Shown here in pieces: positions 1 through 64,000 of a stretch of 64,000 nt of DNA. How positions within the stretch are numbered: the first letter of the stretch is position 1; the number at the start of each line of letters is the position of its first letter. The notes under the pieces were generated by a model. The model ran no database searches. It had not been told where the DNA came from and saw nothing but the letters and a program-made list of their open reading frames with translations. Origin of the DNA: Escherichia coli (lineage in GTDB: Bacteria; Pseudomonadota; Gammaproteobacteria; Enterobacterales; Enterobacteriaceae); the NCBI RefSeq assembly GCF_965641715.1, contig NZ_OZ282453.1. One strand, 5' to 3'. The translations under genes were made by a program, and so were the position numbers.

Positions 1-186
1 GCAGTAACACAGCCCAAAAATACCGTTGAACAAAGTCTTCTTGATCAGGTACTCATTTCAGAAAAAAACATATATACCGTTAATGGTTATGGCACTGATA
101 GTGATGTTCTGCAAGCCATGATTTCTGCTAAAATTGATAACAATGAATACCTTAAGCAATACGATATCAGCAAAAAGAAGGTATAG
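1..186 (+). CDS. 3' end of an unknown ORF (5' end outside window), AT-rich
   Basis: Open frame 1 from the window edge to TAG at 184-186; the next ORF starts 4 nt later. Confidence 0.3.
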   Translation, partial: AVTQPKNTVEQSLLDQVLISEKNIYTVNGYGTDSDVLQAMISAKIDNNEYLKQYDISKKKV

Positions 187-189
187 GAT

Positions 190-633
190 ATGTTATTGAA
201 ATACTTAAGAAACCTGATTGTAAGTGTTTTTTGCACCTTGTTCCTACTGAGGTATATCCCTCAGATGGGGCATGCTGACATACTTACAGCCTCCGGGGTT
301 ATTTCAACTGTATCCGGTATTTTATTTGGTTTTATTTTAGCCACAATATCAATTTTTAGTGCTGCTAGCGAAAACTCAAATGGAATAATAAAAGCATTAA
401 AAAACAACAACATACTTCAAGTTATTATTGTAAATCTATTAACCGCAGGTGCATCTTTAATTACGGCATGCGTTATTGCTTTGATAGCAATGTTTGCCAA
501 TGAAAAGACATTGTTACATGGAGAAAAAATAGAATTTATTTTAATTATCGAATCTTTATCTCTTCTTATCATTTCAGTAATAACTTTTGCCTTTACATGG
601 AGAAAAGTAAACTGGATACTCCCCCACATTTAA
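190..633 (+). CDS. Small hydrophobic membrane protein (about 4 predicted TM segments), AT-rich cargo gene
   Basis: 147-aa ORF with hydrophobic stretches; low GC; convergent with the Q-like gene. Confidence 0.45.
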   Translation: MLLKYLRNLIVSVFCTLFLLRYIPQMGHADILTASGVISTVSGILFGFILATISIFSAASENSNGIIKALKNNNILQVIIVNLLTAGASLITACVIALIAMFANEKTLLHGEKIEFILIIESLSLLIISVITFAFTWRKVNWILPHI

Positions 634-656
634 AAAGGGCAGAAATGCCCTTTTTT
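634..656. terminator. Rho-independent terminator hairpin between convergent genes
   Basis: GGGCA-GAAA-TGCCC stem-loop followed by TTTTTT, immediately after the TAA stop at 631-633. Confidence 0.5.
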
Positions 657-1034
657 CTACTCCATTTCAAGTTTAACATCCAGCATTGAAAGGCATCCAT
701 CAATAAACCCTTCAGCCATCTGTATCTCTATACGTATCAATTTCTCATCTTTTTTGCGAGCTCTTGCAAGCTTTCTTTTCGAGATGCCATACAGGTAATG
801 GGCCACAATCAAAGAATGCTCGTACGGTTTTCGCTTTTTAAGAAGAGCAAGACAACCTTCAATAATTAATGCATCACTATCTGAACAAGCCTGACGTGTT
901 TTGCTTGTATAGGGAAGAAGCCCTTTAAACCCAGCAGCTATAGGAGAATAGTCTACTCCTGAACTATCACTCGCCGCCCATGCTCCCCAACGATCCAGAA
1001 CCATTTGAATATCACGCATCAACTTTCTCCACAA
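657..1034 (-). CDS. Phage antitermination protein Q family
   Basis: 125 aa; N-terminus MRDIQMVLDRWGAWAA and cysteine-rich middle match recalled prophage Q-like antiterminators. Confidence 0.55.
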   Translation of the reverse strand: MWRKLMRDIQMVLDRWGAWAASDSSGVDYSPIAAGFKGLLPYTSKTRQACSDSDALIIEGCLALLKKRKPYEHSLIVAHYLYGISKRKLARARKKDEKLIRIEIQMAEGFIDGCLSMLDVKLEME

Positions 1035-1036
1035 AA

Positions 1037-2032
1037 TCAGGCCAGCACGCCAATTGCCAGCGCACGATCGATAAAACGAAATATCAGCTCCAGCTGGGAG
1101 CCATACCTCTCTTCAAATGCCACGGTATCCGCATGCAGCTCGTCGTGATGCTTTCTGCACAAAGGCAACACAAAAAGGTCATGCGCTTTTGTACCCATTC
1201 CACACTGACCGTGGCCTATCAGGTGGTGGGGATCATCAGCGGGCTTTCCACAACATGCACACGGCTGTGTCTTAACCCAGCGCGTGTACTTTTCATTAAC
1301 CCAGCGGCGACGTTTTGGGCGTAACATAAAAGACTCCGGCGACTCCGGATCCACTTTCAGCGCCAGCACCTTTTTCGCTTTATCCTGGATGATGCTGGTG
1401 GCAGGAACCGAAGGCACAAGGTCACTTTCCCGGGTGACAGACGGCACAACAGGCTTCGGTAATCTCAGTGCCTTACGGGCTGCACTTTCCGGTAAGGCAT
1501 CCGCCAGATCATTACGAATCAGCCACCAGCACAGTTCCGGCATTGTCACAACGTGACTGTCATCAAAACCGAGATCCCGACGCACAACAGACAACACCCA
1601 GCGGGCACAGTTATCCGTTGCCATTGATTCCAGCCGTTCCGTGAACTGATCGCGCAGCTGGTTATCGCAGTGCCAGCACAGACGGATTGCGCCCGGAGCG
1701 TGTCGCATTGTGGTCATGTTCTCGCTGTGCCAGTCGGAATGAGGCCACTGGCAGCCTTTTTCACGAAGTAACCAGCTTTCAAGACATTCCACGCCACCAG
1801 CACGACGGATCACTGCCTCATTGCGGAACACGGCCCGAACGGCAGGATCATCCGCCAGCGGTTGTGATGCCGCCGGAACGGCACCACTGGCGAAAGATGA
1901 ATAACGTTCCGGCTCAGGCTCCAGCAGGACACGCCCCTGCATAAACAGGGGCATCAACTCTGAACCTGGCCTGAACAATACGATCCCCATACGCGGGGCA
2001 ATTTCAGGGGTCAGTAGTGCTCTCACGGTCAC
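1037..2032 (-). CDS. DUF968-family phage protein (YdfU-like)
   Basis: 331 aa; C-terminal cysteine/histidine cluster (CACCGKPADDPHHL ... CRKHHDELH) typical of DUF968. Confidence 0.5.
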   Translation of the reverse strand: MTVRALLTPEIAPRMGIVLFRPGSELMPLFMQGRVLLEPEPERYSSFASGAVPAASQPLADDPAVRAVFRNEAVIRRAGGVECLESWLLREKGCQWPHSDWHSENMTTMRHAPGAIRLCWHCDNQLRDQFTERLESMATDNCARWVLSVVRRDLGFDDSHVVTMPELCWWLIRNDLADALPESAARKALRLPKPVVPSVTRESDLVPSVPATSIIQDKAKKVLALKVDPESPESFMLRPKRRRWVNEKYTRWVKTQPCACCGKPADDPHHLIGHGQCGMGTKAHDLFVLPLCRKHHDELHADTVAFEERYGSQLELIFRFIDRALAIGVLA

Positions 2033-2033
2033 C

Positions 2034-2831
2034 TCAATGAACGGTATCGAGCAGCTTTAACAGCTCAGGGAATCGGGATTCGAAGAAATGCGGCTGCGTC
2101 TCGCGCGGATTTGCGGGACTGGTGATATTCTTGCCGAACATGCAGCCTTTCGCTGTCAGCGACCAGAATTTTTTGATGTTGTTAATCGCGGTACGGCTGT
2201 ATCGTTCGCGCTGCTCGACGATCCCCAGCTTCACCATCTGGTGATATGCCTGATTAGCTGTCAGGCGGATACCATACTGCTTCAGCAGTGCACTCAGTGA
2301 CAGCGTGGGGCGGCTTGAGCCATCAGGCGCGTCAGCAGGAGCATCAATGGCATAGCGCGGTGCCAGATTCGGTAAGCCAACAGCCTCCTGAAGCTTCTGA
2401 CAGGCTCCAAGCACTGATGAGTTAGACAGGTTTAATTCCCGGCGCATAAAGTCCAGCAGGATCACACCAGCCTGCATCTTGTCAGCAGCCTGTCCGGATA
2501 ATTTTTCCGGTGCGCTGGTTACCATGTCGAAAGTACGGATCACCTTCAGATGGAATGACGGGCTGATCCACATTGCATAGGCATACACCAGTTCTTTGCA
2601 GACATACGTCCCCTGGTTATTTCCGCCACGAATAACGTTAACTGGCTCTATATTGACCGAGTTGCAAATCTGCAACTCGCTTATTAAACGCTCAGTTTGC
2701 TCATTGCGGAGCCAGAATGCAGGCTTATGCTTATCCAGAGAACCAGCAGCCCTGTGCAGATCGTTCAGGCTGTAACGCCCATAAGCATCACGACGAACTT
2801 CAATACCATCAATAACCATCAGATTATTCAT
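2034..2831 (-). CDS. KilA-N domain protein (putative antirepressor)
   Basis: N-terminus VIDGIEVRRDAYGRYSLNDLHRAAG matches the KilA-N DNA-binding domain signature. Confidence 0.6.
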   Translation of the reverse strand: MNNLMVIDGIEVRRDAYGRYSLNDLHRAAGSLDKHKPAFWLRNEQTERLISELQICNSVNIEPVNVIRGGNNQGTYVCKELVYAYAMWISPSFHLKVIRTFDMVTSAPEKLSGQAADKMQAGVILLDFMRRELNLSNSSVLGACQKLQEAVGLPNLAPRYAIDAPADAPDGSSRPTLSLSALLKQYGIRLTANQAYHQMVKLGIVEQRERYSRTAINNIKKFWSLTAKGCMFGKNITSPANPRETQPHFFESRFPELLKLLDTVH

Positions 2832-2850
2832 ACTTCGTTTCTCCTCTTAA

Positions 2851-3240
2851 TCAGGCGGCTGCACCCGCCGGTTTCTCATACTTACTGATAGTGATCTCGA
2901 CCTTCCCTTTCGGGATAACCGGTCCCCACTCCACCAGCATTCTTTTCACCTGTCTGTCGTCTTCCCACACACCCGCGTGGGTCAGGGCGTCAAACAGCGC
3001 CTTGTTATAGTTGTCCAGATCGCGGATCCGGTTATCCGGAGGAAACAACACGATCTCCACTGAAGCAGGTGCCGACGTTGGTTTCGGCAGACGACGTAAC
3101 TGCTCAACTATTGCTGCGCATGCCGCGCTCTGGAATTTGCGCCCCGCTGCGCTTATCAGACTCTTACCAGCAAACGCCCCTTTGTTGGGGTGTCGCCAGT
3201 ACGTGTTCACGCTGGGCGGGAAAGGCAGGATCAGCTTCAT
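2851..3240 (-). CDS. rusA: Holliday junction resolvase RusA
   Basis: 129 aa; LPFPPSVNTYWRH ... IRDLDNYNKALFDALT motifs of the RusA family; lambdoid position upstream of Q. Confidence 0.75.
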   Translation of the reverse strand: MKLILPFPPSVNTYWRHPNKGAFAGKSLISAAGRKFQSAACAAIVEQLRRLPKPTSAPASVEIVLFPPDNRIRDLDNYNKALFDALTHAGVWEDDRQVKRMLVEWGPVIPKGKVEITISKYEKPAGAAA

Positions 3241-3596
3241 ACTTTCAGGCCCCTCTCATGTAACCAGTGGGCTGCACGCAGTCTGGCGTTTTCCTCACCG
3301 GCAAGCAGTGCGCGGATAATCCCGGCTGCCTCGCTGTCGTCGTCCTTCACTGTGGTATGAAGCGTGATACCCCGGGCCACGCCACGCTTTATCGTGATGA
3401 CGCCTTTTTTCTCCAGTGCGCGAAGATGCTCCACCGCTGCATTCACCGAACGGTATCCCAGCATGGCTGCCACCTCCTGATTGGTTGGCGGGAAACCACG
3501 TTCTTTCTGATAAGAAATCAGCATATCCAGCACCTGCTGCTGGCATTGAGTTAACGTCGTCATTAAGCCCCCACGTAATTCCCTGACAGATACCAC
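3237..3596 (-). CDS. LexA-like winged-helix DNA-binding protein (phage regulator)
   Basis: 119 aa; segment QQVLDMLISYQKERGFPPTNQEVAAMLGYRSVNAAVEHLRALEKKGVI resembles the LexA N-terminal DNA-binding domain. Confidence 0.4.
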   Translation of the reverse strand: MVSVRELRGGLMTTLTQCQQQVLDMLISYQKERGFPPTNQEVAAMLGYRSVNAAVEHLRALEKKGVITIKRGVARGITLHTTVKDDDSEAAGIIRALLAGEENARLRAAHWLHERGLKV

Positions 3597-4057
3597 TCAT
3601 CACCCGATACAGCGCGCTTGCTGCTTTTCCGTAAACACTGCTCACGACGCGCCAGAAAATTGTTTCGTTCTGGCTGGGAGTGGCTTTCACGGAATGCCGC
3701 CATCCACACCGTTGCAGCACGACGGTATAAGCCCCTGGACTCCAGTTCTTCAGCCTGGCGGGTCAGGCACAAAATCACACGGGGATCGTTAGTGCCGACA
3801 TAGAAATTGCGCACAGGTCTGGTTTCACGAACAGATTGTGGTTCCGGCTCCTGCGCTCTCTCAGTCAGGCGCGGGAAATGTCTGCGTGTATCTCCTTCAC
3901 AACGGTGAGCCACACGCCCACTCTGACGTAACTTGCTTGCTGACTGCAGAACGCGCTGCCGTGAGTAACCAGCAAAAGCATCCGCAATGTCTCCGGAAGT
4001 ACACCCCGGATGGGCTTCAATGAATTTCTGAACTTCATTCAAAAGACTCATAATCAC
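3563..4057 (-). CDS. PerC-family-like transcriptional activator (start codon uncertain)
   Basis: Motif AEELESRGLYRRAATVWMAAF resembles the recalled PerC/Pch signature (LE.KGLWRRAA.RW). Confidence 0.35.
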   Translation of the reverse strand: MIMSLLNEVQKFIEAHPGCTSGDIADAFAGYSRQRVLQSASKLRQSGRVAHRCEGDTRRHFPRLTERAQEPEPQSVRETRPVRNFYVGTNDPRVILCLTRQAEELESRGLYRRAATVWMAAFRESHSQPERNNFLARREQCLRKSSKRAVSGDEWYLSGNYVGA

Positions 4058-4872
4058 CCCCTGAATCCTGCCGGGATCTGGCTGTAGTCCACGTTGTCGT
4101 AACTGGCTTTGAAGTACGGGTCCTCGCGTCTGGCTGCAGATACCGCAGGAACTTCCCAGGATTCTTCGAAATGACGATCCGGACCAAAGAACGTGACAGC
4201 CTGTTTCACAAATTGTGTGCCGCTGTTACCCATCGCAGATACCCAGCCCGCGTAGCGTTTCACACCTTCCAGCATGGTTTCGGGGTTTACCCCCTCATTC
4301 AAACGGGCTTTCCAGGCTTTGAAGGCTGCAGATTTTGAATTACCACCAGCACGTTTGGGATATGCCAGCCATGCCTGCTCAAACTCCGGAGAGTATTCCG
4401 GCCGGTTTGAACGAACTCGCACGGACTCATCAACTGATGCACCAACAGCTATTGGTTCATTGACTGGTTCTTTGACTGGTTCAAAAGAGTGACTGGTTCT
4501 GGGTGAATCTCCTGCACTACCCCCTGGTGCAACTCCTGCACTACCTGGTGAATTTGCTGCACCAGATAGTGAATTATTTGCACTACCCCCTAGTGAATCT
4601 CCTGCACCATCCAGATGAAGGAGATAGATATTACTTGAGTTACCTTTTTCACCTTTCCGGGTGACTTTTTTTACCAGCCCGGACTCACAAAGGGCCGCAA
4701 TATGATTCATCACAGAACGTTTGCTAATCTCGCACTGGTCAGCAATATGCTGGTAGCTGGGCCAGCACTCACCCTGATCGCTGGCATTATCAGCCAGCTT
4801 GATCAGAACCAGTTTTCGCAATGGATTACCCACTCGAATTTTCATCGCTTTAACCATCAGCTCCATACTCAT
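4054..4872 (-). CDS. Phage replication-initiator-like protein with N-terminal HTH and low-complexity Gly/Ser/Ala linker
   Basis: 272 aa; N-terminal wHTH region (NPLRKLVLIKLADNASDQGECWPSYQHIADQCEISKRSVMNHIAAL); internal DNA repeats; lambda O-like position. Confidence 0.5.
   Translation of the reverse strand: MSMELMVKAMKIRVGNPLRKLVLIKLADNASDQGECWPSYQHIADQCEISKRSVMNHIAALCESGLVKKVTRKGEKGNSSNIYLLHLDGAGDSLGGSANNSLSGAANSPGSAGVAPGGSAGDSPRTSHSFEPVKEPVNEPIAVGASVDESVRVRSNRPEYSPEFEQAWLAYPKRAGGNSKSAAFKAWKARLNEGVNPETMLEGVKRYAGWVSAMGNSGTQFVKQAVTFFGPDRHFEESWEVPAVSAARREDPYFKASYDNVDYSQIPAGFRG
4500..4620. repeat. About five imperfect tandem 21-24 bp repeats inside the replication gene (iteron-like), followed by an AT-rich stretch
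   Basis: Repeated unit GTGAAT..CTGCACTACC(CC)CTG visible at 4503-4620; resembles the lambda ori layout within gene O. Confidence 0.45.
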
Positions 4873-5105
4873 GCTGCACCTCCGAGATGCTTCATGTTTT
4901 TTCCGGAGCGAAAGGTTATAAGCGGCATACTGACGCGGTAATTACGGCCCAGCGGTTCACAAATCACCTTCTGACATTCACGGTCCACCAGGCTAACACG
5001 TAGAACATGCCCTGCGGGCGTGGTGTACCACTGACCAACGGTAGGAATTGATGTTTTTTTACGCTGAAGCAAACGGCAAATATTGAGGATCAACGGATTA
5101 AGCAT
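4869..5105 (-). CDS. Small hypothetical phage protein
   Basis: 78-aa ORF overlapping neighbours by 4 and 8 nt in the same operon. Confidence 0.3.
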   Translation of the reverse strand: MLNPLILNICRLLQRKKTSIPTVGQWYTTPAGHVLRVSLVDRECQKVICEPLGRNYRVSMPLITFRSGKNMKHLGGAA

Positions 5106-5934
5106 GACGATGCCCTCCGCTGATATTCAGGAAACGGTGAATATGAAGATTAGCCTTATCCGCCAGACGAATACGTTCAGCCTGCAAGTTAAGAAGGGTT
5201 TCTACCAGAACCTGATGCGCCTGCGGATCCGAAAGAGTTACCTTGCGCAGAGCACGTAGTGCAGTTGTTACATAGCTGAGTTTATGTAAGTCTTCATCAT
5301 TCAGACGAGTGAGGGCTGGGACAGTAGCCATGATGGCAGCCTCCGTATGCAATGGATAACTTCCACCACCGGAAACGCCAATTTCGCTGGTGGTGAACTG
5401 AGCAGGGTTGGCGTAACCGGCGCATACGGAAACCGGCGCACCTTTCGGTGCCCCCACCCAGCCCACCATAATTTGGGTATAGCTGAGTTGTAGCAACAAA
5501 AAAGACGCTAACGCGCCAATTGTCGCCGTATGCAATTCCAGGACGCCAATCCCGGCACCCGCTTTATAAGGTGCCTGAACAGTGTAACGTCCCGGAATGG
5601 CAGAATCAATGTGCTGGTGGTCCTTCACACTCAACAAAATCACGCCTGAATTTCCACAAAGGGCTAAAGCACTCATGCGGGTAGTCTTTGCGAAGATAGA
5701 TAACGCGCTGTGTTTCTGGTTCCCAACGAATAACATGGACATAAAGCCCTCTTCCGTCACGAAACCAGCGGTTAAGTTCCCGCACAACTCGCCCCCCACA
5801 GTCAGGTAAAGTTCTCTGTGGTTACTTACAGCCAGGTGATTTGGTAATCTGCATTCATGCCGTAACAACAGGTGTTCAGCGACACTGACCACCAGCTGTT
5901 GCGACAAACGGTTATTTGCCGTTAAACTGTTCAT
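5098..5934 (-). CDS. Hypothetical phage protein (early right operon)
   Basis: 278-aa ORF, co-oriented and overlapping neighbours; no motif recognised. Confidence 0.35.
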   Translation of the reverse strand: MNSLTANNRLSQQLVVSVAEHLLLRHECRLPNHLAVSNHRELYLTVGGELCGNLTAGFVTEEGFMSMLFVGNQKHSALSIFAKTTRMSALALCGNSGVILLSVKDHQHIDSAIPGRYTVQAPYKAGAGIGVLELHTATIGALASFLLLQLSYTQIMVGWVGAPKGAPVSVCAGYANPAQFTTSEIGVSGGGSYPLHTEAAIMATVPALTRLNDEDLHKLSYVTTALRALRKVTLSDPQAHQVLVETLLNLQAERIRLADKANLHIHRFLNISGGHRHA

Positions 5935-6494
5935 GCGTTAGTTTCTCCACAGACACAAAACGCCACGACGCCCGGAGCTGCACACTCGCGGGCGTCACTC
6001 TTTTCTGGAGCGCAAAAGATTTTGTAGACCAGTGCTGCATGCTCTTGGAGCTTCGAAATTGACAGATACAACTCATCATTAATTGCTGTCTGCTCGTGTG
6101 GCTCCACGACCCCATCTTCGATTGCCGAACGAATCTGCTTTGAGTAATTCCCGATCTGTTCGATGACTTCCAGCAGGCGCTGGTTTATATCGGCGTTCTC
6201 TACTTCCTCAATTTCAGGAAGCGATACGAACACCCCACCAGCAGACTGTGCGACAGCATCCGCAATGTAGTGAGTGCCAGCCGCGCGCTGTAAAACCATT
6301 GCCCATCCCAGCGGGAAAATCTGATCGCCATCGGCACGAAGGCGGTTAAATAATGCGTTCTCTGTTACATCCAGCCAGTCAGCTGCTTCAGCGTAACCAC
6401 CCGGCAACGCTGCGATAGTTTTTCTGACAGCTTTCACGTACCACTCAGGCTGTTTTTCTACTTTCCAGTGATACTTACCCACGGTTAGCCTCAT
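5931..6494 (-). CDS. Hypothetical phage regulatory protein in the CII/YdaT position
   Basis: 187-aa ORF immediately downstream of the cro-like gene; function inferred from position only. Confidence 0.3.
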   Translation of the reverse strand: MRLTVGKYHWKVEKQPEWYVKAVRKTIAALPGGYAEAADWLDVTENALFNRLRADGDQIFPLGWAMVLQRAAGTHYIADAVAQSAGGVFVSLPEIEEVENADINQRLLEVIEQIGNYSKQIRSAIEDGVVEPHEQTAINDELYLSISKLQEHAALVYKIFCAPEKSDARECAAPGVVAFCVCGETNA

Positions 6495-6525
6495 CGTTCT
6501 GTGGTTAAAAATTGAAGGTGTTCTG

Positions 6526-6726
6526 TTAATCTTTCGGATAGATATCCGGCCTTAAGTCAGATTTCGTAATTGCACCTGACGTGCATTGCTCAAGTTTTTT
6601 CGCCAGCACAAAACTGGCTTTTTTATAACCATTGAAAACCAGCCGTAAGTAGCCAGGTGTTGAGCCAACTTTTCCGGCCAACTCGCCCTGCTGTTCTTTG
6701 GTTAAAGAGTCCCAATACGCTTTCAT
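6526..6726 (-). CDS. Cro/YdaS-like HTH regulator
   Basis: 66 aa from an internal ATG with GGAGG 9 nt upstream (the ORF track begins earlier); sequence MKAYWDSLTKEQQGELAGKVGSTPGYLRLVFNG; divergent from cI. Confidence 0.5.
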   Translation of the reverse strand: MKAYWDSLTKEQQGELAGKVGSTPGYLRLVFNGYKKASFVLAKKLEQCTSGAITKSDLRPDIYPKD

Positions 6727-6816
6727 ACAATATGTACCTCCGATATACATATTACATGATTGAAATGAACCTTCAAGATACTTGTACCTTATCGGTACAA
6801 AGGTTTTAATTTCGTT
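6727..6816. promoter_or_regulatory. cI/cro intergenic switch region with operator-like palindromes
   Basis: Inverted repeat CTTGTACC-TTATC-GGTACAAAG at 6781-6802 and further TGTAC-containing sites at 6727-6757. Confidence 0.45.
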
Positions 6817-7491
6817 ATGAAAACAATCCATGACATCCGGCGGTCTAACGCCAGAAAACTGAGAGATGGTGTTGGCGGGAATTCTTCCTTTGCCACCATG
6901 ATTGATCGCGAGCCAACCCAGACCAGCAGGTTTATGGGAGATGGTGCTACTAAAAATATCGGTGACAGCATGGCGCGGCACATCGAAAAATGTTTCGACC
7001 TGCCTGTCGGATGGCTTGATCAAGAACACCAGACCACGAACATCACAAAAAAACCTGATGTTTCAATCACTAACAAACAAATAACGTTAGTCCCTGTCAT
7101 ATCATGGGTACAGGCCGGAGCATGGAAAGAAGTTGGCTATTCTGAGGTTGATTTGAGCACAGCAGAAACTTACCCCTGCCCTGTACCCTGTGGCGAAATG
7201 ACTTATATCTTGCGGGTGATTGGTGATTCAATGATTGATGAGTACCGCCCTGGAGACATGATTTTTGTTGATCCCGAAGTCCCTGCCTGCCACGGTGACG
7301 ACGTTATTGCATTGATGCACGATACAGGCGAAACCACCTTCAAGCGATTGATAGAAGATGGAACACAGCGTTATCTCAAAGCATTAAACCCAAACTGGCC
7401 TGAGCCTTACATTAAGATTAACGGTAATTGCTCTATAATTGGTACAGTGATTTTCTCGGGAAAACCAAGAAGATACACAATAAAGGCCTAA
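6817..7491 (+). CDS. CI-like phage repressor (HTH plus S24 LexA-like peptidase domain)
   Basis: 224 aa; C-terminal ILRVIGDSMIDEYRPGDMIFVDP with the Ser-Lys dyad context of the S24 family. Confidence 0.75.
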   Translation: MKTIHDIRRSNARKLRDGVGGNSSFATMIDREPTQTSRFMGDGATKNIGDSMARHIEKCFDLPVGWLDQEHQTTNITKKPDVSITNKQITLVPVISWVQAGAWKEVGYSEVDLSTAETYPCPVPCGEMTYILRVIGDSMIDEYRPGDMIFVDPEVPACHGDDVIALMHDTGETTFKRLIEDGTQRYLKALNPNWPEPYIKINGNCSIIGTVIFSGKPRRYTIKA

Positions 7492-7949
7492 TCAATATTT
7501 ATGAACCTGCTTCGGCAGGTTTTTTTATACTTGACAATGTACCCATGGGATACATAATGTATCCAAAAGAAACATGAGGCAGGCAAGATTCAAACAAAAT
7601 TTGGTTGTAACACGGCGTATGGCACATGCGTCGTTAGCGGTCTGGGGACGTTAAAGGGGACAATCCACTTCTTGCTCGGGCAAACAAACCAGGTAGCCGG
7701 AATGTGCAAGTCAATGATGATGCTGATAAGACGCCTAACCAGCGTGGCGATCCGGTTTGACGCCTGGGAAGAGACCAGGGTGCAACGATGAGGGCATTTA
7801 TAGAGCCGCGACAAAGTGTGGTGCCGTAACTGGCTAAGTGCTCTCAGCGTTGTGGTAATCCGCGAAATGGCGCGGCGGTAAGTATGGCGGGGTTACTCTT
7901 TCCCCGTTGAGGACACCGGATTGTCAGGTTGACCATACGCCTGAGTGAC

Positions 7950-8025
7950 AACCCCACCACAACAGCCACTGCTTTGGCGGTACCAGTTTGTACACTTGCT
8001 TCCGGCTGGTACCGCTCTTTTTACA
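7950..8025 (+). ncRNA. DicF-like small RNA / terminator hairpin (approximate bounds)
   Basis: TTTGGCGGTACCAGTTT ... CTGGTACCGCT stem followed by CTTTTT; resembles the recalled DicF 3' structure in the analogous operon position. Confidence 0.3.
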
Positions 8026-8159
8026 AAACAGAGAAGAGCATCACCGGACGACGGGCTCATAACCCAATCCATCCGGGCGGCTGCCACCGCAGGTGTTCTT
8101 CTCTGTTTTGTGGAGAAACCAACCGACCTTGCAGGGTCGATATGATGAGGAGCAGCAAA

Positions 8160-8522
8160 ATGGCTAGCGAACGCAGTACTGATGTGCAGGCATTTATCGG
8201 GGAGCTGGACGGCGGCGTATTTGAAACCAAAATCGGCGCAGTTCTCAGTGAAGTCGCTTCCGGTGTGATGAACACGAAAACCAAAGGTAAGGTCTCACTC
8301 AACCTGGAAATCGAACCATTTGATGAGAACCGTGTGAAAATCAAACACAAACTCTCATATGTTCGCCCGACTAACCGCGGGAAAATTTCCGAAGAAGACA
8401 CCACCGAAACGCCGATGTATGTCAATCGCGGTGGTCGCCTGACTATTCTGCAGGAAGACCAGGGACAATTACTGACTCTTGCCGGTGAACCTGACGGAAA
8501 ACTCCGCGCAGCAGGTCATTAA
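8160..8522 (+). CDS. YfdP-like phage protein
   Basis: 120 aa from the ATG after GAGGAG; the ORF track starts earlier at 7929; first gene of the yfdP-T-like module. Confidence 0.4.
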   Translation: MASERSTDVQAFIGELDGGVFETKIGAVLSEVASGVMNTKTKGKVSLNLEIEPFDENRVKIKHKLSYVRPTNRGKISEEDTTETPMYVNRGGRLTILQEDQGQLLTLAGEPDGKLRAAGH

Positions 8523-8587
8523 TATCGTTCTTAATTAACTGATTATTTATCTCATCACTGAATATCTTTATATAGTGAGGACTTATT

Positions 8588-9412
8588 ATGTCTCAGAACT
8601 TAGACGCAACCGCAATTAATCAAATCCATGCCCTTATTTCTGCTCAGGGTGTTAATGAAATTATCAGTAATATTGGTGCCGATGCTGTGGCATTGCCTGA
8701 GAATTTCCGCATTCATGATCTGGAAAAATTTAATTTAAATCGCTTCCGTTTCCGTGGTGCGCTTTCCACTGCCAGCATCGATGACTTTACCCGTTATTCT
8801 AAAGATCTTGCAGATGAAGGCACCCGCTGCTTTATCGATGCTGATAATATGCGTGCCGTCAGTGTACTTAACCTGGGTACTATTGATGAACCAGGTCACG
8901 CAGATAACACCGCCACTCTCAAACTGAAAAAGACAGCACCGTTCTCTGCCCTGTTGTCTGTTAACGGCGAGCGTAACTCCCAGAAGTCACTGGCAGAATG
9001 GATTGAAGACTGGGCCGACTACCTTGTGGGCTTTGATGCTAATGGTGACGCTATTCAGGCAACAAAAGCGGCTGCGGCAGTCCGTAAAATCACGATTGAA
9101 GCAAACCAGACCGCTGATTTTGAAGATAATGACTTCAGCGGCAAACGCTCCCTGATGGAGTCTGTCGAAGCGAAGACCAAAGACATTATGCCAGTGGCAT
9201 TTGAATTTAAATGCGTTCCGTTTGAAGGTCTGAAAGAACGTCCGTTTAAATTACGCCTCAGCATTATCACTGGCGATCGTCCTGTACTGGTTCTGCGCAT
9301 TATTCAGCTGGAGGCGGTGCAGGAAGAAATGGCTAACGAATTTCGTGATCTGCTTGTTGAGAAATTCAAGGACAGCAAAGTAGAAACCTTTATTGGTACT
9401 TTCACCGCCTGA
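8588..9412 (+). CDS. YfdQ-like protein (DUF2303 family)
   Basis: 274 aa; length and sequence match recalled K-12 CPS-53 YfdQ. Confidence 0.5.
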
Positions 9413-9539
9413 TTTCATTACTGCAAATGCCCCTGCGGGGGCATTTATGGAAACGTAATTTACTCAATAATCGCCGGATGGTGAGGGATTCTTTTTACCA
9501 GAATTCAGCGCGGTGCAGCGCATATACGTGGAGAACAAA

Positions 9540-10076
9540 ATGTCATTTATCAAAACTTTTTCTGGGAAGCATTTTTATTATGACAGGATAAATAAAGACG
9601 ACATCGATATTAACGATATCGCGGTTTCCCTTTCAAATATCTGTCGCTTTGCCGGTCATCTTTCGCACTTCTACAGCGTCGCCCAACATGCGGTTCTTTG
9701 CAGCCAGCTGGTGCCGCAGGAATTTGCTTTTGAAGCGTTAATGCATGATGCAACAGAAGCGTATTGCCAGGACATTCCCGCACCACTGAAACGCCTTCTT
9801 CCTGACTATAAACGGATGGAAGAAAAAATAGACGCCGTAATCCGTGAGAAATACGGGTTACCCCCGGTTATGAGTACACCCGTGAAATATGCCGATCTCA
9901 TCATGCTGGCAACCGAACGCCGCGATCTCGGGCTTGATGATGGCTCTTTCTGGCCTGTACTGGAAGGCATCCCGGCAACAGAGATGTTCAACGTGATTCC
10001 ACTGGCACCGGGCCATGCCTACGGGATGTTTATGGAACGTTTTAACGATTTATCGGAGTTACGCAAATGCGCATGA
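9540..10076 (+). CDS. HD-domain 5'-deoxynucleotidase (YfdR-like)
   Basis: 178 aa starting MSFIKTFSGKHFYYD; HD motif region HFYSVAQHAV ... MHDATEAY. Confidence 0.6.
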   Translation: MSFIKTFSGKHFYYDRINKDDIDINDIAVSLSNICRFAGHLSHFYSVAQHAVLCSQLVPQEFAFEALMHDATEAYCQDIPAPLKRLLPDYKRMEEKIDAVIREKYGLPPVMSTPVKYADLIMLATERRDLGLDDGSFWPVLEGIPATEMFNVIPLAPGHAYGMFMERFNDLSELRKCA

Positions 10077-10429
10077 ATGTTTTCGAAATGGAAGGGTTTC
10101 TTCGCGGGAAATGTGTACCGCGAGATCTGAAAGTGAACGAAACAAATGCTGAGTACCTGGTACGTAAATTCGACGCGCTTGAAGCTAAATGTGCGGCACT
10201 GGAAAACAAAATAATACCAGTGTCAACTGAACTGCCACCAGCAAATGAAAGTGTTCTGTTATTTGATGCTAATGGAGAAGGCTGGCTGATTGGCTGGCGT
10301 TCTCTCTGGTACACCTGGGGACAAAAAGAAACCGGAGAATGGCAGTGGACATTTCAGGTCGGGGACCTTGAAAACTTCAATATCACTCACTGGGCAGTAA
10401 TGCCCAAAGCGCCGGAGGCTGGAGCATAA
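10067..10429 (+). CDS. YfdS-like phage protein
   Basis: 120 aa; overlaps neighbours by 10 nt and 1 nt, suggesting coupled translation. Confidence 0.4.
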   Translation: MRMNVFEMEGFLRGKCVPRDLKVNETNAEYLVRKFDALEAKCAALENKIIPVSTELPPANESVLLFDANGEGWLIGWRSLWYTWGQKETGEWQWTFQVGDLENFNITHWAVMPKAPEAGA

Positions 10430-11049
10430 TGACCACATTTACCAATAAAGAACTGATTAAAGAAATCAAAGAACGAATCAGCAGCCTAGAGGTTCGAGAC
10501 GATATTGAGCGCCGTGCTTATGAAATTGCTCTGGCATCGCTGGAAGAGGAGCCGGTGGCATGGCTGCATTCAGACAATGGCTTAGGTATTCCGGCAATAA
10601 CCAGGAGCAAAAACATTGCTGACAGTTGGTTATCAATGGGCTGGTATGTTCAGCCGCTATATATAGCCAAGCCAGTACTGGTGGTGCCAGATGCTCGTCC
10701 GTCTTTAAATAATGGCATAGTCGGTTTTGATGAAGGCTGGAACGCCTGCCGCGCCACCATGCTTCATGGTGCCAAACCTGTAAGCCAGACTTACAAGTTG
10801 AACAAGCTGCCGGGCAACTCTCCGGTAACTCAGGATGGTTGGATAAGCTGTAGTGAGCGAATGCCGAACGATAAACAGTATGTTTGGTGTTGGGGTAAGT
10901 CTTACGGCTGGACTGAGTGCGATACCTTCGAAGGGTATTACGATTGGTCGAGAAACAAATGGTGGGCAGTTACTGACGATGGGGAAGAACCGGCATCGAA
11001 AGTAACCCACTGGATGCCGCTACCGGAGCCACCGCAGGAGGTGAAGTAA
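10429..11049 (+). CDS. Phage protein with DUF551-like C-terminus (YfdT-like)
   Basis: 206 aa; C-terminal WWAVTDDGEEPASKVTHWMPLPEPP resembles DUF551. Confidence 0.4.
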   Translation: MTTFTNKELIKEIKERISSLEVRDDIERRAYEIALASLEEEPVAWLHSDNGLGIPAITRSKNIADSWLSMGWYVQPLYIAKPVLVVPDARPSLNNGIVGFDEGWNACRATMLHGAKPVSQTYKLNKLPGNSPVTQDGWISCSERMPNDKQYVWCWGKSYGWTECDTFEGYYDWSRNKWWAVTDDGEEPASKVTHWMPLPEPPQEVK

Positions 11050-11243
11050 TGAACAACTTAATGACAACTAAACAAGTCGCCGACTTCTGTGGCGTTTCAG
11101 TATCGACCGTTCTTCGCTGGAACAGCGTAAACAGGAGAACTGGCCAGAAATACAGGCCTGACTTTCCAGATCCTGATATTAAATCCTGCCCAAATAAATG
11201 GGCATCACGCAAGATATACAGGTTTGCTGGAGTTATTGAGTGA
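11049..11243 (+). CDS. AlpA-family HTH protein / putative excisionase
   Basis: 64 aa; TTKQVADFCGVSVSTVLRWN HTH typical of AlpA/Xis-like regulators; lies upstream of the int region. Confidence 0.55.
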   Translation: MNNLMTTKQVADFCGVSVSTVLRWNSVNRRTGQKYRPDFPDPDIKSCPNKWASRKIYRFAGVIE

Positions 11244-11278
11244 TGGGTATTAGCTCATATCAGAACTAATACCCATCA
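11241..11278. promoter_or_regulatory. Perfect 13-bp inverted repeat immediately after the xis-like stop codon
   Basis: TGATGGGTATTAG-N12-CTAATACCCATCA; no T-run follows, so a protein-binding site or RNA stem is as likely as a terminator. Confidence 0.3.
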
Positions 11279-11445
11279 ATGACACAGAGCCAACTACCCA
11301 CCCTGTGTCAGGGGCTAACTTTTAACACCATAATTCACCGCTAGATAAAAACTGTATTGCATTGCACGAGCGGCGCAGCATTATCAGTTAGAGTGTCTTT
11401 ACCTTGTTAGGCTCCACAGTTCGCACTGTCCAACGCCTGTCACTT

Positions 11446-14400
11446 TCACACGCTGCGCCTTCGAGAATATTCATTTAATCGCTGATAACGAACATCTTGC
11501 TCCAGTTGTGGAGCAGCTTGAACAATTTGAAGCAAGCATTGCCCCAACTCTCGAGGCCCCCAGTGTTGTTCGGCAATCACGGCATTCAGCAGGGATAGAG
11601 CGTCCGCAGGATATCGGCTGCAAATATCTGATTCTAGCAAAAGGCGAACGTCGTAGCTAAGGTGTTCGAGCGGTTGCAGCCAGTCCTGCACCACTGCCAA
11701 AGCCGCCGGAAATTCACCTCGGGCAGCAATCACCATACGAGTCAACGATTCGGATATGCGTGGGGTGGCCAAGTTGCGGGACTTTGGCCAAACCTGTTGC
11801 CAAAATGGCTGGACACGATTTTTCCAATACTCCTCGCGCTGATCGCCCGCACCTTCAAGTGCCTGGTATAACGCCTGCGCGGCTACCTCCAGACCTTCTT
11901 GTGGAAGAGCACTAATTGCCGTTCGGAACTCCTCCACGGTATATCCCTCGGTAGGGCCCAGAGCTGCATAAGTCAGGAAAATAGCGAATTGCTGCCGGTG
12001 CTCGCCAAGATCAGAATAGTGATTGGCGCTCTCCAAAAAATCTGACTTGAAAGCTATCAGCAACGGTTCATACAGGCGTGGCGACCAGAGGAAGCCTTCC
12101 CACACAGCTTTTGCTTCGACGGGATTACTCCAAGCAAACAAGGGCAATAGATACTGTTCGGTCCAAGGTCGATCTACGCGAAAAAATGCGATCAGCCGCG
12201 ACCCCAGCAACACCCGACCATGGCGGAATAGCTCTATCTGTACATTACACAATTTGGTGAAAAGTGTTTTCAATTCAACAGGAAGCAAATCATTGTCATT
12301 CGGGTTCTGTTTGAACCATAGGGTGATCAGTGATTGCGTGACATGCCCAATGGGATGATTGATCGCCGTAGAAACAGGATCATAGGTCTCAATTCCGTTT
12401 CGAATGGTGCTAGACTCTGGGCTTGTTTCTATCATCAGAACCCGACGACAAAGGGCCAGTAGAATCTCCTCGTGGCAGAGGATGGTCTTCGAAGCCTCCT
12501 CCATCCACCAAGTGACAGCGTGGGAAATCTCCTGAAGTACTGCGTCAGGCATGTCAAGCACCAACGGTGCGGCGTACCGCCACGAACGCAAAATCATCCC
12601 TGGTTCAGCCCAAGTCTGCAGAGCTTCACGCCACCGACCAACAGGCCACACATCATCTTGTGATAGTTTACGTAACGCATACAGACTGTGAAAAAAGCGC
12701 GTACGGCAAACATCACTCCAAGTGTCCTCATAGAAAGGCAGTCTTTCTGGCATAGGCTTTGCGAGCCATTGCACTAATTCCTGCCACTTACGGGGCGCAA
12801 TGTCGACATCTATACTCTCCTCGAAGCCTGGATCACCGGTTCCGCTCATCCAGTGAGAGAATTCATCACGCTCGTTGGTTGCCAGTTGCCATTTTGGGTA
12901 TGCTGTGGATATTTCCGTCAAACGTGTAGCCGCAGACTCTCCCAAAACAAGGCCCGCTCCCCTGAGCTTCTCTAGACACAACCAGACGGAATGAGCCACC
13001 AAATAATGCCACCTGTCTGCTTCCAAATTATCCTCGTACATCTCGCGCGGAGGCCCTGCCAAGATAGCAGTTTCCAGACGCTCTTGTGCAATTCCTGTCA
13101 GATGTCGTCCCTGCAAAACAAACAGTCTGAATACCTCTCGCCGAGTATCCGTGGCCCACAACCACCATGAACCGTCCTCTAACAACCAATTAACCCACCG
13201 CTCAGGTGGTATGCAGTTGTCTTGGCTTGCGGCAAACAGTGCCAGACGTTTGAAGGTGGGATATGGCAACTCAAACCAATTCTGAGCAATGCGCGAGGCC
13301 TGATCGCTGTCTTTGGCTCGAACGGCTAACCATGAATCCCGAAGTAATTCAATCAGGCTCACCCAATCGCGGAACCCCCGGTTCTGCCAGTGCGGAGTGA
13401 TGGACGGCAAATCCCAATGCGAGCGGTCGTGACGATCGTCGGACTCTCCCAACTCCCGCAACAAGTCCAGTGCATCACGCAACAACTGCTGAAAATCTTC
13501 CAACAGGTATGGCAAGGACGATTTCCATGACTCGTCAGCAAGGTCGAACAGGGTTGAACGTACGTAATCAGCAGTCAGCACCAGCTCCCAATCCACCAAT
13601 TGCTTGATTCGCAAGGGTTCATCAGTGCTGCTCGAATCGTCTTCACTATAGCGAAACGGCCGCCTCAACATAACCTTGGGAGAAAGCAACTCGCGTAACT
13701 CCAAGCGCAATGTAGTCGTCAAGCCTTCATTCTTTAAGCGGTTTTGCCAACGATACAAATCCAGGTTCTGCAATGGCGATTTCACACGACCACTAAGCAG
13801 AAGCCGCCATAAAGTAGACATAGGTGGACCAGGAATAGCCAGGGGGGAATGCAAGAGAATTTCATCTAACTCAGAAGTCTTACGCTCCCGCATCAGTGCT
13901 GCTAAGCGATCTAGTTCGCTCTCAATCAGAAACATCCAACGGTCGTGTATTTGTCCGCCGCGTTCAGCAATCCATATGATCAACCTAGGGTCGCCCAGAT
14001 AACGAACTAGCCAACGGGCTATATGGGACATTACGTCATCCCATTTGCTAGCACTGACACATCCAGAAACCAGCGACATCTGCGGGGCCAGCTCATAGGG
14101 CGCAGGACGCTGAACCAGACTGAATCGGAGTTTCGGGTCAATTTCGACATGCGGAGATACACAAAAGCGTGGCAGATCGCTGTATTTAAATCGTTCGTCC
14201 GAGAAAGCTTTCAATAACCAATCCAGCGGCGGTGCAGGATTGAGTTCCGCAAAGCGTTTTGCTGGTAAACCTGATTTATCTGACAAGGCCCACAACATCC
14301 GACCAACGAAATCGTCCTGACGAGTGCTGTCCTGCGGGCGGGCCAGAGCATGTTTGACGACTATAGCCTCTTTGCCCTGTATACCATCTCGATAAGTATC

Positions 14401-15273
14401 TGCCCAAGCGTGCAACGTTTGATGCAGCACTGAATGATCAGTGGAGCTCGCCGGTACGGTGTAAAGGATAGGAGTGACCCCTTTGGCCTCCCACTCGATG
14501 GCTTTCCGGTGCTCCTGCCCCGGCTCACACTCCCCCAGTGCCCATACTTGTGGTGTGACTTCACCGAGCCTCCGATCTGCTGCAAGCGCATCCATCATGT
14601 AGCGCAGTACCGGGTCGTTGATGCTGTAGCCAACGAAGCAGACCACATAGTTACGAAATAACTCACTCACAAAGCGAGCTGCCCAACGCTCAGTGAGATA
14701 AGCCAAGCCAAAGTCACCGCTGGTAACAACCAGACGATTCAGGGCAGTATCATCCGCCTTTTCCGGTAACAGCCCATGCAGGTATACAAGTCCATCCCAG
14801 CGGCTGTTTTTTGGAATTGGCAGCATCGGCGCTACATAGGCCTGAAAAGCCTGGCCTGTACGTTTAGCTGCCACATGAAAGAGACGGTCAAAGTTGGTAG
14901 TGACCAATCGAAGGGCACCCTCGCGGCTACGGGCTAAACGTAACAGCGCCGCCTGAGTATCAATAGCGCCCCTACGACGGAGCTTTGGCTTAAGGGCTTT
15001 TTCCAACGCGCGTCGGACGGCTATACGCTGCCCTGGTAAGCGCCGTTCCAGCAAATCTAATGTGCCGTCAAATTGCCCACGCTCGAAAACCTCACGCTCA
15101 ATTTCTGAAAGTGTTGTTCCGTTCCTCTGGTAAATTAGTTCTACCAACCCTTTGAAACCAGGTAAACCAGCAGGGTAGGAAATGCCTGCTCCACAGAAGA
15201 ACACAACGCGCCCTTCCTCGTGCGCCTGCAAAAGCTCATCAGGAATATCAGGGCCGTTGGTAATGAATTGCAT
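11446..15273 (-). CDS. Large SIR2-like domain protein (N-terminal SIR2-type NADase-like domain plus about 1000-aa C-terminal domain of unknown function); candidate anti-phage defence protein
   Basis: 1275-aa ORF; N-terminal motifs VVFFCGAGISYPAGLP, VTTNFDRL, VYLHG, VCFVGYSINDP; no P-loop seen downstream; sits between xis-like and int. Confidence 0.6.
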   Translation of the reverse strand: MQFITNGPDIPDELLQAHEEGRVVFFCGAGISYPAGLPGFKGLVELIYQRNGTTLSEIEREVFERGQFDGTLDLLERRLPGQRIAVRRALEKALKPKLRRRGAIDTQAALLRLARSREGALRLVTTNFDRLFHVAAKRTGQAFQAYVAPMLPIPKNSRWDGLVYLHGLLPEKADDTALNRLVVTSGDFGLAYLTERWAARFVSELFRNYVVCFVGYSINDPVLRYMMDALAADRRLGEVTPQVWALGECEPGQEHRKAIEWEAKGVTPILYTVPASSTDHSVLHQTLHAWADTYRDGIQGKEAIVVKHALARPQDSTRQDDFVGRMLWALSDKSGLPAKRFAELNPAPPLDWLLKAFSDERFKYSDLPRFCVSPHVEIDPKLRFSLVQRPAPYELAPQMSLVSGCVSASKWDDVMSHIARWLVRYLGDPRLIIWIAERGGQIHDRWMFLIESELDRLAALMRERKTSELDEILLHSPLAIPGPPMSTLWRLLLSGRVKSPLQNLDLYRWQNRLKNEGLTTTLRLELRELLSPKVMLRRPFRYSEDDSSSTDEPLRIKQLVDWELVLTADYVRSTLFDLADESWKSSLPYLLEDFQQLLRDALDLLRELGESDDRHDRSHWDLPSITPHWQNRGFRDWVSLIELLRDSWLAVRAKDSDQASRIAQNWFELPYPTFKRLALFAASQDNCIPPERWVNWLLEDGSWWLWATDTRREVFRLFVLQGRHLTGIAQERLETAILAGPPREMYEDNLEADRWHYLVAHSVWLCLEKLRGAGLVLGESAATRLTEISTAYPKWQLATNERDEFSHWMSGTGDPGFEESIDVDIAPRKWQELVQWLAKPMPERLPFYEDTWSDVCRTRFFHSLYALRKLSQDDVWPVGRWREALQTWAEPGMILRSWRYAAPLVLDMPDAVLQEISHAVTWWMEEASKTILCHEEILLALCRRVLMIETSPESSTIRNGIETYDPVSTAINHPIGHVTQSLITLWFKQNPNDNDLLPVELKTLFTKLCNVQIELFRHGRVLLGSRLIAFFRVDRPWTEQYLLPLFAWSNPVEAKAVWEGFLWSPRLYEPLLIAFKSDFLESANHYSDLGEHRQQFAIFLTYAALGPTEGYTVEEFRTAISALPQEGLEVAAQALYQALEGAGDQREEYWKNRVQPFWQQVWPKSRNLATPRISESLTRMVIAARGEFPAALAVVQDWLQPLEHLSYDVRLLLESDICSRYPADALSLLNAVIAEQHWGPRELGQCLLQIVQAAPQLEQDVRYQRLNEYSRRRSV

Positions 15274-15455
15274 TCCTTTTCCTCCTATCCAATGTGCACG
15301 TTCATTCGAGTAAATGAAGGCAAGGGGTTACATCTTATTATACCGACCGTGCAAATCCGGCTTCCTAGCAAGCTACTTTACTTGCCAACTCATAATGTCC
15401 GAACTCCGAACAAAGCGGACTGCTAGATTTGATTGCGTTCTAGCTACGCAAAATA

Positions 15456-16679
15456 TCATTTCGAGCCTGAACGAGTACAAGTAACAATCGATTCAACTCT
15501 CTCCCACCATGCCTGGTAGGCTTTACGCTGTTCTTCTAGATAATCACTCTTGTCATAAACTTGCCATACACCTGGCAGTTTATGACCGAGCATTATTTCA
15601 GCAATATGAGGCGCAGTAAGATCAGAAAAGTTTGTTCGTGCTGTTCGTCTCAAATCATGAAGAGACCAATGAGGAAATTGATACCCCAAACGCCGCCATG
15701 CGTACTGCATTAAATTGTAAGGCAGCGACTGCAATGATGTCCGACCAACTGGTTCCCTGCTTCCTTCCTTAGTAAAAAGCATATCGGAACCGTTGTTCAT
15801 AGAGATAACGTATTTTATAAGCTCTTCAACCGGTTCAATAATGGGCCGCTTTAGCGGTTTGCCTGTTATATCCCCTGTCTTATGTCGTTCTGGTGGTACA
15901 GTCCATATTTTATTAATGAAATCAAAATCGTCCACCTTGGCAGTAATTAGCTCTGAACTACGGCAACCAAAATGCAGCAATAGTTTAATGAAGGCCCGGT
16001 ATTTAGGAACCATTCGAGAACCATCGATCGCAGCATAAAGGATTTTAATTTCATCATGTGTCAGAAACCGTTTCTTCTGACCTTTACGGATATCCATATC
16101 TTTACCCGTGATATCCGACAGCGGGCGAGTTTCAATGAGCTTTCTCTTATACGCCCAGACATGGGCCTGCTTTGCGTTAATTAGCAATCGGTCTGCTATT
16201 GCTGGAGTCTTAGTGCTAAGAGGCTCCAGGACTTCTAACCAATCATGCAATGTAGCTGCATCGTGAGGGATATTCCCGATTTTAGAGAACAGGTGCAGCT
16301 CAAACGAGCGGAGTATCTGTTCAGAACCTTTTTTATTTTTTACACAATATGCTTCATACCAAGCACGGATCACAGATTCTACCGTCATGGCTTCAGTAGC
16401 TTTACGTTTTTCTGCCAGCTTGACCAATCGTGGATTGCGGTTTGACTCGAGTTCACCACGAAGACGGATAACTTCTTCTCTGGCCTCTTTTAGTCCAGTT
16501 GCCGGGTAAGTTCCGATATCAAGACGCTCACCTTTCCCCGCCCACTGATAACGATATTGGAACACTACGCGACCTTTCGGTGATACTCTAACAGACAGAC
16601 CATCACGATCGGATTTAACCAAAACCTTATCACGTTCCTTTCCAACGACTGAACGCAACCACGCATCAGACAGCGCCAT
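15456..16679 (-). CDS. int: Tyrosine recombinase / phage integrase with N-terminal arm-binding domain
   Basis: 407 aa; N-terminus typical of P4/CP4-57-like integrases; catalytic region with HDLRRT and LGHK motifs. Confidence 0.85.
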   Translation of the reverse strand: MALSDAWLRSVVGKERDKVLVKSDRDGLSVRVSPKGRVVFQYRYQWAGKGERLDIGTYPATGLKEAREEVIRLRGELESNRNPRLVKLAEKRKATEAMTVESVIRAWYEAYCVKNKKGSEQILRSFELHLFSKIGNIPHDAATLHDWLEVLEPLSTKTPAIADRLLINAKQAHVWAYKRKLIETRPLSDITGKDMDIRKGQKKRFLTHDEIKILYAAIDGSRMVPKYRAFIKLLLHFGCRSSELITAKVDDFDFINKIWTVPPERHKTGDITGKPLKRPIIEPVEELIKYVISMNNGSDMLFTKEGSREPVGRTSLQSLPYNLMQYAWRRLGYQFPHWSLHDLRRTARTNFSDLTAPHIAEIMLGHKLPGVWQVYDKSDYLEEQRKAYQAWWERVESIVTCTRSGSK

Positions 16680-16685
16680 TACTCA

Positions 16686-16750
16686 CCTTGTACAAATAAC
16701 AAAAAACCTCTGCTGTTTTGTACATTATGTACAAGCACATGTACAGATTT
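16686..16750. promoter_or_regulatory. Cluster of TTGTACA motifs, including a perfect palindrome, upstream of int; possible operator, arm site or att-proximal region
   Basis: TTGTACA at 16688; TTGTACAttaTGTACAA at 16717-16733; TGTACA at 16740; AT-rich region 16680-16900. Confidence 0.35.
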
Positions 16751-17064
16751 TTGATGAAAGTAACCTGATCAATTTAAAGTTACATGAAAGAATTTTCAAT
16801 CAAAGAAATCACATAACATCATGTTATTAAATGAGTTATATAATTATTACTCAATTAATTGAAAGGATTTTGAAAGAGTAAAAGAGCTTTTATTTGGGCT
16901 TAATTATTGGGGTGAGAAATAATGGCAAAAGTGCGGCGCTTCGCCACCTCTTGCAAATAAGGAGACAACGTCATAATTCTTTCTTCTTGAGTAAGCGGCA
17001 TCGCGCCGCGCTTGTTGAAAACGAAAAATTGCGGCTATTTTACCCATCAACGGGGGGGAGGCAA

Positions 17065-17742
17065 TCAGTGTTTACACAGGAGCTGCTCCAGTTCGTGCAA
17101 CGAAGAAACGGTCCAGGTGGGCGCGATGCCTTCTGGTTGCTCGCGATTGTGCGCATTCAGCCAGCAGGTCGCAAGCCCGGCGTTGATGCCACCGAGAATA
17201 TCGGACTCGGCAGTGTCGCCAACCATCAGCACGCGTGAACGGTCAGGATTGCCCGCCTGTTCCAGCGCATAATCGAAAATTTTCTTATTCGGTTTGGCAA
17301 CGCCAACTTCTTCGGAAATCACCAGCAAATCGAAGTAATCACGCAGGCCCGTCCGTTCCAGACGCACTTGCTGCAAGGCACTAAAACCGTTGGTGATGAT
17401 GCCGATTTTGGCGTTGCCACGAATGGCGTTAAGCAGAGAAACCGCGCCCGGCAGCGGCGTGCAGATTTCCGCCATCGCATTAATAAAGGCTTCGTTGAGT
17501 TTACCCGGCTCGACGTTCAGCCGTTCGGCCCAGCTCTCAAACCGCCCGTGCTGAAGCTGTAATGAAGTGATCGCGCCGTTTTGATAATCCACCCACAGTG
17601 GCTTGTTAACGGCCTGATAGTCCTGAAAATCTTCAGCGGTAAAGGTGACGCTGTAATCAAGAAACATCCGCTGCAGGCCGGTGAATGAGTCAAAGGTAAA
17701 CAGCGTTTCATCGGCATCAAAGAAAATCCAGTCCCACTTCAT
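17065..17742 (-). CDS. yjjG: HAD-family pyrimidine 5'-nucleotidase YjjG
   Basis: 225 aa; starts [15 protein letters not shown] (HAD motif I DxD); matches recalled K-12 YjjG and gene order. Confidence 0.85.
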
Positions 17743-17756
17743 TATTCCACCTTGTC

Positions 17757-18203
17757 TTACATACTGATTGGCAACGCCATGATGATGGCGTCTTCGCGAC
17801 CGTCCGTGGTGGGGTAGTAATTGCGGCGAATCGTCGCCTCGTTAAAGCCTAAACTTTCGTACAGGGCAATGGCGGCAGCATTTGAGGCACGGACTTCCAG
17901 CCATAGTGTCGCCACGCCGCGTTTTTCCAGTTCGTCGATCAGATGTTCCAGTAGCGCCCTTCCCAATCCCTGACGCTGATAGTCAGGATCGACCGCAATA
18001 TTGAACAATGTAGCTTCATCCAGCACCACTTGCGTAATCGCAAACGCCGCCATTTTGCCGTTTTGCGTTAACTGAAAGTTGAGATAACGCTCGCCCTGGT
18101 TGCTGGCAAAGGTTTTTTCACTCCACGGAAAGGCGTGGGCGCGTTGTTCAATGTGGTAAGCCGCTGGTAAATCAGTCGTTTCGAGGGAAGAAATCGTGTT
18201 CAT
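17757..18203 (-). CDS. rimI: Ribosomal protein S18 alanine N-acetyltransferase RimI
   Basis: 148 aa GNAT-fold protein ([13 protein letters not shown]); position between holD and yjjG. Confidence 0.85.
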
Positions 18204-18585
18204 ATGTGCAAATTTGTTGCCATAACGCGGCGCGTGCCGTTGGGTTTGCCCGTAAATCGGTGAGCGCCGGTGATGCCACCTGAGCGCCTTCCAGTGATAG
18301 CGGTTCGTCAGTACCCAACCGCCAGCTGTTGCAGCGACTGCCTTGCGGCAGCATCGCGATTTTTTCTGGCGTCAGTTGCAGCACCTGGTCGGGGCTGACG
18401 GTTAATGCGCGCAGAACATCGCTCACTAAAGGATCAGTCAGGGCGGGAAGATCGTTTGCCACCATCACCAGACGGACGTGTGCCGGGATCGCAATGGCAA
18501 TCTCCCCCTGCAACGCGCCAGGGCGACGCAGCGACCACTGGGTAATGCCCAGTTGCTGTAACTGCCAGTCTCGTCGGGATGTCAT
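18172..18585 (-). CDS. holD: DNA polymerase III psi subunit HolD
   Basis: 137 aa starting MTSRRDWQLQQLGITQW; overlaps rimI as in K-12. Confidence 0.8.
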   Translation of the reverse strand: MTSRRDWQLQQLGITQWSLRRPGALQGEIAIAIPAHVRLVMVANDLPALTDPLVSDVLRALTVSPDQVLQLTPEKIAMLPQGSRCNSWRLGTDEPLSLEGAQVASPALTDLRANPTARAALWQQICTYEHDFFPRND

Positions 18586-18687
18586 AGCGAATCGCTCCTG
18601 TTGTCAGGGGCGCAAATATAGCAAATTCGTCGATACCGCGCCAACATATGGCTATAATCGCCGCCAGTATCAATTGAGGAGCATTCC

Positions 18688-19719
18688 ATGTCTGCATTTA
18701 CCCCGGCAAGTGAAGTCTTGCTGCGTCACAGTGATGATTTCGAACAAAGCCGTATTCTGTTTGCCGGAGACTTACAGGATGACCTGCCCGCGCGTTTAGA
18801 TACCGCGGCCAGCCGTGCTCATACCCAGCAATTCCACCACTGGCAGGTATTAAGCCGCCAGATGGGGGATAACGCCCGTTTCAGTCTGGTCGCTACGGCG
18901 GATGACGTCGCAGATTGCGATACTTTGATTTACTACTGGCCGAAGAACAAACCGGAAGCCCAGTTCCAGTTGATGAATTTACTTTCTCTGCTGCCAGTGG
19001 GGACAGATATTTTTGTCGTTGGCGAGAACCGCAGCGGCGTGCGCAGCGCCGAGCAGATGCTGGCAGATTATGCGCCGTTGAATAAAGTCGACAGCGCTCG
19101 TCGCTGTGGACTCTATTTTGGTCGTCTGGAAAAACAGCCAGTATTTGATGCGGAGAAATTCTGGGGCGAATACAGCGTCGATGGCCTGACGGTCAAAACG
19201 CTGCCTGGCGTGTTTAGCCGCGACGGTCTGGATGTCGGTAGCCAGTTGCTGCTCTCGACGTTAACTCCGCACACGAAAGGTAAAGTGCTGGATGTCGGCT
19301 GTGGCGCGGGTGTGCTTTCAGTTGCCTTTGCGCGCCATTCGCCGAAAATTCGTCTCACCTTGTGCGATGTCTCTGCCCCGGCGGTAGAAGCCAGCCGCGC
19401 AACACTTGCGGCCAACGGTGTTGAAGGTGAAGTCTTTGCCAGCAACGTCTTTTCCGAGGTGAAAGGTCGTTTTGATATGATCATCTCCAACCCGCCGTTC
19501 CACGATGGGATGCAAACCAGCCTGGATGCGGCGCAAACGCTGATTCGCGGCGCGGTGCGTCATCTTAATAGCGGCGGCGAGCTGCGAATTGTAGCGAACG
19601 CCTTCCTGCCTTACCCGGACGTGCTGGATGAGACATTTGGCTTCCACGAAGTGATCGCGCAAACAGGGCGATTCAAGGTATATCGCGCCATTATGACCCG
19701 CCAGGCGAAGAAAGGTTAA
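18688..19719 (+). CDS. rsmC: 16S rRNA (guanine1207-N2)-methyltransferase RsmC
   Basis: 343 aa; SAM-methyltransferase motif [12 protein letters not shown] and NPPFH motif. Confidence 0.85.
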
Positions 19720-19735
19720 GTATCTGATATCTGTC

Positions 19736-19905
<170 letters not shown>

Positions 19906-20028
19906 TAGTCTCCTGATGGACATTTTTCCAGCAATTACACATCAGGCGATAATTAACTATTGACGAAAAGCTGAAAACCACTAGAATGCGCCTCCGTGGT
20001 AGCAATTCTTTTTAAGAATTGATGGTAT

Positions 20029-20115
20029 GCGAAGGTGGCGGAATTGGTAGACGCGCTAGCTTCAGGTGTTAGTGTCCTTACGGACGTGGGGGTTCAAGTC
20101 CCCCCCCTCGCACCA
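20029..20115 (+). tRNA. leuQ: tRNA-Leu (anticodon CAG)
   Basis: 87-nt sequence GCGAAGGTGGCGGAATTGGTAGACGCG ... CCCTCGCACCA; anticodon loop CTTCAGGTG. Confidence 0.9.
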
Positions 20116-20143
20116 AAAACCACGTTGATATTGCTCGCACTGG

Positions 20144-20230
20144 GCGAAGGTGGCGGAATTGGTAGACGCGCTAGCTTCAGGTGTTAGTGTTCTTACGGAC
20201 GTGGGGGTTCAAGTCCCCCCCCTCGCACCA
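20144..20230 (+). tRNA. leuP: tRNA-Leu (anticodon CAG), one substitution relative to the flanking copies
   Basis: 87-nt copy; variable-arm difference GTGTTCTTACGG versus GTGTCCTTACGG. Confidence 0.9.
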
Positions 20231-20264
20231 AACGAGGCGATATCAAAAAAAGTAAGATGACTGT

Positions 20265-20351
20265 GCGAAGGTGGCGGAATTGGTAGACGCGCTAGCTTCA
20301 GGTGTTAGTGTCCTTACGGACGTGGGGGTTCAAGTCCCCCCCCTCGCACCA
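20265..20351 (+). tRNA. leuV: tRNA-Leu (anticodon CAG)
   Basis: 87-nt copy identical to the first. Confidence 0.9.
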
Positions 20352-20389
20352 ATTATCTTTACTTCCTTTCTTGTTTCTTCCCTGTTTTG

Positions 20390-20626
20390 TCATCCCTGAT
20401 TCAAATTCATTATCATCAGCATGATGCCAGCAATAAGCGCCAGGCACGATGGTAGCAAAATGTAATGCCGCAACTGTTTGTGATACAGCATCACCGGCGT
20501 CAATACTAATCCCATCAGAATGACAATCCGCCACTGATCCGGCGATAAATCCGCATACATCAGCCCTGCAATCAGCAATCCCGGCAGCAACACTCCCCAG
20601 CCACTGCCCAGCGTACGTTGCAACAT
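20390..20626 (-). CDS. yjjZ: Small membrane protein YjjZ
   Basis: 78 aa from internal ATG (MLQRTLGSGWGVLLPGLLIAGL); the ORF track extends upstream. Confidence 0.55.
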   Translation of the reverse strand: MLQRTLGSGWGVLLPGLLIAGLMYADLSPDQWRIVILMGLVLTPVMLYHKQLRHYILLPSCLALIAGIMLMIMNLNQG

Positions 20627-20766
20627 GGTTTCATCTCTTTCATTGATAATGATAACCAATATCATATGATAATTTTTATCATTTGCAAGCCAGAGAAATC
20701 CCTTGCTATCGGGTAAACCTATCGCTAGGATTAGCAATCATTATCATTTAGATTACTATCCCGATT

Positions 20767-21555
20767 ATGGCCTATCGTTCCGCACCGCTCTATGAAGATG
20801 TCATCTGGCGAACACATCTCCAGCCGCAGGATGCTGGGCTTGCACAAGCCGTACGGGCGATGATCGCCGAACATCGTGAACATTTGCTCGAGTTTATCCG
20901 CCTGGATGAACCCGCTCCGCTTAACGCCATGACGCTGGCGCAATGGTCATCACCGAATGCGCTAAGTTCTCTACTCGCGGTCTATTCCGATCATATCTAT
21001 CGCAACCAACCAACGATGATCCGCGAGAACAAACCGCTGATCTCACTATGGGCACAATGGTATATCGGCCTGATGGTGCCACCATTAATGCTGGCGCTAC
21101 TGACGCAGGAAAAAGCATTAGATGTGTCGCCGGAACATTTCCATGCTGAGTTTCACGAAACCGGACGCGTCGCCTGTTTCTGGGTCGATGTGTGTGAAGA
21201 TAAAAACGCAACACCACATTCGCCGCAGCAGCGAATGGAAACGTTAATCAGCCAGGCGCTGGTTCCGGTTGTGCAAGCACTAGAAGCGACCGGAGAGATC
21301 AACGGCAAACTTATCTGGAGTAATACCGGTTATTTGATCAACTGGTATCTCACTGAGATGAAGCAACTGCTCGGCGAGGCTACTGTTGAATCGCTGCGCC
21401 ATGCCCTCTTTTTTGAGAAAACGCTCACGAACGGTGAAGATAATCCACTCTGGCGTACCGTGGTACTGCGCGACGGCCTGCTGGTGCGCCGCACTTGCTG
21501 CCAGCGTTATCGCTTACCGGATGTGCAGCAATGTGGCGATTGTACGCTGAAATGA
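20767..21555 (+). CDS. fhuF: Ferric-siderophore reductase FhuF (2Fe-2S)
   Basis: 262 aa; C-terminal C-C-x10-C-x2-C cluster (RRTCCQRYRLPDVQQCGDC). Confidence 0.8.
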   Translation: MAYRSAPLYEDVIWRTHLQPQDAGLAQAVRAMIAEHREHLLEFIRLDEPAPLNAMTLAQWSSPNALSSLLAVYSDHIYRNQPTMIRENKPLISLWAQWYIGLMVPPLMLALLTQEKALDVSPEHFHAEFHETGRVACFWVDVCEDKNATPHSPQQRMETLISQALVPVVQALEATGEINGKLIWSNTGYLINWYLTEMKQLLGEATVESLRHALFFEKTLTNGEDNPLWRTVVLRDGLLVRRTCCQRYRLPDVQQCGDCTLK

Positions 21556-21592
21556 AAGCACTGCCGGGGAAGTAAACCCGGCATCATGCGGA

Positions 21593-22270
21593 TTAATAGG
21601 GATGCAACACATTACTTGCTTCGCAATGCCGCATACATAACAGAATATCTGCGGCCTCCAACAACCCTGCGTCAGAACTGACGCCCAGTTTCGACATCAC
21701 ATTAAATTTATGTGCACGGATCGTTTTGATATTGCGTTTAAGCTGCTCGGCAATTTGTGTCATTGAGTAGCCACGTGACATAAAGCGCAATATTTCTCTC
21801 TCCGTCGGGCTTAGCGTCCGGCTTTGGTTAATGTACCACTGATTGTTCAGTCGGTCGGTCGCCTGACGTACACCATTTAATGACAAAAAGAGTTCCTGAT
21901 GAAAAATCTCCAGCGTTGACGCTTTACTTAATACACCGTCCAGCGGTGATGGCGACAATGAACCAATCAGCCGAGCTTCAATATCATCATCCGCAATAAC
22001 TAAACGCCGGGTACGCGGAAACTTAATCGCCAGTTCAGTCAGGCAAGATAATCCCTCTCTGCGCTCACTTCTCATGGCAGAAAAAGAAAAAATGACCGCC
22101 GCAAACGAGATCCGCGACATGGCATCCTGAAATGACTCCTGACTGGTATAGGTATGGAGCTTATAAGGGTTACCCGCAAACTTTCTGAATAAACTCTCAA
22201 TACCGATACTACTCATGACGCATTTTTCTATGAGTGCGACATTTCTCTTCTTAATTCGGCTGTGTTCCAT
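21593..22270 (-). CDS. bglJ: LuxR-family transcriptional regulator BglJ
   Basis: 225 aa with C-terminal LuxR HTH; overlaps yjjQ as in the yjjQ-bglJ operon. Confidence 0.75.
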
Positions 22271-22953
22271 TCTGCGGCATCTCCATAAACAGAAGGCAAG
22301 TTAAGTTCTCTTGCACCCTGCGCGCTATTTATCCATGCATACATTTCAGCGTTGCTGTGAATTGCCAGTCGACGCATCGCACTGTTTTTTTGGGCGCTGA
22401 TAGTTTTATTACTTTTCTTAAGCAATGAAGCTATCTGGTTGATGCCCCATCCTTTACCTAATAGCCGCAGTACCTTGCGCTCTGAAAGAGTGAGAATGAC
22501 GGAGCGATAGCTAAAATCATGAGTTTCAGTCATTGCCGGAGAGGTCAGCATGGCGCTGATACGCTCTGCGTGCGTATTGCCGGAACGTACGGTCTTGACC
22601 AGATTCTCAATGGGTTCAACATCAGACAATAACGTCGCCGTAGGGCACATGAGCAGTTCTACTGCCTGGGAATACCAGGAGCGTGACACCATGAAAACCC
22701 AGTGAATTTCCCGATATTGTGAGATTAAAGAATAATAATGTTCACAAACAGAACGTGGATCTTCACTTTCACCGGCTAAATCAGCAATGACTAATCCGGA
22801 ACGACGTAATTGTAATAAGGTAAGGTCCTCCGCAGAGGCGCTGGATATTATTTCATATTCAGGGAAGTGAGTCCTCATGACCTCTTTTAACCCTGCTTGC
22901 ATAACAGGTATTTTACTGATAACAATTCCATTTTTGCAGCATCCTGGCAACAT
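22228..22953 (-). CDS. yjjQ: LuxR-family transcriptional regulator YjjQ
   Basis: 241 aa with C-terminal LuxR HTH ([23 protein letters not shown]). Confidence 0.75.
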
Positions 22954-23571
22954 ATTTCCTCCACATCCACTGTCTAAAAATTATGATGGTTTATTCAGGA
23001 TATTCATTCCTTAAATGTTTCCAGCAAATTAATAGATTAAGCGAATAAATTATCCTTAGCATTCACTTTCATATCAGCATACTCCTGCTGCACAACAACT
23101 CCACTGCATGTGTCAGAAGGTTAGCATCAAATGATAACCTGGTGAAATAGCCTGGAGACATTTAAAATATCTACATTAAGTTGTTAGGAATACTTAATGA
23201 AAAACAGAAATCACATTCATTTAATTTATAATTAAATGATATCCCTTCCCGCAGAATGAAAAATCACACAACCAATATTTATTCAATGAAATCTGATGGT
23301 TTTAACTTGTTAACATTAAAAAACGCGCCCGGTTATCTATTATCCTGACTCGTAAAGGCCAAACAATAAATTCATTATAGTGATAATATTCATGCGATAG
23401 TTTGTTTACGGCGAGAGATAATTCGCTTTTTATCACCAAGCGTCTCCCGATAACCAGGATTAATCAGCGCAATTTTGATCTTAACCTACCGCAAAACAAC
23501 CGTGCTTCATGATACAAATGGATTCTCATTATCTGAACAATACGCAGCACGTCTATGACAAAGGGCGAGTT

Positions 23572-24342
23572 ATGCAAACTGAGCAACAGCGAGCCGTAAC
23601 ACGGCTTTGTATCCAGTGTGGATTATTTCTTTTGCAACATGGTGCGGAAAGCGCGTTGGTTGATGAGCTTTCCTCACGACTGGGTCGGGCGCTGGGAATG
23701 GACAGCGTCGAAAGTTCTATCTCTTCGAACGCCATAGTGCTGACAACTATTAAAGATGGGCAATGCCTGACATCGACACGTAAAAATCACGATCGCGGCA
23801 TTAATATGCATGTGGTGACTGAAGTCCAGCACATTGTGATTCTTGCGGAGCATCATCTGCTGGATTACAAAGGCGTAGAGAAACGATTTAGCCAAATTCA
23901 GCCATTACGTTACCCAAGATGGCTGGTAGCCTTAATGGTTGGCCTTTCTTGCGCCTGTTTCTGTAAACTCAATAACGGTGGCTGGGATGGTGCCGTCATC
24001 ACCTTCTTTGCCAGTACGACCGCGATGTATATCCGCCAGCTGCTGGCACAACGTCATCTTCATCCACAGATCAACTTTTGCCTTACCGCTTTCGCCGCCA
24101 CCACCATTTCCGGATTGCTTTTGCAACTCCCCACTTTCAGCAATACCCCCACCATTGCGATGGCCGCCAGCGTTCTGCTGCTGGTGCCGGGCTTTCCGTT
24201 GATTAATGCCGTCGCCGATATGTTTAAAGGCCACATCAATACCGGACTGGCACGCTGGGCGATCGCCAGTCTGCTGACACTGGCTACCTGCGTCGGCGTG
24301 GTGATGGCACTGACGATTTGGGGGCTACGCGGATGGGTGTGA
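23572..24342 (+). CDS. yjjP: Inner-membrane protein YjjP (threonine/serine exporter family)
   Basis: Start chosen at [13 protein letters not shown] to match recalled K-12 N-terminus; overlaps yjjB. Confidence 0.7.
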
Positions 24343-24806
24343 TCGAATTTCTGTTTGCATTGGCGCAGGATATGATCCTCGCCGCCATTCCTGCGGTCGG
24401 CTTTGCGATGGTGTTCAACGTTCCCGTGCGGGCGTTACGCTGGTGTGCGCTGCTTGGCTCGATAGGTCATGGTTCCCGAATGATCTTGATGACCAGCGGG
24501 TTGAATATTGAGTGGTCAACCTTTATGGCTTCTATGCTGGTCGGCACCATTGGTATTCAATGGTCGCGCTGGTATCTGGCGCATCCGAAAGTGTTTACCG
24601 TGGCGGCCGTTATCCCTATGTTCCCGGGCATATCGGCTTATACCGCAATGATTTCGGCGGTAAAAATCAGCCAGCTAGGTTACAGCGAACCGTTGATGAT
24701 TACCCTGTTAACCAACTTTCTTACAGCTTCATCGATTGTTGGTGCGTTATCTATCGGTCTTTCCATTCCTGGATTATGGTTGTACCGCAAGCGCCCTCGC
24801 GTATAA
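24333..24806 (+). CDS. yjjB: Inner-membrane protein YjjB
   Basis: About 157-aa hydrophobic protein coupled to yjjP. Confidence 0.7.
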
Positions 24807-24913
24807 AATTGCCTCGCTTAAAGCACGCGGATGAGAGACAGCCTCCTCTCCTCCGTGTGTTACTATAAAAGTTATCTCCCTTCTCGTTCATCGTTCCATA
24901 TTTGAGAAACAGT

Positions 24914-25453
24914 ATGTCTTCCAGAGTTTTGACCCCGGACGTCGTTGGTATTGACGCCCTGGTAAACGATCACCAAACCGTTCTGGCAAAAGCTGAAGGC
25001 GGTGTGGTTGCCGTATTTGCTAACAATGCCCCGGCGTTTTATGCCGTCACGCCTGCACGCCTGGCTGAACTGCTGGCGCTGGAAGAAAAGCTGGCGCGTC
25101 CGGGAAGCGATGTCGATCTGGACGATCAACTCTATCAGGAACCGCAAGCCGCTCCCGTTGCTGTACCCATGGGGAAATTCGCCATGTATCCGGACTGGCA
25201 ACCCGATGCCGATTTTATCCGCCTGGCGGCGCTATGGGGCGTGGCGCTAAGAGAGCCGGTGACCACCGAAGAACTGGCCTCATTCATTGCCTACTGGCAG
25301 GCGGAAGGTAAAGTTTTTCACCATGTGCAGTGGCAACAAAAACTGGCGCGCAGCCTGCAAATCGGTCGTGCCAGCAACGGCGGACTGCCGAAACGAGATG
25401 TGAATACGGTCAGTGAACCTGACAGCCAAATTCCACCAGGATTCAGAGGGTAA
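24914..25453 (+). CDS. dnaT: Primosomal protein DnaT
   Basis: 179 aa starting [17 protein letters not shown]; 3 nt upstream of dnaC. Confidence 0.85.
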
Positions 25454-25455
25454 CG

Positions 25456-26193
25456 ATGAAAAACGTTGGCGACCTGATGCAACGCCTGCAAAAAATGATG
25501 CCTGCCCATATCAAACCTGCATTCAAAACGGGTGAAGAGCTACTGGCCTGGCAGAAAGAACAAGGGGCGATCCGCTCCGCCGCTCTCGAACGTGAAAATC
25601 GGGCGATGAAAATGCAGCGCACCTTTAACCGCTCCGGTATTCGTCCACTGCATCAGAACTGCTCCTTTGAGAACTATCGCGTTGAGTGTGAAGGGCAGAT
25701 GAATGCGTTAAGCAAAGCGCGCCAGTATGTCGAAGAGTTTGACGGCAACATCGCCAGCTTCATCTTTTCTGGTAAGCCAGGAACCGGCAAAAACCATCTG
25801 GCGGCGGCAATCTGCAACGAGCTGCTGCTACGCGGTAAATCCGTATTGATCATCACCGTGGCCGATATTATGTCGGCGATGAAAGATACCTTCAGGAATA
25901 GCGATACCAGCGAAGAACAACTGCTTAACGATCTGAGCAACGTTGATCTGCTGGTGATCGATGAGATCGGCGTGCAGACCGAATCGAAATACGAAAAAGT
26001 GATCATCAACCAGATCGTCGATCGCCGCTCTTCTTCCAAACGCCCAACCGGGATGCTGACCAACAGTAATATGGAAGAGATGACCAAGTTGCTGGGCGAA
26101 CGCGTGATGGACCGTATGCGCCTGGGTAACAGTTTGTGGGTGATCTTCAACTGGGATAGCTACCGTAGCCGTGTAACAGGTAAAGAGTATTAA
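25456..26193 (+). CDS. dnaC: DNA replication helicase loader DnaC
   Basis: 245 aa; Walker A GKPGTGKNHLA. Confidence 0.9.
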   Translation: MKNVGDLMQRLQKMMPAHIKPAFKTGEELLAWQKEQGAIRSAALERENRAMKMQRTFNRSGIRPLHQNCSFENYRVECEGQMNALSKARQYVEEFDGNIASFIFSGKPGTGKNHLAAAICNELLLRGKSVLIITVADIMSAMKDTFRNSDTSEEQLLNDLSNVDLLVIDEIGVQTESKYEKVIINQIVDRRSSSKRPTGMLTNSNMEEMTKLLGERVMDRMRLGNSLWVIFNWDSYRSRVTGKEY

Positions 26194-26238
26194 TCCCCGT
26201 TTCTGGCGGTATACTGCGACACAATTCCACCTTGAGTA

Positions 26239-26736
26239 ATGATGATGAAAACTGTTAAACATCTTCTGTGCTGTGCCATTGCCGCCAGCGCATTAATTTC
26301 CACCGGGGTGCATGCTGCGTCCTGGAAAGATGCGCTCTCCAGCGCCGCCAGCGAACTTGGCAACCAAAACAGCACGACACAGGAAGGCGGTTGGTCGCTC
26401 GCGTCATTAACTAACTTGCTTAGCAGCGGGAACCAGGCCTTAAGCGCAGATAACATGAACAATGCCGCAGGCATTCTGCAATACTGCGCGAAGCAAAAGC
26501 TGGCGTCGGTAACCGATGCCGAAAACATCAAGAATCAGGTGCTGGAAAAGCTGGGCCTGAACAGTGAAGAGCAAAAAGAAGACACCAACTATCTGGACGG
26601 CATTCAGGGTTTGCTGAAAACCAAAGATGGTCAGCAACTCAATCTGGATAACATCGGAACGACTCCGCTGGCAGAAAAGGTGAAAACCAAAGCCTGCGAT
26701 CTGGTGTTAAAGCAGGGGCTGAACTTCATTTCCTGA
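26239..26736 (+). CDS. yjjA: Periplasmic protein YjjA (DUF2501)
   Basis: 165 aa with signal peptide MMMKTVKHLLCCAIAASALISTGVHA. Confidence 0.7.
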   Translation: MMMKTVKHLLCCAIAASALISTGVHAASWKDALSSAASELGNQNSTTQEGGWSLASLTNLLSSGNQALSADNMNNAAGILQYCAKQKLASVTDAENIKNQVLEKLGLNSEEQKEDTNYLDGIQGLLKTKDGQQLNLDNIGTTPLAEKVKTKACDLVLKQGLNFIS

Positions 26737-26989
26737 ACCGCGAAACGCCGCGTTTTAGCTGTTACCCGGCTGACGCGGCTCTCTCCTGCCCTTTTCCCTG
26801 CTCCTGGACGGTTTTCCCCCTGTTACACGGGAAGCGACCGCGATCAAAAAAGTCTGTTTATAAACTAATTCCTAACAACATCGCATTTTTTTGACACTAG
26901 AATTGCAGCAATATGGCGACGCCATTACATTGTGCTTCTCAAAAAGCTTAAACGTTGGCTAAACGGCCCGGTTTAGTGAGGATCGCCCG

Positions 26990-29281
26990 TTGTCAGAACT
27001 ACTCTCTTTCGCCCTTTTTCTCGCCTCTGTGCTGATTTACGCATGGAAAGCGGGACGTAACACCTGGTGGTTTGCAGCCACATTAACGGTGCTGGGGCTA
27101 TTTGTCGTTTTAAATATCACCCTGTTTGCCAGCGACTATTTTACTGGCGATGGTATTAACGACGCGGTTCTCTATACCTTAACCAACAGCCTGACCGGTG
27201 CTGGCGTCAGCAAATACATCCTGCCGGGTATCGGCATTGTGCTGGGGCTGACGGCGGTGTTCGGTGCGCTGGGCTGGATCCTGCGCCGTCGTCGCCATCA
27301 TCCGCACCATTTTGGTTACAGCCTGCTGGCGCTCTTACTGGCGCTGGGTTCGGTGGACGCCAGCCCGGCATTTCGTCAGATAACGGAACTGGTGAAATCC
27401 CAGTCACGCGATGGCGACCCGGACTTTGCGGCTTATTATAAAGAGCCGTCGAAAACTATCCCTGACCCGAAACTCAACCTGGTTTATATCTACGGCGAAA
27501 GTCTCGAGCGGACCTATTTTGATAACGAAGCTTTCCCGGATCTCACGCCTGAACTGGGCGCGTTGAAAAATGAAGGCCTGGATTTCAGCCACACGCAGCA
27601 GCTGCCAGGAACGGATTACACGATTGCGGGCATGGTGGCTTCTCAGTGCGGCATACCGCTGTTTGCCCCCTTTGAAGGCAACGCCTCCGCCTCTGTCTCC
27701 AGCTTCTTCCCGCAGAACATCTGTCTGGGCGATATCCTGAAAAACTCGGGTTATCAGAACTATTTCGTGCAGGGCGCAAATCTGCGTTTTGCCGGTAAAG
27801 ATGTGTTCCTGAAATCGCACGGCTTCGATCACTTATACGGCTCAGAAGAGCTGAAAAGCGTGGTGGCCGACCCGCACTATCGCAACGACTGGGGATTCTA
27901 CGACGATACCGTTCTCGATGAAGCGTGGAAAAAGTTTGAAGAGCTTTCCCGTTCTGGTCAGCGATTCTCACTGTTTACCCTGACAGTCGATACCCATCAC
28001 CCGGATGGTTTTATCTCTCGTACCTGTAACCGCAAAAAATATGATTTTGACGGTAAGCCGAATCAGTCATTCAGCGCGGTAAGTTGCAGCCAGGAGAATA
28101 TCGCGACGTTTATCAATAAAATCAAAGCGTCACCGTGGTTTAAAGATACTGTCATCGTCGTCTCTTCTGACCATTTAGCGATGAACAACACGGCGTGGAA
28201 ATACCTCAATAAGCAGGATCGCAATAACCTGTTTTTTGTCATTCGTGGCGACAAGCCGCAGCAAGAGACGCTGGCAGTGAAGCGTAACACGATGGATAAC
28301 GGCGCGACGGTGCTGGACATTCTCGGTGGCGATAACTATCTCGGACTTGGTCGTAGCAGTTTATCCGGGCAGTCGATGTCGGAAATCTTCCTCAATATCA
28401 AAGAGAAAACATTGGCGTGGAAGCCAGATATCATCCGCCTGTGGAAATTCCCTAAAGAGATGAAAGAGTTCACCATCGACCAGCAGAAAAACATGATTGC
28501 CTTCTCGGGTAGCCATTTCCGTTTGCCGCTGCTGTTGCGGGTTTCAGACAAACGCGTGGAACCGCTGCCGGAAAGCGAATACTCAGCACCGCTGCGTTTC
28601 CAGCTGGCCGATTTCGCTCCACGCGACAATTTCGTCTGGGTTGACCGTTGCTACAAGATGGCACAACTCTGGGCTCCGGAACTGGCACTTTCCACCGACT
28701 GGTGTGTCTCGCAGGGGCAGCTTGGCGGTCAGCAAATTGTTCAGCATGTTGACAAAACAACATGGAAGAGCAAGACGGCATTTAAAGATACGGTCATCGA
28801 CATGGCGCGTTACAAAGGCAATGTCGATACGCTGAAGATTGTTGATAACGATATTCGCTACAAAGCCGACAGTTTCATCTTTAACGTCGCCGGTGCGCCA
28901 GAAGAGGTGAAACAGTTTAGCGGGATTTCCCGTCCGGAGTCGTGGGGCCGCTGGTCCAACGCGCAGCTGGGCGATGAAGTAAAAATCGAGTACAAGCATC
29001 CGCTGCCGAAGAAATTTGACCTGGTGATTACCGCCAAAGCATACGGCAATAACGCCAGCCGTCCTATTCCGGTACGCGTAGGCAATGAAGAACAAACTCT
29101 TGTGCTGGGCAATGAAGTGACCACCACCACACTGCATTTCGATAACCCAACCGATGCCGACACACTGGTAATTGTGCCGCCGGAACCTGTCTCAACCAAC
29201 GAAGGGAATATCCTCGGACACTCGCCGCGTAAGCTCGGGATCGGCATGGTGGAAATTAAAGTGGTAGAACGTGAAGGGTAA
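26990..29281 (+). CDS. opgB: Phosphoglycerol transferase I OpgB (MdoB)
   Basis: 763 aa starting [24 protein letters not shown] from a TTG start; sulfatase-like domain. Confidence 0.85.
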
Positions 29282-29291
29282 TTCCTGACTG

Positions 29292-29330
29292 ATGTGTAGG
29301 TCGCATAAGGTGCGACCTACACGCCTTCTA
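29292..29330. repeat. REP-like palindrome / probable opgB terminator
   Basis: TGTAGGTCGCA-TAAGG-TGCGACCTACA perfect inverted repeat. Confidence 0.4.
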
Positions 29331-29418
29331 CGGCTTACAACACATTATTAAGAAACAAAAAAAACAGCGCCCAACACTTCCCCGGACGCTGCATGGCAAC
29401 TTTAATAATCTCGCCTTA

Positions 29419-30441
29419 TCAGAAAGTAATTACACCCTTAATCAACTCACGATTGTTAATCACATCGCGCTCGTAGGTTTCTGCCAGCGTGGCGAACGGG
29501 TAGCGATGGGTTAACATCATGTCGGCAGTGATTTTTCCTTCCGCCATCAGTCGACCGACTTTAGCGAAATCTTCCGGCGTGGCGTTGCGGCTGCCCATCA
29601 TCGTCGTTTCTTTTTTATGGAATTCCGGATCGGAGAACTGCAACTCACCTTTAAACAGGCCGACAAATACCACCGTGCCGCCGTGACGAATCAGATTCAC
29701 GGTGTTATTCATCGCATGTTGATTACCTGTCGCGTCGATCACTTTCTGCGCCAGCGAACCACCAAACTGCGCCCGCAGCTGCGCGTCAAAATCTTCGGCT
29801 GACGGGTCCAGCACGGGCAACTCCAGACGCGTTGCCACATGTTCACGGCGCGCCGGACTGGTATCCGCCACCACCACCTGTGCGCCATCGGCTTTAGCGA
29901 TTGCCGCCGCGCCCAGACCGATTGGCCCCGCCCCGACCACCAGCACCTGCTCGCCGGGAGCAATGGCTGCGCGACGCACCGCATGAGCGCTAATAGCGAA
30001 AGGTTCAATCAATGCGGCCGCCTGCGGGTCAATACCGTCTGCGGGCAAAATGTTCGCCACCGGCACGCTCAAATACTCACTAAAACCGCCATCCTGATGC
30101 ACGCCGATGACTGAAATTTTTTCACAGCAATTGGTACGCCCGCTTTTACACGCCGGGCATTGCTGACAGGCAACATAAGGGATCACAGCAACTTGCTGAC
30201 CATTTTTAAGATCAGCAATATTTTTACCCAGCCCAACAATCTCCCCACATATTTCATGGCCTAAAACCCGTGGATAACTAAAAAATGGTTGATTTCCACC
30301 CCAGGCATGAATATCGGTACCGCAAATCCCGACAGACTTAATTTTTATTAATGCTTCATTGTCACCCGGAATAGGTATCTCGCGTTGTTTCCAGACTAAT
30401 TCTTTCGGCTGCTGGCAAATTAAAACATTCATCGTAGACAT
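29419..30441 (-). CDS. lgoD: L-galactonate oxidoreductase LgoD (YjjN), Zn-dependent alcohol dehydrogenase family
   Basis: 340 aa from MSTMNVLICQQ; GHEICGEIV zinc motif and GAGPIGLGAAA Rossmann motif. Confidence 0.8.
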   Translation of the reverse strand: MSTMNVLICQQPKELVWKQREIPIPGDNEALIKIKSVGICGTDIHAWGGNQPFFSYPRVLGHEICGEIVGLGKNIADLKNGQQVAVIPYVACQQCPACKSGRTNCCEKISVIGVHQDGGFSEYLSVPVANILPADGIDPQAAALIEPFAISAHAVRRAAIAPGEQVLVVGAGPIGLGAAAIAKADGAQVVVADTSPARREHVATRLELPVLDPSAEDFDAQLRAQFGGSLAQKVIDATGNQHAMNNTVNLIRHGGTVVFVGLFKGELQFSDPEFHKKETTMMGSRNATPEDFAKVGRLMAEGKITADMMLTHRYPFATLAETYERDVINNRELIKGVITF

Positions 30442-30579
30442 GATTCGGCTCTCCATTTTTTGTTGCCTTAGATATCAATGAAAATGAAAAATGGCAGCGG
30501 AACGGAAAATCTGTTTTGTGAAAACACACGCATAAAAATGTTTTAAATCGGGTTTTAATGGACTCACAAGGAGGAAAAT

Positions 30580-31494
30580 ATGAGTCGTTCACAAAATTTA
30601 CGCCACAATGTGATTAACCAGGTCATTGATGATATGGCGCGGGGTCATATCCCTTCCCCACTTCCATCGCAAAGTGCGCTGGCGGAAATGTACAACATCA
30701 GCCGCACTACAGTGCGTCATATTCTCAGCCACTTACGCGAATGCGGCGTCTTAACGCAGGTTGGAAACGACTATGTTATTGCGCGTAAACCTGACCATGA
30801 TGACGGTTTCGCCTGTACTACCGCTTCAATGAGTGAACAAAACAAAGTGTTTGAGCAGGCTTTTTTCACGATGATAAACCAGCGTCAGTTACGCCCTGGG
30901 GAAACTTTTTCTGAACTGCAACTGGCGCGGGCCGCGGGTGTCAGCCCGGTGGTTGTAAGAGAATATCTTTTAAAATTCGGCCGTTATAATCTTATTCAAA
31001 GCGAAAAGCGCGGCCAGTGGAGCATGAAGCAATTCGATCAATCCTACGCCGAGCAGCTGTTTGAGCTACGCGAAATGCTCGAAACACATTCACTTCAGCA
31101 CTTTCTCAACCTGCCTGATCATGATCCCCGCTGGCTGCAGGCGAAAACCATGCTCGAACGTCATCGGCTACTGCGTGACAACATCGGCAATAGCTTTCGC
31201 ATGTTCTCGCAACTTGACAGAGATTTTCACTCCTTACTGCTTTCAGCTGCCGACAATATCTTTTTTGATCAATCGCTTGAGATCATCTCAGTCATCTTTC
31301 ATTTTCACTATCAATGGGACGAAAGCGATCTTAAACAGCGCAATATCATTGCCGTCGATGAGCATATGACCATTCTCAGCGCTCTGATTTGCCGCAGTGA
31401 CCTTGATGCCACCCTTGCGCTCCGTAACCATTTGAATTCAGCGAAACAATCAATGATTCGATCCATTAATGAGAACACGCGTTATGCTCATTAA
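30580..31494 (+). CDS. lgoR: GntR-family regulator LgoR (YjjM)
   Basis: 304 aa; N-terminal HTH; position between lgoD and lgoT. Confidence 0.75.
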   Translation: MSRSQNLRHNVINQVIDDMARGHIPSPLPSQSALAEMYNISRTTVRHILSHLRECGVLTQVGNDYVIARKPDHDDGFACTTASMSEQNKVFEQAFFTMINQRQLRPGETFSELQLARAAGVSPVVVREYLLKFGRYNLIQSEKRGQWSMKQFDQSYAEQLFELREMLETHSLQHFLNLPDHDPRWLQAKTMLERHRLLRDNIGNSFRMFSQLDRDFHSLLLSAADNIFFDQSLEIISVIFHFHYQWDESDLKQRNIIAVDEHMTILSALICRSDLDATLALRNHLNSAKQSMIRSINENTRYAH

Positions 31495-31708
31495 GTACGG
31501 ATTAAAAACAGCAAACTATTAGCGGGTGCACGGTTTTATCAAAAGATAAATACCGGGAAATTCCCGCTTACCTATGCTCACAATCAGTCGACTAAAAATG
31601 TTTTTGTGAGCGGTAGTAAAGTCCTAAAACTTTAACCTGCCGTTAATGTCAACCTTGCGTAATGCACAATTACGTAAACAATTAAAATTATAAATACAGG
31701 AGTCCGGC

Positions 31709-33070
31709 GTGGAAAAAGAAAATATCACCCTCGATCCGCGTTCTTCATTTACTCCATCTTCGTCGGCAGATATTCCCGTGCCACCAGATGGATTAGTTCA
31801 ACGCAGTACCCGAATTAAACGCATTCAAACCACCGCCATGTTGTTATTATTTTTTGCGGCGGTAATCAATTATCTCGACCGCAGTTCGCTGTCGGTAGCA
31901 AATTTAACGATTCGTGAAGAATTGGGATTAAGTGCCACCGAAATCGGCGCTTTGCTCTCCGTGTTTTCACTCGCTTACGGCATTGCGCAACTTCCTTGCG
32001 GCCCACTATTGGATCGTAAAGGCCCACGCCTGATGCTGGGACTGGGGATGTTCTTCTGGTCACTGTTCCAGGCCATGTCTGGCATGGTGCACAGCTTTAC
32101 GCAGTTCGTGTTGGTGCGTATCGGTATGGGGATTGGTGAAGCGCCGATGAACCCATGCGGTGTAAAAGTCATTAACGACTGGTTCAACATCAAAGAGCGC
32201 GGACGCCCGATGGGCTTCTTCAACGCAGCTTCTACCATTGGCGTTGCCGTAAGCCCACCGATTCTGGCGGCGATGATGCTGGTGATGGGCTGGCGCGGGA
32301 TGTTTATTACCATTGGTGTACTGGGGATTTTTCTCGCCATCGGCTGGTATATGCTCTATCGCAACCGCGAGCACGTAGAACTGACTGCCGTTGAACAAGC
32401 TTATCTCAATGCAGGTAGCGTCAATGCCCGCCGAGATCCGCTCAGTTTTGCCGAATGGCGCAGCCTGTTCCGTAACCGCACAATGTGGGGAATGATGCTC
32501 GGATTCAGTGGCATCAACTACACTGCGTGGCTGTATCTGGCCTGGCTTCCTGGTTACCTGCAAACAGCCTATAACCTGGATTTAAAAAGCACAGGGTTGA
32601 TGGCGGCTATCCCTTTCCTGTTTGGGGCTGCCGGGATGCTGGTCAACGGTTACGTTACTGACTGGCTGGTCAAAGGGGGAATGGCTCCGATTAAAAGCCG
32701 TAAGATCTGCATTATTGCCGGGATGTTCTGTTCTGCCGCCTTTACGCTGATAGTACCACAAGCGACAACATCCATGATGGCGGTTCTGCTGATTGGCATG
32801 GCACTGTTCTGTATTCACTTTGCCGGAACATCCTGCTGGGGCTTGATCCACGTCGCAGTTGCTTCTCGCATGACTGCGTCGGTGGGCAGTATCCAGAACT
32901 TTGCCAGCTTCATCTGCGCCTCTTTCGCGCCGATCATTACTGGTTTTATTGTTGATACAACCCACTCATTCCGTCTGGCACTAATCATTTGCGGTTGCGT
33001 CACCGCAGCGGGAGCACTGGCGTACATCTTCCTGGTTCGTCAGCCGATCAACGACCCGCGTAAAGATTAA
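31709..33070 (+). CDS. lgoT: MFS L-galactonate transporter LgoT (YjjL)
   Basis: 453 aa, 12-TM MFS profile. Confidence 0.8.
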   Translation: MEKENITLDPRSSFTPSSSADIPVPPDGLVQRSTRIKRIQTTAMLLLFFAAVINYLDRSSLSVANLTIREELGLSATEIGALLSVFSLAYGIAQLPCGPLLDRKGPRLMLGLGMFFWSLFQAMSGMVHSFTQFVLVRIGMGIGEAPMNPCGVKVINDWFNIKERGRPMGFFNAASTIGVAVSPPILAAMMLVMGWRGMFITIGVLGIFLAIGWYMLYRNREHVELTAVEQAYLNAGSVNARRDPLSFAEWRSLFRNRTMWGMMLGFSGINYTAWLYLAWLPGYLQTAYNLDLKSTGLMAAIPFLFGAAGMLVNGYVTDWLVKGGMAPIKSRKICIIAGMFCSAAFTLIVPQATTSMMAVLLIGMALFCIHFAGTSCWGLIHVAVASRMTASVGSIQNFASFICASFAPIITGFIVDTTHSFRLALIICGCVTAAGALAYIFLVRQPINDPRKD

Positions 33071-33118
33071 ACTCCCTATGCCCGATAACATTTTGCTTAT
33101 CGGGCATTTTTATGGCGA

Positions 33119-34783
33119 TTAAAACGTTTCCCAGTTCTCCCCGCTATCTGCCACTGCCATTTTACGCGGCGTAGCTGGCGTCACGGTTTTTACCACAGCC
33201 GATGTTTCACGCTGCTGTTGCTGCTGTTGCTGAATCCGGAACACTGCCACAGCTTCGGTCAGGCGACTGGCCTGCTCTTCCAGCGCGGCGGCGGCAGCGG
33301 CAGATTCTTCCACCAGCGCGGCGTTCTGTTGAGTTACCCGGTCCATCTCAGCAACCGCTAAGCCAACCTGATCGATACCACGGCTCTGCTCATCAGAAGC
33401 AGAAGCAATTTCGCCCATAATGTCCGTCACGCGGGTCACAGCACTGACAATCTCCGCCATTGTTTCCCCGGCGCTTTCGACCAGCGTAGAGCCAACATCC
33501 ACTTTCCCCACCGAGTCTTCAATCAGGCTTTTAATTTCACGAGCCGCCTGGGCGCTACGCTGGGCCAGATTACGCACTTCACCCGCGACCACCGCAAAAC
33601 CGCGCCCTTGCTCACCCGCACGCGCAGCCTCAACCGCCGCGTTCAAAGCCAGAATATTGGTCTGGAAAGCAATGCCGTCAATTACGCTGATAATATCGGC
33701 GATTTTCTGCGAACTGGTGGAGATATCGCGCATAGTCTGCACCACGTTATCTACCACTTTGCCGCCGCGTTGCGCCGTTTCAGAAGCACTTAATGCCAGA
33801 TGGCTGGCCTGGCGCGCATTCTCGGCGTTCTGTTTCACCGTTGCGGTCAGTTGCTCCATGCTGGCTGCCGTCTCTTCCAGCGAAGCGGCCTGTTGCTCGG
33901 TGCGCGAAGAGAGATCGTTATTGCCGGTAGCGATTTCGCTGGCACCGCTATAGATGGCATTGGCCCCGTTGCGCACATCACCGACGGTACGCATCAGTTC
34001 TCCCTGCATATGGCGCAAACTCTCTGCCAGTTGCCCCATCTCATTAGAGCCATCCACCTCAATCGGTTTCACCAGATCGCCGCCTGCAATATGACGGATG
34101 CTGTCAATCAGGCGATTCATTGGCGCTACCAGCGAGGCTTTAATACCGAACCAGACGGCGAAGATGACCGCCAGTACCACGATCATCACGCCCACCAGAA
34201 TCCACATCGCCTGGCTGTAGGAGGCATTGTTATCGCTGACGGCGATATCATAGAGCCGATCGTTTTGCTCCATGTAAGCCACATACTGCTTCTCGAAACC
34301 GTCTTGATATCCCTGGGTCGGCTGATCAAAGAACTCGTTGATTTTGCCTGCACCTAACAGTTGGATCAGCTCCGCCAGCGCATTGTGATAAATATCGTAA
34401 TTACGTTTGATCTCTGCCGCTGCGGCGGTGCTCTGACGCGGGTCACGCGGCAACGCTTCGTAATCCGCCCAGTTTTTTTCCGCCTGTTTCAACGAAATAC
34501 TGGCACTCTGCATCAGCTCAGCAACGGTTGAACCGCTACCAATATTATTCTGATCCATCATGTAGCGGATACCCGCGCGGTTGAGGGTGTTACGCGTCTG
34601 CAACAACGCGACCCAGCTGCCATTCAGCGTGGATTGCTGCTGGCGAATGGTTTGTAAAACAGTGAAATTTTCTTTGTCATTCTTTAAGGCATTAAAGAAC
34701 AGACCGCCTGATGTCAGTTGTAAAAGGCCAAAAACGGCCAAAACCAGCAGTAAGCTGGTCACGATCTTGATACGTTTTAACAT
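33119..34783 (-). CDS. tsr: Methyl-accepting chemotaxis protein I (serine chemoreceptor Tsr)
   Basis: 554 aa; highly conserved MCP signalling domain; C-terminal NWETF pentapeptide. Confidence 0.9.
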
Positions 34784-34901
34784 GGTTTCTCTTTCCTGTG
34801 GACCGATGCAAGATTTTCGGCCTGGAAAGCAAAAACTTTATGAAAAGGTGTAACCCGCCATCCATGGAAAAACCAGGCGCTGGTTATCAGATACTAAAAA
34901 G

Positions 34902-35348
34902 TTATTCATTATCGCCCGGGATGTCTTCTTGTCGGGAATTGCCCAGAGCAATAAATTCCTCTAACAGATGGGTTAACTGTTGCATTTTCTCGGCAGTAAA
35001 CTGAGCTTCAATCTGCCGATAGGCTTCTTCAATCTGTGTCTGAGCGCGGTTATACAGCGCCTGCCCCTCTTTGGTCAGCGAGATATAGAGCTTCCGCTGA
35101 TCATTGATCGGCTTTAATCGCAACACTAGACCGTCGCGTTCCATCCGCGTGAGGATCCCGGTCAGGCTTGGGCGCAAAATGCAGGCGCGATACGCCAGAT
35201 CGTGAAAATCCATTGATGGGCTTTCCGCCAGAATACGCACGATGCGCCACTGTTGCTCAGTCAAATTATGCCGTTTAACGATTGGGCGAAAATAACTCAT
35301 CGCCGCTTCTCGCGCCTGGAGCAACGCAATGGTTAGTGAGTCGTGCAT
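34902..35348 (-). CDS. hpaR: MarR-family repressor HpaR of the hpa operon
   Basis: 148 aa from MHDSLTIALLQ; MarR wHTH; divergent from hpaG. Confidence 0.75.
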   Translation of the reverse strand: MHDSLTIALLQAREAAMSYFRPIVKRHNLTEQQWRIVRILAESPSMDFHDLAYRACILRPSLTGILTRMERDGLVLRLKPINDQRKLYISLTKEGQALYNRAQTQIEEAYRQIEAQFTAEKMQQLTHLLEEFIALGNSRQEDIPGDNE

Positions 35349-35619
35349 TATCTTTCCCCTGAAAAATTCAAAATCATTAATATAGAAACAGTTAATCGTC
35401 ACGTTACCGGGACTGCGCTGTCCCTGCAATTCCTGATTTTATCAAAATTGATGATATTTTATTAACTTACTGATATTTAATATTTTATTATCTTTAAATG
35501 TAAATAGTTTGTTAATTAGATCACATTTACATCACTTACTTTTGCCAAACTACGCAATCGGGAATAAAAGTAATCATTAACATATTAATGATTAAGATGA
35601 TCGAATCCGAGGAGTGGTA

Positions 35620-36909
35620 ATGAAAGGCACTATCTTCGCCGTAGCGTTGAACCATCGCAGCCAGCTTGATGCATGGCAGGACGCGTTCCAGCAATCCCCC
35701 TACAAAGCCCCGCCTAAAACTGCGGTCTGGTTTATTAAACCGCGCAATACGGTGATTGGTTGCGGTGAACCGATTCCCTTTCCACAGAGTGAAAAGGTAC
35801 TGAGCGGTGCGACAGTTGCGCTGATTGTGGGAAAAACGGCGACGAAAGTACGTGAAGAAGATGCGGCAGAGTACATCGCCGGATATGCGCTGGCTAACGA
35901 CGTCAGCCTGCCGGAAGAGAGCTTTTACCGTCCGGCAATCAAAGCAAAATGTCGTGATGGATTCTGCCCCATTGGCGAAACCGTGGCTCTCAGCAATGTC
36001 GATAATCTGACTATCTATACCGAGATCAACGGGCGTCCTGCCGATCACTGGAATACCGCCGATTTACAACGTAACGCCGCACAGCTGCTGAGCGCCCTGA
36101 GCGAATTTGCCACGCTGAATCCAGGCGATGCTATTCTGCTCGGCACGCCACAGGCGCGCGTGGAAATACAGCCAGGCGATCGCGTGCGTGTTCTCGCAGA
36201 AGGTTTCCCGCCGCTGGAAAATCCGGTAGTGGACGAACGTGAAGTGACCACGCGCAAGAGCTTCCCAACGCAGCCACACCCGCACGGCACGCTGTTTGCC
36301 CTCGGCCTGAACTACGCCGACCACGCCAGCGAACTGGAATTTAAGCCACCGGAAGAACCGCTGGTGTTCCTGAAAGCGCCGAATACCCTCACTGGCGATA
36401 ACCAGACCTCCGTGCGCCCGAACAATATTGAATACATGCACTACGAAGCGGAGCTGGTGGTGGTGATTGGCAAGCAGGCGCGTAACGTCAGCGAAGCCGA
36501 TGCCATGGATTATGTCGCGGGCTACACCGTGTGTAACGACTACGCCATTCGCGACTATCTGGAAAACTACTACCGCCCTAACCTGCGGGTAAAAAGCCGC
36601 GACGGACTGACGCCGATGCTTTCAACCATCGTGCCGAAAGAGGCGATCCCGGACCCGCATAATCTGACCCTTCGCACCTTCGTCAACGGCGAGTTACGCC
36701 AGCAAGGCACCACCGCCGATCTGATCTTCAGCGTGCCCTTCCTGATCGCCTACTTAAGCGAATTTATGACCCTGAATCCGGGCGACATGATCGCCACCGG
36801 CACACCAAAAGGCTTATCTGACGTGGTGCCTGGCGATGAAGTAGTGGTGGAAGTAGAAGGCGTGGGCCGCTTGGTGAACCGAATTGTGAGTGAGGATACA
36901 GCGAAATGA
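35620..36909 (+). CDS. hpaG: Bifunctional HpaG isomerase/decarboxylase (FAH family, two domains)
   Basis: About 429 aa; tandem fumarylacetoacetate-hydrolase-like domains. Confidence 0.8.
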   Translation: MKGTIFAVALNHRSQLDAWQDAFQQSPYKAPPKTAVWFIKPRNTVIGCGEPIPFPQSEKVLSGATVALIVGKTATKVREEDAAEYIAGYALANDVSLPEESFYRPAIKAKCRDGFCPIGETVALSNVDNLTIYTEINGRPADHWNTADLQRNAAQLLSALSEFATLNPGDAILLGTPQARVEIQPGDRVRVLAEGFPPLENPVVDEREVTTRKSFPTQPHPHGTLFALGLNYADHASELEFKPPEEPLVFLKAPNTLTGDNQTSVRPNNIEYMHYEAELVVVIGKQARNVSEADAMDYVAGYTVCNDYAIRDYLENYYRPNLRVKSRDGLTPMLSTIVPKEAIPDPHNLTLRTFVNGELRQQGTTADLIFSVPFLIAYLSEFMTLNPGDMIATGTPKGLSDVVPGDEVVVEVEGVGRLVNRIVSEDTAK

Positions 36910-38372
36910 AAAAAGTAAATCATTGGATCAACGGCAAAAATGTCGCAGGTAACGACTACTTCCAGACCACCAATCCGGCAACCGGTGAAGTGCTGGCGGA
37001 TGTGGCCTCTGGCGGTGAAGCGGAGATCAATCAGGCGGTAGCGGCAGCGAAAGAGGCGTTCCCGAAATGGGCCAATCTGCCGATGAAAGAGCGTGCGCGC
37101 CTGATGCGCCGTCTGGGCGATCTGATCGACCAGAACGTGCCGGAGATCGCCGCGATGGAAACCGCTGACACGGGCCTGCCGATCCATCAGACCAAAAACG
37201 TGTTGATCCCACGCGCTTCCCACAACTTTGAATTTTTCGCGGAAGTCTGCCAGCAGATGAACGGCAAGACCTATCCGGTTGACGACAAGATGCTCAACTA
37301 CACGCTGGTGCAGCCGGTGGGCGTTTGTGCGCTGGTATCGCCGTGGAACGTGCCGTTTATGACCGCCACCTGGAAGGTCGCGCCGTGTCTGGCGCTGGGC
37401 AATACCGCGGTGCTGAAGATGTCCGAACTCTCCCCGCTGACCGCTGACCGCCTGGGTGAGCTGGCGCTGGAAGCCGGTATTCCGGCGGGCGTGCTGAACG
37501 TGGTACAGGGCTACGGCGCAACCGCAGGCGATGCGCTGGTCCGTCATCATGACGTGCGTGCCGTGTCGTTCACCGGCGGTACGGCGACCGGGCGCAATAT
37601 CATGAAAAACGCCGGGCTGAAAAAATACTCCATGGAACTGGGCGGTAAATCGCCGGTGCTGATTTTTGAAGATGCCGATATTGAGCGCGCGCTGGACGCC
37701 GCCCTGTTCACCATCTTCTCGATCAACGGCGAACGCTGCACCGCCGGTTCGCGCATCTTTATTCAGCAGAGCATCTACCCGGAATTTATAAAGCGCTTTG
37801 CCGAACGCGCTAACCGTCTGCGCGTGGGCGATCCGACCGATCCGAATACCCAGGTGGGGGCGCTTATCAGCCAGCAACACTGGGAAAAAGTCTCCGGCTA
37901 TATCCGTCTGGGCATTGAAGAAGGCGCAACCCTGCTGGCGGGCGGCCCGGATAAACCGTCCGACCTGCCTGCGCACCTGAAAGGCGGCAACTTCCTGCGC
38001 CCAACGGTGCTGGCGGATGTCGATAACCGCATGCGAGTGGCGCAGGAAGAGATCTTCGGGCCGGTCGCCTGCCTGCTGCCGTTTAAAGACGAAGCCGAAG
38101 GTCTGCGCCTGGCAAACGACGTGGAGTACGGCCTCGCGTCGTACATCTGGACACAGGATGTCAGCAAAGTGTTACGCCTGGCGCGTGGCATTGAAGCAGG
38201 CATGGTGTTCGTCAACACCCAGAACGTGCGTGACCTGCGCCAGCCATTTGGCGGCGTAAAAGCCTCCGGCACCGGGCGTGAAGGCGGTGAGTACAGCTTC
38301 GAAGTGTTCGCGGAAATGAAGAACGTCTGCATTTCCATGGGCGACCATCCCATTCCGAAATGGGGAGTCTGA
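36906..38372 (+). CDS. hpaE: 5-carboxymethyl-2-hydroxymuconate semialdehyde dehydrogenase
   Basis: 488 aa aldehyde dehydrogenase (ELGGKSP, catalytic Cys context GERCTAGSR). Confidence 0.85.
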   Translation: MKKVNHWINGKNVAGNDYFQTTNPATGEVLADVASGGEAEINQAVAAAKEAFPKWANLPMKERARLMRRLGDLIDQNVPEIAAMETADTGLPIHQTKNVLIPRASHNFEFFAEVCQQMNGKTYPVDDKMLNYTLVQPVGVCALVSPWNVPFMTATWKVAPCLALGNTAVLKMSELSPLTADRLGELALEAGIPAGVLNVVQGYGATAGDALVRHHDVRAVSFTGGTATGRNIMKNAGLKKYSMELGGKSPVLIFEDADIERALDAALFTIFSINGERCTAGSRIFIQQSIYPEFIKRFAERANRLRVGDPTDPNTQVGALISQQHWEKVSGYIRLGIEEGATLLAGGPDKPSDLPAHLKGGNFLRPTVLADVDNRMRVAQEEIFGPVACLLPFKDEAEGLRLANDVEYGLASYIWTQDVSKVLRLARGIEAGMVFVNTQNVRDLRQPFGGVKASGTGREGGEYSFEVFAEMKNVCISMGDHPIPKWGV

Positions 38373-38373
38373 T

Positions 38374-39225
38374 ATGGGTAAGTTAGCATTAGCAGCAAAA
38401 ATCACACACGTACCGTCGATGTATCTCTCTGAACTGCCTGGGAAAAACCACGGTTGTCGCCAGGGCGCGATCGACGGGCATAAAGAGATCAGCAAGCGTT
38501 GCCGGGAAATGGGCGTCGATACCATTATCGTTTTCGATACCCACTGGCTGGTCAACAGTGCTTATCACATCAACTGTGCAGACCATTTTGAAGGCGTCTA
38601 CACCAGCAACGAGCTGCCGCATTTTATTCGTGACATGACCTACAACTACGAGGGCAACCCGGAGTTGGGGCAGCTTATTGCCGATGAAGCCTTAAAGCTC
38701 GGCGTGCGGGCGAAAGCGCACAACATTCCCAGCCTCAAACTGGAGTACGGCACGCTGGTACCGATGCGCTACATGAATGAAGACAAGCGCTTCAAAGTGG
38801 TCTCCATTTCGGCTTTCTGCACGGTTCACGATTTTGCCGACAGCCGCAAGCTGGGCGAAGCGATTCTGAAAGCGATCGAACAGTACGACGGCACCGTGGC
38901 GGTCCTTGCCAGCGGTTCGTTATCGCACCGCTTTATTGACGATCAGCGTGCGGAAGAAGGGATGAACAGCTATACCCGCGAGTTCGACCGCCAGATGGAC
39001 GAGCGTGTGGTGAAGCTGTGGCGCGAAGGCCAGTTCAAAGAGTTTTGCAATATGCTGCCGGAGTACACCGACTACTGCTACGGCGAAGGCAATATGCACG
39101 ACACGGTGATGCTGCTGGGGATGCTCGGCTGGGATAAATACGACGGCAAGGTGGAGTTTATTACCGAGCTGTTCCCAAGCTCTGGCACCGGTCAGGTTAA
39201 CGCTGTTTTCCCGCTGCCCGCGTAA
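38374..39225 (+). CDS. hpaD: Homoprotocatechuate 2,3-dioxygenase (extradiol)
   Basis: 283 aa; position within the hpaGEDFHI operon. Confidence 0.85.
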   Translation: MGKLALAAKITHVPSMYLSELPGKNHGCRQGAIDGHKEISKRCREMGVDTIIVFDTHWLVNSAYHINCADHFEGVYTSNELPHFIRDMTYNYEGNPELGQLIADEALKLGVRAKAHNIPSLKLEYGTLVPMRYMNEDKRFKVVSISAFCTVHDFADSRKLGEAILKAIEQYDGTVAVLASGSLSHRFIDDQRAEEGMNSYTREFDRQMDERVVKLWREGQFKEFCNMLPEYTDYCYGEGNMHDTVMLLGMLGWDKYDGKVEFITELFPSSGTGQVNAVFPLPA

Positions 39226-39234
39226 GGACGTTTT

Positions 39235-39615
39235 ATGCCGCACTTTATCGTGGAATGTACTGAAAATATTCGTGAAGAAGCCCGCTTACCTGAGCTGTTT
39301 GCCAGTGTTAACACTGCACTGGCGGCAACGGGGATTTTTCCGCTTGGGGGAATACGTAGCCGGGCGCACTGGATCGATACCTGGCAAATGGCTGATGGCA
39401 AGCACGATTACGCCTTTGTGCATATGACGCTAAAAATCGGCAGCGGACGCAGTCTGGAAAGCCGTCAGGAAGTGGGCGAAATGCTGTTTGATCTGATTAA
39501 AACGCACTTCGCCTCACTGATGGAGAGCCGTTACCTGGCGCTTTCATTTGAGATTGCAGAGCTGCACCCGACGTTGAATTTCAAACAGAACAACGTACAC
39601 GCGTTGTTTAAATAA
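39235..39615 (+). CDS. hpaF: 5-carboxymethyl-2-hydroxymuconate isomerase
   Basis: 126 aa, MPHFIVECT tautomerase-like N-terminus. Confidence 0.8.
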
Positions 39616-39682
39616 ATTTGCACCAGCTTCCAGGCCGGATGATAAGGCGCTGCCGCATCCGGCAATGCCACAGGATATCGCT

Positions 39683-40486
39683 ATGTTCGATAAACACACC
39701 CACACCCTGATCGCCCAGCGTCTGGATCAGGCAGAAAAACAGCGCGAACAGATCCGCGCGATCTCCCTGGATTATCCGGAGATCACCATCGAAGACGCTT
39801 ACGCGGTGCAGCGTGAATGGGTTCGACTGAAAATCGCCGAAGGTCGCACGCTGAAAGGCCACAAAATCGGCCTGACCTCGAAAGCGATGCAGGCCAGCTC
39901 GCAGATCAGCGAACCAGATTACGGTGCCCTGCTGGATGACATGTTCTTCCACGATGGCAGCGATATCCCGACCGATCGCTTTATCGTGCCGCGCATTGAA
40001 GTGGAGCTGGCTTTCGTGCTGGCAAAACCGCTGCGTGGGCCAAACTGCACGCTGTTCGACGTTTACAACGCCACGGACTATGTGATCCCGGCGCTGGAGC
40101 TGATCGACGCTCGCTGCCACAACATCGATCCGGAAACCCAGCGCCCGCGTAAAGTGTTCGACACCATTTCTGATAACGCCGCCAATGCCGGGGTGATCCT
40201 CGGTGGTCGTCCCATTAAGCCCGATGAGTTGGATCTACGTTGGATCTCCGCCCTGATGTATCGCAATGGCGTGATTGAAGAAACCGGCGTCGCCGCTGGT
40301 GTGCTGAATCATCCGGCAAACGGCGTGGCCTGGCTGGCGAACAAACTCGCACCCTATGACGTACAACTGGAAGCCGGGCAAATCATTCTCGGCGGTTCGT
40401 TTACCCGCCCGGTTCCGGCGCGTAAGGGCGACACCTTCCACGTCGATTACGGCAACATGGGCTCCATTAGCTGCCGCTTTGTTTAA
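39683..40486 (+). CDS. hpaH: 2-oxo-hept-3-ene-1,7-dioate hydratase
   Basis: 267 aa from MFDKHTHTL; the ORF track starts 18 nt upstream. Confidence 0.8.
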
Positions 40487-40496
40487 GGAGAGAACG

Positions 40497-41300
40497 ATGG
40501 AAAACAGTTTTAAAGCGGCGCTGAAAGCAGGCCGCCCGCAGATCGGATTATGGCTGGGGCTGAGTAGCAGTTACAGCGCAGAGTTACTGGCCGGAGCAGG
40601 ATTCGACTGGTTGTTGATCGACGGTGAACACGCGCCGAACAACGTGCAAACCGTGCTCACCCAGCTACAGGCGATTGCGCCCTATCCCAGCCAACCGGTA
40701 GTACGTCCGTCGTGGAACGATCCAGTGCAAATCAAACAACTGCTGGACGTCGGTACACAAACCTTACTGGTGCCGATGGTACAAAACGCTGACGAAGCCC
40801 GTGAAGCGGTATGCGCCACCCGTTATCCCCCCGCCGGTATTCGCGGTGTGGGCAGTGCGCTGGCTCGCGCCTCGCGCTGGAATCGTATTCCTGATTACCT
40901 GCAAAAAGCCAACGATCAAATGTGCGTGCTGGTGCAGATCGAAACGCGTGAGGCAATGAAGAACTTACCGCAGATTCTGGACGTGGAAGGAGTCGACGGC
41001 GTGTTTATCGGCCCGGCGGATCTGAGCGCCGATATGGGTTATGCCGGTAATCCACAGCACCCGGAAGTACAGGTCGCCATTGAGCAGGCGATCGTGCAGA
41101 TCCGCGAAGCGGGCAAAGCGCCGGGGATTCTGATCGCCAATGAGCAACTGGCAAAACGCTATCTGGAACTGGGCGCGCTGTTTGTCGCCGTCGGCGTTGA
41201 CACCACCCTGCTCGCCCGCGCCGCTGAAGCGCTGGCAGCACGGTTTGGTAATAGTTCTTCTATTTCGATGGCGAAGCAAAACAACAACTCTGTCTACTAA
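40497..41300 (+). CDS. hpaI: 4-hydroxy-2-oxoheptanedioate aldolase
   Basis: Start at [19 protein letters not shown], class II aldolase family; the ORF track extends upstream. Confidence 0.8.
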
Positions 41301-41321
41301 ACGTACGATGTGGAGCGCATC

Positions 41322-42677
41322 ATGACGACCTCTACCCTGCAATATAAAGATAATAAAACTGTTGAAATTGAACATCGTGTCATTAATAAATTATTTCGTC
41401 GCCTAATCATTTTTCTTTTTATTCTGTTTGTTTTTTCGTTTCTTGATCGCATCAATATAGGATTTGCCGGACTGACAATGGGCAAGGATCTTGGCCTGAC
41501 GTCCACAATGTTTGGCCTCGCCGCGACACTCTTTTATGTCACGTACGTCATGTGCGGGATCCCCAGTAATATGATGTTAGCGAAAATTGGCGCTCGTCGA
41601 TGGATCGCTGGGATCATGGTGGTCTGGGGAATTGCTTCCACCTGCACAATGTTTGCAACAAGCCCCGAAACACTCTATCTACTGCGTATGCTGGTTGGTA
41701 TTGCTGAGGCGGGTTTTTTACCTGGTATTTTGGTTTATCTGACCTGGTGGTTCCCGGCATATCATCGGGCCAGAGCCAATGCCTTATTTATGATAGCGAT
41801 GCCAGTCACTATGATGCTGGGATCGATCCTTTCAGGCTACATTCTGGCCTTGGATGGACTGTGGAATCTAAAAGGCTGGCAATGGCTCTTTTTGCTGGAA
41901 GGTCTGCCATCGGTCATTCTTGGTGTCGTCACCTGGTTTTATCTCAACGACACACCAGACCAGGCGACCTGGCTTGATGAAAACGAAAAACAGGCTTTAA
42001 AAACGATGATTCTCCGTGAACAAGAGAGTGCATTTGCCCATGCATCTGTTCCACGCTCAACCTTACGTGAAGTCCTGACCCCAGCCATCATGCTATATAC
42101 ACTTGCTTATTTTTGCCTGACCAATACTCTGAGTGCGATTAATATCTGGACGCCGCAAATCCTACAGAGTTTCAATACTGGCAGTAGCAACATCATGATT
42201 GGTTTGCTGGCGGCCATCCCCCAATTCTGCACAATTTTTGGCATGATCTGGTGGAGTCGTCGTTCCGACCGTCTTAAAGAACGCAAAAAGCATACGATTC
42301 TTCCCTACCTGTTTGCCGCTGCCGGATGGTTACTCGCTTCTGCGACAGATCACAGCCTCATTCAACTGAGCGGCATCATTATGGCCTCAATGGGATCATT
42401 TACCGCGATGGCTATCTTTTGGACAACACCGGATCAAGTTATAAGCTTGCAATCGCGTGCCGTTGCGATGGCTGTCATCAATGCTGTCGGCAATGTAGGT
42501 TCAGCAGTCAGTCCATTACTTATCGGTATTTTGAAAGATGCAACCGGCAGTTTTAGCTCAGGTTTGTGGTTTGTAGCAGGATTGCTGGTACTGGGCGCGT
42601 TAGTCATGACCCGAATCCCTATGGGGAGTCGGGAACACTCTCTTTCATCTGAACTTATCGCACCAAAACCGCAATAA
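41322..42677 (+). CDS. hpaX: MFS 4-hydroxyphenylacetate transporter
   Basis: About 451 aa, 12-TM MFS; start could be 41310. Confidence 0.75.
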   Translation: MTTSTLQYKDNKTVEIEHRVINKLFRRLIIFLFILFVFSFLDRINIGFAGLTMGKDLGLTSTMFGLAATLFYVTYVMCGIPSNMMLAKIGARRWIAGIMVVWGIASTCTMFATSPETLYLLRMLVGIAEAGFLPGILVYLTWWFPAYHRARANALFMIAMPVTMMLGSILSGYILALDGLWNLKGWQWLFLLEGLPSVILGVVTWFYLNDTPDQATWLDENEKQALKTMILREQESAFAHASVPRSTLREVLTPAIMLYTLAYFCLTNTLSAINIWTPQILQSFNTGSSNIMIGLLAAIPQFCTIFGMIWWSRRSDRLKERKKHTILPYLFAAAGWLLASATDHSLIQLSGIIMASMGSFTAMAIFWTTPDQVISLQSRAVAMAVINAVGNVGSAVSPLLIGILKDATGSFSSGLWFVAGLLVLGALVMTRIPMGSREHSLSSELIAPKPQ

Positions 42678-42683
42678 GGAGTC

Positions 42684-43577
42684 ATGATGTCCAGTGAAGC
42701 TATCTTTGAACATGGTTATGAAAATATTGATTTGGTCCGGGAATATGATGCCCGCTACGCTGGTGAAGATGTGCATTATGAAACATTTGCCCGGTTAGCG
42801 AATTTCTTTGGACGCGATATGCGCCCTCACTGGCACGATAGATATTTTCAACTCCATTATCTGGTCACTGGACGCATTACTTTACAACTGGATGAGCACT
42901 TCTATTCTGTGCGCGCACCGCTTTTTGTACTAACACCACCATCGGTGCCACATACTTTCTTTACTGATCCTGATAGCGATGGGCATGTTCTGACCGTACG
43001 TCAGGAGTTAATTTGGCCCCTGGTAGAAAAGCTCTGGCCTGGTAGTGGAGATGCCGCAATGCTACAAGGTATCTGTCTGTCACTGGAGGGAATGGAACAT
43101 ACACTGGCGGCATTAAATCATTATTGGCCGATAATATCCCGGGAGTTTCAACAAAATAAGCCAGGACGGGAAATTCTATTGCAATCACTGGCGCAAAGTA
43201 TTTTTACAATCCTACTGCGTGAAGCACCACCAAATGATATTTCAACATGCAGCGTGCGCGGCGAGATGTGTTTATTCCAGAAGTTTAATCGGCTGATTGA
43301 CGAAAATTATCGCCAACATTTAATGGTCCCTGAATATGCAACAATGCTCGGTATGAGTGAATCACGGCTTACCGAGCTGTGCCGACGTTTTGCCAATCAA
43401 TCGCCGAAGAGATTGATTTTCGAACGAGTGAGCCGGGAAGCCAGACGGCTTCTGCTCTATAGCGAGCAAAGCATCAACCAGATAGCCCTTGATCTTGGCT
43501 ACAAAGATCCCGCCTATTTCGCCCGTTTTTTCAACCGAATGATGGGTTGCTCACCAACACAATTCCGTGGTCGCTGA
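42684..43577 (+). CDS. hpaA: AraC/XylS-family activator of hpaBC
   Basis: 297 aa; C-terminal AraC HTH. Confidence 0.75.
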   Translation: MMSSEAIFEHGYENIDLVREYDARYAGEDVHYETFARLANFFGRDMRPHWHDRYFQLHYLVTGRITLQLDEHFYSVRAPLFVLTPPSVPHTFFTDPDSDGHVLTVRQELIWPLVEKLWPGSGDAAMLQGICLSLEGMEHTLAALNHYWPIISREFQQNKPGREILLQSLAQSIFTILLREAPPNDISTCSVRGEMCLFQKFNRLIDENYRQHLMVPEYATMLGMSESRLTELCRRFANQSPKRLIFERVSREARRLLLYSEQSINQIALDLGYKDPAYFARFFNRMMGCSPTQFRGR

Positions 43578-43602
43578 CCATTTATCAACCTGAGAGACTC
43601 GA

Positions 43603-44542
43603 CATGAAAATATCTTTACGCTCACTATTTGTGGCGTGCCTGATTGCGCCAGTGGCATTCACCTACGCCTCCGAACCGCAAGAAATGAAAATTGTACTAC
43701 TTGGAACGAAAGGTGGCCCTTCTTTATTAAAAGCTGACCGTTTACCGATGGCAACGGCACTTATTATTGGCAATAAAACCTGGTTAATTGATGCTGGTTA
43801 CGGGGCCAGCTTACAACTGGTAAAAAATAATATTCCACTGCGCCAGATTGATAATATTTTACTCACCCATTTACACAGTGATCATATTCTGGACTATCCA
43901 TCAGTCTTAATGAATGCATGGGCTAGCGGTCTGCAGGACAAAACTATTCATGTGTTCGGTCCGCCAGGCACCCGAGCCATGACCGCTGCCAGTTGGCAGG
44001 TCTTCGATCGGGACATCACACTGCGTATGGAAGAAGAAGGAAAACCCGATCCTCGCAAACTCGTTACAGCTCAAGATGTTGGTGAAGGCGTAGTTTATAA
44101 AGATGATACCGTGACCGTGACTGCATTAAAGGTCCCTCATTCTCCTTTCCCTGACGGTGAGGCTTTTGCTTATCGCTTCGACACACAAGGCAAGCGAATT
44201 GTCTTCTCAGGAGATACCTCGTACTTTCCCCCACTGGCAACTTTCTCAGAAGGCGCTGATATACTTGTGCATGAGGCCGTACATGAGCCCTCCGTCGCTA
44301 AGCTGGCAGACAGTATTGGCAATGGTAAAACACTGGCAAAAGCCATTGCTTCTCACCATACGACTATTGAGGATGTAGGCAAAATTGCCAATGAAGCAAA
44401 AGTGAAAAAACTCATCCTTAGCCACCTGGTACCAATCACCGTTCCGGATGAAACATGGAAGCAAGAAGCACAGAAAAACTATTCAGGCCCTATCGTCGTT
44501 GGTCATGAAAATATGACGATTACCATTCCATTCGCCCCATAA
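43603..44542 (+). CDS. Secreted MBL-fold metallo-hydrolase (unknown substrate)
   Basis: Signal peptide MKISLRSLFVACLIAPVAFTYA; HxHxDH motif LLTHLHSDHILDY; low GC relative to flanking hpa genes. Confidence 0.55.
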
Positions 44543-44768
44543 AAAATTCCGTCCCCGTTAGCCCTTGTTAGCGGGGAATATTATGATTTGCCTTACTGTA
44601 AGTTGATCACGATCGCAGTTTACTATTTAACTCCACCTTGCTGGCGAAAAGTACCAACGTTCGCCTGAAACGTCTCTTCCCGACAACCGCGTTCAACGCT
44701 TCAATTAAATAACAAAAACAACACACAAAATTAACAATCGTATTCCGATTAATACTGTAGAGGTCGAC

Positions 44769-46331
44769 ATGAAACCAGAAGATTTCCGCGCCAGTACCCA
44801 ACGTCCGTTCACCGGGGAAGAGTATCTGAAAAGCCTGCAGGATGGTCGCGAGATCTATATCTATGGCGAGCGAGTGAAAGACGTCACCACTCATCCGGCA
44901 TTTCGTAATGCGGCAGCGTCTGTTGCCCAACTGTACGACGCGCTGCACAAACCGGAGATGCAGGACTCTCTGTGTTGGAACACCGACACCGGCAGCGGCG
45001 GCTATACCCATAAATTCTTCCGCGTGGCGAAAAGTGCCGACGACCTGCGCCAGCAACGCGACGCCATCGCTGAGTGGTCACGCCTGAGCTATGGCTGGAT
45101 GGGCCGTACCCCAGACTACAAAGCCGCTTTCGGTTGCGCACTGGGCGCGAATCCGGGCTTTTACGGTCAGTTCGAGCAGAACGCCCGTAACTGGTATACC
45201 CGTATTCAGGAAACTGGCCTCTACTTTAACCACGCGATTGTTAACCCACCGATCGATCGTCATTTGCCGACCGATAAAGTGAAAGACGTTTACATCAAGC
45301 TGGAAAAAGAGACTGACGCCGGGATTATCGTCAGCGGTGCGAAAGTGGTTGCCACCAACTCGGCGCTGACTCACTACAACATGATTGGCTTCGGCTCGGC
45401 ACAAGTGATGGGCGAAAACCCGGACTTCGCACTGATGTTCGTTGCGCCAATGGATGCCGATGGCGTCAAATTAATCTCCCGCGCCTCTTATGAGATGGTC
45501 GCGGGTGCTACCGGCTCGCCATACGACTACCCGCTCTCCAGCCGCTTCGATGAGAACGATGCGATTCTGGTGATGGATAACGTGCTGATCCCATGGGAAA
45601 ACGTGCTGATCTACCGCGATTTTGATCGCTGCCGTCGCTGGACGATGGAAGGCGGTTTTGCCCGTATGTATCCGCTGCAAGCCTGTGTGCGCCTGGCAGT
45701 GAAACTCGACTTCATCACGGCACTGCTGAAAAAATCACTCGAATGTACCGGCACCCTGGAGTTCCGTGGTGTGCAGGCCGATCTCGGTGAAGTGGTAGCG
45801 TGGCGCAACACCTTCTGGGCATTGAGTGACTCGATGTGTTCAGAAGCGACGCCGTGGGTCAACGGGGCTTATTTACCGGATCATGCCGCACTGCAAACCT
45901 ATCGCGTACTGGCACCAATGGCCTACGCGAAGATCAAAAACATTATCGAACGCAACGTTACCAGTGGCCTGATCTACCTCCCTTCCAGTGCCCGTGACCT
46001 GAACAATCCGCAGATCGACCAGTATCTGGCGAAGTATGTGCGCGGTTCGAATGGTATGGATCACGTCCAGCGCATCAAGATCCTCAAACTGATGTGGGAC
46101 GCCATTGGCAGCGAATTTGGTGGTCGTCACGAGCTGTATGAAATCAACTACTCCGGTAGCCAGGATGAGATTCGCTTGCAATGTCTGCGCCAGGCACAAA
46201 GCTCCGGCAATATGGACAAGATGATGGCGATGGTTGATCGCTGCCTGTCGGAATACGACCAGAACGGCTGGACTGTGCCGCACCTGCACAACAACGACGA
46301 TATCAACATGCTGGATAAGCTGCTGAAATAA
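44769..46331 (+). CDS. hpaB: 4-hydroxyphenylacetate 3-monooxygenase, oxygenase component
   Basis: 520 aa starting MKPEDFRASTQRPFTGEEYLKSLQDGREIYIYGERV. Confidence 0.9.
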   Translation: MKPEDFRASTQRPFTGEEYLKSLQDGREIYIYGERVKDVTTHPAFRNAAASVAQLYDALHKPEMQDSLCWNTDTGSGGYTHKFFRVAKSADDLRQQRDAIAEWSRLSYGWMGRTPDYKAAFGCALGANPGFYGQFEQNARNWYTRIQETGLYFNHAIVNPPIDRHLPTDKVKDVYIKLEKETDAGIIVSGAKVVATNSALTHYNMIGFGSAQVMGENPDFALMFVAPMDADGVKLISRASYEMVAGATGSPYDYPLSSRFDENDAILVMDNVLIPWENVLIYRDFDRCRRWTMEGGFARMYPLQACVRLAVKLDFITALLKKSLECTGTLEFRGVQADLGEVVAWRNTFWALSDSMCSEATPWVNGAYLPDHAALQTYRVLAPMAYAKIKNIIERNVTSGLIYLPSSARDLNNPQIDQYLAKYVRGSNGMDHVQRIKILKLMWDAIGSEFGGRHELYEINYSGSQDEIRLQCLRQAQSSGNMDKMMAMVDRCLSEYDQNGWTVPHLHNNDDINMLDKLLK

Positions 46332-46348
46332 CGCAGCAGGAGGTTAAG

Positions 46349-46861
46349 ATGCAATTAGATGAACAACGCCTGCGCTTTCGTGACGCGATGGCCAGCCTGT
46401 CGGCAGCGGTAAATATTATCACCACCGAGGGCGACGCCGGACAATGCGGGATTACGGCAACGGCCGTCTGCTCGGTAACGGATACACCACCGTCGCTGAT
46501 GGTGTGCATTAACGCCAACAGTGCGATGAACCCGGTTTTTCAGGGCAACGGCAAGTTGTGCGTCAACGTCCTCAACCATGAGCAGGAGCTGATGGCACGC
46601 CACTTCGCGGGCATGACGGGCATGGCGATGGAAGAGCGTTTTAGCCTCTCGTGCTGGCAAAAAGGTCCGCTGGCGCAGCCGGTGCTAAAAGGTTCGCTGG
46701 CCAGTCTTGAAGGTGAGATCCGCGATGTGCAGGCAATTGGCACACATCTGGTGTATCTGGTGGAGATTAAAAACATCATCCTCAGTGCAGAAGGTCACGG
46801 ACTTATCTACTTTAAACGCCGTTTCCATCCGGTGATGCTGGAAATGGAAGCTGCGATTTAA
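46349..46861 (+). CDS. hpaC: 4-hydroxyphenylacetate 3-monooxygenase, flavin reductase component
   Basis: 170 aa flavin-reductase-like protein directly downstream of hpaB. Confidence 0.85.
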   Translation: MQLDEQRLRFRDAMASLSAAVNIITTEGDAGQCGITATAVCSVTDTPPSLMVCINANSAMNPVFQGNGKLCVNVLNHEQELMARHFAGMTGMAMEERFSLSCWQKGPLAQPVLKGSLASLEGEIRDVQAIGTHLVYLVEIKNIILSAEGHGLIYFKRRFHPVMLEMEAAI

Positions 46862-47253
46862 GCTCCAGCCCCTTCACGCATTCGTCGAAGGGGCATTTTT
46901 ATTGTGATCTCAATCACATATCCACCCGATGAATAATTCTTGCCCAACCGCTCACCGCCATTCCTGACCGCTTACATCCCTAAAATAACCACTCAGTTAT
47001 TTACCTTACTTTACGCGCGCGTATCTCTGGCAACATCACTGCAGGATAGCGGTCAATTTACCTCCTCAAACGCAACGCAAACCTAGAACGGCTTCGGCCT
47101 ATGATTAACAAATTACTCTATGGATTTTGGTTTGCAGGAAGGCAGCAAGTGAGTGAATCCCCGGGAGCTTACAACAGTAAGTGTCAGAGGTGAACGAACG
47201 CAGCTGCCGCACCTGTAAGCCAAAAGACGACGAGTAAAATGCCAGGTTTTACT

Positions 47254-49404
47254 ATGGATACGAAAAAACTATTCAAGCACATACCCTGGGTGATTCTCGG
47301 AATCATCGGTGCATTCTGCCTCGCGGTAGTTGCATTACGTCGGGGGGAGCACGTCAGCGCCCTGTGGATCGTGGTCGCCTCTGTGTCGGTGTATCTGGTG
47401 GCGTATCGCTACTACAGTCTGTACATCGCCCAGAAGGTGATGAAACTCGACCCCACACGCGCGACGCCTGCGGTTATTAACAACGACGGTCTGAACTACG
47501 TTCCGACCAACCGTTACGTGTTGTTTGGTCACCACTTCGCCGCTATCGCCGGTGCTGGTCCGCTGGTTGGTCCGGTGCTCGCCGCGCAGATGGGCTACCT
47601 GCCTGGCACGCTGTGGCTGCTGGCGGGGGTAGTGCTGGCCGGTGCGGTACAGGACTTTATGGTGCTGTTTATCTCCTCTCGCCGTAACGGCGCATCTCTC
47701 GGTGAGATGATCAAAGAAGAGATGGGGCCAGTACCGGGGACTATCGCGCTGTTTGGCTGTTTTTTAATCATGATCATCATCCTCGCCGTTCTGGCGCTGA
47801 TTGTGGTTAAAGCCCTGGCCGAAAGTCCGTGGGGTGTCTTCACCGTTTGCTCAACCGTACCAATTGCGCTGTTTATGGGTATCTACATGCGCTTTATCCG
47901 TCCGGGGCGTGTGGGTGAAGTCTCTGTCATTGGTATCGTGCTGCTGGTTGCCTCTATCTACTTCGGTGGCGTGATTGCTCACGATCCGTACTGGGGTCCG
48001 GCACTGACCTTTAAAGACACCACCATTACCTTCGCGCTGATTGGCTATGCGTTTGTTTCCGCACTGCTGCCGGTGTGGCTGATCCTCGCACCGCGCGATT
48101 ATCTGGCAACCTTCCTGAAAATCGGCGTTATCGTCGGCCTGGCGCTGGGTATCGTGGTGCTGAACCCGGAACTGAAAATGCCTGCGATGACCCAGTACAT
48201 TGACGGTACTGGCCCGCTGTGGAAAGGCGCTCTGTTCCCGTTCCTGTTCATCACCATCGCCTGTGGTGCGGTATCTGGCTTCCACGCGCTGATCTCTTCC
48301 GGTACGACGCCGAAACTGCTGGCTAACGAAACCGACGCGCGTTTCATTGGCTACGGCGCAATGCTGATGGAGTCCTTCGTGGCGATTATGGCGCTGGTTG
48401 CTGCGTCCATCATCGAACCGGGTCTTTACTTCGCGATGAATACCCCGCCTGCGGGCCTTGGCATCACCATGCCTAACCTGCATGAAATGGGTGGCGAGAA
48501 CGCGCCGATCATCATGGCGCAGCTGAAAGACGTTACCGCACACGCGGCGGCGACCGTCAGCTCCTGGGGCTTCGTGATTTCGCCAGAGCAGATCCTGCAA
48601 ACCGCGAAAGACATTGGTGAGCCTTCTGTCCTGAACCGTGCAGGTGGTGCGCCGACGCTGGCGGTAGGTATCGCTCATGTGTTCCACAAAGTGCTGCCGA
48701 TGGCTGACATGGGCTTCTGGTATCACTTCGGTATTCTGTTCGAAGCCCTGTTCATCCTGACCGCGCTGGATGCGGGTACCCGTTCTGGCCGCTTTATGCT
48801 GCAAGACCTGCTGGGTAACTTCATCCCGTTCCTGAAAAAAACCGACTCTCTGGTTGCCGGTATCATCGGTACTGCGGGCTGTGTGGGTCTGTGGGGCTAC
48901 CTGCTGTATCAGGGCGTGGTCGATCCGCTGGGCGGCGTTAAGAGCCTGTGGCCGCTGTTCGGTATCTCCAACCAGATGCTGGCAGCCGTAGCGCTGGTAC
49001 TGGGCACCGTTGTGCTGATTAAGATGAAGCGCACCCAATACATCTGGGTAACTGTTGTTCCGGCTGTATGGCTGCTTATCTGCACCACCTGGGCGCTGGG
49101 TCTGAAACTGTTCAGTACCAACCCGCAGATGGAAGGCTTCTTCTACATGGCAAGCCAGTACAAAGAGAAGATTGCTAACGGTACTGACCTGACGGCGCAG
49201 CAGATTGCCAACATGAACCACATCGTTGTGAACAACTACACCAACGCAGGCCTGAGTATTCTGTTCCTGATTGTGGTGTACAGCATCATCTTCTACGGTT
49301 TCAAAACCTGGCTTGCGGTGCGTAACAGCGACAAACGTACTGACAAAGAAACACCGTACGTTCCAATCCCGGAAGGCGGCGTGAAGATCTCTTCGCACCA
49401 CTAA
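47254..49404 (+). CDS. btsT: CstA-family pyruvate/H+ symporter BtsT (YjiY)
   Basis: About 716 aa from MDTKKLFKHIPW; polytopic membrane protein of the CstA family. Confidence 0.8.
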   Translation: MDTKKLFKHIPWVILGIIGAFCLAVVALRRGEHVSALWIVVASVSVYLVAYRYYSLYIAQKVMKLDPTRATPAVINNDGLNYVPTNRYVLFGHHFAAIAGAGPLVGPVLAAQMGYLPGTLWLLAGVVLAGAVQDFMVLFISSRRNGASLGEMIKEEMGPVPGTIALFGCFLIMIIILAVLALIVVKALAESPWGVFTVCSTVPIALFMGIYMRFIRPGRVGEVSVIGIVLLVASIYFGGVIAHDPYWGPALTFKDTTITFALIGYAFVSALLPVWLILAPRDYLATFLKIGVIVGLALGIVVLNPELKMPAMTQYIDGTGPLWKGALFPFLFITIACGAVSGFHALISSGTTPKLLANETDARFIGYGAMLMESFVAIMALVAASIIEPGLYFAMNTPPAGLGITMPNLHEMGGENAPIIMAQLKDVTAHAAATVSSWGFVISPEQILQTAKDIGEPSVLNRAGGAPTLAVGIAHVFHKVLPMADMGFWYHFGILFEALFILTALDAGTRSGRFMLQDLLGNFIPFLKKTDSLVAGIIGTAGCVGLWGYLLYQGVVDPLGGVKSLWPLFGISNQMLAAVALVLGTVVLIKMKRTQYIWVTVVPAVWLLICTTWALGLKLFSTNPQMEGFFYMASQYKEKIANGTDLTAQQIANMNHIVVNNYTNAGLSILFLIVVYSIIFYGFKTWLAVRNSDKRTDKETPYVPIPEGGVKISSHH

Positions 49405-49453
49405 CCGTGTTTAGCCCCGCTTCGGCGGGGCTTTGTTCTTATCAGAGTGAACT

Positions 49454-49657
49454 ATGTTTGGTAACTTAGGACAGGCAAAAAAATATCTCGGCCAGGCGGC
49501 GAAGATGTTGATTGGCATTCCAGACTACGACAACTACGTCGAGCATATGAAGACCAACCATCCCGACAAGCCGTACATGAGCTATGAAGAATTCTTCCGC
49601 GAACGCCAGAACGCGCGCTACGGCGGCGATGGTAAAGGCGGTATGCGCTGTTGTTAA
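49454..49657 (+). CDS. yjiX: YjiX (DUF466 small protein)
   Basis: 67 aa ending GGMRCC; K-12 order btsT-yjiX-yjiA. Confidence 0.75.
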
Positions 49658-49667
49658 TGGAGAGAGC

Positions 49668-50624
49668 ATGAACCCGATTGCAGTTACCCTACTCACCGGT
49701 TTTTTAGGCGCGGGAAAAACCACCCTGCTGCGCCATATTCTTAACGAACAACACGGCTACAAGATTGCCGTGATTGAAAACGAATTCGGCGAAGTCTCCG
49801 TTGATGATCAACTGATTGGCGACCGCGCCACGCAGATCAAAACGCTGACCAACGGCTGCATCTGCTGTTCGCGCTCCAACGAGCTGGAGAACGCGCTACT
49901 CGACCTGCTGGATAATCTCGACAAGGGCAATATTCAGTTCGATCGTCTGGTCATTGAATGCACCGGCATGGCCGATCCTGGCCCGATTATTCAGACCTTT
50001 TTCTCCCATGAGATTTTATGCCAGCGCTACCTGCTGGACGGCGTGATTGCGCTGGTGGATGCGGTACATGCCGATGAGCAGATGAACCAGTTCACCATCG
50101 CCCAGTCCCAGGTTGGCTACGCCGACCGTATTCTGCTGACTAAAACCGACGTCGCAGGCGAAGCAGAAATACTGCGTGAACGTCTGGCACGCATCAACGC
50201 CCGTGCACCGGTCTACACCGTCACCCACGGCGACATCGACCTGGGCCTGCTGTTCAACACTAACGGTTTTATGCTGGAAGAAAACGTCGTCAGCACCAAA
50301 CCGCGTTTCCACTTTATCGCGGATAAACAAAACGATATTTCGTCGATTGTGGTGGAACTGGATTACCCGGTAGATATCAGCGAAGTTTCCCGCGTGATGG
50401 AAAACCTGCTGCTGGAATCGGCGGATAAACTGCTGCGTTACAAAGGGATGCTGTGGATTGACGGCGAACCTAATCGCCTGCTGTTCCAGGGCGTCCAGCG
50501 CCTCTACAGCGCCGACTGGGACCGCCCATGGGGCGATGAAAAACCGCATAGCACGATGGTGTTTATCGGGATTCAGTTGCCGGAGGAAGAGATTCGGGCG
50601 GCGTTTGCGGGGTTGAGGAAGTAA
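49668..50624 (+). CDS. yjiA: CobW/COG0523-family GTPase YjiA
   Basis: 318 aa from MNPIAVTLLTGFLGAGKTTLL (Walker A); CxCC motif GCICCS. Confidence 0.8.
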   Translation: MNPIAVTLLTGFLGAGKTTLLRHILNEQHGYKIAVIENEFGEVSVDDQLIGDRATQIKTLTNGCICCSRSNELENALLDLLDNLDKGNIQFDRLVIECTGMADPGPIIQTFFSHEILCQRYLLDGVIALVDAVHADEQMNQFTIAQSQVGYADRILLTKTDVAGEAEILRERLARINARAPVYTVTHGDIDLGLLFNTNGFMLEENVVSTKPRFHFIADKQNDISSIVVELDYPVDISEVSRVMENLLLESADKLLRYKGMLWIDGEPNRLLFQGVQRLYSADWDRPWGDEKPHSTMVFIGIQLPEEEIRAAFAGLRK

Positions 50625-50710
50625 TCGTGAAAGGTTGAGTGTAAAGCAGCTCAATGCCCCATTTAGCAGTGAGGGGGGAAACAGAACGACGTGCTCCCCT
50701 CCGCTAAGTT

Positions 50711-50902
50711 TTATTGCGCGTGAATACCTGGATCTGGCAAAAAATTGCCGCGTTTGGCGTCAGACCATGCTTCGCTACCAGAAGCAGGAATGTCGCTGTA
50801 ATCAATGTCTTCGTCGGATTTATTAACCAAAGCCATGAGTTCAGCTTCTTGCTGCACATCAAGTGTGTAGAGTGTGCCCCGTTTATGTTTAACCATGCTC
50901 AT
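50711..50902 (-). CDS. Small ORF with possible antitoxin-like motif (weak)
   Basis: 63 aa; DEDIDYSDIP ... WSDAKRG is reminiscent of BrnA-like antitoxins; no partner toxin seen. Confidence 0.2.
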   Translation of the reverse strand: MSMVKHKRGTLYTLDVQQEAELMALVNKSDEDIDYSDIPASGSEAWSDAKRGNFLPDPGIHAQ

Positions 50903-50941
50903 TTATGACCAGAACCTTTACGATTTAATTATAAAGATGAC

Positions 50942-51943
50942 TTATTTCAGCCATCCAGGCACGTTATATTCTGAGACATTCTCAATGGAATATGCATCTC
51001 TCCTGTCAGAACCTTTCTTACACTTCAACTCATTGAACCCCCATTTACCCTCTCTATTGGAATAAAATACAGTATATTTATCAGTATTAAACCCGAAATA
51101 TCTTTCATCCGGACGTGAAATATTCAACTCTCCACATTTAACCTGACTGCGCCATTCAAAATCTATGGTGCTTTTTAAAACGTAGTACGAAATATTCTCT
51201 ACATTTTTTGAAGCAAAAACTACTAAAATAGTAGATACTATAAATGCTCCGGCAAGTATAAATAACCTATACACACTTAATTTAGTCCCCAGAGTTAAAA
51301 AAGCAAAATAGATAATAAGTTGCATCAACATGAAGAAAATCAACAAAAAAGCCATCCCTTTCCAGAAATACTCAACCCATGGTGATAGTGTGATATTTAG
51401 ATTACTCAAACTTAAAAATAAACTGGAAGAAAAACTACTTGAGAATAAATATATAATTGGTATGACAGCTAAAGTCATAGACCTAATAATCATTAATTTT
51501 TTATTATTTTTAAATTCCAACTCTAATATAATAAAAACACCTCCCAGAAAAACAAATACTGAAAAAGCACTAAAAACGTATACAGAGACACTGACTGGAA
51601 AAATATTAATTGAAAGCACAAAAAACAAAAATATAAACCATGCAATAAGTGAACACCAGGCAGCACAACTATTCAAACTGTTTTTATTACTGAACTTGAC
51701 AAAATACCCCATATATTCTGTAATGCGATTTTCTTCCACTAATGCATAAAGAAGAATACCAACAAAGCACAGAGATAAAATAATATCTTTCCACAGATAT
51801 TTATAAGGGAGAAGTATAAAACCAAGGAGTAGATAAATTAGCAGAATGACATCTAATGCCTTAGTACAAAAATATTGTTTCACTCCTTGCAAGAACCGAA
51901 CATTCTCCATATGAATCCTTCTCCAGCTATTGATGAAACTCAA
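50942..51943 (-). CDS. AT-rich polytopic membrane protein (about 6-7 TM) with about 80-aa C-terminal soluble tail; occupies the mrr slot
   Basis: 333-aa ORF with visibly low GC (AT-rich); multiple long hydrophobic segments; no motif recognised. Confidence 0.5.
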   Translation of the reverse strand: MSFINSWRRIHMENVRFLQGVKQYFCTKALDVILLIYLLLGFILLPYKYLWKDIILSLCFVGILLYALVEENRITEYMGYFVKFSNKNSLNSCAAWCSLIAWFIFLFFVLSINIFPVSVSVYVFSAFSVFVFLGGVFIILELEFKNNKKLMIIRSMTLAVIPIIYLFSSSFSSSLFLSLSNLNITLSPWVEYFWKGMAFLLIFFMLMQLIIYFAFLTLGTKLSVYRLFILAGAFIVSTILVVFASKNVENISYYVLKSTIDFEWRSQVKCGELNISRPDERYFGFNTDKYTVFYSNREGKWGFNELKCKKGSDRRDAYSIENVSEYNVPGWLK

Positions 51944-52050
51944 GAATACCTTTAAAACAGTGACTTAACGCTGATAATACTCTTTGAACAGATGAATTCA
52001 TCTATTTTTCTGTGTAGAATTTGCGCATCGCATTTAGATGAGAACACCCC

Positions 52051-54483
52051 ATGGCGGAACTGAACCTAAGTAACCTGACGGAAGCAGACATCATTACCAA
52101 ATGCGTTATGCCAGCCATTCTCAATGCAGGCTGGGACAACACAACGCAAATCAGACAGGAGGTCAAACTCCGGGACGGTAAAGTCATCGTACGTGGTAAA
52201 GTTGCGGCACGCAGAACGGTAAAATCTGCTGACATCGTGCTGTACCACAAGCCAGGCATTCCCTTAGCCGTGATTGAAGCAAAAGCCAACAAACATGAAA
52301 TTGGCAAAGGGATGCAACAGGGCATTGAATATGCGCGCCTGCTGGACGTTCCTTTTGTTTTTGCCACCAATGGTGATGGCTTTATCTTCCGCGATGCCAC
52401 CGCAGCTGAAGGTGAATGCCTTGAAAAGCAAATAACGCTGGATGACTTCCCCTCCCCCGCTGAACTCTGGCAAAAATTCTGCCTCTGGAAAGGATACACA
52501 CAAGCTCAGCTTCCGGTGATTACTCAGGACTATTACGACGATGGTAGCGGTAAATCGCCTCGTTATTATCAACTTCAGGCAATCAACAAAACCATTGAAG
52601 CCGTCTCCAACGGGCAAAACCGCGTTCTGCTGGTCATGGCGACCGGAACAGGGAAAACCTATACCGCATTCCAGATCATCTGGCGCCTGTGGAAATCAAA
52701 AAATAAAAAACGCATTCTGTTCCTTGCCGATCGCAACATTCTGGTCGACCAAACCAAAAATAATGATTTCCAGCCATTTGGTACGGCAATGACCAAAGTC
52801 AGCGGACGCACCATTGATCCCGCTTATGAAATTCACCTCGCGCTCTATCAGGCTATAACTGGCCCGGAGGAAGACCAAAAAGCGTTTAAACAAGTCGCAC
52901 CAGATTTCTTCGATCTGATCGTGATCGACGAATGCCATCGCGGCAGCGCATCCGAAGACAGCGCCTGGCGAGAGATCCTTGATTATTTCAGTTCCGCCAC
53001 CCAAATTGGCTTAACCGCCACGCCAAAAGAGACGCATGAAGTCTCCAGCACGGATTACTTCGGCGATCCGGTTTACGTCTACTCGCTAAAAGAAGGGATC
53101 GAAGACGGCTTCCTCGCCCCTTATAAAGTTGTCCGTGTTGATATTGATGTTGATCTGCAAGGCTGGCGCCCAACCAAAGGGCAAACTGACTTAAACGGCG
53201 AAGTGATCGACGATCGTATCTATAACCAGAAAGATTTCGATCGCACGATGGTAATCGACGAACGCACAGAACTGGTTGCCAGAACCATTACCGACTACCT
53301 CAAGCGCACCAATCCGATGGATAAAACCATCGTCTTCTGTAACGACATCGATCATGCAGAACGTATGCGCCGCGCCCTGGTTAATCTCAACCCGGAGCAG
53401 GTGAAAAAGAACGACAAATACGTCATGAAAATCACCGGCGATGATGAAATTGGCAAAGCTCAGTTGGATAACTTCATCAACCCGAAAAAACCGTACCCGG
53501 TTATCGCGACCACTTCAGAGCTGATGACCACCGGTGTGGATGCTAAAACCTGCAAACTGGTAGTACTGGACCAGAACATCCAGTCGATGACCAAATTCAA
53601 GCAGATTATCGGTCGTGGTACACGCATCGACGAACGTTACGGCAAACTCTGGTTTACCATCCTCGACTTTAAAAAAGCCACCGAACTGTTTGCCGATGAG
53701 CGTTTCGATGGCATTCCCGAAAAAGTCATGGATACCACACCAGAGGATATCGCCGATCCAGACTCTGATTTTGAAGAGAAACTCGAAGAAATCAGCGAAC
53801 ATGTCGACGAACAGGTAACAGGCGTTGATGAACCGCCTGCGCCACCATACCAGGTTAAAGATACCGATGATGTCGGCCCACTTCCGGAAGAAGACGAGAA
53901 GAAAATCCGCAAGTTTCACGTCAACGGTGTAGCGGTGGGCGTTATTGCCCAGCGTGTTCAGTATTACGACGCCGACGGTAAACTGGTTACCGAATCCTTT
54001 AAAGATTACACTCGCAAAACACTGCTCAAAGAATATGCCTCGCTGGATGACTTTACCCGCAAGTGGCAGGACGCCGATCGCAAAGAAGCGATCATTCACG
54101 AGCTGGAGCAACAGGGGATCATCTGGGAAGTACTGGCAGAAGAAGTCGGTAAAGATCTCGACCCATTCGACATGCTTTGCCACGTAGTGTATGGTCAGCC
54201 GCCGTTAACCCGCAAAGAGCGCGCCGAGAACGTGCGCAAGCGGAACTACTTCACAAAATACTCTGAAGCAGCGCAAGCCGTGCTCGATAATCTGCTGGAT
54301 AAATACGCCGATGCGGGCGTACAGGAGATCGAAAGTATTCAGGTGCTGAAACTTAAGCCATTCGACAGCATGGGCACCTTACCGGAGATTATTAAAACCG
54401 GATTTGGCGACCGTAACGGGTATAATCAGGCGCTCAGCGAGCTGGAAAACGAAATCTACCAATTACCGCCCCGCTCTGCTTAA
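52051..54483 (+). CDS. hsdR: Type I restriction enzyme R subunit (non-EcoKI size class)
   Basis: 810 aa; PD-(D/E)xK-like N-terminus; helicase motif [14 protein letters not shown] and motif II DECHRG. Confidence 0.85.
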
Positions 54484-54549
54484 CAACTCTCTTTTGTGCC
54501 TTCTGCAACCATCATGTTGCAGAAGGCCTTGTTTTTCATGGAATACAAC

Positions 54550-56019
54550 ATGTCTATCAGCTCAGTAATCAAATCATTACAAGATATTATGCGCAAAGAT
54601 GCCGGTGTGGACGGCGATGCGCAGCGTCTCGGTCAGCTCTCCTGGCTGCTATTTTTGAAAATCTTCGATGCCCAGGAAGAGGCGCTGGAACTGGAGCAGG
54701 ATAACTATCAATATCCGATCCCACAGCGTTATTTGTGGCGCAGTTGGGCCGCCAACGCGCAGGGCATTACCGGTGATTCCCTGCTGGAATTCGTTAATGA
54801 TGATCTGTTCCCGGCGTTGAAAAACCTCACTGCGCCTATCGATAAAAACCCACGCGGCTACGTGGTAAAGCAGGCGTTCAGCGATGCCTATAACTATATG
54901 AAAAACGGTACGCTACTGCGTCAGGTGATCAACAAGCTGAACGAAATTGACTTTACCAGCGCCAGCGAACGCCATCTGTTTGGTGATATTTACGAACAGA
55001 TCCTTAAAGATCTGCAATCTGCGGGCAATGCTGGCGAATTCTATACTCCACGCGCCGTCACTCGCTTTATGGTGGATCGCGTCGATCCGAAACTCGGCGA
55101 ATCCATTATGGACCCGGCCTGCGGTACGGGCGGTTTTCTTGCCTGCGCATTTGATCATGTAAAGAACAAATACGTGAAGAGCGTCGCCGATCATCAGACG
55201 CTGCAACAACAGATCCACGGTGTTGAGAAAAAACAGCTTCCGCACCTGCTGGCGACCACCAATATGCTGCTGCACGGCATTGAAGTACCGGTACAAATTC
55301 GTCACGACAACACCCTGAACAAACCGCTTTCCTCCTGGGATGAACAACTGGATGTCATTGTTACCAACCCGCCGTTTGGTGGCACGGAAGAAGATGGTAT
55401 TGAGAAGAACTTTCCAGCAGAGATGCAAACCCGCGAAACGGCGGATTTGTTCCTGCAACTGATTGTGGAAGTACTGGCGAAAAACGGTCGCGCGGCGGTG
55501 GTATTGCCGGATGGCACACTATTTGGCGAAGGCGTTAAAACCAAAATCAAAAAGCTACTTACCGAAGAGTGCAACCTGCATACCATCGTGCGCTTACCGA
55601 ATGGTGTGTTTAACCCCTATACCGGCATTAAAACCAACCTGTTGTTCTTTACCAAAGGTCAGCCAACCAAAGAGATTTGGTTCTATGAGCATCCGTATCC
55701 GGCGGGCGTGAAAAACTACAGCAAAACCAAGCCGATGAAGTTTGAAGAGTTTCAGGCGGAGATCGACTGGTGGGGTAACGAGGCCGATGGTTTTGCCAGC
55801 CGCGTCGAGAATGAGCAAGCGTGGAAAGTCAGCATTGATGACGTGATTGCGCGTAACTTCAATCTGGATATTAAAAACCCACATCAGGCGGAAACCGTCA
55901 GCCATGATCCGGACGAACTGTTAGCGCAGTATGCAAAGCAACAGGCGGAGATCCAGACGCTGCGTAATCAACTGCGCGATATTCTCGGCGCTGCGCTGTC
56001 TGGCAAGGAGGTTAACTGA
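54550..56019 (+). CDS. hsdM: Type I restriction-modification N6-adenine methyltransferase M subunit
   Basis: Motif IV NPPFGG; SAM-binding DPACGTGGFL; start could be 54496 or 54538. Confidence 0.85.
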   Translation: MSISSVIKSLQDIMRKDAGVDGDAQRLGQLSWLLFLKIFDAQEEALELEQDNYQYPIPQRYLWRSWAANAQGITGDSLLEFVNDDLFPALKNLTAPIDKNPRGYVVKQAFSDAYNYMKNGTLLRQVINKLNEIDFTSASERHLFGDIYEQILKDLQSAGNAGEFYTPRAVTRFMVDRVDPKLGESIMDPACGTGGFLACAFDHVKNKYVKSVADHQTLQQQIHGVEKKQLPHLLATTNMLLHGIEVPVQIRHDNTLNKPLSSWDEQLDVIVTNPPFGGTEEDGIEKNFPAEMQTRETADLFLQLIVEVLAKNGRAAVVLPDGTLFGEGVKTKIKKLLTEECNLHTIVRLPNGVFNPYTGIKTNLLFFTKGQPTKEIWFYEHPYPAGVKNYSKTKPMKFEEFQAEIDWWGNEADGFASRVENEQAWKVSIDDVIARNFNLDIKNPHQAETVSHDPDELLAQYAKQQAEIQTLRNQLRDILGAALSGKEVN

Positions 56020-57776
56020 TGAGTGTGGAAAAGCTGATCGTTGATCATATGGAAACCTGGACCTCGGCGTTGCAAACCCGTTCCACCGCCGGGCGCGGCA
56101 GCTCCGGTAAGATTGATTTGTATGGTATTAAGAAATTGCGTGAGCTGATTCTGGAACTGGCGGTGCGCGGTAAACTGGTGCCGCAGGATCCGCATGATGA
56201 ACCGGCGTCGGAGCTGCTGAAGCGTAATGAAGAACGGAAAAAAGAATTAGCGCGCAATAATGGTATGAAAACCACAGCAAGCACTAATATCCATGGAAAT
56301 GAATATTATATCGATACCCCCGAAAAGTGGTCATGGATAAGACTTGGTAATTTAGCTAAATTCATCGATTACCGAGGAAAAACACCACATAAAAAAGAAA
56401 ATGGTATAAGGCTTATAACAGCAAAAAATATCAGAAAGGGCTATATTGATCTCAATCCAGAAGAGTTCATATCTGAAGAAGATTACATATCATGGATGAC
56501 AAGAGGCTTTCCTAAATGTGGTGATATTTTATTCACAACTGAAGCACCACTGGGGAATGCAGCGATTATTGATTTAGACGGAAAGTTCGCTCTTGCTCAA
56601 CGTTCTATCTGTTTTCAATGGCATACTCCAGAGATAAGCCCTTTTATGCTTATTCAAATCCTGGCGATCCCCTTCCAGTCACAACTAAGTGACAAATCTA
56701 CAGGCATGACCGCAACAGGAATAAAAGCGTCTAAGTTAAAAGAGATCCCTGTTATTTTACCACCTTACCAAGAACAAATACGTATTGTATCCAAAGTACA
56801 GGAGTTCATGTCCCTATGTGACCAACTGGAACAGCAATCCCTGACCAGTCTGGACGCACATCAGCAACTGGTTGAAACCCTGTTGGAAACACTTACAGAC
56901 AGCCAAAACGCCGAGGAACTGGCTGAAAACTGGGCGCGTATTAGCGAGCATTTCGACACCCTATTTACCACTGAAGCCAGCGTGGATGCGTTAAAACAGA
57001 CCATTCTGCAACTGGCCGTAATGGGTAAACTTGTGCCGCAGGATCCGAATGACGAACCAGCCTCTGAACTGCTCAAACGAATTGCGCAGGAAAAAGCTCA
57101 ACTGGTGAAAGAAGGGAAAATAAAAAAACAAAAACCGTTGCCGCCAATTAGCGATGAGGAAAAGCCGTTTGAACTGCCGGAAGGTTGGGAGTGGTGTCGA
57201 TTGGGTTCTATTTATAATTTTTTAAATGGATATGCCTTTAAAAGTGAGTGGTTTACCTCTGTCGGTTTACGTTTATTGCGGAATGCTAACATTGCTCATG
57301 GAGTTACCAATTGGAAAGATGTTGTACATATACCAAATGACATGATATCCGATTTTGAAAATTATATTTTGTCAGAAAATGATATTGTTATTTCATTAGA
57401 CAGACCAATTATTAATACCGGGTTAAAATATGCTATCATTAGCAAATCAGATTTACCCTGTTTACTGCTCCAACGAGTAGCAAAATTTAAAAATTATGCA
57501 AACACTGTGTCTAACTCCTTCTTGACAATATGGTTGCAATCTTATTTCTTCATAAATTCAATTGATCCTGGAAGAAGTAATGGAGTTCCACATATATCTA
57601 CGAAACAGTTAGAGATGACACTATTTCCTCTTCTACCGCAAAGTGAACAAGATCGTATTATTTCAAAAACGGATGAATTAATACAAACCTGTAATAAACT
57701 GAAATATATTATCAAAACCGCCAAACAAACCCAACTGCACCTTGCAGACGCACTGACTGACGCAGCGATAAACTAA
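56019..57776 (+). CDS. hsdS: Type I restriction-modification specificity subunit with two AT-rich target-recognition domains
   Basis: 585 aa; duplicated conserved spacer (ELAVRGKLVPQDPHDEPASELLKR and LAVMGKLVPQDPNDEPASELLKR) flanking low-GC variable regions. Confidence 0.8.
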   Translation: MSVEKLIVDHMETWTSALQTRSTAGRGSSGKIDLYGIKKLRELILELAVRGKLVPQDPHDEPASELLKRNEERKKELARNNGMKTTASTNIHGNEYYIDTPEKWSWIRLGNLAKFIDYRGKTPHKKENGIRLITAKNIRKGYIDLNPEEFISEEDYISWMTRGFPKCGDILFTTEAPLGNAAIIDLDGKFALAQRSICFQWHTPEISPFMLIQILAIPFQSQLSDKSTGMTATGIKASKLKEIPVILPPYQEQIRIVSKVQEFMSLCDQLEQQSLTSLDAHQQLVETLLETLTDSQNAEELAENWARISEHFDTLFTTEASVDALKQTILQLAVMGKLVPQDPNDEPASELLKRIAQEKAQLVKEGKIKKQKPLPPISDEEKPFELPEGWEWCRLGSIYNFLNGYAFKSEWFTSVGLRLLRNANIAHGVTNWKDVVHIPNDMISDFENYILSENDIVISLDRPIINTGLKYAIISKSDLPCLLLQRVAKFKNYANTVSNSFLTIWLQSYFFINSIDPGRSNGVPHISTKQLEMTLFPLLPQSEQDRIISKTDELIQTCNKLKYIIKTAKQTQLHLADALTDAAIN

Positions 57777-57996
57777 TTCCCTCGCCCTCAAAAAACCAAT
57801 AAAGCGGCTAAATAGCCGCTTTATTCACATCACCAAAAATTATATTTCACGCTAAACTTCATCTTATTTTCATTAATTTTTAGCTGGACTTCCCCTGTAT
57901 TTACTGATGATATATCCAGGTATTTAGCGCGGTGCGGATGTGCGCCAACACACCCGCACCGCTAATCACAATCCCTATTTCTAAGGAATAGTAATC

Positions 57997-58338
57997 ATGA
58001 CTGACACGCATTCTATTGCACAACCGTTCGAAGCAGAAGTCTCCCCGGCAAATAACCGTCAATTAACCGTGAGTTATGCGAGCCGCTACCCGGATTACAG
58101 CCGTATTCCCGCCATCACCCTGAAAGGTCAGTGGCTGGAAGCCGCCGGTTTTGCCACTGGCACGGCGGTAGATGTCAAAGTGATGGAAGGCTGTATTGTC
58201 CTCACCGCCCAACCCGCCGCCGCCGAAGAGAGCGAACTGATGCAGTCACTACGCCAGGTGTGCAAACTGTCGGCGCGTAAACAAAAGCAGGTGCGGGAAT
58301 TTATTGGGGTGATTGCGGGTAAACAGAAAGTCGCCTGA
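57997..58338 (+). CDS. symE: SOS-induced toxin-like protein SymE
   Basis: 113 aa starting [34 protein letters not shown]; matches recalled K-12 SymE; adjacent to hsdS as in K-12. Confidence 0.8.
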
Positions 58339-58384
58339 TACATTGACCCGGTAGCGCCAGTGCTACCGGGTATTATTCGCCGCG

Positions 58385-60478
58385 TTATACCAAGGCGCTC
58401 TCCATCTGTTTTTCAAATGCCTGACGAATTAATCCCATAATGTAAGGAAGTTGTGCGAGGTCACTGAAACCAATTTCCACATCACCATTACCCCAGCGCC
58501 CAACATTTGTCACATCTTTGGCAATACCTTTCGGATCGACCAGTTCATGAAACTGCATATTAAGCGACAATCGCAGTCGGCTTTTTTGCGGCACAACATC
58601 AACAAAATTCGTTTCCGCTTTAAACGCAATATATAGCTTCAATACTTCCTGCGTGATCCCTGCGTCCAGGCGCATAACTTCATCGCGAAGATGATCGAAT
58701 AACACCCGGCTATGCGAACCATCAGCAAGAAAAGGATAATCACTCAGGCTGTAACTGGTTTTGTTTTCAGGCTGTCCCCGATAAACAGCTAAAACCTCTT
58801 CAGGAAGAGAAGGCGCTTGCCAGACCTGAACCGCGAGATCGGCCAGACGATCGGCTCGGGCGTGAATGGCGGCTTCATCCCATTTTTCGCACTGTCCAAG
58901 ACCGATATTCAAATAGAGCGGGCTATGCTTAAAGCCGTCTTCAATATCGCGTTTTTCTGCGAAAGGTCTGTCACTGTAACGGGAGTTATAGCGCGTTAAA
59001 GTGAGATTCCCCAACGTATGCAACAGTTCTTTATGAATACGCTGCCAGTCGCTTCCCAGCTCTTCGCGCCATTTAGCCGACAAATTTTCGTTCTGCGGCA
59101 TAATATGTTCAATCGTAAACTCTTCCACGCGCTCTCTGCGTTTATCGTTTTCCAGTCGTCGTAACCAGTAGCTGCGACTACGGAAGTTATAGAGATCGCG
59201 AACTTTTAATTCCCGTTTAAATTCATCATCGTTGGGGAAACGACGATATGAAGGTAGATTCAAAAAATGTACCTGAATACTTTCCAGATAATTTTCTTTA
59301 TTAATAACTTTATAAAAAGTGGCAAATGTCTTGTTCAAAGAATTTGTCGGAATTGCACATACTGCACGGCGGAAAACATAAGATTCAATTAAACGAATTA
59401 TGCTCAGGAAATCTTCGTGAGACAAAACGCCATTTTTATAGTCATGATAAAGCGCCAGTAAGAAAGGATACACCACATCGACCTTTAACTCGCGCAAATC
59501 CTGAAAAGCCGTAGCAAGCAATTTGTCACTTTCTTTTCCCAATGCCATTGCACAGTAATACTCCGCGTAGATATGAATATCTTCAACCAGCCGATCTACG
59601 CCTTTTTCAGCAACACTCTGGCTGCGGGCATGGAGTTTAAATGCCTCATAGACTTCATCTGTCCGAGGGATCTCCCCCGTTTTTACCGTCAGATAATGAC
59701 GCATAAAACTGTCAAAATATTCGCTGTAACCTTGCTGACCAAAGGCGACTTCCATTGGACGCCAGTGATCTTCATACAACCGGGTTTGATGCTCTGGTTC
59801 GAGGCCCATCAGAATAAAATTGCGCACCAGATCGGCCTGACTTAACGCCTTACCGGTGGAGTTCATACTTTCAAAAATCAGTTGCGGATTATCCTGACCA
59901 CGATTAAGCGCCACATCGACAATTAATAACTTTGCTAACCCACGACATAAGGGGATCAAGTCATCACCGAGTTTGGCAATTTGTTCATCAAAGAAAGTAA
60001 AGTTTTCCATTATTCGATGGGAATAGTTTTCTGGCATTGGTCTTTGTTTTATTAACGCCAGTAAACTGTCTTTATCAGTCTCGGTCAGCAGTAATTTAAA
60101 ACCTTTCTCGCCGGACTCATAAGGATTGAGCAAATAATAATTACGCAATTTCATTGCCGAAAAGCCATCAAAAACTTCGTCTTCGCCAAGATGGCGCGAT
60201 AAAGCCTCAATCAGCAACATTGCGGTCGTCAGCCGCTGCTGACCATCAATGACCAGCAACGGAGAAATACCAGAAACCTGATACAATCCCTGCTCTATAT
60301 AAACAACCGAACCGATAAAATGCGCTGATATATCGTCACGCTTTCCTGCACGAATGATGTCGTCCCAAAGTTGCCGACATTGTTGCCCGGTCCATGAATA
60401 AGTCCGTTGATAAATGGGAATAACAAACTGCTGCGAACGTTTTAAAAAATCGAGTAGGCGAGCTTCTGTAGCTTTCAT
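58385..60478 (-). CDS. GmrSD-family type IV (modification-dependent) restriction endonuclease candidate (DUF262 plus DUF1524)
   Basis: 697 aa; N-terminal DUF262 motifs (IPIYQRTYSW, DGQQRLTT); C-terminal His-Me finger-like TIEHIMPQ. Confidence 0.65.
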   Translation of the reverse strand: MKATEARLLDFLKRSQQFVIPIYQRTYSWTGQQCRQLWDDIIRAGKRDDISAHFIGSVVYIEQGLYQVSGISPLLVIDGQQRLTTAMLLIEALSRHLGEDEVFDGFSAMKLRNYYLLNPYESGEKGFKLLLTETDKDSLLALIKQRPMPENYSHRIMENFTFFDEQIAKLGDDLIPLCRGLAKLLIVDVALNRGQDNPQLIFESMNSTGKALSQADLVRNFILMGLEPEHQTRLYEDHWRPMEVAFGQQGYSEYFDSFMRHYLTVKTGEIPRTDEVYEAFKLHARSQSVAEKGVDRLVEDIHIYAEYYCAMALGKESDKLLATAFQDLRELKVDVVYPFLLALYHDYKNGVLSHEDFLSIIRLIESYVFRRAVCAIPTNSLNKTFATFYKVINKENYLESIQVHFLNLPSYRRFPNDDEFKRELKVRDLYNFRSRSYWLRRLENDKRRERVEEFTIEHIMPQNENLSAKWREELGSDWQRIHKELLHTLGNLTLTRYNSRYSDRPFAEKRDIEDGFKHSPLYLNIGLGQCEKWDEAAIHARADRLADLAVQVWQAPSLPEEVLAVYRGQPENKTSYSLSDYPFLADGSHSRVLFDHLRDEVMRLDAGITQEVLKLYIAFKAETNFVDVVPQKSRLRLSLNMQFHELVDPKGIAKDVTNVGRWGNGDVEIGFSDLAQLPYIMGLIRQAFEKQMESALV

Positions 60479-60574
60479 TCTGACGTCTTTCCGTGAAACG
60501 ATGATTTCGCAATAATAACCACTTCCTTGTGGAGGTTATAGAGAAATCCTGTTTATCCGCGACGAACATACCCC

Positions 60575-60739
60575 TCACTCCACATCCTCCCTGCGTAACC
60601 CAATATCCCTCAACCGCTCATCACTCATCTGCTGTAACACTCGTCGGGTCTGCATTTGCCACCGCCAACGCCTCATCGCCTGCCAGAGTTGCACAAGTCT
60701 GATAAACGGCGTTTTGGCTTTGTTTTCGTGAAATTCCAT
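60575..60739 (-). CDS. yjiS: DUF1127 small protein YjiS
   Basis: 54-aa ORF MEFHENKAKTPFIRLVQLWQAMRRWRWQMQTRRVLQQMSDERLRDIGLRREDVE; below the ORF-track size cut-off. Confidence 0.55.
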   Translation of the reverse strand: MEFHENKAKTPFIRLVQLWQAMRRWRWQMQTRRVLQQMSDERLRDIGLRREDVE

Positions 60740-60915
60740 CTGCTGCCTCCTCATCTTTCAGAGGCTTCATCATCCGCCTTCTGGCAGTTCACAATACAGA
60801 TGCAAATATTAGTTTTATTTAACATACAGACAGGTTAAAACAGCATCTGCATCCGGTTTTTTAGCTTCATCTGTACCGGTTTTTCTCTCTGTATGGTCTA
60901 AATAAGGAATACAGC

Positions 60916-62328
60916 ATGACGCGTTATCAACATCTGGCAACTCTGCTTGCCGAGCGGATTGAGCAAGGGCTGTATCGTCACGGGGAGAAATTGCCGTCGG
61001 TGCGCAGCTTAAGTCAGGAGCACGGCGTCAGCATCAGCACCGTGCAGCAGGCGTATCAGACGCTGGAGACGATGAAGCTCATCACTCCGCAGCCGCGTTC
61101 GGGGTATTTTGTCGCACAACGTAAAGCCCAGCCGCCAGTGCCGCCGATGACGCGTCCGGTGCAGCGCCCGGTGGAAATTACCCAGTGGGATCAGGTACTG
61201 GATATGCTGGAGGCGCATAGCGACAGTTCCATTGTTCCGTTAAGCAAAAGCACGCCGGATGTCGAAACGCCCAGCCTGAAACCACTCTGGCGGGAGCTAA
61301 GCCGGGTGGTACAGCATAATCTGCAAACCGTTCTCGGTTATGACTTGCTAGCCGGTCAGCGGGTATTGCGCGAGCAGGTTGCCCGCCTGATGCTCGACAG
61401 CGGCTCGGTGGTCACCGCCGATGACATCATTATCACCAGCGGCTGCCATAACTCGATGTCGCTGGCGTTAATGGCGGTGTGTAAACCGGGCGATATTGTC
61501 GCGGTCGAATCCCCCTGTTATTACGGTTCGATGCAGATGCTGCGCGGCATGGGCGTGAAAGTGATTGAAATCCCAACCGATCCAGAAACTGGCATCAGCG
61601 TTGAAGCGCTGGAACTGGCGCTGGAACAGTGGCCGATTAAAGGCATCATTTTGGTGCCAAACTGTAATAATCCGCTGGGATTTATTATGCCGGACGCGCG
61701 CAAACGGGCCGTTCTCTCTCTCGCTCAGCGTCATGATATTGTGATTTTTGAAGATGATGTCTACGGCGAACTGGCAACGGAGTATCCGCGCCCGCGGACC
61801 ATTCATTCATGGGATATCGACGGGCGAGTGCTGTTGTGCAGCTCGTTCAGTAAAAGTATTGCTCCAGGCCTGCGCGTGGGTTGGGTCGCACCGGGGCGTT
61901 ATCACGATAAACTGCTGCATATGAAATACGCCATCAGCAGCTTTAATGTGCCGTCCACGCAAATGGCGGCAGCAACGTTTGTGCTGGAAGGTCACTATCA
62001 TCGCCATATCCGGCGGATGCGGCAGATCTATCAGCGCAATTTGGCGCTTTATACCTGCTGGATACGGGAATATTTTCCCTGCGAAATCTGTATTACGCGC
62101 CCGAAAGGCGGATTTTTACTGTGGATAGAATTGCCTGAACAGGTCGATATGGTCTGCGTCGCGCGGCAGCTGTGCCGCATGAAAATCCAGGTGGCGGCAG
62201 GCTCGATTTTCTCAGCTTCCGGCAAATACCGTAACTGCCTGCGCATCAACTGCGCTTTGCCGCTCAGCGAAACCTATCGCGAAGCACTGAAGCAAATTGG
62301 CGAGGCCGTGTATCAGGCAATGGAATGA
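60916..62328 (+). CDS. yjiR: MocR-family regulator (GntR HTH fused to aminotransferase-like domain) YjiR
   Basis: 470 aa; N-terminal GntR HTH and class I aminotransferase-like body. Confidence 0.8.
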   Translation: MTRYQHLATLLAERIEQGLYRHGEKLPSVRSLSQEHGVSISTVQQAYQTLETMKLITPQPRSGYFVAQRKAQPPVPPMTRPVQRPVEITQWDQVLDMLEAHSDSSIVPLSKSTPDVETPSLKPLWRELSRVVQHNLQTVLGYDLLAGQRVLREQVARLMLDSGSVVTADDIIITSGCHNSMSLALMAVCKPGDIVAVESPCYYGSMQMLRGMGVKVIEIPTDPETGISVEALELALEQWPIKGIILVPNCNNPLGFIMPDARKRAVLSLAQRHDIVIFEDDVYGELATEYPRPRTIHSWDIDGRVLLCSSFSKSIAPGLRVGWVAPGRYHDKLLHMKYAISSFNVPSTQMAAATFVLEGHYHRHIRRMRQIYQRNLALYTCWIREYFPCEICITRPKGGFLLWIELPEQVDMVCVARQLCRMKIQVAAGSIFSASGKYRNCLRINCALPLSETYREALKQIGEAVYQAME

Positions 62329-62444
62329 ATTCGAATCAGTGGCGAGGCCCCTGATTTCCTCTCACGAATCGCCTGTGACTCGTTTTATCTTTGCAGGGGC
62401 ATCACCACGTTCCAGCATGGCTTAGGCAAAGTGTGCTTTGTTCA

Positions 62445-62545
62445 TACCGGATGCGGCGTGAACGCCTTATCCGGCTTACAAATCGCGCAAATTCAATAGA
62501 TTGCAGAGGTAATGTAGGTCTGATAAGCGTAGCACATCAGGCAGC
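62445..62545. repeat. REP/BIME elements
   Basis: CCGGATGCGGCGTGAACGCCTTATCCGG and GTAGGTCTGATAAGCGTAGCACATCAGGC units. Confidence 0.55.
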
Positions 62546-62569
62546 TTTGCGTTTGTCATCAGTCTCTGA

Positions 62570-63514
62570 TTAGTACTCGATCCATGGATCGCGCTTGCTT
62601 TCAGGCAAGGGTTGCTCTAATGCCTGCATTTGCTCTGCCGAAAGTCCAGTATATCGTTGTATCCATTCAGGATCCGCACCGTTCTGCAAAAGCAATCTAA
62701 GGAGGCGTTGTTCCCCTTCTTCTTTCCCCTTTTCCATCCCTAACAGCCATCCATCATTATGAATTCGCTCTGCAATCGTCATTATTCGCTCCCTGTGTTG
62801 TGGCATTCGACGGGTAAGTTCACTGATAAACTCATTAAAACGCGCTTCATCGCCAGTCAGTAAAATGTAATTTAACAGCGCGGTTATCTGGCTGTCATTA
62901 GCGCACCCTGTAACCAGTAATACTGCCAGTTGATCAATAAGCCCCATTAGATCGCGCTGGCGAATATGCTTTTGGATCAACTCCAACAGGGCGACTCTGC
63001 GGTGCTGCACAATCTCGTCGTCTGGCACGACAGTGATATCCACCAGCGGGAACGCGGCATTATAAAGTTTCCGTGCGGTAGTCGGGTCGGCAAATTCGTC
63101 CAGCCAGCACAGGGACCAGGGGTAAGGACTACGGCTACCGTGATAAAACAGCATCGGGATGACCAGCGGTAGCTGCCGGCGTTTATCATGCTCGATATGG
63201 CGCTGCATCACCGCCATGGAATAGCGCATCAGGCGAAACGCCATATGAATATCCTCGCGGCTCTGATGTTCAATCACTACGTAAATATAACCATCACCTT
63301 CACGGGTCTTTACCGACCACAGAATATCGGAGTGTAGCGCCCGCAATTTTTCATCGACAAAGCTGGCTGACTCCAGTTTTAAGCTGTCGAGATCGCACAG
63401 TTCACGTAAATCTTTGGGTAAGTGGATCTCCATAAAATCCCGCGCGGTGTCAGGGTGAGTGAGAAAGGATTTAAATAATGCGTCATGTGGCGTGCTGGTC
63501 GTGAAGTTTGTCAT
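62570..63514 (-). CDS. rpnD: Rpn-family recombination-promoting nuclease (YhgA-like), apparently intact RpnD
   Basis: 314-aa uninterrupted ORF; corresponds to the K-12 yjiP/yjiQ locus. Confidence 0.65.
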
Positions 63515-64000
63515 GGCGATCCGTCACCTGTAGATAAGATGGCCCGACTTTAGCGACTAACAAAACCATTCTCACCCGGCAATTTCTCGTTCCCCGAGGT
63601 GCTTTCCAGGCTATTTTTGTTCGTCTGCAAACGATACATTTTTCCGGAAACAGGCTCGCGTTTTACATTTCCTGTACCCGGCAGATATTCCCCTTTCCAC
63701 CGCGCTCTTTTGATTAACCGCAAATTTTAATTACACTTAAGGTGTATATTTTCTATGCAACCCATCAATTAAAGAGGTGTAATGTGCTGATGACTATTTG
63801 TAATCGTTATACATTCTGACCTGGAGTCAGAAGGTATTTCTCTGTCTGTGTGTTCACAGGCAGTGTGATTGATTACATGAAATTCAGTACATTTGCCCTT
63901 CTCGCCTGCCTTTCGTCATTACCGACGGTATTGAATTTCGTTTTCCCCGTTGGGGTTCTCCGGACAAGGAGTTGTTTGTTATGCCACGTTTTTTTGCCCG

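What the first reader, a model, noticed from the sequence alone, without database searches (positions are those of the whole stretch)
50711..50902. Small ORF with an antitoxin-like motif next to the mrr-slot membrane gene
A 63-aa ORF at normal GC lies just downstream of the AT-rich membrane gene on the same strand. It carries DEDIDYSDIP ... WSDAKRG, which is reminiscent of BrnA-type antitoxin tails. No cognate toxin gene is visible, so it may be a remnant or a chance ORF.
Basis: inference. Interest (0 to 1): 0.2.

Follow-up and report, generated by a model that had tools for sequence, protein, structure and literature searches.

The report
Truncated BrnA antitoxin gene remnant
The small ORF is the leftover first half of a known antitoxin gene (brnA) whose toxin partner and DNA-binding end were lost when the neighbouring restriction-gene island was reshuffled; it is an ordinary gene relic, not a new system.

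Summary
The 63-codon ORF is real (window 50711-50902, minus strand) and is not a chance ORF. Codons 1-54 are homologous to the N-terminal half of 100-aa BrnA antitoxins: tblastn 78% identity, E=1e-24; 44 bits against a profile of distant BrnA proteins, against at most 4 bits for shuffles. The last 9 codons come from unrelated spacer DNA.

Many other E. coli carry an intact brnT-brnA operon at this same position, beside yjiA at the edge of the immigration control region. Here three things are missing: brnT, the brnA Shine-Dalgarno sequence and the C-terminal ribbon-helix-helix half. An AT-rich membrane gene now lies upstream.

The retained segment matches the antitoxin fragment co-crystallised with the toxin in PDB 7VD7. 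However, five alleles show 8 synonymous and 19 non-synonymous variants (omega about 0.64). That is indistinguishable from neutral and rejects the omega of about 0.1 seen in intact brnA. Frameshifted and IS-cut variants also exist.

Pfam, NCBIfam and PADLOC give no hit because most of the Pfam BrnA model region is deleted. RefSeq already lists the product as 'antitoxin'.

Verdict: a decaying brnA remnant of low interest. A residual role as a stand-alone BrnT-binding peptide is not excluded but unlikely.

The parts
50741..50902 (-). Codons 1-54 of a brnA antitoxin gene, i.e. the N-terminal toxin-binding half: the homologous part of the relic
   Evidence: tblastn with intact E. coli BrnA matches 50902..50741 at 77.8% identity, E=1e-24. 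blastn gives 80% nucleotide identity over 50740-50902. A distant-BrnA profile aligns positions 5-56 of 103 to ORF residues 3-54 at 44 bits. The antitoxin chain 7VD7_B aligns to ORF residues 15-55.
50711..50740 (-). Nine non-brnA codons (LPDPGIHAQ) plus the stop codon, read from island-specific spacer DNA
   Evidence: Homology to every intact brnA stops at about 50740. Intact proteins continue as RPLKTQASVRIDADV....
50711..50902 (-).
50625..50740 (+). Spacer between the yjiA stop and the brnA breakpoint, specific to this island type. It holds a long hairpin (about 50663-50708) followed by TTTTATT, probably the yjiA terminator.
   Evidence: The fold has MFE -39 kcal/mol and z=-2.46. The spacer does not align with the yjiA-distal flank of K-12, of the intact-brnTA locus or of Salmonella. 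It is found only together with the relic.
50903..50941 (-). Junction between the membrane gene and the relic. The brnA Shine-Dalgarno sequence is lost, and a 9-nt match (ATCGTAAAG, 50916-50924) to the 3' end of brnT is the only possible trace of the toxin gene.
   Evidence: Alignments to intact loci show GAGAGGAG 5 nt before the ATG there, against AAGG 12 nt before the ATG here. No promoter-like site was found on the minus strand. A weak hairpin with a T-rich tail sits at the membrane gene end.
50942..51910 (-). AT-rich membrane gene of 322 aa that occupies the position of brnT (context, not part of a TA pair)
   Evidence: Its homologues occur without any brnA.
49668..50624 (+). yjiA, the conserved anchor gene at the edge of the immigration control region (context)
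52051..54483 (+). hsdR of an EcoAI-family (type IB) restriction system (context). Every relic locus inspected was next to this hsd type.

Best explanation
The ORF is a decaying remnant of a brnA antitoxin gene, left at the yjiA edge of the E. coli immigration control region (ICR). In the ancestral arrangement, brnT-brnA lay convergent with yjiA. That arrangement is still intact in about 39% of complete E. coli genomes. BrnT is a RelE-superfamily ribonuclease toxin. The N-terminal segment of BrnA binds the toxin, and its C-terminal ribbon-helix-helix (RHH) domain represses the operon. In this island type two rearrangements removed everything except brnA codons 1-54. On the upstream side, brnT, its promoter and the brnA ribosome-binding site were replaced by an AT-rich membrane-gene cassette. 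On the downstream side, the RHH half was replaced by a 116-nt spacer, from which the frame picks up 9 foreign codons and a stop. Shown here: the homology, the breakpoints, the same-site intact operon, the absence of brnT from the window, and relaxed selection. Inferred: the remnant has no function, is at most weakly expressed by read-through from the membrane gene, and persists only because it has not yet been deleted.
For: Homology is limited to codons 1-54.

Intact brnT-brnA sits in the same slot and orientation beside yjiA in other E. coli (L002/L003). brnTA DNA is found in 2113 of 5426 complete genomes, and the relic in 511. A review lists brnAT among the toxin-antitoxin systems of the ICR (PMC12707154).

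The window has no brnT. The Shine-Dalgarno sequence GAGAGGAG of intact loci is replaced, and no promoter-like site lies upstream on the minus strand.

The missing half is the C-terminal RHH domain, which controls brnTA transcription (PMC11980606). The model of intact BrnA shows helices at 68-75 and 81-99. PF14384 maps to residues 37-93.

Selection is relaxed. Five alleles carry 8 synonymous and 19 non-synonymous variants, giving omega of about 0.64. This does not differ from neutral (p=0.20) and rejects omega=0.1 (p=3e-6). The same 54 codons in intact genes show omega of 0.09-0.11, and the neighbours yjiA and hsdR show 0.02 and 0.05.

Further decay is seen in other strains: frameshifted products P0010, P0011, P0012, P0014, P0018 and P0032, and IS1 or IS5 insertions inside or at the end of the relic.

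The membrane gene travels without brnA elsewhere.
Against: The ATG and the reading frame are intact in most of the 511 genomes and in all five diverged alleles. The IDYSDIP core is unchanged. The retained segment is nearly the whole stretch seen bound to the toxin in PDB 7VD7, so a residual toxin-binding activity is physically plausible. Omega of 0.64 is below 1, although not significantly. The open frame is weak evidence either way: the chance of no stop codon after 27 random substitutions is about 0.41, and the alleles were picked from 63-aa annotations. No expression data were available.
Confidence: 0.82

Rival explanations
1. The ORF encodes a functional stand-alone mini-antitoxin. On this reading the 63-aa product keeps the BrnT-binding segment but lacks the RHH domain. 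It would be maintained to neutralise BrnT toxins arriving on plasmids or phages, or encoded elsewhere in the genome, as an anti-addiction or immunity role.
For: ORF residues 15-55 align with the antitoxin fragment (44 aa) present in the Salmonella toxin-antitoxin crystal 7VD7, with E=3e-11 and about 61% identity by my count. The family-conserved residues I33, D37, P39, W46 and R51-G52 are kept. The frame is open in most carriers, including E. fergusonii and cryptic Escherichia clades. BrnTA loci also occur on records of the plasmid collection.
Against: There is no Shine-Dalgarno sequence and no promoter of its own. Selection is indistinguishable from neutral and significantly relaxed compared with intact brnA. 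Substitutions hit positions conserved in intact proteins: D32 to H or Y, K53 to N, and loss of F55, R56 and P57. Frameshift and IS-disrupted variants circulate. E. coli genomes never showed more than one brnTA place, and that place is this same slot, so a resident cognate toxin is unlikely. Whether relic carriers have another brnT was not tested.
Confidence: 0.1
2. The AT-rich membrane protein and the BrnA fragment form a new two-gene module, in which a membrane toxin or effector is controlled by a BrnA-derived partner.
For: The two genes are adjacent, on the same strand and 39 nt apart in about 400-450 genomes. One metagenome scaffold (L008) joins the same membrane-gene end and spacer to a full-length brnA.
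Against: Homologues of the membrane gene lack any brnA neighbour. In Salmonella it sits in the same slot with no relic (alignment). In Pectobacterium and others it lies directly after P4-like integrases. The relic also persists without the membrane gene after an IS1 deletion. Identity of L008 to the window drops abruptly from about 99.7% to about 60% at codon 41. It is a single 856-bp scaffold, so it is either a recombinant or an assembly chimera, and no complete E. coli genome has that arrangement. The co-occurrence is explained by shared island descent.
Confidence: 0.04
3. It is a chance ORF with only a coincidental motif resemblance.
For: Short ORFs are abundant in the region. Pfam, NCBIfam and PADLOC give no hits.
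Against: The E-value to intact BrnA is 1e-24. The profile score is 44 bits against at most 4.1 bits for 200 shuffles. phrog_30665 hits the ORF at E=0.0076. The position is syntenic with intact brnA.
Confidence: 0.01

Closest known systems
BrnA antitoxin of the BrnT/BrnA type II toxin-antitoxin system (Pfam PF14384). Prototype from Brucella abortus, Heaton et al. 2012, as cited in PMC11980606. An enterobacterial representative was crystallised with its toxin as PDB 7VD7 (Salmonella Typhimurium).
   Same: Residues 1-54 are homologous to the N-terminal half of enterobacterial BrnA: 76-78% identity to the E. coli and Pseudocitrobacter proteins, and about 61% to the 7VD7 antitoxin fragment. The ELxAL and IDYSDIP...W..A.RG.F motifs are shared.
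   Different: It lacks residues 55-100, the C-terminal RHH domain. It has no adjacent brnT, no overlapping toxin-antitoxin operon layout and no Shine-Dalgarno sequence. It fails the PF14384 threshold and evolves under relaxed constraint.
Intact brnT-brnA operon of the E. coli and enterobacterial immigration control region, listed among ICR toxin-antitoxin systems in PMC12707154
   Same: The chromosomal slot is identical, immediately distal to and convergent with yjiA, and the orientation is the same. In Klebsiella the operon lies beside yjiR/yjiS, which are ICR genes in E. coli.
   Different: The relic shares only about 80% nucleotide identity with the common E. coli allele (dS about 1.2). It is therefore an old or imported allele, not a recent deletion of the common one. 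In every relic locus inspected it lies next to a type IB (EcoAI-family) hsd system and the AT-rich membrane gene.
Orphan or anti-addiction antitoxins, such as chromosomal ccdA-type antitoxins that neutralise plasmid toxins (from my own knowledge, not tested here)
   Same: It is an antitoxin-derived ORF without a cognate toxin, and it retains the toxin-binding part.
   Different: Those cases show evidence of expression and function. This ORF has lost its translation signals and shows near-neutral evolution.

Membership tests
BrnA antitoxin (PF14384) | Significant sequence or profile similarity to BrnA proteins | tested here: met
   Met for the N-terminal half only. tblastn gives E=1e-24 for codons 1-54. 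A custom profile of 52 distant BrnA proteins gives 44 bits over positions 5-56 of 103. phrog_30665 gives E=0.0076.
BrnA antitoxin (PF14384) | Match to the Pfam BrnA_antitoxin model above its gathering score (26.1 bits) | tested here: not met
   No hit even at E<=10. Intact homologues score 61-64 bits over residues 37-93.
BrnA antitoxin (PF14384) | C-terminal ribbon-helix-helix DNA-binding and autoregulation domain | tested here: not met
   Homology ends at codon 54. The remaining 9 residues are unrelated. The RHH assignment comes from PMC11980606. The strand-helix-helix region lies at about residues 58-99 in the model of intact BrnA.
BrnT/BrnA type II toxin-antitoxin module | Cognate brnT (PF04365) immediately upstream, overlapping brnA | tested here: not met
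   The window has no BrnT-like sequence. The upstream gene is an unrelated membrane protein. Intact loci have brnT overlapping brnA by 14 nt.
BrnT/BrnA type II toxin-antitoxin module | Binding and neutralisation of BrnT by the antitoxin | not testable with these tools
   The only evidence is indirect: the retained residues 15-55 align to the antitoxin fragment present in the 7VD7 complex.
BrnA antitoxin (as a functional gene) | Purifying selection comparable to intact brnA | tested here: not met
   Omega is about 0.64 from 8 synonymous and 19 non-synonymous variants. Omega=0.1 is rejected at p=3e-6, and neutrality is not rejected (p=0.20). Intact genes show 0.09-0.11.
BrnA antitoxin (as a functional gene) | Translation and transcription signals: a Shine-Dalgarno sequence at the proper distance and a promoter | tested here: not met
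   The GAGGAG at -5 in intact loci is replaced by AAGG at -12. No sigma-70-like site lies on the minus strand. These are consensus scans only.

The most novel reading that the evidence does not exclude
The 63-aa product is a translated, stand-alone BrnT-binding peptide, that is, an antitoxin stripped of its DNA-binding domain. It would give relic-carrying E. coli lineages immunity against BrnT toxins delivered by incoming plasmids, phages or recombined ICR islands. This would be a naturally occurring anti-addiction mini-antitoxin sitting inside a defence island.
Probability: 0.08. Interest if true: 0.4.

Novelty: already known. Interest (0 to 1): 0.08.

Why it matters
It matters little for biology. 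The locus is a small footprint of the recombination history of the E. coli immigration control region. It shows that brnTA was once present in the lineage that now carries the type IB hsd island. It also shows that cassette replacement at this hotspot cuts right through resident genes.

There is a practical point for annotation. RefSeq names this truncated, toxin-less fragment 'antitoxin' in hundreds of genomes without a pseudogene flag, which could inflate toxin-antitoxin counts.

There is also a practical point for method. A standard Pfam search misses the fragment, because most of the region the Pfam BrnA model covers is the deleted part.

Tried and rejected
- Pfam, NCBIfam and PADLOC scans of the ORF gave no hits, even at E<=10 for Pfam. 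This was rejected as evidence against homology, because PF14384 covers mostly the deleted half.
- An Rfam scan of 50400-52200 found nothing, so no known RNA explains the region.
- The promoter and terminator scan found no minus-strand promoter and only a weak hairpin after the membrane gene.
- I considered the membrane gene as a new toxin partner. I rejected this because its homologues occur without brnA.
- I considered L008 as proof of a 'membrane gene plus intact brnA' module. I set it aside as a possible recombinant or chimeric scaffold.
- Pairwise dN/dS from two alleles (0.39 from 9 changes) was too weak on its own. I extended it to five alleles.
- A Foldseek search of the intact-BrnA model against the PDB recovered only 7VD7_B and no RHH proteins. 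The RHH assignment therefore rests on the literature and the secondary-structure pattern.
- The Heaton 2012 paper and any publication for 7VD7 could not be retrieved.
- Searching the spacer 50625-50745 in the plasmid collection gave only one E. coli record with the same island.

Full report
**Observation.** The window carries E. coli btsT-yjiX-yjiA (yjiA at 49668-50624, plus strand). Next come a 63-codon minus-strand ORF (50711-50902), a minus-strand AT-rich membrane ORF (50942-51910 from the ATG used by RefSeq; 51943 from an upstream TTG) and an EcoAI-family hsdR (52051-54483). GC content is 45.8% for the small ORF, 31.3% for the membrane gene and 49.8% for the window. The quoted motifs are present.

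**What the ORF is.** Pfam, NCBIfam and PADLOC give nothing for the ORF. A sequence search, however, finds many near-identical 63-aa proteins in Escherichia that sources name 'antitoxin'. It also finds 100-aa proteins from E. coli, Pseudocitrobacter and Klebsiella that carry PF14384 (BrnA_antitoxin) and match the ORF over about 87% of its length at 60-78% identity.
- The alignment shows the ORF equals BrnA residues 1-54. Intact proteins then continue RPLKTQASVRIDADVMEWLKRPGKGYQTRLNAILREAML..., while the ORF ends with the unrelated LPDPGIHAQ.
- tblastn and blastn place the homology at window 50902..50741/50740, at 77.8% amino-acid identity (E=1e-24) and 80% nucleotide identity.
- A profile built only from 52 distant BrnA homologues (42-64% identical to E. 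coli BrnA) aligns its positions 5-56 of 103 to ORF residues 3-54. The score is 44 bits, against a maximum of 4.1 bits for 200 shuffles.
- phrog_30665 hits intact BrnA at 3e-27 and the ORF at 0.0076.
- PF14384 maps to residues 37-93 of intact BrnA. This explains why the curated model misses a fragment that ends at residue 54.

**Genomic history.**
- In other E. coli (L002, L003) an intact brnT (95 aa, PF04365) and brnA (100 aa) operon sits in exactly this slot. It is convergent with yjiA, and the brnA stop lies 33 nt from the yjiA stop. An Mrr-like gene and a different hsd system follow.
- In Klebsiella the operon lies beside yjiR/yjiS. In E. coli those genes lie at the other end of this island.
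- brnTA DNA is present in 2113 of 5426 complete E. coli genomes, once per genome. The relic is present in 511, in two main sequence bands: at least 99% identity in 406 genomes and 90-95% in 102. K-12 has neither; there mrr abuts yjiA.
- A 2025 review defines the immigration control region (ICR) as the variable segment between yjiA and yjiN, and already lists brnAT among its toxin-antitoxin systems (PMC12707154).
- Sequence beyond the yjiA stop differs between island types from the first base. In this type it is a 116-nt spacer (50625-50740) with a long hairpin plus TTTTATT, probably the yjiA terminator. The relic's last nine codons and stop are read from that spacer.
- Upstream, homology to intact loci ends at or within about 25 nt of the brnA ATG. 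The conserved Shine-Dalgarno GAGAGGAG (5 nt before the ATG in E. coli and Klebsiella) is replaced by sequence with only AAGG 12 nt away. A 9-nt match to the brnT 3' end is the only possible trace of the toxin gene.
- No BrnT-like sequence exists anywhere in the window. No sigma-70-like site lies on the minus strand between the relic and hsdR, and a weak hairpin with a T-rich tail follows the membrane gene.

[quoted passage not shown] An AlphaFold model of intact E. coli BrnA (mean pLDDT 81) shows helices at 68-75 and 81-99, which fits the two helices of an RHH. The N-terminal half contains only helix 16-27 and a short helix at 43-47.

PDB 7VD7 is a toxin-antitoxin complex from Salmonella Typhimurium. 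It contains a BrnT homologue and a 44-residue antitoxin fragment that corresponds to BrnA residues 14-57. The ORF aligns to that fragment over residues 15-55. The relic has therefore kept essentially the toxin-contacting segment and lost the DNA-binding half. This is an inference from which residues are present in the crystal; I could not read a paper on that entry.

**Is it still under selection?** I recovered five distinct relic alleles with DNA: the window, L009, L020, L021/22 and L023/24.
- They differ at 27 variants, 8 synonymous and 19 non-synonymous, giving omega of about 0.64.
- The non-synonymous share (0.70) does not differ from the neutral expectation of 0.79 (p=0.20). It rejects omega=0.1 (p=3e-6).
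- The same 54 codons compared among intact genes give omega of 0.09-0.11. Between the window and L009, yjiA gives 0.02, hsdR 0.05 and the membrane gene 0.34.
- Substitutions include D32 to H or Y and E31 to D in the acidic motif, and K53 to N in RGKF.
- Frameshifted or otherwise altered products exist in other isolates: P0010, P0011, P0012, P0014, P0018 and P0032.
- IS1 is inserted at about 50834 and IS5 at about 50708 in some genomes. An IS1 deletion has removed the membrane gene and hsd while leaving the relic.
- The open frame in most carriers is weak evidence. The probability of escaping a stop over 27 random substitutions is about 0.41, and the alleles were selected from 63-aa annotations.

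**The membrane gene is not a partner.** Its family is small. In Salmonella (42% identity) it sits in the same yjiA-hsdR slot with no brnA trace. In Pectobacterium and others (30-33% identity) it sits directly after P4-like integrases in satellite-like islands.

One 856-bp metagenome scaffold (L008) joins the same membrane-gene end and junction to a full-length brnA. Its identity to the window falls abruptly from about 99.7% to about 60% at codon 41, and no complete E. coli genome shows that arrangement. I treat it as a recombinant or an assembly chimera, not as proof of a module.

**Mechanism and verdict.** Most likely (about 0.8) the ORF does nothing. It is the surviving 5' half of brnA after cassette replacement on both sides, in a hotspot known for such exchange. 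If it is transcribed by read-through from the membrane gene, it could yield a short, probably unstructured peptide with a BrnT-binding sequence. The window holds no BrnT, and the only brnTA site seen in E. coli chromosomes is the slot that the relic itself occupies.

The main rival (about 0.1) is that this peptide is kept as a stand-alone neutraliser of incoming BrnT. The evidence against it is the lost translation signals, the near-neutral evolution and the circulating disrupted variants. A membrane-protein/BrnA module (about 0.04) and a chance ORF (about 0.01) are poorly supported.

**Comparison with known systems, and novelty.** The ORF is a fragment of a member of the BrnA family, not a functional member. 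It meets the homology criterion for the N-terminal half only. It fails the Pfam threshold, the RHH domain, the adjacent toxin, the operon layout and the selection tests. The protein is already in RefSeq (WP_000063145.1, 'antitoxin'; seen on at least 1000 contigs), and brnTA in the ICR is already described. Interest is low. The useful by-products are an annotation caveat (a toxin-less truncated fragment is named 'antitoxin') and a note on the uncharacterised AT-rich membrane gene.

Noticed in passing
window 50942-51910 (-); L010 4001-4969; L011-L017: The AT-rich (31% GC) gene encodes a 322-aa multi-pass membrane protein with no Pfam, NCBIfam or PADLOC match. Its small family occurs in Salmonella in the same yjiA-hsdR slot. 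In Pectobacterium and other bacteria it lies immediately downstream of P4-like integrases in satellite-like islands. This pattern suggests a mobile cargo gene, possibly a defence gene.
   Followed up: partly
L008 1-856 (ENA ERZ28614792 scaffold): This metagenome scaffold joins the same membrane-gene 3' end and junction to a full-length 100-aa brnA. Identity to the window drops abruptly from about 99.7% to about 60% at brnA codon 41, so it is either a recombinant allele or an assembly chimera. No complete E. coli genome has this arrangement.
   Followed up: partly
window 50625-50740 (+): This island-specific 116-nt spacer after yjiA has a long hairpin (about 50663-50708; MFE of the 126-nt fold -39 kcal/mol, z=-2.46) followed by TTTTATT. 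It is probably the yjiA terminator. It has no Rfam match and is found only together with the relic.
   Followed up: partly
RefSeq annotation of homologous loci (L001, L009, L025): PGAP names the truncated 63-aa product 'antitoxin' (WP_000063145.1) in the main allele and 'hypothetical protein' (WP_001513538.1) in the 94.7% allele. Neither is flagged as a pseudogene, although 46 of the 100 codons and the toxin gene are missing.
   Followed up: yes
L018 (IS1 at window-equivalent about 50834), L019 (IS5/ISKpn26 at about 50708), L026 (IS1 just upstream of the relic): IS1 and IS5 insertions and IS-mediated deletions erode this end of the immigration control region in several strains. They sometimes remove the membrane gene and the whole hsd operon.
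   Followed up: partly
window 52051-64000 (by homology to L025): The matching annotated strain E2865 suggests that the rest of the window downstream is a type IB (EcoAI-family) hsdRMS, then symE, a GmrSD-type restriction gene, a truncated DUF262 gene, yjiS and yjiR. This would be a typical immigration control region variant. Only the small region around the ORF was compared with that strain, and beyond it only hsdR and the ORF of the next gene (from 54496) were seen in the window itself.
   Followed up: no
window 51911-51943 (-): The start of the membrane gene is ambiguous. The mechanical ORF begins at a TTG at 51943 (333 aa), whereas RefSeq uses the ATG at 51910 (322 aa).
   Followed up: no

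Follow-up and report, generated by a model that had tools for sequence, protein, structure and literature searches.

We found that the gene located between yjiA and hsdR in the immigration-control region (ICR) of the Escherichia coli contig NZ_OZ282453.1 codes for a 322-aa inner-membrane protein, a member of a previously undescribed, Enterobacterales-restricted family with no known relatives by sequence or by fold. This protein is a candidate stand-alone, envelope-level phage-exclusion factor; we assign to this reading a probability of about 0.35. At the same tentative level we propose that the family, an orphan in its fold, may be a stand-alone anti-phage device of the inner membrane which would either block phage entry or sense invasion from the periplasmic side. 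If so, it could be the first ICR determinant without a nucleic-acid target, swapped in E. coli with type IV enzymes and found elsewhere also as an integrase-proximal gene of leuX islands. All coordinates given below refer to the window, i.e. the whole stretch of 64,000 nucleotides that was analyzed.

The open reading frame (ORF) at positions 50942..51943 of the minus strand, described in the first-pass annotation as 333 aa long, is present and does have this length if read from the TTG at 51943. Still, while the open frame stands, the length probably does not. The ATG at 51910 has the Shine-Dalgarno sequence GGAGAAGGA situated ~6 nt upstream, PGAP placed the start at this ATG in three annotated genomes, and the alignments of homologs all begin there. 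Since these three lines favor the ATG at 51910, it is most likely the true start, rather than the TTG at 51943. The protein-coding region then spans 50942..51910 on the minus strand (stop codon included), and the 322-aa product is equivalent to WP_097437591.1, designated here as allele 1.

In a random frame of the local base composition stops would recur about every 13 codons, and the chance of finding none in 322 codons is ~7e-12. The 322-aa ORF is a real gene, and it is under selection. Its GC content is 0.313 (GC3 0.29), compared to 0.542 for yjiA, 0.496 for hsdR and 0.498 for the whole window, with the flanks at about 0.50–0.54. The earlier statements that the GC content falls far below that of the neighbors, and that the gene is foreign cargo, were thus borne out, the latter by the low GC and by the discrete 1,406-bp cassette delimited below; the gene is a foreign, horizontally mobile single-gene unit. 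No homopolymer tract of the phase-variation type (7 nt or longer) was found within the gene, no consensus sigma-70 promoter was found for the ORF on the minus strand, and a scan for promoters and terminators at the locus produced nothing above chance.

An AlphaFold2 model of the 322-aa protein was built on the 21-member family alignment and reached a pLDDT of 85.8 and a pTM of 0.75. In this model residues 1-235 (51206..51910, minus strand) make up the N-terminus, predicted to be cytoplasmic, and seven long transmembrane (TM) helices, the last of them extending to residue 235. Residues 236-322 (50942..51205, minus strand) make up a predicted periplasmic domain that consists of one more helix (237-252) and an antiparallel sheet of six beta strands (256-316). 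When the C-terminal 87 residues were modeled separately, the pLDDT was 90. There is no cytoplasmic domain in the modeled architecture of the 322-aa protein. The 6-7 hydrophobic helices proposed from the sequence alone are therefore seven. The 80-aa soluble tail, said to have no recognizable motif, does match no known family, but it proved to be a conserved domain of ~85 aa with invariant residues that are family-specific.

The topology prediction, which had been suggested as a check, was made from the AlphaFold2 model and from the counts of Lys and Arg residues in the loops, with the helix boundaries taken from the model. The N-terminus together with the loops 2-3, 4-5 and 6-7 carried 10.6 such residues per protein, compared to 1.1 elsewhere. 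Because this bias holds in 21 of the 21 members, the seven-helix protein is predicted to have the N-in, C-out topology, with a cytoplasmic N-terminus and a periplasmic C-terminal domain.

The beta domain is the most conserved region of the protein, with a conservation score of 0.59; the loop between TM5 and TM6 has 0.56, and the N-terminus, TM1-2 and the cytoplasmic loops have 0.27-0.37. Conservation therefore peaks on the periplasmic side. In the family alignments, E252, W253, C259, Y271, F292 and C297 of the beta domain are invariant. We also observed that the last 90 residues of every family member contain exactly two cysteines, both invariant (C259 and C297), which suggests a putative periplasmic C259-C297 disulfide; the domain is probably stabilized by it. 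A conserved polar stripe (Y154, S158, S163, S169, P177, E180, K184, Q197 and Y201) runs along TM5 and TM6. Among the family members there is no conserved set of His, Asp and Arg residues of the catalytic type.

Homologs, with 23-44% identity, were found in 10 or more genera of Enterobacterales. A phmmer search against 1.84 billion representatives gave 30 matches, ~20 of which are full-length clusters, and in a scan of 100,044 species genomes the family was confined to Enterobacterales. One contig labeled 'Bacillota MAG' did carry a member; this contig is 99% E. coli and was probably mis-binned. No family member was detected in the 50,697 phage genomes scanned, and the single 'plasmid' match was a 373-kb record that carries btsT-yjiX-yjiA-ORF-hsdR. 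A search with a profile of the full alignment added only Erwinia-type members.

Comparisons with family libraries were uniformly negative. In Pfam the query had no match at E<=10 and the 21 members had none at E<=0.001; neither NCBIfam nor PHROGs had a match for the 322-aa protein. Homology to a known transporter or a housekeeping membrane protein, which the first-pass annotation had named as evidence against its own reading, was looked for in Pfam and NCBIfam and none was found. The search for a defence family, which it had also proposed, came out empty as well: of the 5,027 models of PADLOC-DB v2.0.0, 0 families matched the 322-aa protein at E<=1. The PADLOC search itself works, because it gave strong matches for genes that neighbor the homologs elsewhere. 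Profiles of PDB sequences revealed no relative of either the whole protein or the C-terminal domain, the matches to SecY (E=4-9.5) and PMT3 (E=0.05) being rejected as noise. Foldseek against AFDB50 returned only 'uncharacterized' proteins; among structurally characterized folds there was no match at the level of the full length or of the domain, and the fold suggested no mechanism. When 5.8 billion proteins were searched with a profile of the C-terminal domain, every match was a fragment of a family member, and thus the domain was not seen in other architectures. The papers of the searched library, queried both by accession and by concept, do not mention the 322-aa protein.

Several specific assignments were considered and dropped. 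Two proteins (P0052 and P0053) with 7-8 matching stretches had pointed to a repeat family; they are tandem-repeat proteins with inflated scores. The identity of the C-terminal domain as a WG/KWG-type repeat had no Pfam support. The protein is not a member of the Mrr family, as it has no Pfam domain and is a membrane helical bundle with a small beta domain. It is not a P22 SieA either, given 322 residues, seven TM helices, the FxRYPxEAxxFNK motif present in 0 of the 21 members, no PHROG match and no phage copy.

The slot in which the gene resides is exchanged as a cassette. The order yjiA-mrr-hsdR, given for K-12 in the first-pass annotation, was correct on NC_000913.3 (type IA), and its description of the slot as a place where restriction genes are exchanged agreed with our comparison: K-12 has mrr there, while the O157:H7-type loci have a 1,975-bp GmrSD-like DUF262/HNH type IV restriction cassette. 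Homology with O157:H7 SS52 ends at 50633, 9 nt past the yjiA stop codon, and restarts at 52040, 11 nt before the hsdR ATG. This homology break delimits a variable cassette of 1,406 bp with a GC content of 0.346 (50634..52039, from the yjiA stop to hsdR) which contains a 63-aa gene remnant and the 322-aa ORF. The ORF and hsdR diverge from an intergenic region of 140 bp (51911..52050), in which the ribosome-binding site of the ORF lies. Since only the last 11 bp of this region lie outside the cassette, the upstream signals of hsdR travel with the cassette. The intergenic region is conserved with Salmonella down to position 51937.

In a survey of 5,426 complete E. coli genomes the ORF was found in 443 (about 8%), with at least 80% of the gene kept in 409 of them; the carriers include O26 STEC and human extra-intestinal isolates. 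Of the two cassettes, the one made of the remnant and the ORF was present in 409-443 genomes; the GmrSD-like one was counted in 572-621. Given that type IB hsdR was found in 970 genomes, the two cassettes roughly partition the type IB loci. The comparison of occurrences across E. coli thus shows a cassette-like alternation with type IV restriction genes beside type IB hsdR. A role as a dedicated accessory of the type IB R-M system was rejected, as more than half of the IB loci lack the gene and most of its homologs have no hsd genes nearby.

At least three haplotypes were observed at the locus. In the O26 strain RM8426 HsdR and the 'antitoxin' encoded by the remnant are identical to those of an allele-1 strain, and the ORF protein is ~10% different. 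The O26-type ORF protein, WP_000432643.1, is designated allele 2. The nucleotide divergence between RM8426 and the window peaked at 7.6-10.8% within the ORF and was 0-2.8% over most flanking intervals. Between two E. coli alleles the dN/dS of the ORF was 0.35 (with dS of 0.13, rising to 0.22 in TM3-7), compared to 0.04-0.05 for hsdR and yjiA. This value indicates relaxed but real purifying selection, plus a locally imported divergent patch. The differences between alleles are concentrated in the TM helices. Some copies are disrupted, by IS1 and IS5 insertions, by one frameshift and by one IS1-bounded deletion.

The 63-aa gene had been missed earlier. It occupies 50711..50902 of the minus strand and separates yjiA from the ORF, whose end is 39 nt upstream. 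PGAP names its product 'antitoxin' (WP_000063145.1). The remnant was found in 511 genomes and co-occurs with the ORF in E. coli, while it is absent at the Salmonella locus (L002) and in all the other genera; for this reason a functional operon pair of the ORF and the 63-aa antitoxin was rejected. The 63-aa product had no match in Pfam, NCBIfam or PADLOC, and a test for BrnTA found no toxin ORF adjacent to the gene. Among the toxin-antitoxin systems of the ICR, brnAT is one of those named (PMC12707154). The gene is probably a truncated brnA without its toxin partner, the whole basis for this assignment being the PGAP name and the occurrence of brnAT in the ICR (PMC12707154).

Outside E. coli, the gene was observed in the same slot in Salmonella, where HsdR, HsdM and YjiA are 81%, 91% and 91% identical to their E. 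coli counterparts and the 322-aa protein is ~43% identical. In Enterobacter asburiae it adjoins yjiN, the opposite anchor of the ICR (YjiN is 79% identical to that of K-12). A different location was seen in Pectobacterium, Lonsdalea, Enterobacter sp., Enterobacteriaceae RIT693 and metagenomic contigs: lptG is followed by tRNA-Leu(CAA), then by a P4-type integrase and, ~50 bp further and on the same strand, by the gene. This leuX position is 'hotspot 37' (HS37; PMC12707154; bioRxiv 10.1101/2022.06.09.495481), and the ICR and HS37 are the two classical defence hotspots of enterobacteria (PMC12707154). The leuX islands are ~10 kb long and share a common backbone, with att-like repeats seen in two of the loci (L017 and L018). 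A separate variable slot of the islands holds PARIS AriAB, SIR2-HerA, a TIR protein (PDC-S35), FRG with an OLD-like gene, or AbiL; HigBA is also carried in the islands. Islands whose integrases share 90-96% identity have copies of the gene that share 70-74%.

The remaining contexts are diverse. The gene lies beside type I Zorya and SoFic in Pantoea coffeiphila, and a second, independent adjacency to type I Zorya was found; its neighbors are MADS together with a PT-DNA endonuclease in Atlantibacter, and dndBCDE at one more locus. In Proteus a truncated, divergently oriented copy is located beside a type I R-M system and a low-GC polysaccharide-like cluster (a MOP flippase and glycosyltransferase-like genes), and in Erwinia the gene is found by symE and a T6SS Hcp/Tlde1 cluster. 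Solitary low-GC copies occur among core genes, between yecA and uhpA in Pantoea and at an fdn-LysR locus. In total, ~8 of the 12 distinct contexts have a known defence system within 10 kb, as a raw count in a small sample. By the criterion of guilt by association, the family resides recurrently in defence islands. The link to defence contexts made in the first-pass annotation therefore holds for most homologs, which are in defence hotspots, but not for the copies that are solitary among core genes. No neighbor is conserved across the loci, and therefore the 322-aa protein acts alone. The gene was also considered as a dedicated accessory of Zorya; this was rejected, since only two loci adjoin Zorya and the intervening genes are different.

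We infer an anti-phage role from these data, and the step that would be affected is suggested by the architecture. The conserved periplasmic face, made up of the beta domain, the loop between TM5 and TM6 and the polar groove of these two helices, would engage a conserved component of the route by which the genome enters at the inner membrane. This component might be a host factor that phages exploit, or else the ejection or tape-measure apparatus of the phage itself. As a result, the productive entry of DNA would be blocked, and no dedicated partner gene would be required. Since the protein has neither a cytoplasmic domain nor a partner, the recognized target must lie in the membrane or the periplasm. 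A block at the entry stage appears to be the best fit to the architecture, and the absence of a cytoplasmic domain together with the periplasmic location of the conserved face leans towards exclusion rather than abortive infection.

Several known systems offer a comparison. We consider P22 SieA to be the closest functional model: it is a single inner-membrane protein with no enzymatic domain, sufficient alone and acting at the step of DNA entry. SieA differs in having 162-164 aa, 3-4 TM helices, the FxRYPxEAxxFNK motif in a predicted cytoplasmic position and a prophage origin, whereas the 322-aa protein has seven TM helices, a periplasmic beta domain, no copy of this motif in its family and a chromosomal or island location. 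T4 Imm and HK97 gp15, the work on the latter being cited in PMC10883804, are small membrane proteins encoded by phages; they have one or two TM helices and stop the genome from passing the inner membrane. No relationship of sequence or fold between them and the 322-aa protein was detected. By analogy, the 322-aa protein may work in the manner of SieA, Imm and gp15-type exclusion, with a different and larger architecture. SNIPE, a membrane-located nuclease defence of E. coli, acts where the phage genome is injected, in association with tape-measure proteins and with host factors of entry (PMC13190303). It shares the constitutive membrane location and differs in its nuclease effector, as the 322-aa protein has no nuclease or cytoplasmic domain. 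Mrr and the GmrSD-type enzymes share with it the yjiA-hsdR slot, in which they are exchanged as cassettes; they are soluble DNA-binding nucleases without homology to this integral membrane protein.

A number of observations speak against exclusion. Classical superinfection-exclusion genes are prophage-borne, whereas no phage-borne copies of this gene were found, and there was no match among the 5,027 PADLOC models or in PHROGs. The presumed interaction face is the most conserved part of the protein and the differences fall in the TM helices, unlike the pattern expected of an arms-race interface with diverse phage proteins; a conserved host component would be an equally good binding partner for the conserved periplasmic face. 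Also on this side are the solitary copies among core genes (Pantoea yecA-uhpA and fdn-LysR), the position of the gene in the leuX islands as an integrase-proximal backbone gene with the recognized defence systems in a different, variable slot, and the disruptions by IS elements, a frameshift and a deletion. Moreover, co-location in AT-rich recombination hotspots could partly reflect the tolerance of foreign DNA there.

A rival reading is envelope cargo unrelated to defence, i.e. a protein that modifies or binds a lipid-linked glycan, peptidoglycan, LPS or ECA, or has another niche role, and is carried passively in hotspots like a lysogenic-conversion gene. We consider this unlikely, though it has several points in its favor. 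A very low GC content and an integrase-proximal site are typical of conversion genes, and the GtrC/Oac-type conversion proteins, whose function faces the periplasm, are products of just such low-GC polytopic genes beside int. The periplasmic domain has an abundance of aromatic residues (W253, Y271, F272, F274, Y279, W290, F292 and W320), as glycan-binding modules do, and its high conservation suggests a conserved host ligand. Solitary copies among core genes, as well as the Proteus copy that abuts the low-GC polysaccharide-type cluster, point the same way, and the ICR is known to carry some non-defence cargo (PMC12707154). On the other hand, none of the 21 members matched a glycosyltransferase, acyltransferase, Wzy, Wzx, ligase or PAP2 family in Pfam or NCBIfam, there is no conserved catalytic-type His/Asp/Arg set, and the Proteus copy is truncated and divergently oriented. 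Proteins of the GtrC/Oac type belong to recognizable families of glycosyl- and acyltransferases and usually need GtrA/GtrB; no such transferase family matches the 322-aa protein, and no gtrAB-like genes lie alongside.

An abortive-infection membrane effector would sense a perturbation of the envelope upon entry or lysis, depolarize or permeabilize the inner membrane and kill the cell before the phage is released. The defence-island contexts are the same as those cited for exclusion, the polar stripe of TM5/TM6 (S158, S163, E180, K184 and Q197) could line a pore, and polytopic membrane proteins of known systems are usually seen as suicide effectors (PMC9122126). Still, a cytoplasmic sensor domain is missing, no partner sensor gene is kept across the loci, and a solitary gene is hard to square with an unregulated pore former. 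RexB and the TM effectors of CBASS, Pycsar and retrons are likewise polytopic and located in defence islands (PMC9122126), but they need a sensor partner or a signaling nucleotide, whereas the 322-aa protein has no conserved partner; nor does it resemble RexB, the CBASS/Pycsar TM effectors or the other effector models of PADLOC. We consider a suicide effector quite unlikely.

It is more doubtful still that the protein is an orphan immunity protein, kept against competitors that deploy a toxin acting in the membrane or periplasm (a pore-forming bacteriocin, a CDI toxin or a T6SS effector). Such a function would suit a gene that forms a unit by itself, has divergent alleles and encodes a conserved domain facing the periplasm; the Erwinia copy lies 1.7 kb from the Hcp/Tlde1 T6SS effector cluster, and small-gene arrays with DUF1493/DUF8209 are found near the gene at one locus (L013). 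However, in no locus is a toxin gene adjacent or co-oriented, and the T6SS effector occurs in one of the ~12 contexts, with symE in between. The immunity proteins known against pore formers are far shorter than 322 aa. There is also no match to the protein in PADLOC, NCBIfam or Pfam.

The same low probability applies to a backbone gene of the ~10-kb leuX islands that would serve the element itself, for example by interacting with a helper phage, keeping out rival elements or aiding maintenance, with the ICR and solitary copies being detached leftovers. The pair of int and the ORF, ~50 bp apart on the same strand, is kept across integrase lineages that are only 65% identical; the recognized defence systems sit in a separate variable slot, and one locus (L007) is a remnant consisting of int and the ORF only. 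Against this stand the copies without the integrase or backbone in E. coli, Salmonella, Enterobacter, Pantoea, Erwinia and Atlantibacter, with purifying selection persisting, and the faster evolution of the gene (70-74% identity) than that of the integrase (90-96%). Finally, the notion of a foreign gene that is silenced, decaying and at present functionless, to which the AT-richness, the IS1/IS5 insertions, frameshift and deletions in some genomes and the many fragmentary database entries might point, is highly improbable, since dN/dS is 0.35 and not about 1, at least 80% of the gene is kept in 409 of the 443 carriers, invariant residues and a confident fold are preserved at 23-44% identity across genera, and many 'partial' entries are, judged by their names, truncations at contig ends.

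The ICR is the oldest studied defence island, and about 8% of complete E. coli genomes hold this conserved, uncharacterized gene there. A review of the ICR lists restriction enzymes, toxin-antitoxin systems and some metabolic cargo, and the 322-aa protein is not named in it (PMC12707154). If the gene is non-defence cargo, it provides a useful caution for hotspot-based discovery by guilt by association. If phage exclusion is its true function, the ICR would gain a non-nuclease layer, and a new family of membrane-protein defence with a new fold would be added to those known. It would also help to explain why type IB hsd loci are of two kinds, some accompanied by a type IV enzyme and others by the 322-aa protein, and it would have a bearing on the prediction of host range for phage therapy in Enterobacterales.

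In E. coli, the seven-helix membrane-protein gene situated between yjiA and hsdR has a constant companion, a 63-aa ORF on the minus strand (50711-50902) named 'antitoxin' by PGAP (WP_000063145.1), which is absent from Salmonella. This ORF had no match in Pfam, NCBIfam or PADLOC and stands without a toxin partner. Because brnAT is listed among the toxin-antitoxin (TA) systems of the immigration control region (ICR) (PMC12707154), we consider it probably a remnant of brnA. A GC-rich inverted repeat (GGAGGGGAGC...GTTTCCCCCCTC, window ~50665-50700) was seen in the sequence of the variable cassette holding these two genes, between the stop codons of the antitoxin remnant and yjiA; it may be a bidirectional terminator serving the convergent genes.

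On the other side of the type IB hsd locus, the symR antisense RNA (57926-58338; Rfam RF01809, 93 bits) overlaps the 5' end of symE, and this pair, the ICR's type I TA system, is kept adjoining hsdS. An intact gene for a 697-aa DUF262/GmrSD-like protein follows on the minus strand (58385-60478), at the position where K-12 has mcrBC. In 19SZHZ869Rt, the closest annotated strain, the counterpart of the latter gene is split and both hsdM and hsdS are pseudogenes; therefore, the ICR looks more intact in the window. Close to the window's start, adjacent C4 antisense RNA (RF01695) and isrK (RF01394) on the minus strand (5386-5574) are a hallmark of an immunity region of the prophage or satellite type. 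At 19807-20348, naRNA4 (RF02564) precedes a tandem run of three tRNA genes whose scores are identical (20029-20348).

In an E. coli ST361 genome (NZ_CP103704.1), an IS1-bounded deletion that extends between the antitoxin remnant and a truncated DUF262 gene took out the membrane-protein gene, hsdRMS and symE, and thus the entire ICR core is gone. In a 373-kb record annotated as a 'non-mobilizable plasmid' (pOHT76-1_1, NZ_CP135245.1), the btsT-yjiX-yjiA-ORF-hsdR stretch of the chromosome is present and its membrane-protein ORF is frameshifted; the record represents either a large chromid or chromosomal DNA that was mis-assigned.

Two family members that are independent and only distantly related, with 31% and 24% identity to the query, each sit no more than one to two genes from a type I Zorya operon (regions L019 2110-10954 and L031 9001-18936), and the intervening genes differ between the two loci.

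Five further loci (L003, L004, L017, L018 and L020) are integrative islands of ~10 kb each at tRNA-Leu(CAA), with a common backbone of int, the membrane-protein gene, Integrase_1 and RelE/MqsA-like genes; L003, L004 and L020 also have a primase/Ash/AlpA module. A motif in the int-ORF spacer, TTATTTTATGGA(T/A)(G/A)AA, which sits ~20 nt before the ATG of the homologue, is kept in all five integrase-linked loci (L003, L007, L017, L018 and L020) despite the proteins being only 65-74% identical, and is probably a ribosome-binding region; it is missing upstream of the E. coli gene. Each island has one variable slot at its far end, where the defence content differs: TIR PDC-S35, FRG with an OLD-like gene, PARIS AriAB, or SIR2-HerA. 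These leuX islands are a compact element family carrying defence systems.

Follow-up and report, generated by a model that had tools for sequence, protein, structure and literature searches.

An intact type IB restriction-modification operon with a mosaic hsdS in the immigration control region of Escherichia coli

In the Escherichia coli DNA analysed here (a window of 64,000 nt from contig NZ_OZ282453.1), the genes hsdR, hsdM and hsdS occupy positions 52051-57776, within the immigration control region, with yjiA on one side and symE/yjiS/yjiR on the other. As is typical of that region, yjiA lies upstream and symE, a YjiS-like ORF and yjiR lie downstream, and the gene order btsT-yjiX-yjiA ... 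hsdRMS-symR/symE ... yjiR is the same in K-12. The ORF list agreed with the sizes given in a previous sequence-only reading of this DNA (810 aa for HsdR and 585 aa for HsdS). For hsdM, the mechanically called ORF starts at a GTG at 54496, and the ATG at 54550 was adopted from the annotation of RefSeq relatives, giving 489 aa. The hsdS ATG overlaps the hsdM stop codon by 1 nt (TGATG) and has an AGGAGG upstream. Very likely, the three genes make up an intact chromosomal restriction-modification (R-M) operon of type IB (EcoAI family) with a mosaic hsdS, the allelic counterpart of the type IA EcoKI genes in K-12. The genes and two hairpins are as follows:

52051..54483, + strand: hsdR, 810 aa, restriction/translocase subunit of type IB (EcoAI family), from the ORF, profiles and identity to CFT073
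54550..56019, + strand: hsdM, 489 aa, N6-adenine methyltransferase subunit, from Pfam, PADLOC and motifs
56019..57776, + strand: hsdS, 585 aa, specificity subunit, from the ORF, two Pfam Methylase_S domains, PADLOC and AF2/Foldseek
54498..54527, + strand: terminator-like hairpin between hsdR and hsdM, 12-bp stem followed by a T-run, from the consensus scan; putative function
57798..57825, no strand assigned: terminator-like hairpin 3' of hsdS with flanking A-run and T-run, possibly bidirectional, from the scan and the sequence; putative function

Consensus scans for promoters and terminators performed no better than chance (11 hits vs 9.4±3.3 in shuffled sequences). Such elements were therefore dropped as evidence for operon structure, and the two hairpins are listed as observations.

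HsdR contains the Pfam domains HSDR_N, ResIII, Helicase_C and EcoEI_R_C, and its nuclease and helicase motifs could be read from the translation:

52231..52284, + strand: PD-(D/E)xK nuclease motif of HsdR, D61 ... E76-A-K78
52639..52659, + strand: helicase motif I of HsdR, ATGTGKT, aa 197-203
52927..52938, + strand: helicase motif II of HsdR, DECH, aa 293-296
53602..53625, + strand: helicase motif VI of HsdR, QIIGRGTR, aa 518-525
53992..54459, + strand: EcoEI_R_C C-terminal domain of HsdR, aa 648-803 (PF08463, E 5.9e-37, profile positions 1-163/163)

The nuclease triad D61/E76/K78, which corresponds to the catalytic positions in the HsdR of EcoAI, is complete. Helicase motifs I and II had previously been described as intact, which they are, and motifs III and VI are likewise intact. 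In HsdM, the domains HsdM_N and N6_Mtase (8e-94) and the PADLOC MTase_I profile were found, with the AdoMet motif DPACGTGGF at 55111-55137 and the catalytic NPPF at 55366-55377. The locus thus has the parts of a type I system, namely an R subunit with PD-(D/E)xK and SF2 motifs, a gamma-class N6-adenine methyltransferase with NPPF and an S subunit with two target-recognition domains (TRDs).

The sequence-only reading had proposed type IB (EcoAI-like) rather than type IA, and this proposal is well supported. HsdR matches the EcoAI/FtnUII equivalog for subunit R (NCBIfam NF046051) with 1192 bits against a cut-off of 550, and the combination of EcoEI_R_C with an HsdR of ~810 aa is the type IB architecture. 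Among the enterobacterial IB members compared, HsdR and HsdM are >90% identical (PMC2481252); here, they are 99.4% (five amino-acid differences) and 99.8% identical to their counterparts in EcoCFTI of CFT073. The strictest criterion for the family is genetic complementation and antibody cross-reactivity with EcoAI subunits (PMC2481252, PMC3874165). At the level of sequence, both the family assignment and the intact state of the motifs are established.

We also considered that the locus might be of type IA or IC, with an hsdR cut down to 810 aa by truncation, as HsdR is 360 aa shorter than that of EcoKI (1170 aa) and the two have the helicase core in common. There is practically no chance that this is the case. 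HsdR covers the EcoAI-family equivalog from end to end (1-768/768) and the PADLOC REase_I profile PDLC03049 in full length (1-807/807), whereas its score with the 1123-position type I endonuclease equivalog PRK11448 is 217 bits, below the cut-off of 729. HsdR and HsdM are only 28% and 29% identical to the EcoKI subunits, and the functional system of CFT073 has the same 810-aa HsdR. The truncated type IA or IC HsdR was refuted on these grounds, and the EcoAI-family assignment is retained.

HsdS matches the PADLOC Specificity_I profile PDLC03179 over 1-589/589, and its AF2 model (pLDDT 88.5, pTM 0.76) has long helices at 250-293 and 541-584 and two globular TRDs; the best Foldseek matches were solved S subunits (5ybb_D, 1yf2, 3okg, 2y7c and 7bst). 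The domain order of IB HsdS is D2-S1-D1-S2 (PMC3874165). The three conserved regions, the AF2 model and a repeat at aa 44-70 and 329-355 (expected at ~50 and 325) all conform to this order, which the N-terminal region, the central region and the C-terminal helix would provide as a common framework for the TRDs. The parts of hsdS are:

56019..56229, + strand: N-terminal conserved region, aa 1-70, comprising the tail of dimerisation domain D2 and a linker; E. coli IB alleles are 96-100% identical here
56148..56229, + strand: direct repeat copy 1, aa 44-70, from nucleotide alignment, shuffle test and AF2 model
56230..56815, + strand: TRD1 cassette, aa ~71-266, 37.7% GC, from allele comparison
56816..57194, + strand: central conserved region with the long coiled-coil helix D1, a small helical insert, the repeat and a linker, from alignments and AF2
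57003..57084, + strand: direct repeat copy 2, aa 329-355, from nucleotide alignment, shuffle test and AF2 model
57195..57720, + strand: TRD2 cassette of EcoAI/EcoCFTI type, aa ~393-567, 31.6% GC, predicted half-site GTCA, from allele comparison
57721..57776, + strand: C-terminal conserved end, the end of the long D2 helix, from alignments and AF2

A duplicated conserved element had been noticed at about 56150-56225 and 57010-57085. It is real, and its exact extent is 56148-56229 and 57003-57084, the two 82-nt copies matching at 65 of 82 positions (79%); in 100 shuffles of hsdS, the mean was 40.5 (sd 1.3, maximum 45). In the protein, the copies read ILELAVRGKLVPQDPHDEPASELLKR and ILQLAVMGKLVPQDPNDEPASELLKR, identical at 23 of 26 residues. 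The same reading had taken the repeat for the spacer itself, which does not agree with the AF2 model: for copy 1, a helix at 35-49 is followed by an extended stretch at 50-62, after which the helix 63-81 begins, and the element is distinct from the spacer-setting coiled coil. Each 26-aa copy comprises, in the model, the last part of a short helix and the extended GKLVPQDPxDEPAS linker in front of its TRD. A direct repeat has already been described as typical of type IB HsdS (PMC2481252); hence the one found here is a family-typical feature and not a new observation.

Since a single gene holds two 82-nt direct repeats, they might be thought to drive phase-variable switching of specificity within one lineage, by inversion or slipped-strand events. 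The probability of this is close to zero. Because the repeats are direct, recombination between them would delete TRD1 and not invert it. A second hsdS copy was absent, and neither the ORF lists nor annotated relatives showed a recombinase; the best inverted repeat was 24 nt at 75%, and the sole simple-sequence tract was a 19-nt hexamer run in hsdR. Studied E. coli hsd systems of this kind have been described as non-phase-variable (PMC8287963). The locus had neither the multiple hsdS genes, inverted repeats and recombinase of phase-variable type I systems nor tracts in hsdS or hsdM, and phase variation was rejected with both the repeat and the tract scans negative. The repeat and the remaining conserved framework would supply homology for recombination, by which TRD cassettes would be reassorted among alleles.

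Comparison of alleles supports such reassortment. TRD1 is 100% identical to that of the E. coli EC42405 and 06-00048 alleles, and TRD2 is 100% identical to that of CFT073 and 99% identical to that of the protein named EcoAI specificity subunit in UniRef, while the TRD not shared in each comparison (TRD2 with EC42405 and 06-00048, TRD1 with CFT073) is only 6-40% identical, the range for the whole TRD1 cassette against CFT073 being 6-43%. Of 5426 complete E. coli genomes, only two have the TRD1 cassette. It is paired with five other TRD2 types (six counting the window allele) and TRD2 with six other TRD1 types (seven with the window allele). The previous suggestion of TRD shuffling by recombination at the conserved repeats is supported as to the shuffling, with the correction that, in the allele alignments, exchange breakpoints were heterogeneous and the repeat was not always the site. 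Judged from these alignments, hsdS is a mosaic of two already-circulating recognition modules on a conserved framework, and the network of reassortment around it is evident.

The combination of TRD1 with TRD2 was found in 0 of 5,426 complete E. coli genomes, of which roughly 987 have an IB hsdS. The exact HsdS protein is already in NCBI (UPI000DA55D85), and assemblies GCA_021646925.1 and GCA_018683545.1 are examples of genomes that encode it; identical HsdS and HsdR were found on 36-37 contigs, and HsdS is indexed in 68 blocks of the sequence collection. The exact HsdM sequence belongs to a cluster of 3491 members that bears the name type I R-M subunit M, and identical HsdM is present on at least 1000 contigs. 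The same TRD pairing also occurs in the enterobacterium P0138 (93%/87%), and a more distant version of it in an Algicola MAG.

Both TRD blocks are AT-rich (37.7% and 31.6% GC), compared with 49-55% in the conserved parts of hsdS and 50% in hsdR/hsdM and the window. An AT-rich variable segment had been reported after each copy of the repeat; copy 1 is indeed followed immediately by one, but that of copy 2 lies ~110 nt away, behind a conserved linker. The arrangement had further been described as the one expected of TRDs that were acquired or shuffled by recombination. We considered whether both TRDs came in recently from a foreign donor with AT-rich DNA, instead of being reassorted resident alleles. 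In its favour are the low GC content of the blocks within a gene and genome of 50% GC, the scarcity of TRD1 among complete genomes, and the closest TRD1 homologue found outside enterobacterial IB S subunits, which is from Psychrobacter (69%). In this search, TRD1 alone missed the E. coli self-matches, and they were returned with full-length HsdS.

The import explanation is nevertheless improbable. In Klebsiella-type IB loci, orthologues of both TRDs are 88-93% identical, a divergence similar to that of the conserved hsdS regions (88-95%), and they hold 34-41% GC while hsdRM (56%) and the N-terminal conserved region (61-63%) track the host. AT-richness is thus no mark of recent import, because the Klebsiella orthologues are likewise low in GC. 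Every unrelated partner TRD examined was equally AT-rich, and the E. coli cassettes are 99-100% identical across partner contexts, which fits recent intraspecies reassortment of long-standing alleles. On these sequence comparisons, a low GC content is a lasting trait of EcoAI-family TRDs. We put forward tentatively, as a possibility we would rate below an even chance, that the TRD cassettes of IB systems have persisted for long as trans-species polymorphisms and that TRD1 joined to the EcoAI TRD2 might read a new half-site followed by N7/8 and GTCA, a specificity of no characterised enzyme. If this is true, TRDs that stay at 32-41% GC in any host on an ameliorating framework would imply TRD-specific selection or a particular mutational or recombinational regime, and not repeated import.

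EcoAI of E. coli 15T- and EcoCFTI of CFT073 are isoschizomers and represent the type IB prototype, with the target GAG(N7)GTCA, and EcoCFTI restricts plasmids carrying this sequence (PMC8287963). The window system shares with them the locus, the gene order, subunits of 810 and 489 aa, an HsdS framework of 96-100% identity and a TRD2 of 99-100% identity; CFT073 HsdS is identical to the UniRef-named EcoAI subunit at 587 of 589 positions. The difference lies in TRD1, which is 23% identical and unrelated beyond the common fold, and whose cassette replaces the ~35-aa linker that extends the first repeat copy in EcoAI. The C-terminal TRD of EcoAI has been assigned to GTCA by a StySKI/EcoAI hybrid, the methylation interval is 9 for EcoAI, EcoEI, CfrAI and StySKI, and hybrid S subunits have hybrid specificity, engineered IB hybrids being active (PMC3874165, interval in Table 1). 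Since TRD2 is of the EcoAI type, the predicted target ends in GTCA, and the 5' half-site should differ from GAG because TRD1 is unrelated to that of EcoAI. The target is probably 5'-[3-4 bp containing A]-N7 or N8-GTCA-3'. The GTCA half-site, the enzymatic activity and the spacer length are all inferred, and the GTCA half-site assumes that TRD specificity persists with a new partner, for which engineered IB hybrids are the precedent.

By homology with other type I enzymes, one HsdS and two HsdM would form the methyltransferase. The two TRDs would read a bipartite target, with one adenine methylated per half-site, and a distance of 9 bp between the methylated adenines would be expected, the interval of other IB enzymes. 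With two HsdR, the complex would become an ATP-driven translocase and nuclease that cuts unmodified DNA far from the site.

Our searches for a characterised TRD with high identity to TRD1 found none. A PDB sequence search returned only distant S subunits (TRD1 vs a Thermoanaerobacter S subunit, E ~1e-14), and Foldseek alignments to the latter had 18% sequence identity. TRD2 matches the EcoKI-HsdS NCBIfam model at positions 6-179; an EcoKI-like AAC specificity was rejected for it, 22% identity being at the level of the common fold. In the methylome literature, only the EcoAI/CFT073 papers were found to contain type I motifs with GTCA, no motif of the form N..GTCA or TGAC..N was listed in the supplements of a pan-methylome paper from 2026, and a literature search on strain 06-00048 gave nothing relevant to the TRD1 half-site.

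A further reading is that the system, although its genes are intact in sequence, is silent or inactive in its host, for example through an incompatible TRD pair or an unexpressed operon. The shuffle-level result of the promoter and terminator scans and the strong hairpin between hsdR and hsdM are in line with this; three intact ORFs with catalytic motifs, and the recurrence of identical HsdM, HsdS and HsdR on the numbers of contigs given above, argue against it. The pairing in P0138 and the Algicola MAG suggests that TRD1 and TRD2 are a viable pair, and the activity of engineered IB hybrids (PMC3874165) points the same way. We consider silence unlikely, and an active enzyme remains the preferred reading.

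Other known systems place the window allele further. The HsdS proteins of EC42405 (582 aa) and 06-00048 (586 aa) have a TRD1 and framework identical to those of the window, but each has another TRD2 (23-25% identity). In the StySKI/EcoAI hybrid and the natural type IA recombinants StySQ/StySJ, a new specificity arose from an N-terminal and a C-terminal TRD joined via the central region (PMC3874165). The engineered hybrid (CGAT N7 GTCA) has the same EcoAI C-terminal TRD as the window allele; unlike it, the latter is natural, is a node in a larger network and has an N-terminal TRD without known StySKI identity. EcoAO83I/Eco377I (type IB, GGA N8 ATGC) lies in the same immigration control region and has the same repeat at ~aa 50 and 325 (PMC2481252), but its TRDs are unlike those of the window; the TRD2 of EcoAO83I is 16% identical to that of EcoAI (PMC2481252, Table 2). 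EcoKI of K-12 resembles the window system in allelic position, hsdR-hsdM-hsdS order, the 1-nt hsdM/hsdS overlap and adjacent symE/symR, and differs in its HsdR of 1170 aa and its 464-aa HsdS, which has the circularly permuted order S1-D1-S2-D2 (PMC3874165).

The window system is an ordinary intact type IB R-M system within textbook type I biology, and its allele is an uncharacterised new representative of a well-known kind. The understanding of type I systems is unaltered by it and its significance is local only. The allele is a clean natural instance of TRD reassortment. With it, the known type IB specificities would grow by one, and it would set which incoming DNA (plasmids, phages and engineered constructs) is restricted in a small carrier lineage of E. 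coli.

The three genes of the hsdRMS operon are all in the same orientation in the ORF list:

52051-54483, + strand: hsdR, 810 aa (ORF list)
from ATG 54550 (start as in RefSeq relatives), + strand: hsdM, 489 aa
56019-57776, + strand: hsdS, 585 aa (ORF list)

The mechanical hsdM ORF begins upstream of this ATG, at GTG 54496, and the hsdM stop and hsdS ATG share one base (TGATG), with AGGAGG upstream of hsdS. The operon is located in the E. coli immigration control region, with btsT, yjiX and yjiA on its upstream side; downstream follow symR/symE, a GmrSD-type gene, a YjiS-like ORF and yjiR. In K-12, mrr and the genes of EcoKI (type IA) occupy the equivalent slot. A terminator-like hairpin (12-bp stem then CTTGTTTTTC; 54498-54527, +) in the 66-nt hsdR-hsdM gap, overlapping the spurious GTG start, would imply that hsdMS has its own promoter. 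Between hsdS and symR, a further hairpin, AATAAAGCGGCTAAATAGCCGCTTTATT (57798-57825), has an A-run before it and T-rich sequence after it and may terminate transcription in both directions. Directly downstream of hsdS comes symE (57997-58338, +; NCBIfam SymE, 226 bits), an arrangement shared with K-12; its 5' end overlaps the symR antisense RNA (57926-58002, -; Rfam RF01809, 93 bits). In Klebsiella-type IB loci, too, hsdS is followed by symE.

HsdR matched the whole NCBIfam equivalog for the EcoAI/FtnUII (type IB) family subunit R with 1192 bits (cut-off 550 bits) and contains Pfam EcoEI_R_C at aa 648-803, and the PADLOC type I R, M and S models were all matched full-length. PRK11448, another type I endonuclease equivalog (1123 positions), gave 217 bits for HsdR, below its cut-off of 729. 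HsdR and HsdM were 99.4% and 99.8% identical to those of EcoCFTI from strain CFT073, which experimentally restricts GAG(N7)GTCA, the EcoAI sequence (PMC8287963), but only 28% and 29% identical to those of EcoKI. Thus, a truncated type IA or IC hsdR could be rejected, and the protein sizes and type IB assignment proposed by the sequence-only reading were borne out. Besides helicase motifs I and II, which that reading had reported as intact, motifs III and VI, the nuclease triad D61/E76/K78 of HsdR and the AdoMet and NPPF motifs of HsdM are intact. Inactivity of the system is unlikely, and the sequence bears no sign of it. Type IB hsdS genes of comparable similarity were present in 987 of 5426 complete E. 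coli genomes (~18%), and the locus is textbook type IB biology.

Protein and DNA alignments of hsdS with three annotated E. coli alleles (CFT073, EC42405 and 06-00048) revealed two variable blocks within a framework of 93-100% identity. The first target-recognition domain (TRD1, 56230-56815) was 100% identical to EC42405 and 06-00048 but 6-43% to CFT073, whereas TRD2 (57195-57720) was 100% identical to CFT073 and 6-39% to the other two. CFT073 HsdS shares 587 of 589 residues with the UniRef EcoAI specificity subunit ('Type I restriction enzyme EcoAI specificity subunit'), whose C-terminal TRD was assigned to GTCA via a StySKI/EcoAI hybrid (PMC3874165). With a TRD2 of this type, the target is predicted to end in GTCA, in the form [A-containing 3-4 bp]-N7/8-GTCA. 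Among the 5426 complete genomes, TRD1 was found in only two, full-length TRD2 in 46 and their combination in none. The exact HsdS is already in NCBI (UPI000DA55D85; 36 contigs, 68 index blocks), annotated just as 'restriction endonuclease subunit S'.

Region-by-region comparison of ~110 full-length IB HsdS proteins showed the window TRD2 (at least 99% identity) with six other TRD1 types, and its TRD1 with five other TRD2 types. The same pair also occurs in another enterobacterium (P0138; 93%/87% identity) and, more distantly, in an Algicola MAG (59%/63%). In the IB operon that carries the P0138 pair (L010/L011, 766-7758), the genes upstream are an Mrr_cat/NA-iREase1 gene and a BrnT/BrnA pair in place of the membrane protein ORF described below. 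Phase variation of hsdS was rejected: hsdS is present once, neither inverted repeats nor simple-sequence tracts of any significance occur, and the ORF lists and annotated relatives showed no recombinase gene.

The sequence-only reading had proposed that the TRDs might have been acquired or shuffled by recombination at a conserved element occurring twice in hsdS. The element is real: a repeat search found one direct-repeat family of 82 nt (56148-56229 and 57003-57084; 79% identical, in frame), matching at 65/82 positions versus 40.5±1.3 (maximum 45) in 100 shuffles, with 23 of 26 residues identical (ILELAVRGKLVPQDPHDEPASELLKR versus ILQLAVMGKLVPQDPNDEPASELLKR), a feature known from the literature. 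Breakpoints, however, vary among alleles. The window TRD1 cassette begins exactly where copy 1 ends and its TRD2 cassette ~110 nt past copy 2, while in 541-aa alleles (P0196, P0233) the TRD2 cassette begins within copy 2, after GKL(V). Shuffling stands; crossovers are therefore not confined to the repeat, which is one of several homologous parts of the framework that serve exchange. The 541-aa proteins (P0196 from E. coli; P0232-P0239 from Raoultella) carry the window TRD1 and lack the ~44-aa PQDPNDEPAS...EGWEW linker; they represent a shorter framework variant whose spacer geometry might differ.

An AlphaFold model of HsdS based on 65 IB sequences (mean pLDDT 88.5, pTM 0.76) did not support the proposed role of the repeat as conserved spacer. 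Each copy forms a short helix (35-49; 319-335), an extended GKLVPQDPxDEPA and the start of the TRD-leading helix, and the spacer-setting antiparallel coiled coil is modelled as helices 250-293 and 541-584, each of 44 residues. The modelled arrangement fits the published IB order D2-S1-D1-S2 (PMC3874165), and the top Foldseek matches were all solved S subunits (7vs4_C, 5ybb_D, 1yf2, 3okg, EcoKI 2y7c and EcoR124I 7bst).

The matches of a TRD1-only search come from bacteria outside the enterobacterial IB group. Many of these homologues (50-70% identity), among them P0019, P0024, P0026 and P0028, are ~276-316-aa S proteins whose only TRD has IB-like conserved helices and the same GKLVPQDPNDEPAS motif on its flanks, several being exactly 316 aa and beginning MALCDQLE. 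They are true half-size S subunits or else have miscalled start codons.

In the place of K-12 mrr, upstream of hsdR and divergent from it, lies an ORF of 28-34% GC (50942-51943, -; likely true start giving 50942-51910, 322 aa) for a predicted multi-pass membrane protein without match in Pfam, NCBIfam or PADLOC. It is 97% identical in 06-00048, and since a 322-aa counterpart (41% identical) occupies the same spot before the type IB hsdR of Klebsiella-type loci L008 and L009 (918-1886), it apparently moves together with the IB cassette. Between it and yjiA is a 63-aa ORF (50711-50902, -) with no Pfam or PADLOC match, whose 06-00048 counterpart is labelled 'antitoxin' (WP_065228147.1). On the other side, 58385-60478 (-) encodes an intact 697-aa GmrSD_N, GmrSD_C and DUF5655 protein (PADLOC 'Orf5', 738 bits; HEC-06), a type IV restriction-like enzyme. 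This gene is also intact in L006 and L007, both with the window hsdS allele, but broken into a 387-aa GmrSD_C product and a DUF262 pseudogene in CFT073 and 06-00048, and EC42405 and assembly locus L005 have just the 387-aa product.

The AT-rich segments noticed after each repeat copy were confirmed by GC contents of 37.7% (TRD1 block) and 31.6% (TRD2 block), where hsdR, hsdM and the window as a whole have ~50%, except that TRD2 does not directly follow copy 2. Low TRD GC is no evidence of recent import, because the Klebsiella-type orthologues of TRD1 (90% identical) and TRD2 (88%) stay at 39% and 34% GC in loci whose hsdRM has 56% and N-terminal conserved region 61-63%. Unrelated partner TRDs are equally AT-rich, and divergence between genera is similar for TRDs (87-93%) and framework (88-95%). 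Both the observation and the interpretation first made from this DNA were essentially correct. The findings are most simply explained by long-lived TRD alleles shared across Enterobacteriaceae, with recent reassortment in E. coli. The one novelty of this hsdS, which belongs to a rare E. coli lineage, is its uncharacterised TRD combination, and this probably confers a new specificity.

Follow-up and report, generated by a model that had tools for sequence, protein, structure and literature searches.

[quoted passage not shown] Expression of K-12 symE is LexA-dependent, and its LexA box has a heterology index (HI) of 7.9 (PMC11228462). The tisB/istR-1 and dinQ/agrB pairs resemble symER in combining a LexA-repressed toxin gene with a small RNA that blocks translation (PMC4147584), but their toxins are small membrane peptides and IstR-1 is not a cis-antisense RNA, whereas SymE is a soluble protein of 113 aa with an AbrB/MazE fold. 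Ibs/Sib shares with symER a cis-encoded antisense RNA that lies over the translation initiation region; however, Ibs/Sib occurs in five copies per genome, where discrimination between copies is obviously useful (PMC2943612), whereas symER is single-copy in E. coli. Residues 20–71 of SymE fall into the fold class of the swapped-hairpin DNA-binding domain of MazE/AbrB (Kawano 2007, PMC1891008; PMC11894785), but the roles differ: MazE, the partner of MazF, acts as a protein antitoxin and represses transcription, whereas SymE works without a protein partner and inhibits growth itself.

We analysed a stretch of 64,000 nucleotides of E. coli DNA (hereafter, the window, to which all coordinates refer unless another locus is named) that carries a counterpart of the K-12 locus. 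With a probability of about 0.9, this counterpart is a complete SOS-controlled symE/SymR module, governed by LexA, SymR and Lon, encoding a DNA-compacting SymE and located at a junction between restriction cassettes. The locus, consisting of symE, SymR and a LexA box, is real, complete, ordinary and already described, and none of the matches that identify its genes comes close to chance level. That this strain possesses the whole symE/SymR/LexA-box module is of little importance beyond correct annotation and the coordinates of SymR.

symE between type IB hsd genes and a GmrSD-like gene

The genes around symE, and the two repeats on either side of it, are the following.

49584–50624: yjiA (CobW-family GTPase), from a profile match
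52051–54483, plus strand: hsdR, type IB (EcoAI family), from profile matches; RefSeq homologues bear the same name
54496–56019, plus strand: hsdM, as the maximal open reading frame, with the likely ATG at 54550; RefSeq homologues bear the same name
56019–57776, plus strand: hsdS; RefSeq homologues bear the same name
57798–57825: hairpin AATAAAGCGGCTAAATAGCCGCTTTATT 3' of hsdS, a 12-bp stem followed by GGTTTTTTGA on the minus strand
57997–58338, plus strand: symE coding sequence, 113 aa, with the AbrB/MazE-like domain at residues 20–71
58346–58371: inverted repeat ACCCGGTAGC-GCCAGT-GCTACCGGGT, between the stop codons of symE and the convergent GmrSD-like gene, read from the sequence
58385–60478, minus strand: GmrSD-like type IV restriction gene, intact, 697 aa, with GmrSD_N, GmrSD_C and a C-terminal DUF5655, convergent with symE
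60575–63514: yjiS (DUF1127), yjiR and rpn, from profile matches

Judged by the sequence of HsdR, the hsd system of the window is of type IB (EcoAI/EcoEI family), because the protein passes the EcoAI-family model, fails the K-12-type model and carries the Pfam domain EcoEI_R_C (E 5.9e-37). The HsdR of the window (810 aa) scored 1192 bits on the EcoAI/FtnUII equivalog NF046051 (cutoff 550) and 217 bits on the K-12-type equivalog NF008521 (cutoff 729), whereas K-12 HsdR (1170 aa) showed the reverse pattern, with 274 bits on the former and 1739 on the latter. Classically, membership of such a family is defined at the bench, by complementation of subunits, cross-reaction of antibodies or hybridisation of DNA. 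K-12 and the window thus differ on both sides of symE: in K-12 the gene lies between hsd genes of type IA and a downstream mcrBC, in the window between hsd genes of type IB and the GmrSD-like gene.

A preliminary description of this DNA had placed symE directly downstream of hsdS, as in K-12, and beside hsd genes of another family than those of K-12, and both statements proved correct. The two genes lie on the same strand, with 220 nt between the end of hsdS at 57776 and the start of symE at 57997, and HsdR is of type IB (EcoAI), not type IA; in the K-12 RefSeq table, hsdR-hsdM-hsdS-symE likewise occupy one strand, with an hsdS–symE gap of 227 nt. The interval originally assigned to the gene, 57780–58338, comprises the hsdS–symE spacer plus symE, and its sole long open reading frame is the intact symE of 113 codons with an ATG start at 57997–58338 on the plus strand.

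The encoded protein agrees with K-12 SymE at 107 of 113 residues (95%) and exceeds the curated cutoffs of both SymE family models, namely Pfam PF08845 SymE_toxin (E 1.4e-21, 76.7 bits, cutoff 29) and the NCBIfam equivalog NF010128 ‘endoribonuclease SymE’ (226.5 bits, cutoff 132, covering residues 1–112 of 113); it matched no PADLOC model. The label ‘toxin’, echoed in the preliminary description by the wording ‘toxin-like’, is now disputed, both by Thompson et al. 2022 as summarised in PMC11894785 and through the K-12 RefSeq product name, which now reads ‘nucleoid-associated protein SymE’.

The locus as a whole, lying between yjiA and yjiS/yjiR, is by its sequence the immigration control region (ICR) of E. 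coli, a restriction locus of variable content that is bounded by the conserved genes yjiA and yjiN (PMC12707154). The named genes follow the same order as in RefSeq genomes. The flanking core genes hpa, btsT and yjiA reach 99.0% identity with E. coli chromosomes, which marks the DNA of the window as E. coli.

In the place that mrr occupies in K-12, between yjiA and hsdR, the window contains an AT-rich insert (29–35% GC; 50711–50902 and 50942–51910, both on the minus strand) comprising a 63-aa open reading frame, called ‘antitoxin’ in RefSeq, and a second one for a multi-pass membrane protein of 322 aa, listed as ‘hypothetical protein’. Pfam gave no hit for either frame, and the longer one also had no NCBIfam or PADLOC hit. 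Of the 5426 complete E. coli genomes, 513 match the AT-rich segment, and 409 of these cover at least 80% of it. On the other side of symE, the GmrSD-like gene, for which the best PADLOC model is ‘Orf5’ (738 bits), forms one open reading frame of 697 aa in the window, whereas its counterpart is split or truncated in O157:H7, 214-4, U14-1 and 19SZHZ869Rt. The Rpn-family gene (YhgA-like, Transposase_31; 62570–63514, minus strand) is likewise intact, at 314 aa, whereas O157:H7 strain H2495 has a frameshifted copy and LST200A a truncated one; rpn has been counted among the toxin-antitoxin systems of the ICR (2025 EcoSal review, PMC12707154).

For comparison, we used an alignment of eight symE alleles from different contexts and 88 metagenome loci that were found by an exact 26-mer in SymR stem-loop 2, a sample that favours a conserved stem-loop 2 and in which diversity at that site is biased low. 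As seen in the sequence, the symER module is set off by hairpins on both sides, towards hsdS upstream and towards the convergent GmrSD-like gene downstream. The hairpin 3' of hsdS is terminator-like on the minus strand, while on the plus strand its stem ends in TTTATT; it occurs only in the IB-context alleles of the alignment and belongs to the type IB flank, outside the conserved symER block. The inverted repeat after symE is common only to alleles with a GmrSD-like downstream neighbour and probably serves both genes as a terminator; it belongs to the flank on the GmrSD side.

SymR, its promoter and the LexA box

The regulatory elements around the start of symE are the following.

57866–57925, plus strand: symE upstream region, starting with ATTTTTAGCTGGACTT, conserved across all three hsd contexts in which symE occurs (see below)
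57902–57921: predicted LexA (SOS) box TACTGATGATATATCCAGGT, with the core CTG-N10-CAG at 57904–57919, from a pattern match and a matrix
57926–58002, minus strand: SymR antisense RNA, 77 nt, Rfam RF01809, with its 5' end at 58002, 6 nt inside symE
57983–57987, plus strand: symE Shine-Dalgarno sequence AAGGA, 9 nt 5' of the ATG, in and adjoining the apical loop of SymR stem-loop 1, read from the sequence
58010–58015, minus strand: symR promoter −10 hexamer TAGAAT (ATTCTA on the plus strand), inside symE codons 5–7, assigned by identity to K-12

SymR had been expected on the minus strand over the 5' end of symE, at about 57960–58040. The strand and the overlap were borne out by a full-length match to RF01809 (93.1 bits, gathering score 61, E 3.3e-18, model positions 1–77 of 77), which is also the top hit of a whole-window Rfam scan, but the position was not: the RNA lies at 57926–58002, about 35 nt further upstream, and the guessed span shares 43 nt with it and extends too far into the open reading frame. 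This is the exact equivalent of the annotated K-12 symR, with the same length of 77 nt and the same start base relative to the ATG. The first 6 nt of SymR overlap the symE frame, its 5' end AGUCAU being the complement of the first six bases of that frame, and the other 71 nt span the Shine-Dalgarno sequence and the 5' leader. The match thus describes a cis-antisense RNA of about 77 nt over the Shine-Dalgarno sequence and start codon of symE, and what symE harbours of symR is the promoter rather than the RNA body.

The predicted fold of SymR consists of two hairpins with an energy of −41.4 kcal/mol, as against −20.5 ± 2.9 for shuffled sequences (z = −7.2). Stem-loop 2, which in K-12 is interrupted by an A x C mismatch, is a perfect 15-bp stem in the window. 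In the Rfam register, stem-loop 1 contains two non-standard pairs, A11xG29 (flagged by the search) and C17xA23 (read by eye), and it forms a stable hairpin in a shifted register. SymR of the window differs from that of K-12 at 9 of 77 positions, eight of them in stem-loop 1 and mostly in the loop and the Shine-Dalgarno region. None of the seven non-K-12 RefSeq loci inspected carries SymR as an annotated feature.

Further Rfam matches over the spacer, to sraL (24.8 bits against a gathering score of 39), L20_leader and IS128, fell far below their gathering scores, were driven by the terminator hairpin of hsdS and were dismissed as chance. Elsewhere in the window, the above-threshold hits, at 5386–5574 (minus strand), 19807–19889 (minus strand) and 20029–20348 (plus strand), were to a C4 antisense RNA with an adjacent isrK, to naRNA4 and to three tandem tRNA genes with identical scores. 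C4 antisense RNA together with isrK is typical of the immunity regions of P1/P7- or P4-like prophages.

The preliminary description had also proposed a search for the SymR promoter and for a LexA box upstream of symE, and at the level of sequence both are present. A −10 hexamer identical to that of K-12, TAGAAT, occurs at 58015–58010, 7 nt ahead of the 5' end of SymR, with CATTCT at 58009–58014. In K-12, mutation of the CATTCT hexamer abolished SymR, so that this hexamer drives SymR (PMC1891008), and the window is base-for-base identical to K-12 over 58003–58060. The assignment of the symR promoter, and with it the place of this promoter inside symE, is made because of this identity to an experimentally defined element, since no convincing −35 hexamer is present and a simple consensus scan for sigma-70-like promoters of symE or symR returned none on either strand. 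Candidates placed by eye did not convince either, neither TTCTGC (17-nt spacer) as the −35 element of symR nor TGGACT...TGATAT and TTAATT...TGTATT as −35/−10 pairs of symE. The symE promoter must lie within 57866–57925.

The LexA box upstream of symE, a CTG-N10-CAG sequence 76 nt 5' of the ATG, is in the same place as in K-12 and departs from the K-12 yjiW box at a single position, with C instead of A immediately ahead of CAG. We scored it with a matrix built from 25 E. coli boxes of the Fernandez de Henestrosa 2000 and Lewis 1994 compilations, excluding yjiW; all scores are indicative only. At 16.3 bits it is the highest-scoring 20-mer in the whole 64 kb, compared with 17.4 bits for the K-12 box, and falls inside the range of known E. 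coli LexA boxes on the same matrix (12.7 to 26 bits); it is a predicted site of mid-to-weak strength. At the changed position, C ranks second in frequency (11 of the 25 matrix boxes), and the 26-mer of the LexA region found in the window is the majority allele of the metagenome sample (50 of 88 loci), in which the K-12 allele is rare (6 of 88). At the level of sequence, the symE promoter region therefore includes a LexA box. A second candidate, CTGTATTTACTGATGA (57896–57911), has a good left half, CTGTAT, where K-12 reads CCATAT, and was rejected as it lacks the CAG right half. The second-best LexA-like 20-mer of the window, TATTGGAATAAAATACAGTA (51055–51074; 15.9 bits), resembles the dinG box and lies inside the 322-aa hypothetical open reading frame; it may be a chance match in AT-rich DNA.

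Proposed control and activity of SymE

By homology with K-12, LexA would hold transcription of symE low, constitutively made SymR would pair with the leader, Shine-Dalgarno sequence and start codon of the symE mRNA and block its translation, and Lon would degrade what SymE is made despite this repression. Upon DNA damage and cleavage of LexA, as in the K-12 model, symE mRNA would outrun SymR. The accumulated SymE would then bind DNA non-specifically via its MazE/AbrB-like domain and compact the nucleoid, such that growth would stop at high dose.

The same regulation would also suit a SymE that acts as an endoribonuclease-like toxin, cleaving mRNA and serving the recycling of damaged RNA after the SOS response. 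SymE co-purifies with ribosomes and its over-production lowers RNA levels (Kawano 2007, PMC1891008), and the name endoribonuclease is still in use in reviews (PMC4147584) and in PGAP/NCBIfam. However, by the account of Thompson et al. 2022 given in PMC11894785, SymE has no RNase activity and instead binds DNA non-specifically and genome-wide and compacts the nucleoid; the fold of SymE is that of the DNA-binding antitoxin MazE/AbrB, and the K-12 annotation has been changed. Cleavage of RNA is accordingly a possible but rather unlikely activity, and we prefer DNA binding and compaction, which we consider about twice as probable.

A junction of restriction cassettes and a variable SymR loop

The symE block was matched in 2872 of 5426 complete E. 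coli genomes, with a median of one place per genome, leaving about 47% of genomes with no match. Among the matches listed, which are evenly spaced, 10 of 30 cover both flanks of the window, suggesting that about a third of the symE-positive complete E. coli genomes share the arrangement hsd(IB)-symE-GmrSD. The order yjiA-...-hsdR(EcoAI)-hsdM-hsdS-symE-GmrSD-like-yjiS-yjiR is also found in O157:H7, 214-4 and 19SZHZ869Rt. O157:H7 and other strains with EcoAI-family hsd genes resemble the window in this order, which continues to rpn, in both flanks of symE and in the LexA core allele CCAG; they differ in their SymR loop allele, which is not that of the window, and O157 and 214-4 have DUF262/HNH between yjiA and hsdR where the window has the AT-rich pair.

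Such arrangements have been on record for some time. The symER of O157:H7 was already aligned in 2007 (PMC1891008), a comparable ICR consisting of a transposase, a GmrSD homologue, an ‘endoribonuclease’, hsdS/M/R, Mrr and a GTPase was described in APEC O1 (He et al. 2015), and the type IA, IB and ID hsd families of the ICR have been reported to be accompanied by type IV genes and symE symR (2025 EcoSal review, PMC12707154). The position of symE beside type IB hsd genes is therefore nothing new, and symE beside an hsd system different from that of K-12 is a common state in E. coli, not an oddity.

Across contexts, symE follows a type IA hsdS (K-12, 118UI, U14-1), a type IB hsdS (the window, O157) or the hsdR of a third family with the order M-S-R (strain G5), which is probably type ID. 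Homology among the eight aligned alleles extends from about 57866, at ATTTTTAGCTGGACTT, to the symE stop codon, and megablast matches to non-IB genomes begin at query positions 88–90, that is, at 57864–57866 of the window. In alleles adjoining yjiS, homology ends about 20 nt before the symE stop codon and the C-terminal tail is different, and therefore the downstream recombination junction falls within the last approximately 8 codons of symE, not past its stop. These alleles (locus L006, 7137–7475, and some 18 of the metagenome loci) adjoin yjiS directly, no type IV gene intervening, and have a tail ending ...IGVISSKTPR.

The following flank combinations occurred in the metagenome loci.

Upstream type IB, downstream GmrSD: 31 loci
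Upstream third family, downstream yjiS: 14 loci
Upstream type IA, downstream mcrBC: 10 loci
Upstream type IA, downstream GmrSD: 7 loci
Upstream third family, downstream GmrSD: 4 loci
Upstream type IB, downstream yjiS: 2 loci

The combination found in the window, type IB with GmrSD, is thus the commonest among the 88 loci. Because the flank signatures combine freely in this sample, the symER block of about 470 bp is a junction between an upstream cassette, which is hsd of type IA, type IB or the third family, and a downstream one, which is mcrBC, a GmrSD-like gene or absent, and its type IB neighbour reflects no special retention event. The conserved 470-bp block can serve as a landmark for the boundary between hsd and type IV cassettes when ICRs are compared. 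In E. coli LST200A (locus L007, 7001–7185), IS1A truncates symE about 35 codons in, with the LexA box and SymR intact and SymR orphaned.

A functional coupling of symER to the restriction genes, for instance with SOS-triggered SymE shielding or compacting the chromosome under attack by a type I or type IV system that is newly acquired or damaged, would, if real, explain why the module has kept its place next to hsd genes of three families. Double-strand breaks, and with them the SOS response, result from self-restriction, and symE comes after the last hsd gene in the type IA, type IB and third-family contexts; SymE-family genes lie beside restriction-modification systems in other bacteria, too (Kawano 2007, PMC1891008). 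Nevertheless, we consider such coupling highly improbable: symE is served by a promoter of its own, with a hairpin between it and hsdS, about 47% of the complete E. coli genomes lack a match to the symE block, and a recombination junction within a defence island, together with the tendency of toxin-antitoxin modules to gather in such islands (PMC1891008), accounts for the linkage equally well.

The most diverse part of the block is the 7-nt apical loop of SymR stem-loop 1 (57980–57986), 5' of and overlapping the symE Shine-Dalgarno sequence, with a mean pi of 0.43 vs 0.08 at the remaining third-codon positions of symE, about a five-fold excess, and at least 14 alleles among the 88 metagenome loci. 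The purine run of the Shine-Dalgarno sequence is always kept across these alleles, in the eight-allele alignment as in the metagenome loci, despite the variable bases next to it. At the other extreme, the segment of the open reading frame that holds the symR promoter has a mean pi of 0.016 (0.029 at its third-codon positions), the lowest in the block outside the parts affected by the locus search, and of the 87 metagenome loci that are readable at the symR −10 hexamer, 84 retain it.

The possibility that the symER of the window is a silent relic, decayed in regulation or function and hitch-hiking between restriction cassettes that are under selection, is so remote that we set it aside: compared with K-12, the LexA box has moved one base away from consensus, stem-loop 1 has mismatches in the Rfam register and IS1-truncated and stop-codon symE alleles occur in the population, but the symE frame is intact, with 95% identity to K-12, no part of the block is better conserved than the symR promoter region (pi 0.016 vs 0.08 at third-codon positions), the LexA allele is that of the population majority and SymR scores far over its threshold.

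In the metagenome loci, the SymR loop alleles do not track the type of the flanking cassettes and are shuffled among them. The loop might be under diversifying selection, its alleles representing recognition groups, such that the SymR of one allele would pair only slowly with the symE mRNA of another. The Sib RNAs, in which short, highly variable segments determine target recognition (PMC2943612), provide a precedent for a variable loop as the determinant of specificity. We hold this reading to be improbable. If it were true, symER would be an allele-specific module at the junction of swappable restriction cassettes, for example one that penalises certain recombinants or merodiploids. Alternatively, the excess diversity may stem from a lack of constraint, as the two partners always co-vary, from tuning of the strength of the Shine-Dalgarno sequence, or from a mutation-prone single-stranded site. 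The excess diversity of the SymR loop offers a cheap lead on target recognition by cis-antisense RNAs.

Follow-up and report, generated by a model that had tools for sequence, protein, structure and literature searches.

An intact three-domain GmrSD-like gene at the mcrBC position of an Escherichia coli immigration control region

Gene content of the locus

The window analyzed here is a stretch of 64,000 nucleotides of E. coli DNA (contig NZ_OZ282453.1) that includes an immigration control region (ICR). Comparison of the window with the genome of E. coli K-12 by blastn identified three aligning segments: 49000-50624 on the yjiA side, 57876-58334 covering symE and symR, and 60571-64000 covering yjiS, yjiR, and rpn. 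The order of genes in K-12 is yjiS - yjiT - yjiV' - mcrC - mcrB - symE - hsdS - hsdM - hsdR - mrr - yjiA. Between symE and yjiS, the window contains a cassette of 2.2 kb (58335..60570) with no K-12 counterpart, which showed no homology to the 7.6 kb that comprise yjiT-yjiV-mcrC-mcrB in K-12. As the segment lacks a counterpart and bears no relation to yjiT, it takes the place of 7.6 kb of K-12 sequence. The cassette contains a GmrSD-like gene on the minus strand (58385..60478), and its location between symE and yjiS, at the slot of mcrBC, agrees with a preliminary description of the locus; the replaced block is yjiT-yjiV-mcrC-mcrB. The alternative that yjiT or yjiV of K-12 could be a remnant of a GmrSD-like gene was discarded, since neither blastp nor tblastn detected any similarity. 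In K-12, the same slot is occupied by the McrBC genes, which provide the type IV restriction function of the ICR. McrBC consists of two subunits, an AAA+ GTPase and a PD-(D/E)xK nuclease, and it is unrelated in sequence and architecture to the protein encoded in the window, in which a ParB-like NTPase and a His-Me nuclease are combined in a single chain.

The genes flanking the cassette also differ from those of K-12. An hsdR-hsdM-hsdS operon is located on the plus strand (52051..57776), and it was assigned to type IB (EcoAI/FtnUII family) using NCBIfam model NF046051, which HsdR matched at 1192 bits (cutoff 550), and the RefSeq annotation of collinear genomes. It is followed by symE (57997-58338, plus strand; NCBIfam SymE, 3.7e-68), which lies between hsdS and the GmrSD-like gene, and by the gene for its antisense sRNA, symR (57926-58002, minus strand; Rfam, 93 bits). 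The GmrSD-like gene is thus convergent with hsdRMS, with symE/symR between them. No mrr gene is present; the mrr slot is occupied by a gene for a 333-aa membrane protein, located in DNA of low GC content (31-40%), for which profile searches gave no family match. These data confirmed that the window carries a different hsdRMS family and a replacement at the mrr slot, as previously proposed.

Two intergenic regions bordering the GmrSD-like gene were further analyzed. Between the stop codons of the convergent symE and GmrSD-like genes there is a GC-rich hairpin with a 10-bp stem (58346..58371; RNA fold -20.2 kcal/mol, z -2.96), which is likely a shared terminator of both genes and was not called by the consensus terminator scan. 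On the other side, a spacer of 96 bp (60479..60574, minus strand) separates the yjiS stop codon from the ATG of the GmrSD-like gene, both genes being in the same strand, and it contains a weak Shine-Dalgarno-like element (GGAAAG). A scan of positions 57800-61000 for consensus promoters and terminators gave nothing above shuffled expectation.

Domain architecture and structural relatives

The ORF at 58385..60478 starts with ATG and codes for a protein of 697 aa, with no frameshift or internal stop codon in the ORF listing of the window; an inactivating frameshift, the objection anticipated in the preliminary description, is absent from the window copy. The ORF itself, Pfam and PADLOC profiles, an AlphaFold2 model, and dN/dS values all support an intact coding sequence for a single-chain nuclease of the GmrSD superfamily with three domains. 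The first one is an N-terminal DUF262/GmrSD_N ParB-like NTPase domain (aa 9-222; 59813..60454, minus strand; Pfam PF03235, E 4.1e-34), followed by an all-helical linker or middle region (aa 223-414; 59237..59812, minus strand), assigned from the AlphaFold2 secondary structure. The second is a DUF1524/GmrSD_C His-Me finger nuclease domain (aa 415-547; 58838..59236, minus strand; PF07510, E 2.3e-26), and the third a C-terminal DUF5655 domain (aa 591-690; 58409..58708, minus strand; PF18899, E 3.4e-13). The DUF262-DUF1524 pair had already been recognized from motifs, and the three motifs on which it was based are all present in the translation: IPIYQRTYSW (aa 20-29), DGQQRLTT (aa 78-85), and TIEHIMPQ (aa 454-462). 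In the N-terminal domain, the coordinates of PIYQR (60404-60418) and DGQQR (60233-60247), both on the minus strand, were checked; the GmrSD_C domain contains EHIMP (59096-59110) and residues N491 (59006-59008) and N498 (58985-58987), also on the minus strand. The DUF5655 domain had been missed in the preliminary description. In the literature searched, this domain was mentioned in a single paper on an unrelated subject, and in a search for other DUF5655 architectures with a profile of the C-terminal domain the best 120 matches were uninformative fragments of the GmrSD-like family.

Searches against defense-system profiles were in agreement with this architecture. PADLOC model Orf5 (PDLC02693) matched the first approximately 555 residues of the protein end to end (E 1.6e-222), and model HEC-06 (PDLC04155) aligned aa 8-555 with profile positions 12-560 of 562 (E 1.4e-66). 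Weaker PADLOC matches were obtained to mREase_IV and SspE, and the C-terminus matched the PADLOC candidate PDC-S18. No NCBIfam model matched the 697-aa protein. A search for the source of the PADLOC name "Orf5" found none. In an alignment of 68 homologs, residues P21, Q24, R25, D78, Q80, Q81, R82, P461, and N491 were invariant, and E457, H458, and N498 were conserved in at least 90% of the sequences; all catalytic residues are kept in the window protein. The presence in one chain of a DUF262 domain with DGQQR, a helical linker, and a DUF1524 domain with EHIMP established the 697-aa protein as a member of the GmrSD superfamily.

The AlphaFold2 model, built from the 68-sequence alignment, reached a pLDDT of 90. 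It contains helices 228-406 between the DUF262 and DUF1524 domains, beta-beta-alpha elements in the nuclease domain (E455-458, E492-495, and H498-501), and a DUF5655 domain folded as an alpha-beta5-alpha sandwich of the YdhG/YjbR/frataxin-like type. Foldseek comparison of the model with the PDB ranked DndI first (9jfl, E 2.2e-16), SspE second (best chain 7drs, E 8.5e-14, and other SspE chains up to about 1e-9), and BrxU third (7p9k, E 3.5e-5). Searching PDB sequences by phmmer retrieved DndI 9jfl (1.5e-12) and SspE (4e-6), and BrxU was not detected by this search at E<=0.01. The N-terminal half of the protein, including the linker region, aligns with DndI 9jfl. DndI and SspE (PDB 9jfl; 6jiv/7drs) share with the window protein the DUF262 plus DUF1524 layout and the nuclease motif (T)-I/L-E-H-x-x-P (TLEHIYP in DndI and TIEHVAPQ in SspE), but they are only 16-18% identical to it and lack DUF5655. 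Both enzymes act on unmodified DNA, and host phosphorothioate (PT) keeps them in check. The residue equivalent to Y25 of DndI was considered as an indication of PT sensing and rejected, because it corresponds to the tyrosine of PxYQR, a motif shared across the family, and cannot discriminate that activity. The prototype type IV enzymes GmrSD (CT596), Eco94GmrSD, and BrxU resemble the window protein in being single-chain defense nucleases with the same Pfam domain pair; BrxU, itself embedded in a modification-based system, BREX, differs in its nuclease motif (DHIYP versus EHIMP).

Distribution, integrity, and annotation in E. coli

Among 5,426 complete E. coli genomes, 1,520 carry the GmrSD-like gene, the identity being 95-99% in about 1,400 of these. 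The arrangement hsd(IB)-symE-gene-yjiS is present in its entirety in at least 714 genomes, and a second allele, with 72-73% DNA identity, lies beside another type I system in 117. Cassettes of the ICR assort independently. Strain GDSC2227PM has lost hsdRMS and its GmrSD-like gene is still intact; a second DUF262/HNH gene occupies the mrr slot in NRG 857C and O157:H7; and B2 strains have mrr and a type I system at the ICR locus, as in APEC O1 (He et al., 2015) and in UM146, where a 1,170-aa protein adjoins mrr. The earlier view of the whole region as an alternative allele set is thus correct for the window, but it does not describe a fixed set across strains.

The gene of the window is a common E. 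coli ICR allele that has been known since 2015. Homologs of GmrSD in the ICR were described by He et al. (2015; PMC4437046; Sci Rep 5:9747, Fig. 8), with APECO1_2080, UTI89_C5048, ECP_4674, and LF82_736 as examples, and APECO1_2080 was reported as a protein of 733 aa that is 24% identical to Eco94GmrSD. In NRG 857C, an LF82-like strain, the gene adjoining symE in the ICR shows about 97% DNA identity to the window gene, and its frame is open up to an in-frame ATG located 36 codons upstream, which is present in B2 strains. Because of this identity, and because the upstream ATG gives exactly 733 aa (697 + 36), APECO1_2080 and the window gene were concluded to be the same gene. The two loci differ in that APEC O1 has mrr, whereas the window lacks it and has an EcoAI-type hsd operon beside the gene; otherwise there is no essential difference. 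The observation of He et al. on ICR GmrSD homologs is repeated in a 2025 EcoSal review on host-dependent restriction-modification. The gene belongs to cluster CLS_001, the largest and most common GmrSD-type cluster in Enterobacteria, to which Silas et al. (2025; Nat Commun 16:7828) assign its RefSeq fragment WP_071531326 and the O157 fragments; the same authors report five additional active GmrSD systems and state that GmrSD enzymes have almost nothing but DGQQR in common. By itself, the finding therefore corresponds to a common ICR variant of E. coli, present in the literature since 2015 and in defense-system HMM libraries; its useful by-products are the DUF5655 domain, the split annotation in RefSeq, and the embedding of a conserved branch of the family in type I restriction-modification (R-M) loci.

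In order to assess integrity, 11 E. coli copies chosen across the identity range were translated. Nine of them contained the intact 697-aa ORF, which ruled out that the gene is usually broken, as the "pseudogene" label of RefSeq implies. Of the lesions observed, the one in O157:H7 TW14359 is the genuine loss of 1 bp from a G5 run at nt 801 and that in strain E6474 an independent 1-bp deletion at nt 473, both causing frameshifts; IS insertions and truncations of the gene were found in other genomes. Pairwise dN/dS between the window gene and intact E. coli alleles was 0.04-0.11 over the full length, indicating that the complete protein is under strong purifying selection. RefSeq splits every intact copy examined into a 387-aa "GmrSD restriction endonuclease domain-containing protein" and an "incomplete" or "frameshifted" DUF262 pseudogene. 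This label on intact ORFs is an annotation artefact, which probably propagates from the truly frameshifted O157 lineage. Since intact copies are mis-annotated in RefSeq, pangenome and defense surveys will record too few copies of the gene or take it to be broken.

Wider family and putative function

Relatives of the protein are abundant: 18,864 were retrieved from a 50%-identity library at E<=1e-3 and 2,742 at E<=1e-30. Many of them are about 700 aa long and have the three domains; in others DUF5655 is missing or the C-terminus differs. Full-length homologs at least 70% identical to the window protein occur in Kiritimatiella, a cyanobacterium, Halomonas, and Oceanimonas, homologs 60-68% identical in Anaerolineales, Acidobacteria, Pseudonocardia, and Mycolicibacterium, and one 44% identical in Methanobrevibacter. 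Most relatives at 50-80% identity, which come from many phyla, lie within a type I R-M operon or beside one. In six of seven sampled genomes the homolog (X) lies inside or abuts such an operon, usually with 4-bp overlaps: the order is M-S-X-R-YgjP in Kiritimatiella and Salinivibrio, M-S-...-X-R in Halopseudomonas, M-X-S...R in a cyanobacterium, and M-S-Bro-R-X in Oceanimonas, and in Citrobacter X is convergent with R-S-M within the ICR. No type I system was found near the Nitrincola homolog. A species-level sample of 80 loci was also analyzed, scanning the flanks by phmmer with Hsd seed sequences; the resulting counts are lower bounds, since the seed set was small and many of the contigs are truncated. 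Two or more type I subunits were detected in the flanks of at least 20 of 42 three-domain loci, of at least 18 of the 26 three-domain loci with 49% identity or more, and of at least 4 among the 38 relatives that were shorter or more distant. That GmrSD homologs are linked to type I R-M is already in the literature: Machnicka (2015) described their enrichment with these systems, and RloF, and Payne (2024) reported GmrSD-like genes embedded in them.

The closest tested relative of the window protein is HEC-06 (Payne et al., 2024, preprint). The 550-aa core is matched over its full length by the HEC-06 and Orf5 models, which comprise about 545-560 aa and have no counterpart to the DUF5655 domain of the window protein. 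HEC-06 defended a strain without R-M systems, and its mutants Q79A/R80A and E471A/H472A lose defense; the equivalent residues in the window protein are Q81/R82 and E457/H458. HEC-06 differs in context, as it is embedded in Hma (helicase-methylase-ATPase) systems and not beside type I R-M. The neighbors of the window gene are symE, type IB hsdRMS, and yjiS, with no Hma system among them.

The gene is intact and selectively maintained, and from its context the stand-alone defense nuclease that it encodes most likely, with a probability of roughly 60%, acts in type IV, modification-directed restriction. By analogy with BrxU, SspE, DndI, and HEC-06, the enzyme would be a metal-dependent DNA nuclease or nickase regulated by NTP: in a probable dimer, binding and hydrolysis of NTP by the N-terminal domain would govern whether the nuclease domain can reach DNA, to nick or cut it in a metal-dependent manner. 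DUF5655 might, speculatively, be an accessory DNA- or ligand-binding module. The proposed role would be restriction of modified phage DNA evading the adjacent type I R-M system, a role filled by mcrBC at the same slot in K-12 and by BrxU inside BREX. A type IV role is favored because the gene fills the mcrBC slot and because its partner systems act on unmodified DNA, the complementarity shown for BREX and BrxU. Against it, neither DndI nor SspE, the nearest relatives of solved structure, is a modification-dependent cutter, and BrxU is a weaker structural match; in addition, 60-70% identity or more between phyla is atypical of GmrSD enzymes (Silas et al., 2025), among which those targeting T-even phages diverge fast.

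An alternative that we consider unlikely is a nuclease working with the logic of SspE and DndI. Such an enzyme would attack incoming DNA whether modified or not and would be held off the chromosome by a host epigenetic mark; the mark could be m6A deposited by the linked type I system and sensed directly or via Hsd proteins, so that the nuclease would be a second restriction arm of R-M rather than a type IV enzyme. Consistent with this, DndI and SspE are the best PDB matches by both sequence and structure, the T-I-E-H-I-x-P-Q motif matches theirs, DndI attacks PT-deficient DNA and is toxic without modification, and homologs from several phyla are translationally coupled inside type I R-M operons. 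However, a protein at least 70% identical beside unrelated HsdS specificities cannot plausibly read each methylation pattern. Moreover, the same allele stays intact in E. coli in the company of EcoAI-family type IB hsdRMS or where hsd has been deleted and, according to the locus descriptions of He et al. (2015) and Silas et al. (2025), in the company of other type I systems. Searches for dnd and ssp genes were negative in the window flanks, in 50 kb upstream in a collinear genome, and in the contexts of the seven relatives, and HEC-06 defended without any R-M system.

It is rather doubtful that the three-domain branch DUF262-DUF1524-DUF5655 is functionally coupled to type I R-M instead of being an independent type IV enzyme, a proposal based on its 60-80% identity across distant phyla and on translational coupling inside type I R-M operons. 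In that case the protein could be a second nuclease restrained by the R-M state of the host, much as PT restrains DndI and SspE, or a guard triggered by anti-restriction proteins, and with both options DUF5655 would be the sensor or docking module.

A guard of the PrrC kind, that is, a latent nuclease activated when a phage protein of the Ocr/ArdA/Stp type disables the Hsd complex, appears very unlikely. The prr locus (PrrC/EcoprrI) has the order hsdM-hsdS-X-hsdR. The same order occurs in Kiritimatiella and Salinivibrio, PrrC is labeled by Payne et al. (2024) as embedded almost exclusively in type I R-M, and the high conservation of the family could reflect a conserved protein partner. Nevertheless, the position in the operon varies (M-X-S-R, M-S-X-R, M-S-R-X, and X-R-M-S), the window gene is convergent with hsd with symE intervening, some relatives have no type I system nearby, and the related HEC-06 works alone.

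Finally, it is hardly credible that the gene is a remnant, decaying or silent, that serves no function in the window strain at present: the independent frameshifts of O157:H7 and E6474, the IS insertions and truncations in other genomes, the RefSeq pseudogene calls for part of the gene, and the consensus promoter scan that found none would fit it, but the window copy and nine of the 11 sampled copies are intact, dN/dS is low along the full length, all catalytic residues are kept, and the pseudogene label falls on intact ORFs.

Annotation and inactivated alleles of the GmrSD-like gene

The GmrSD-like gene (58385-60478, minus strand; 697 aa) is represented in RefSeq/PGAP in two pieces, although the copies concerned are intact: a 387-aa CDS that begins at the internal residue M311, and a DUF262 pseudogene labelled "incomplete" or "frameshifted". 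This split annotation was found for the window gene and for the copies in loci L001 (12001-14094), L003 (9398-11491) and L007-L013 from other genomes. Direct translation gave a reading frame free of stops and frameshifts in nine of the 11 copies. Broken alleles were found in O157:H7 TW14359 (L004 9001-11093), where a 1-bp deletion reduces a G5 run to G4 at nucleotide 801 of the gene, and in strain E6474 (L006 101-2193), where 1 bp is deleted from an A4 run at nucleotide 473. These two deletions are independent and inactivating. Among the matches in complete E. coli genomes, the gene was also affected by IS5/ISKpn26 or IS1 insertions, or by truncations (H7, H66, H69, and H73-75).

Type I restriction-modification genes and the mrr slot

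The hsdM ORF of the window (54496-56019, plus strand) has a GTG start and codes for 507 aa; collinear genomes annotate a shorter CDS of 1,470 nt (489 aa), and the real start is probably near 54550. In the type I systems that embed close homologs of the GmrSD-like gene (L014, L015, L018, L019, L021, and L005), HsdM is in most cases unusually long (715-929 aa, compared with a usual size of about 500-540 aa) and HsdR mostly has about 1,020-1,090 aa; two of these systems carry a YgjP-like/SprT-like gene 3' of hsdR.

The mrr slot of the window (50942-51943, minus strand) codes for a 333-aa multi-pass membrane protein in DNA of 31-40% GC, and this protein had no match in NCBIfam or PADLOC. At the same position, the collinear genome G47-1 contains a hypothetical protein and an "antitoxin". 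In other E. coli the slot is occupied by a second DUF262/HNH protein, unlike the GmrSD-like one: it has 550 aa in NRG 857C (L104 2788-4440) and is split in O157:H7 (L004 741-2392). In these two strains, therefore, the type IB hsdRMS genes are flanked by two GmrSD-like genes.

Flanks of the immigration control region and other genes

The conserved yjiS-yjiR-rpn flank (60571-64000) showed only 93.9% identity to K-12 (L002 501-3920), the same value as symE, and the yjiA side showed 97.8%; across the whole immigration control region, the best E. coli match had about 98% identity. These values fit the reputation of the region as a polymorphism hotspot. The 46-bp gap separating the convergent stop codons of symE and the GmrSD-like gene contains a GC-rich 10-bp hairpin (58346-58371; -20.2 kcal/mol, z -2.96), which is part of the cassette-specific DNA.

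Between hpaA and hpaB lies an inserted gene (43547-44542, plus strand) whose product is a metallo-hydrolase of the MBL fold and has a signal-like N-terminus. This gene is missing from the hpa cluster of G47-1 and present in GDSC2227PM, a genome without hsdRMS in which the GmrSD-like gene is intact. The Rpn-family (rpnD-like) gene (62570-63514, minus strand) is an intact ORF of 314 aa, whereas rpnD is annotated as a pseudogene in K-12 and is frameshifted in O157:H7.
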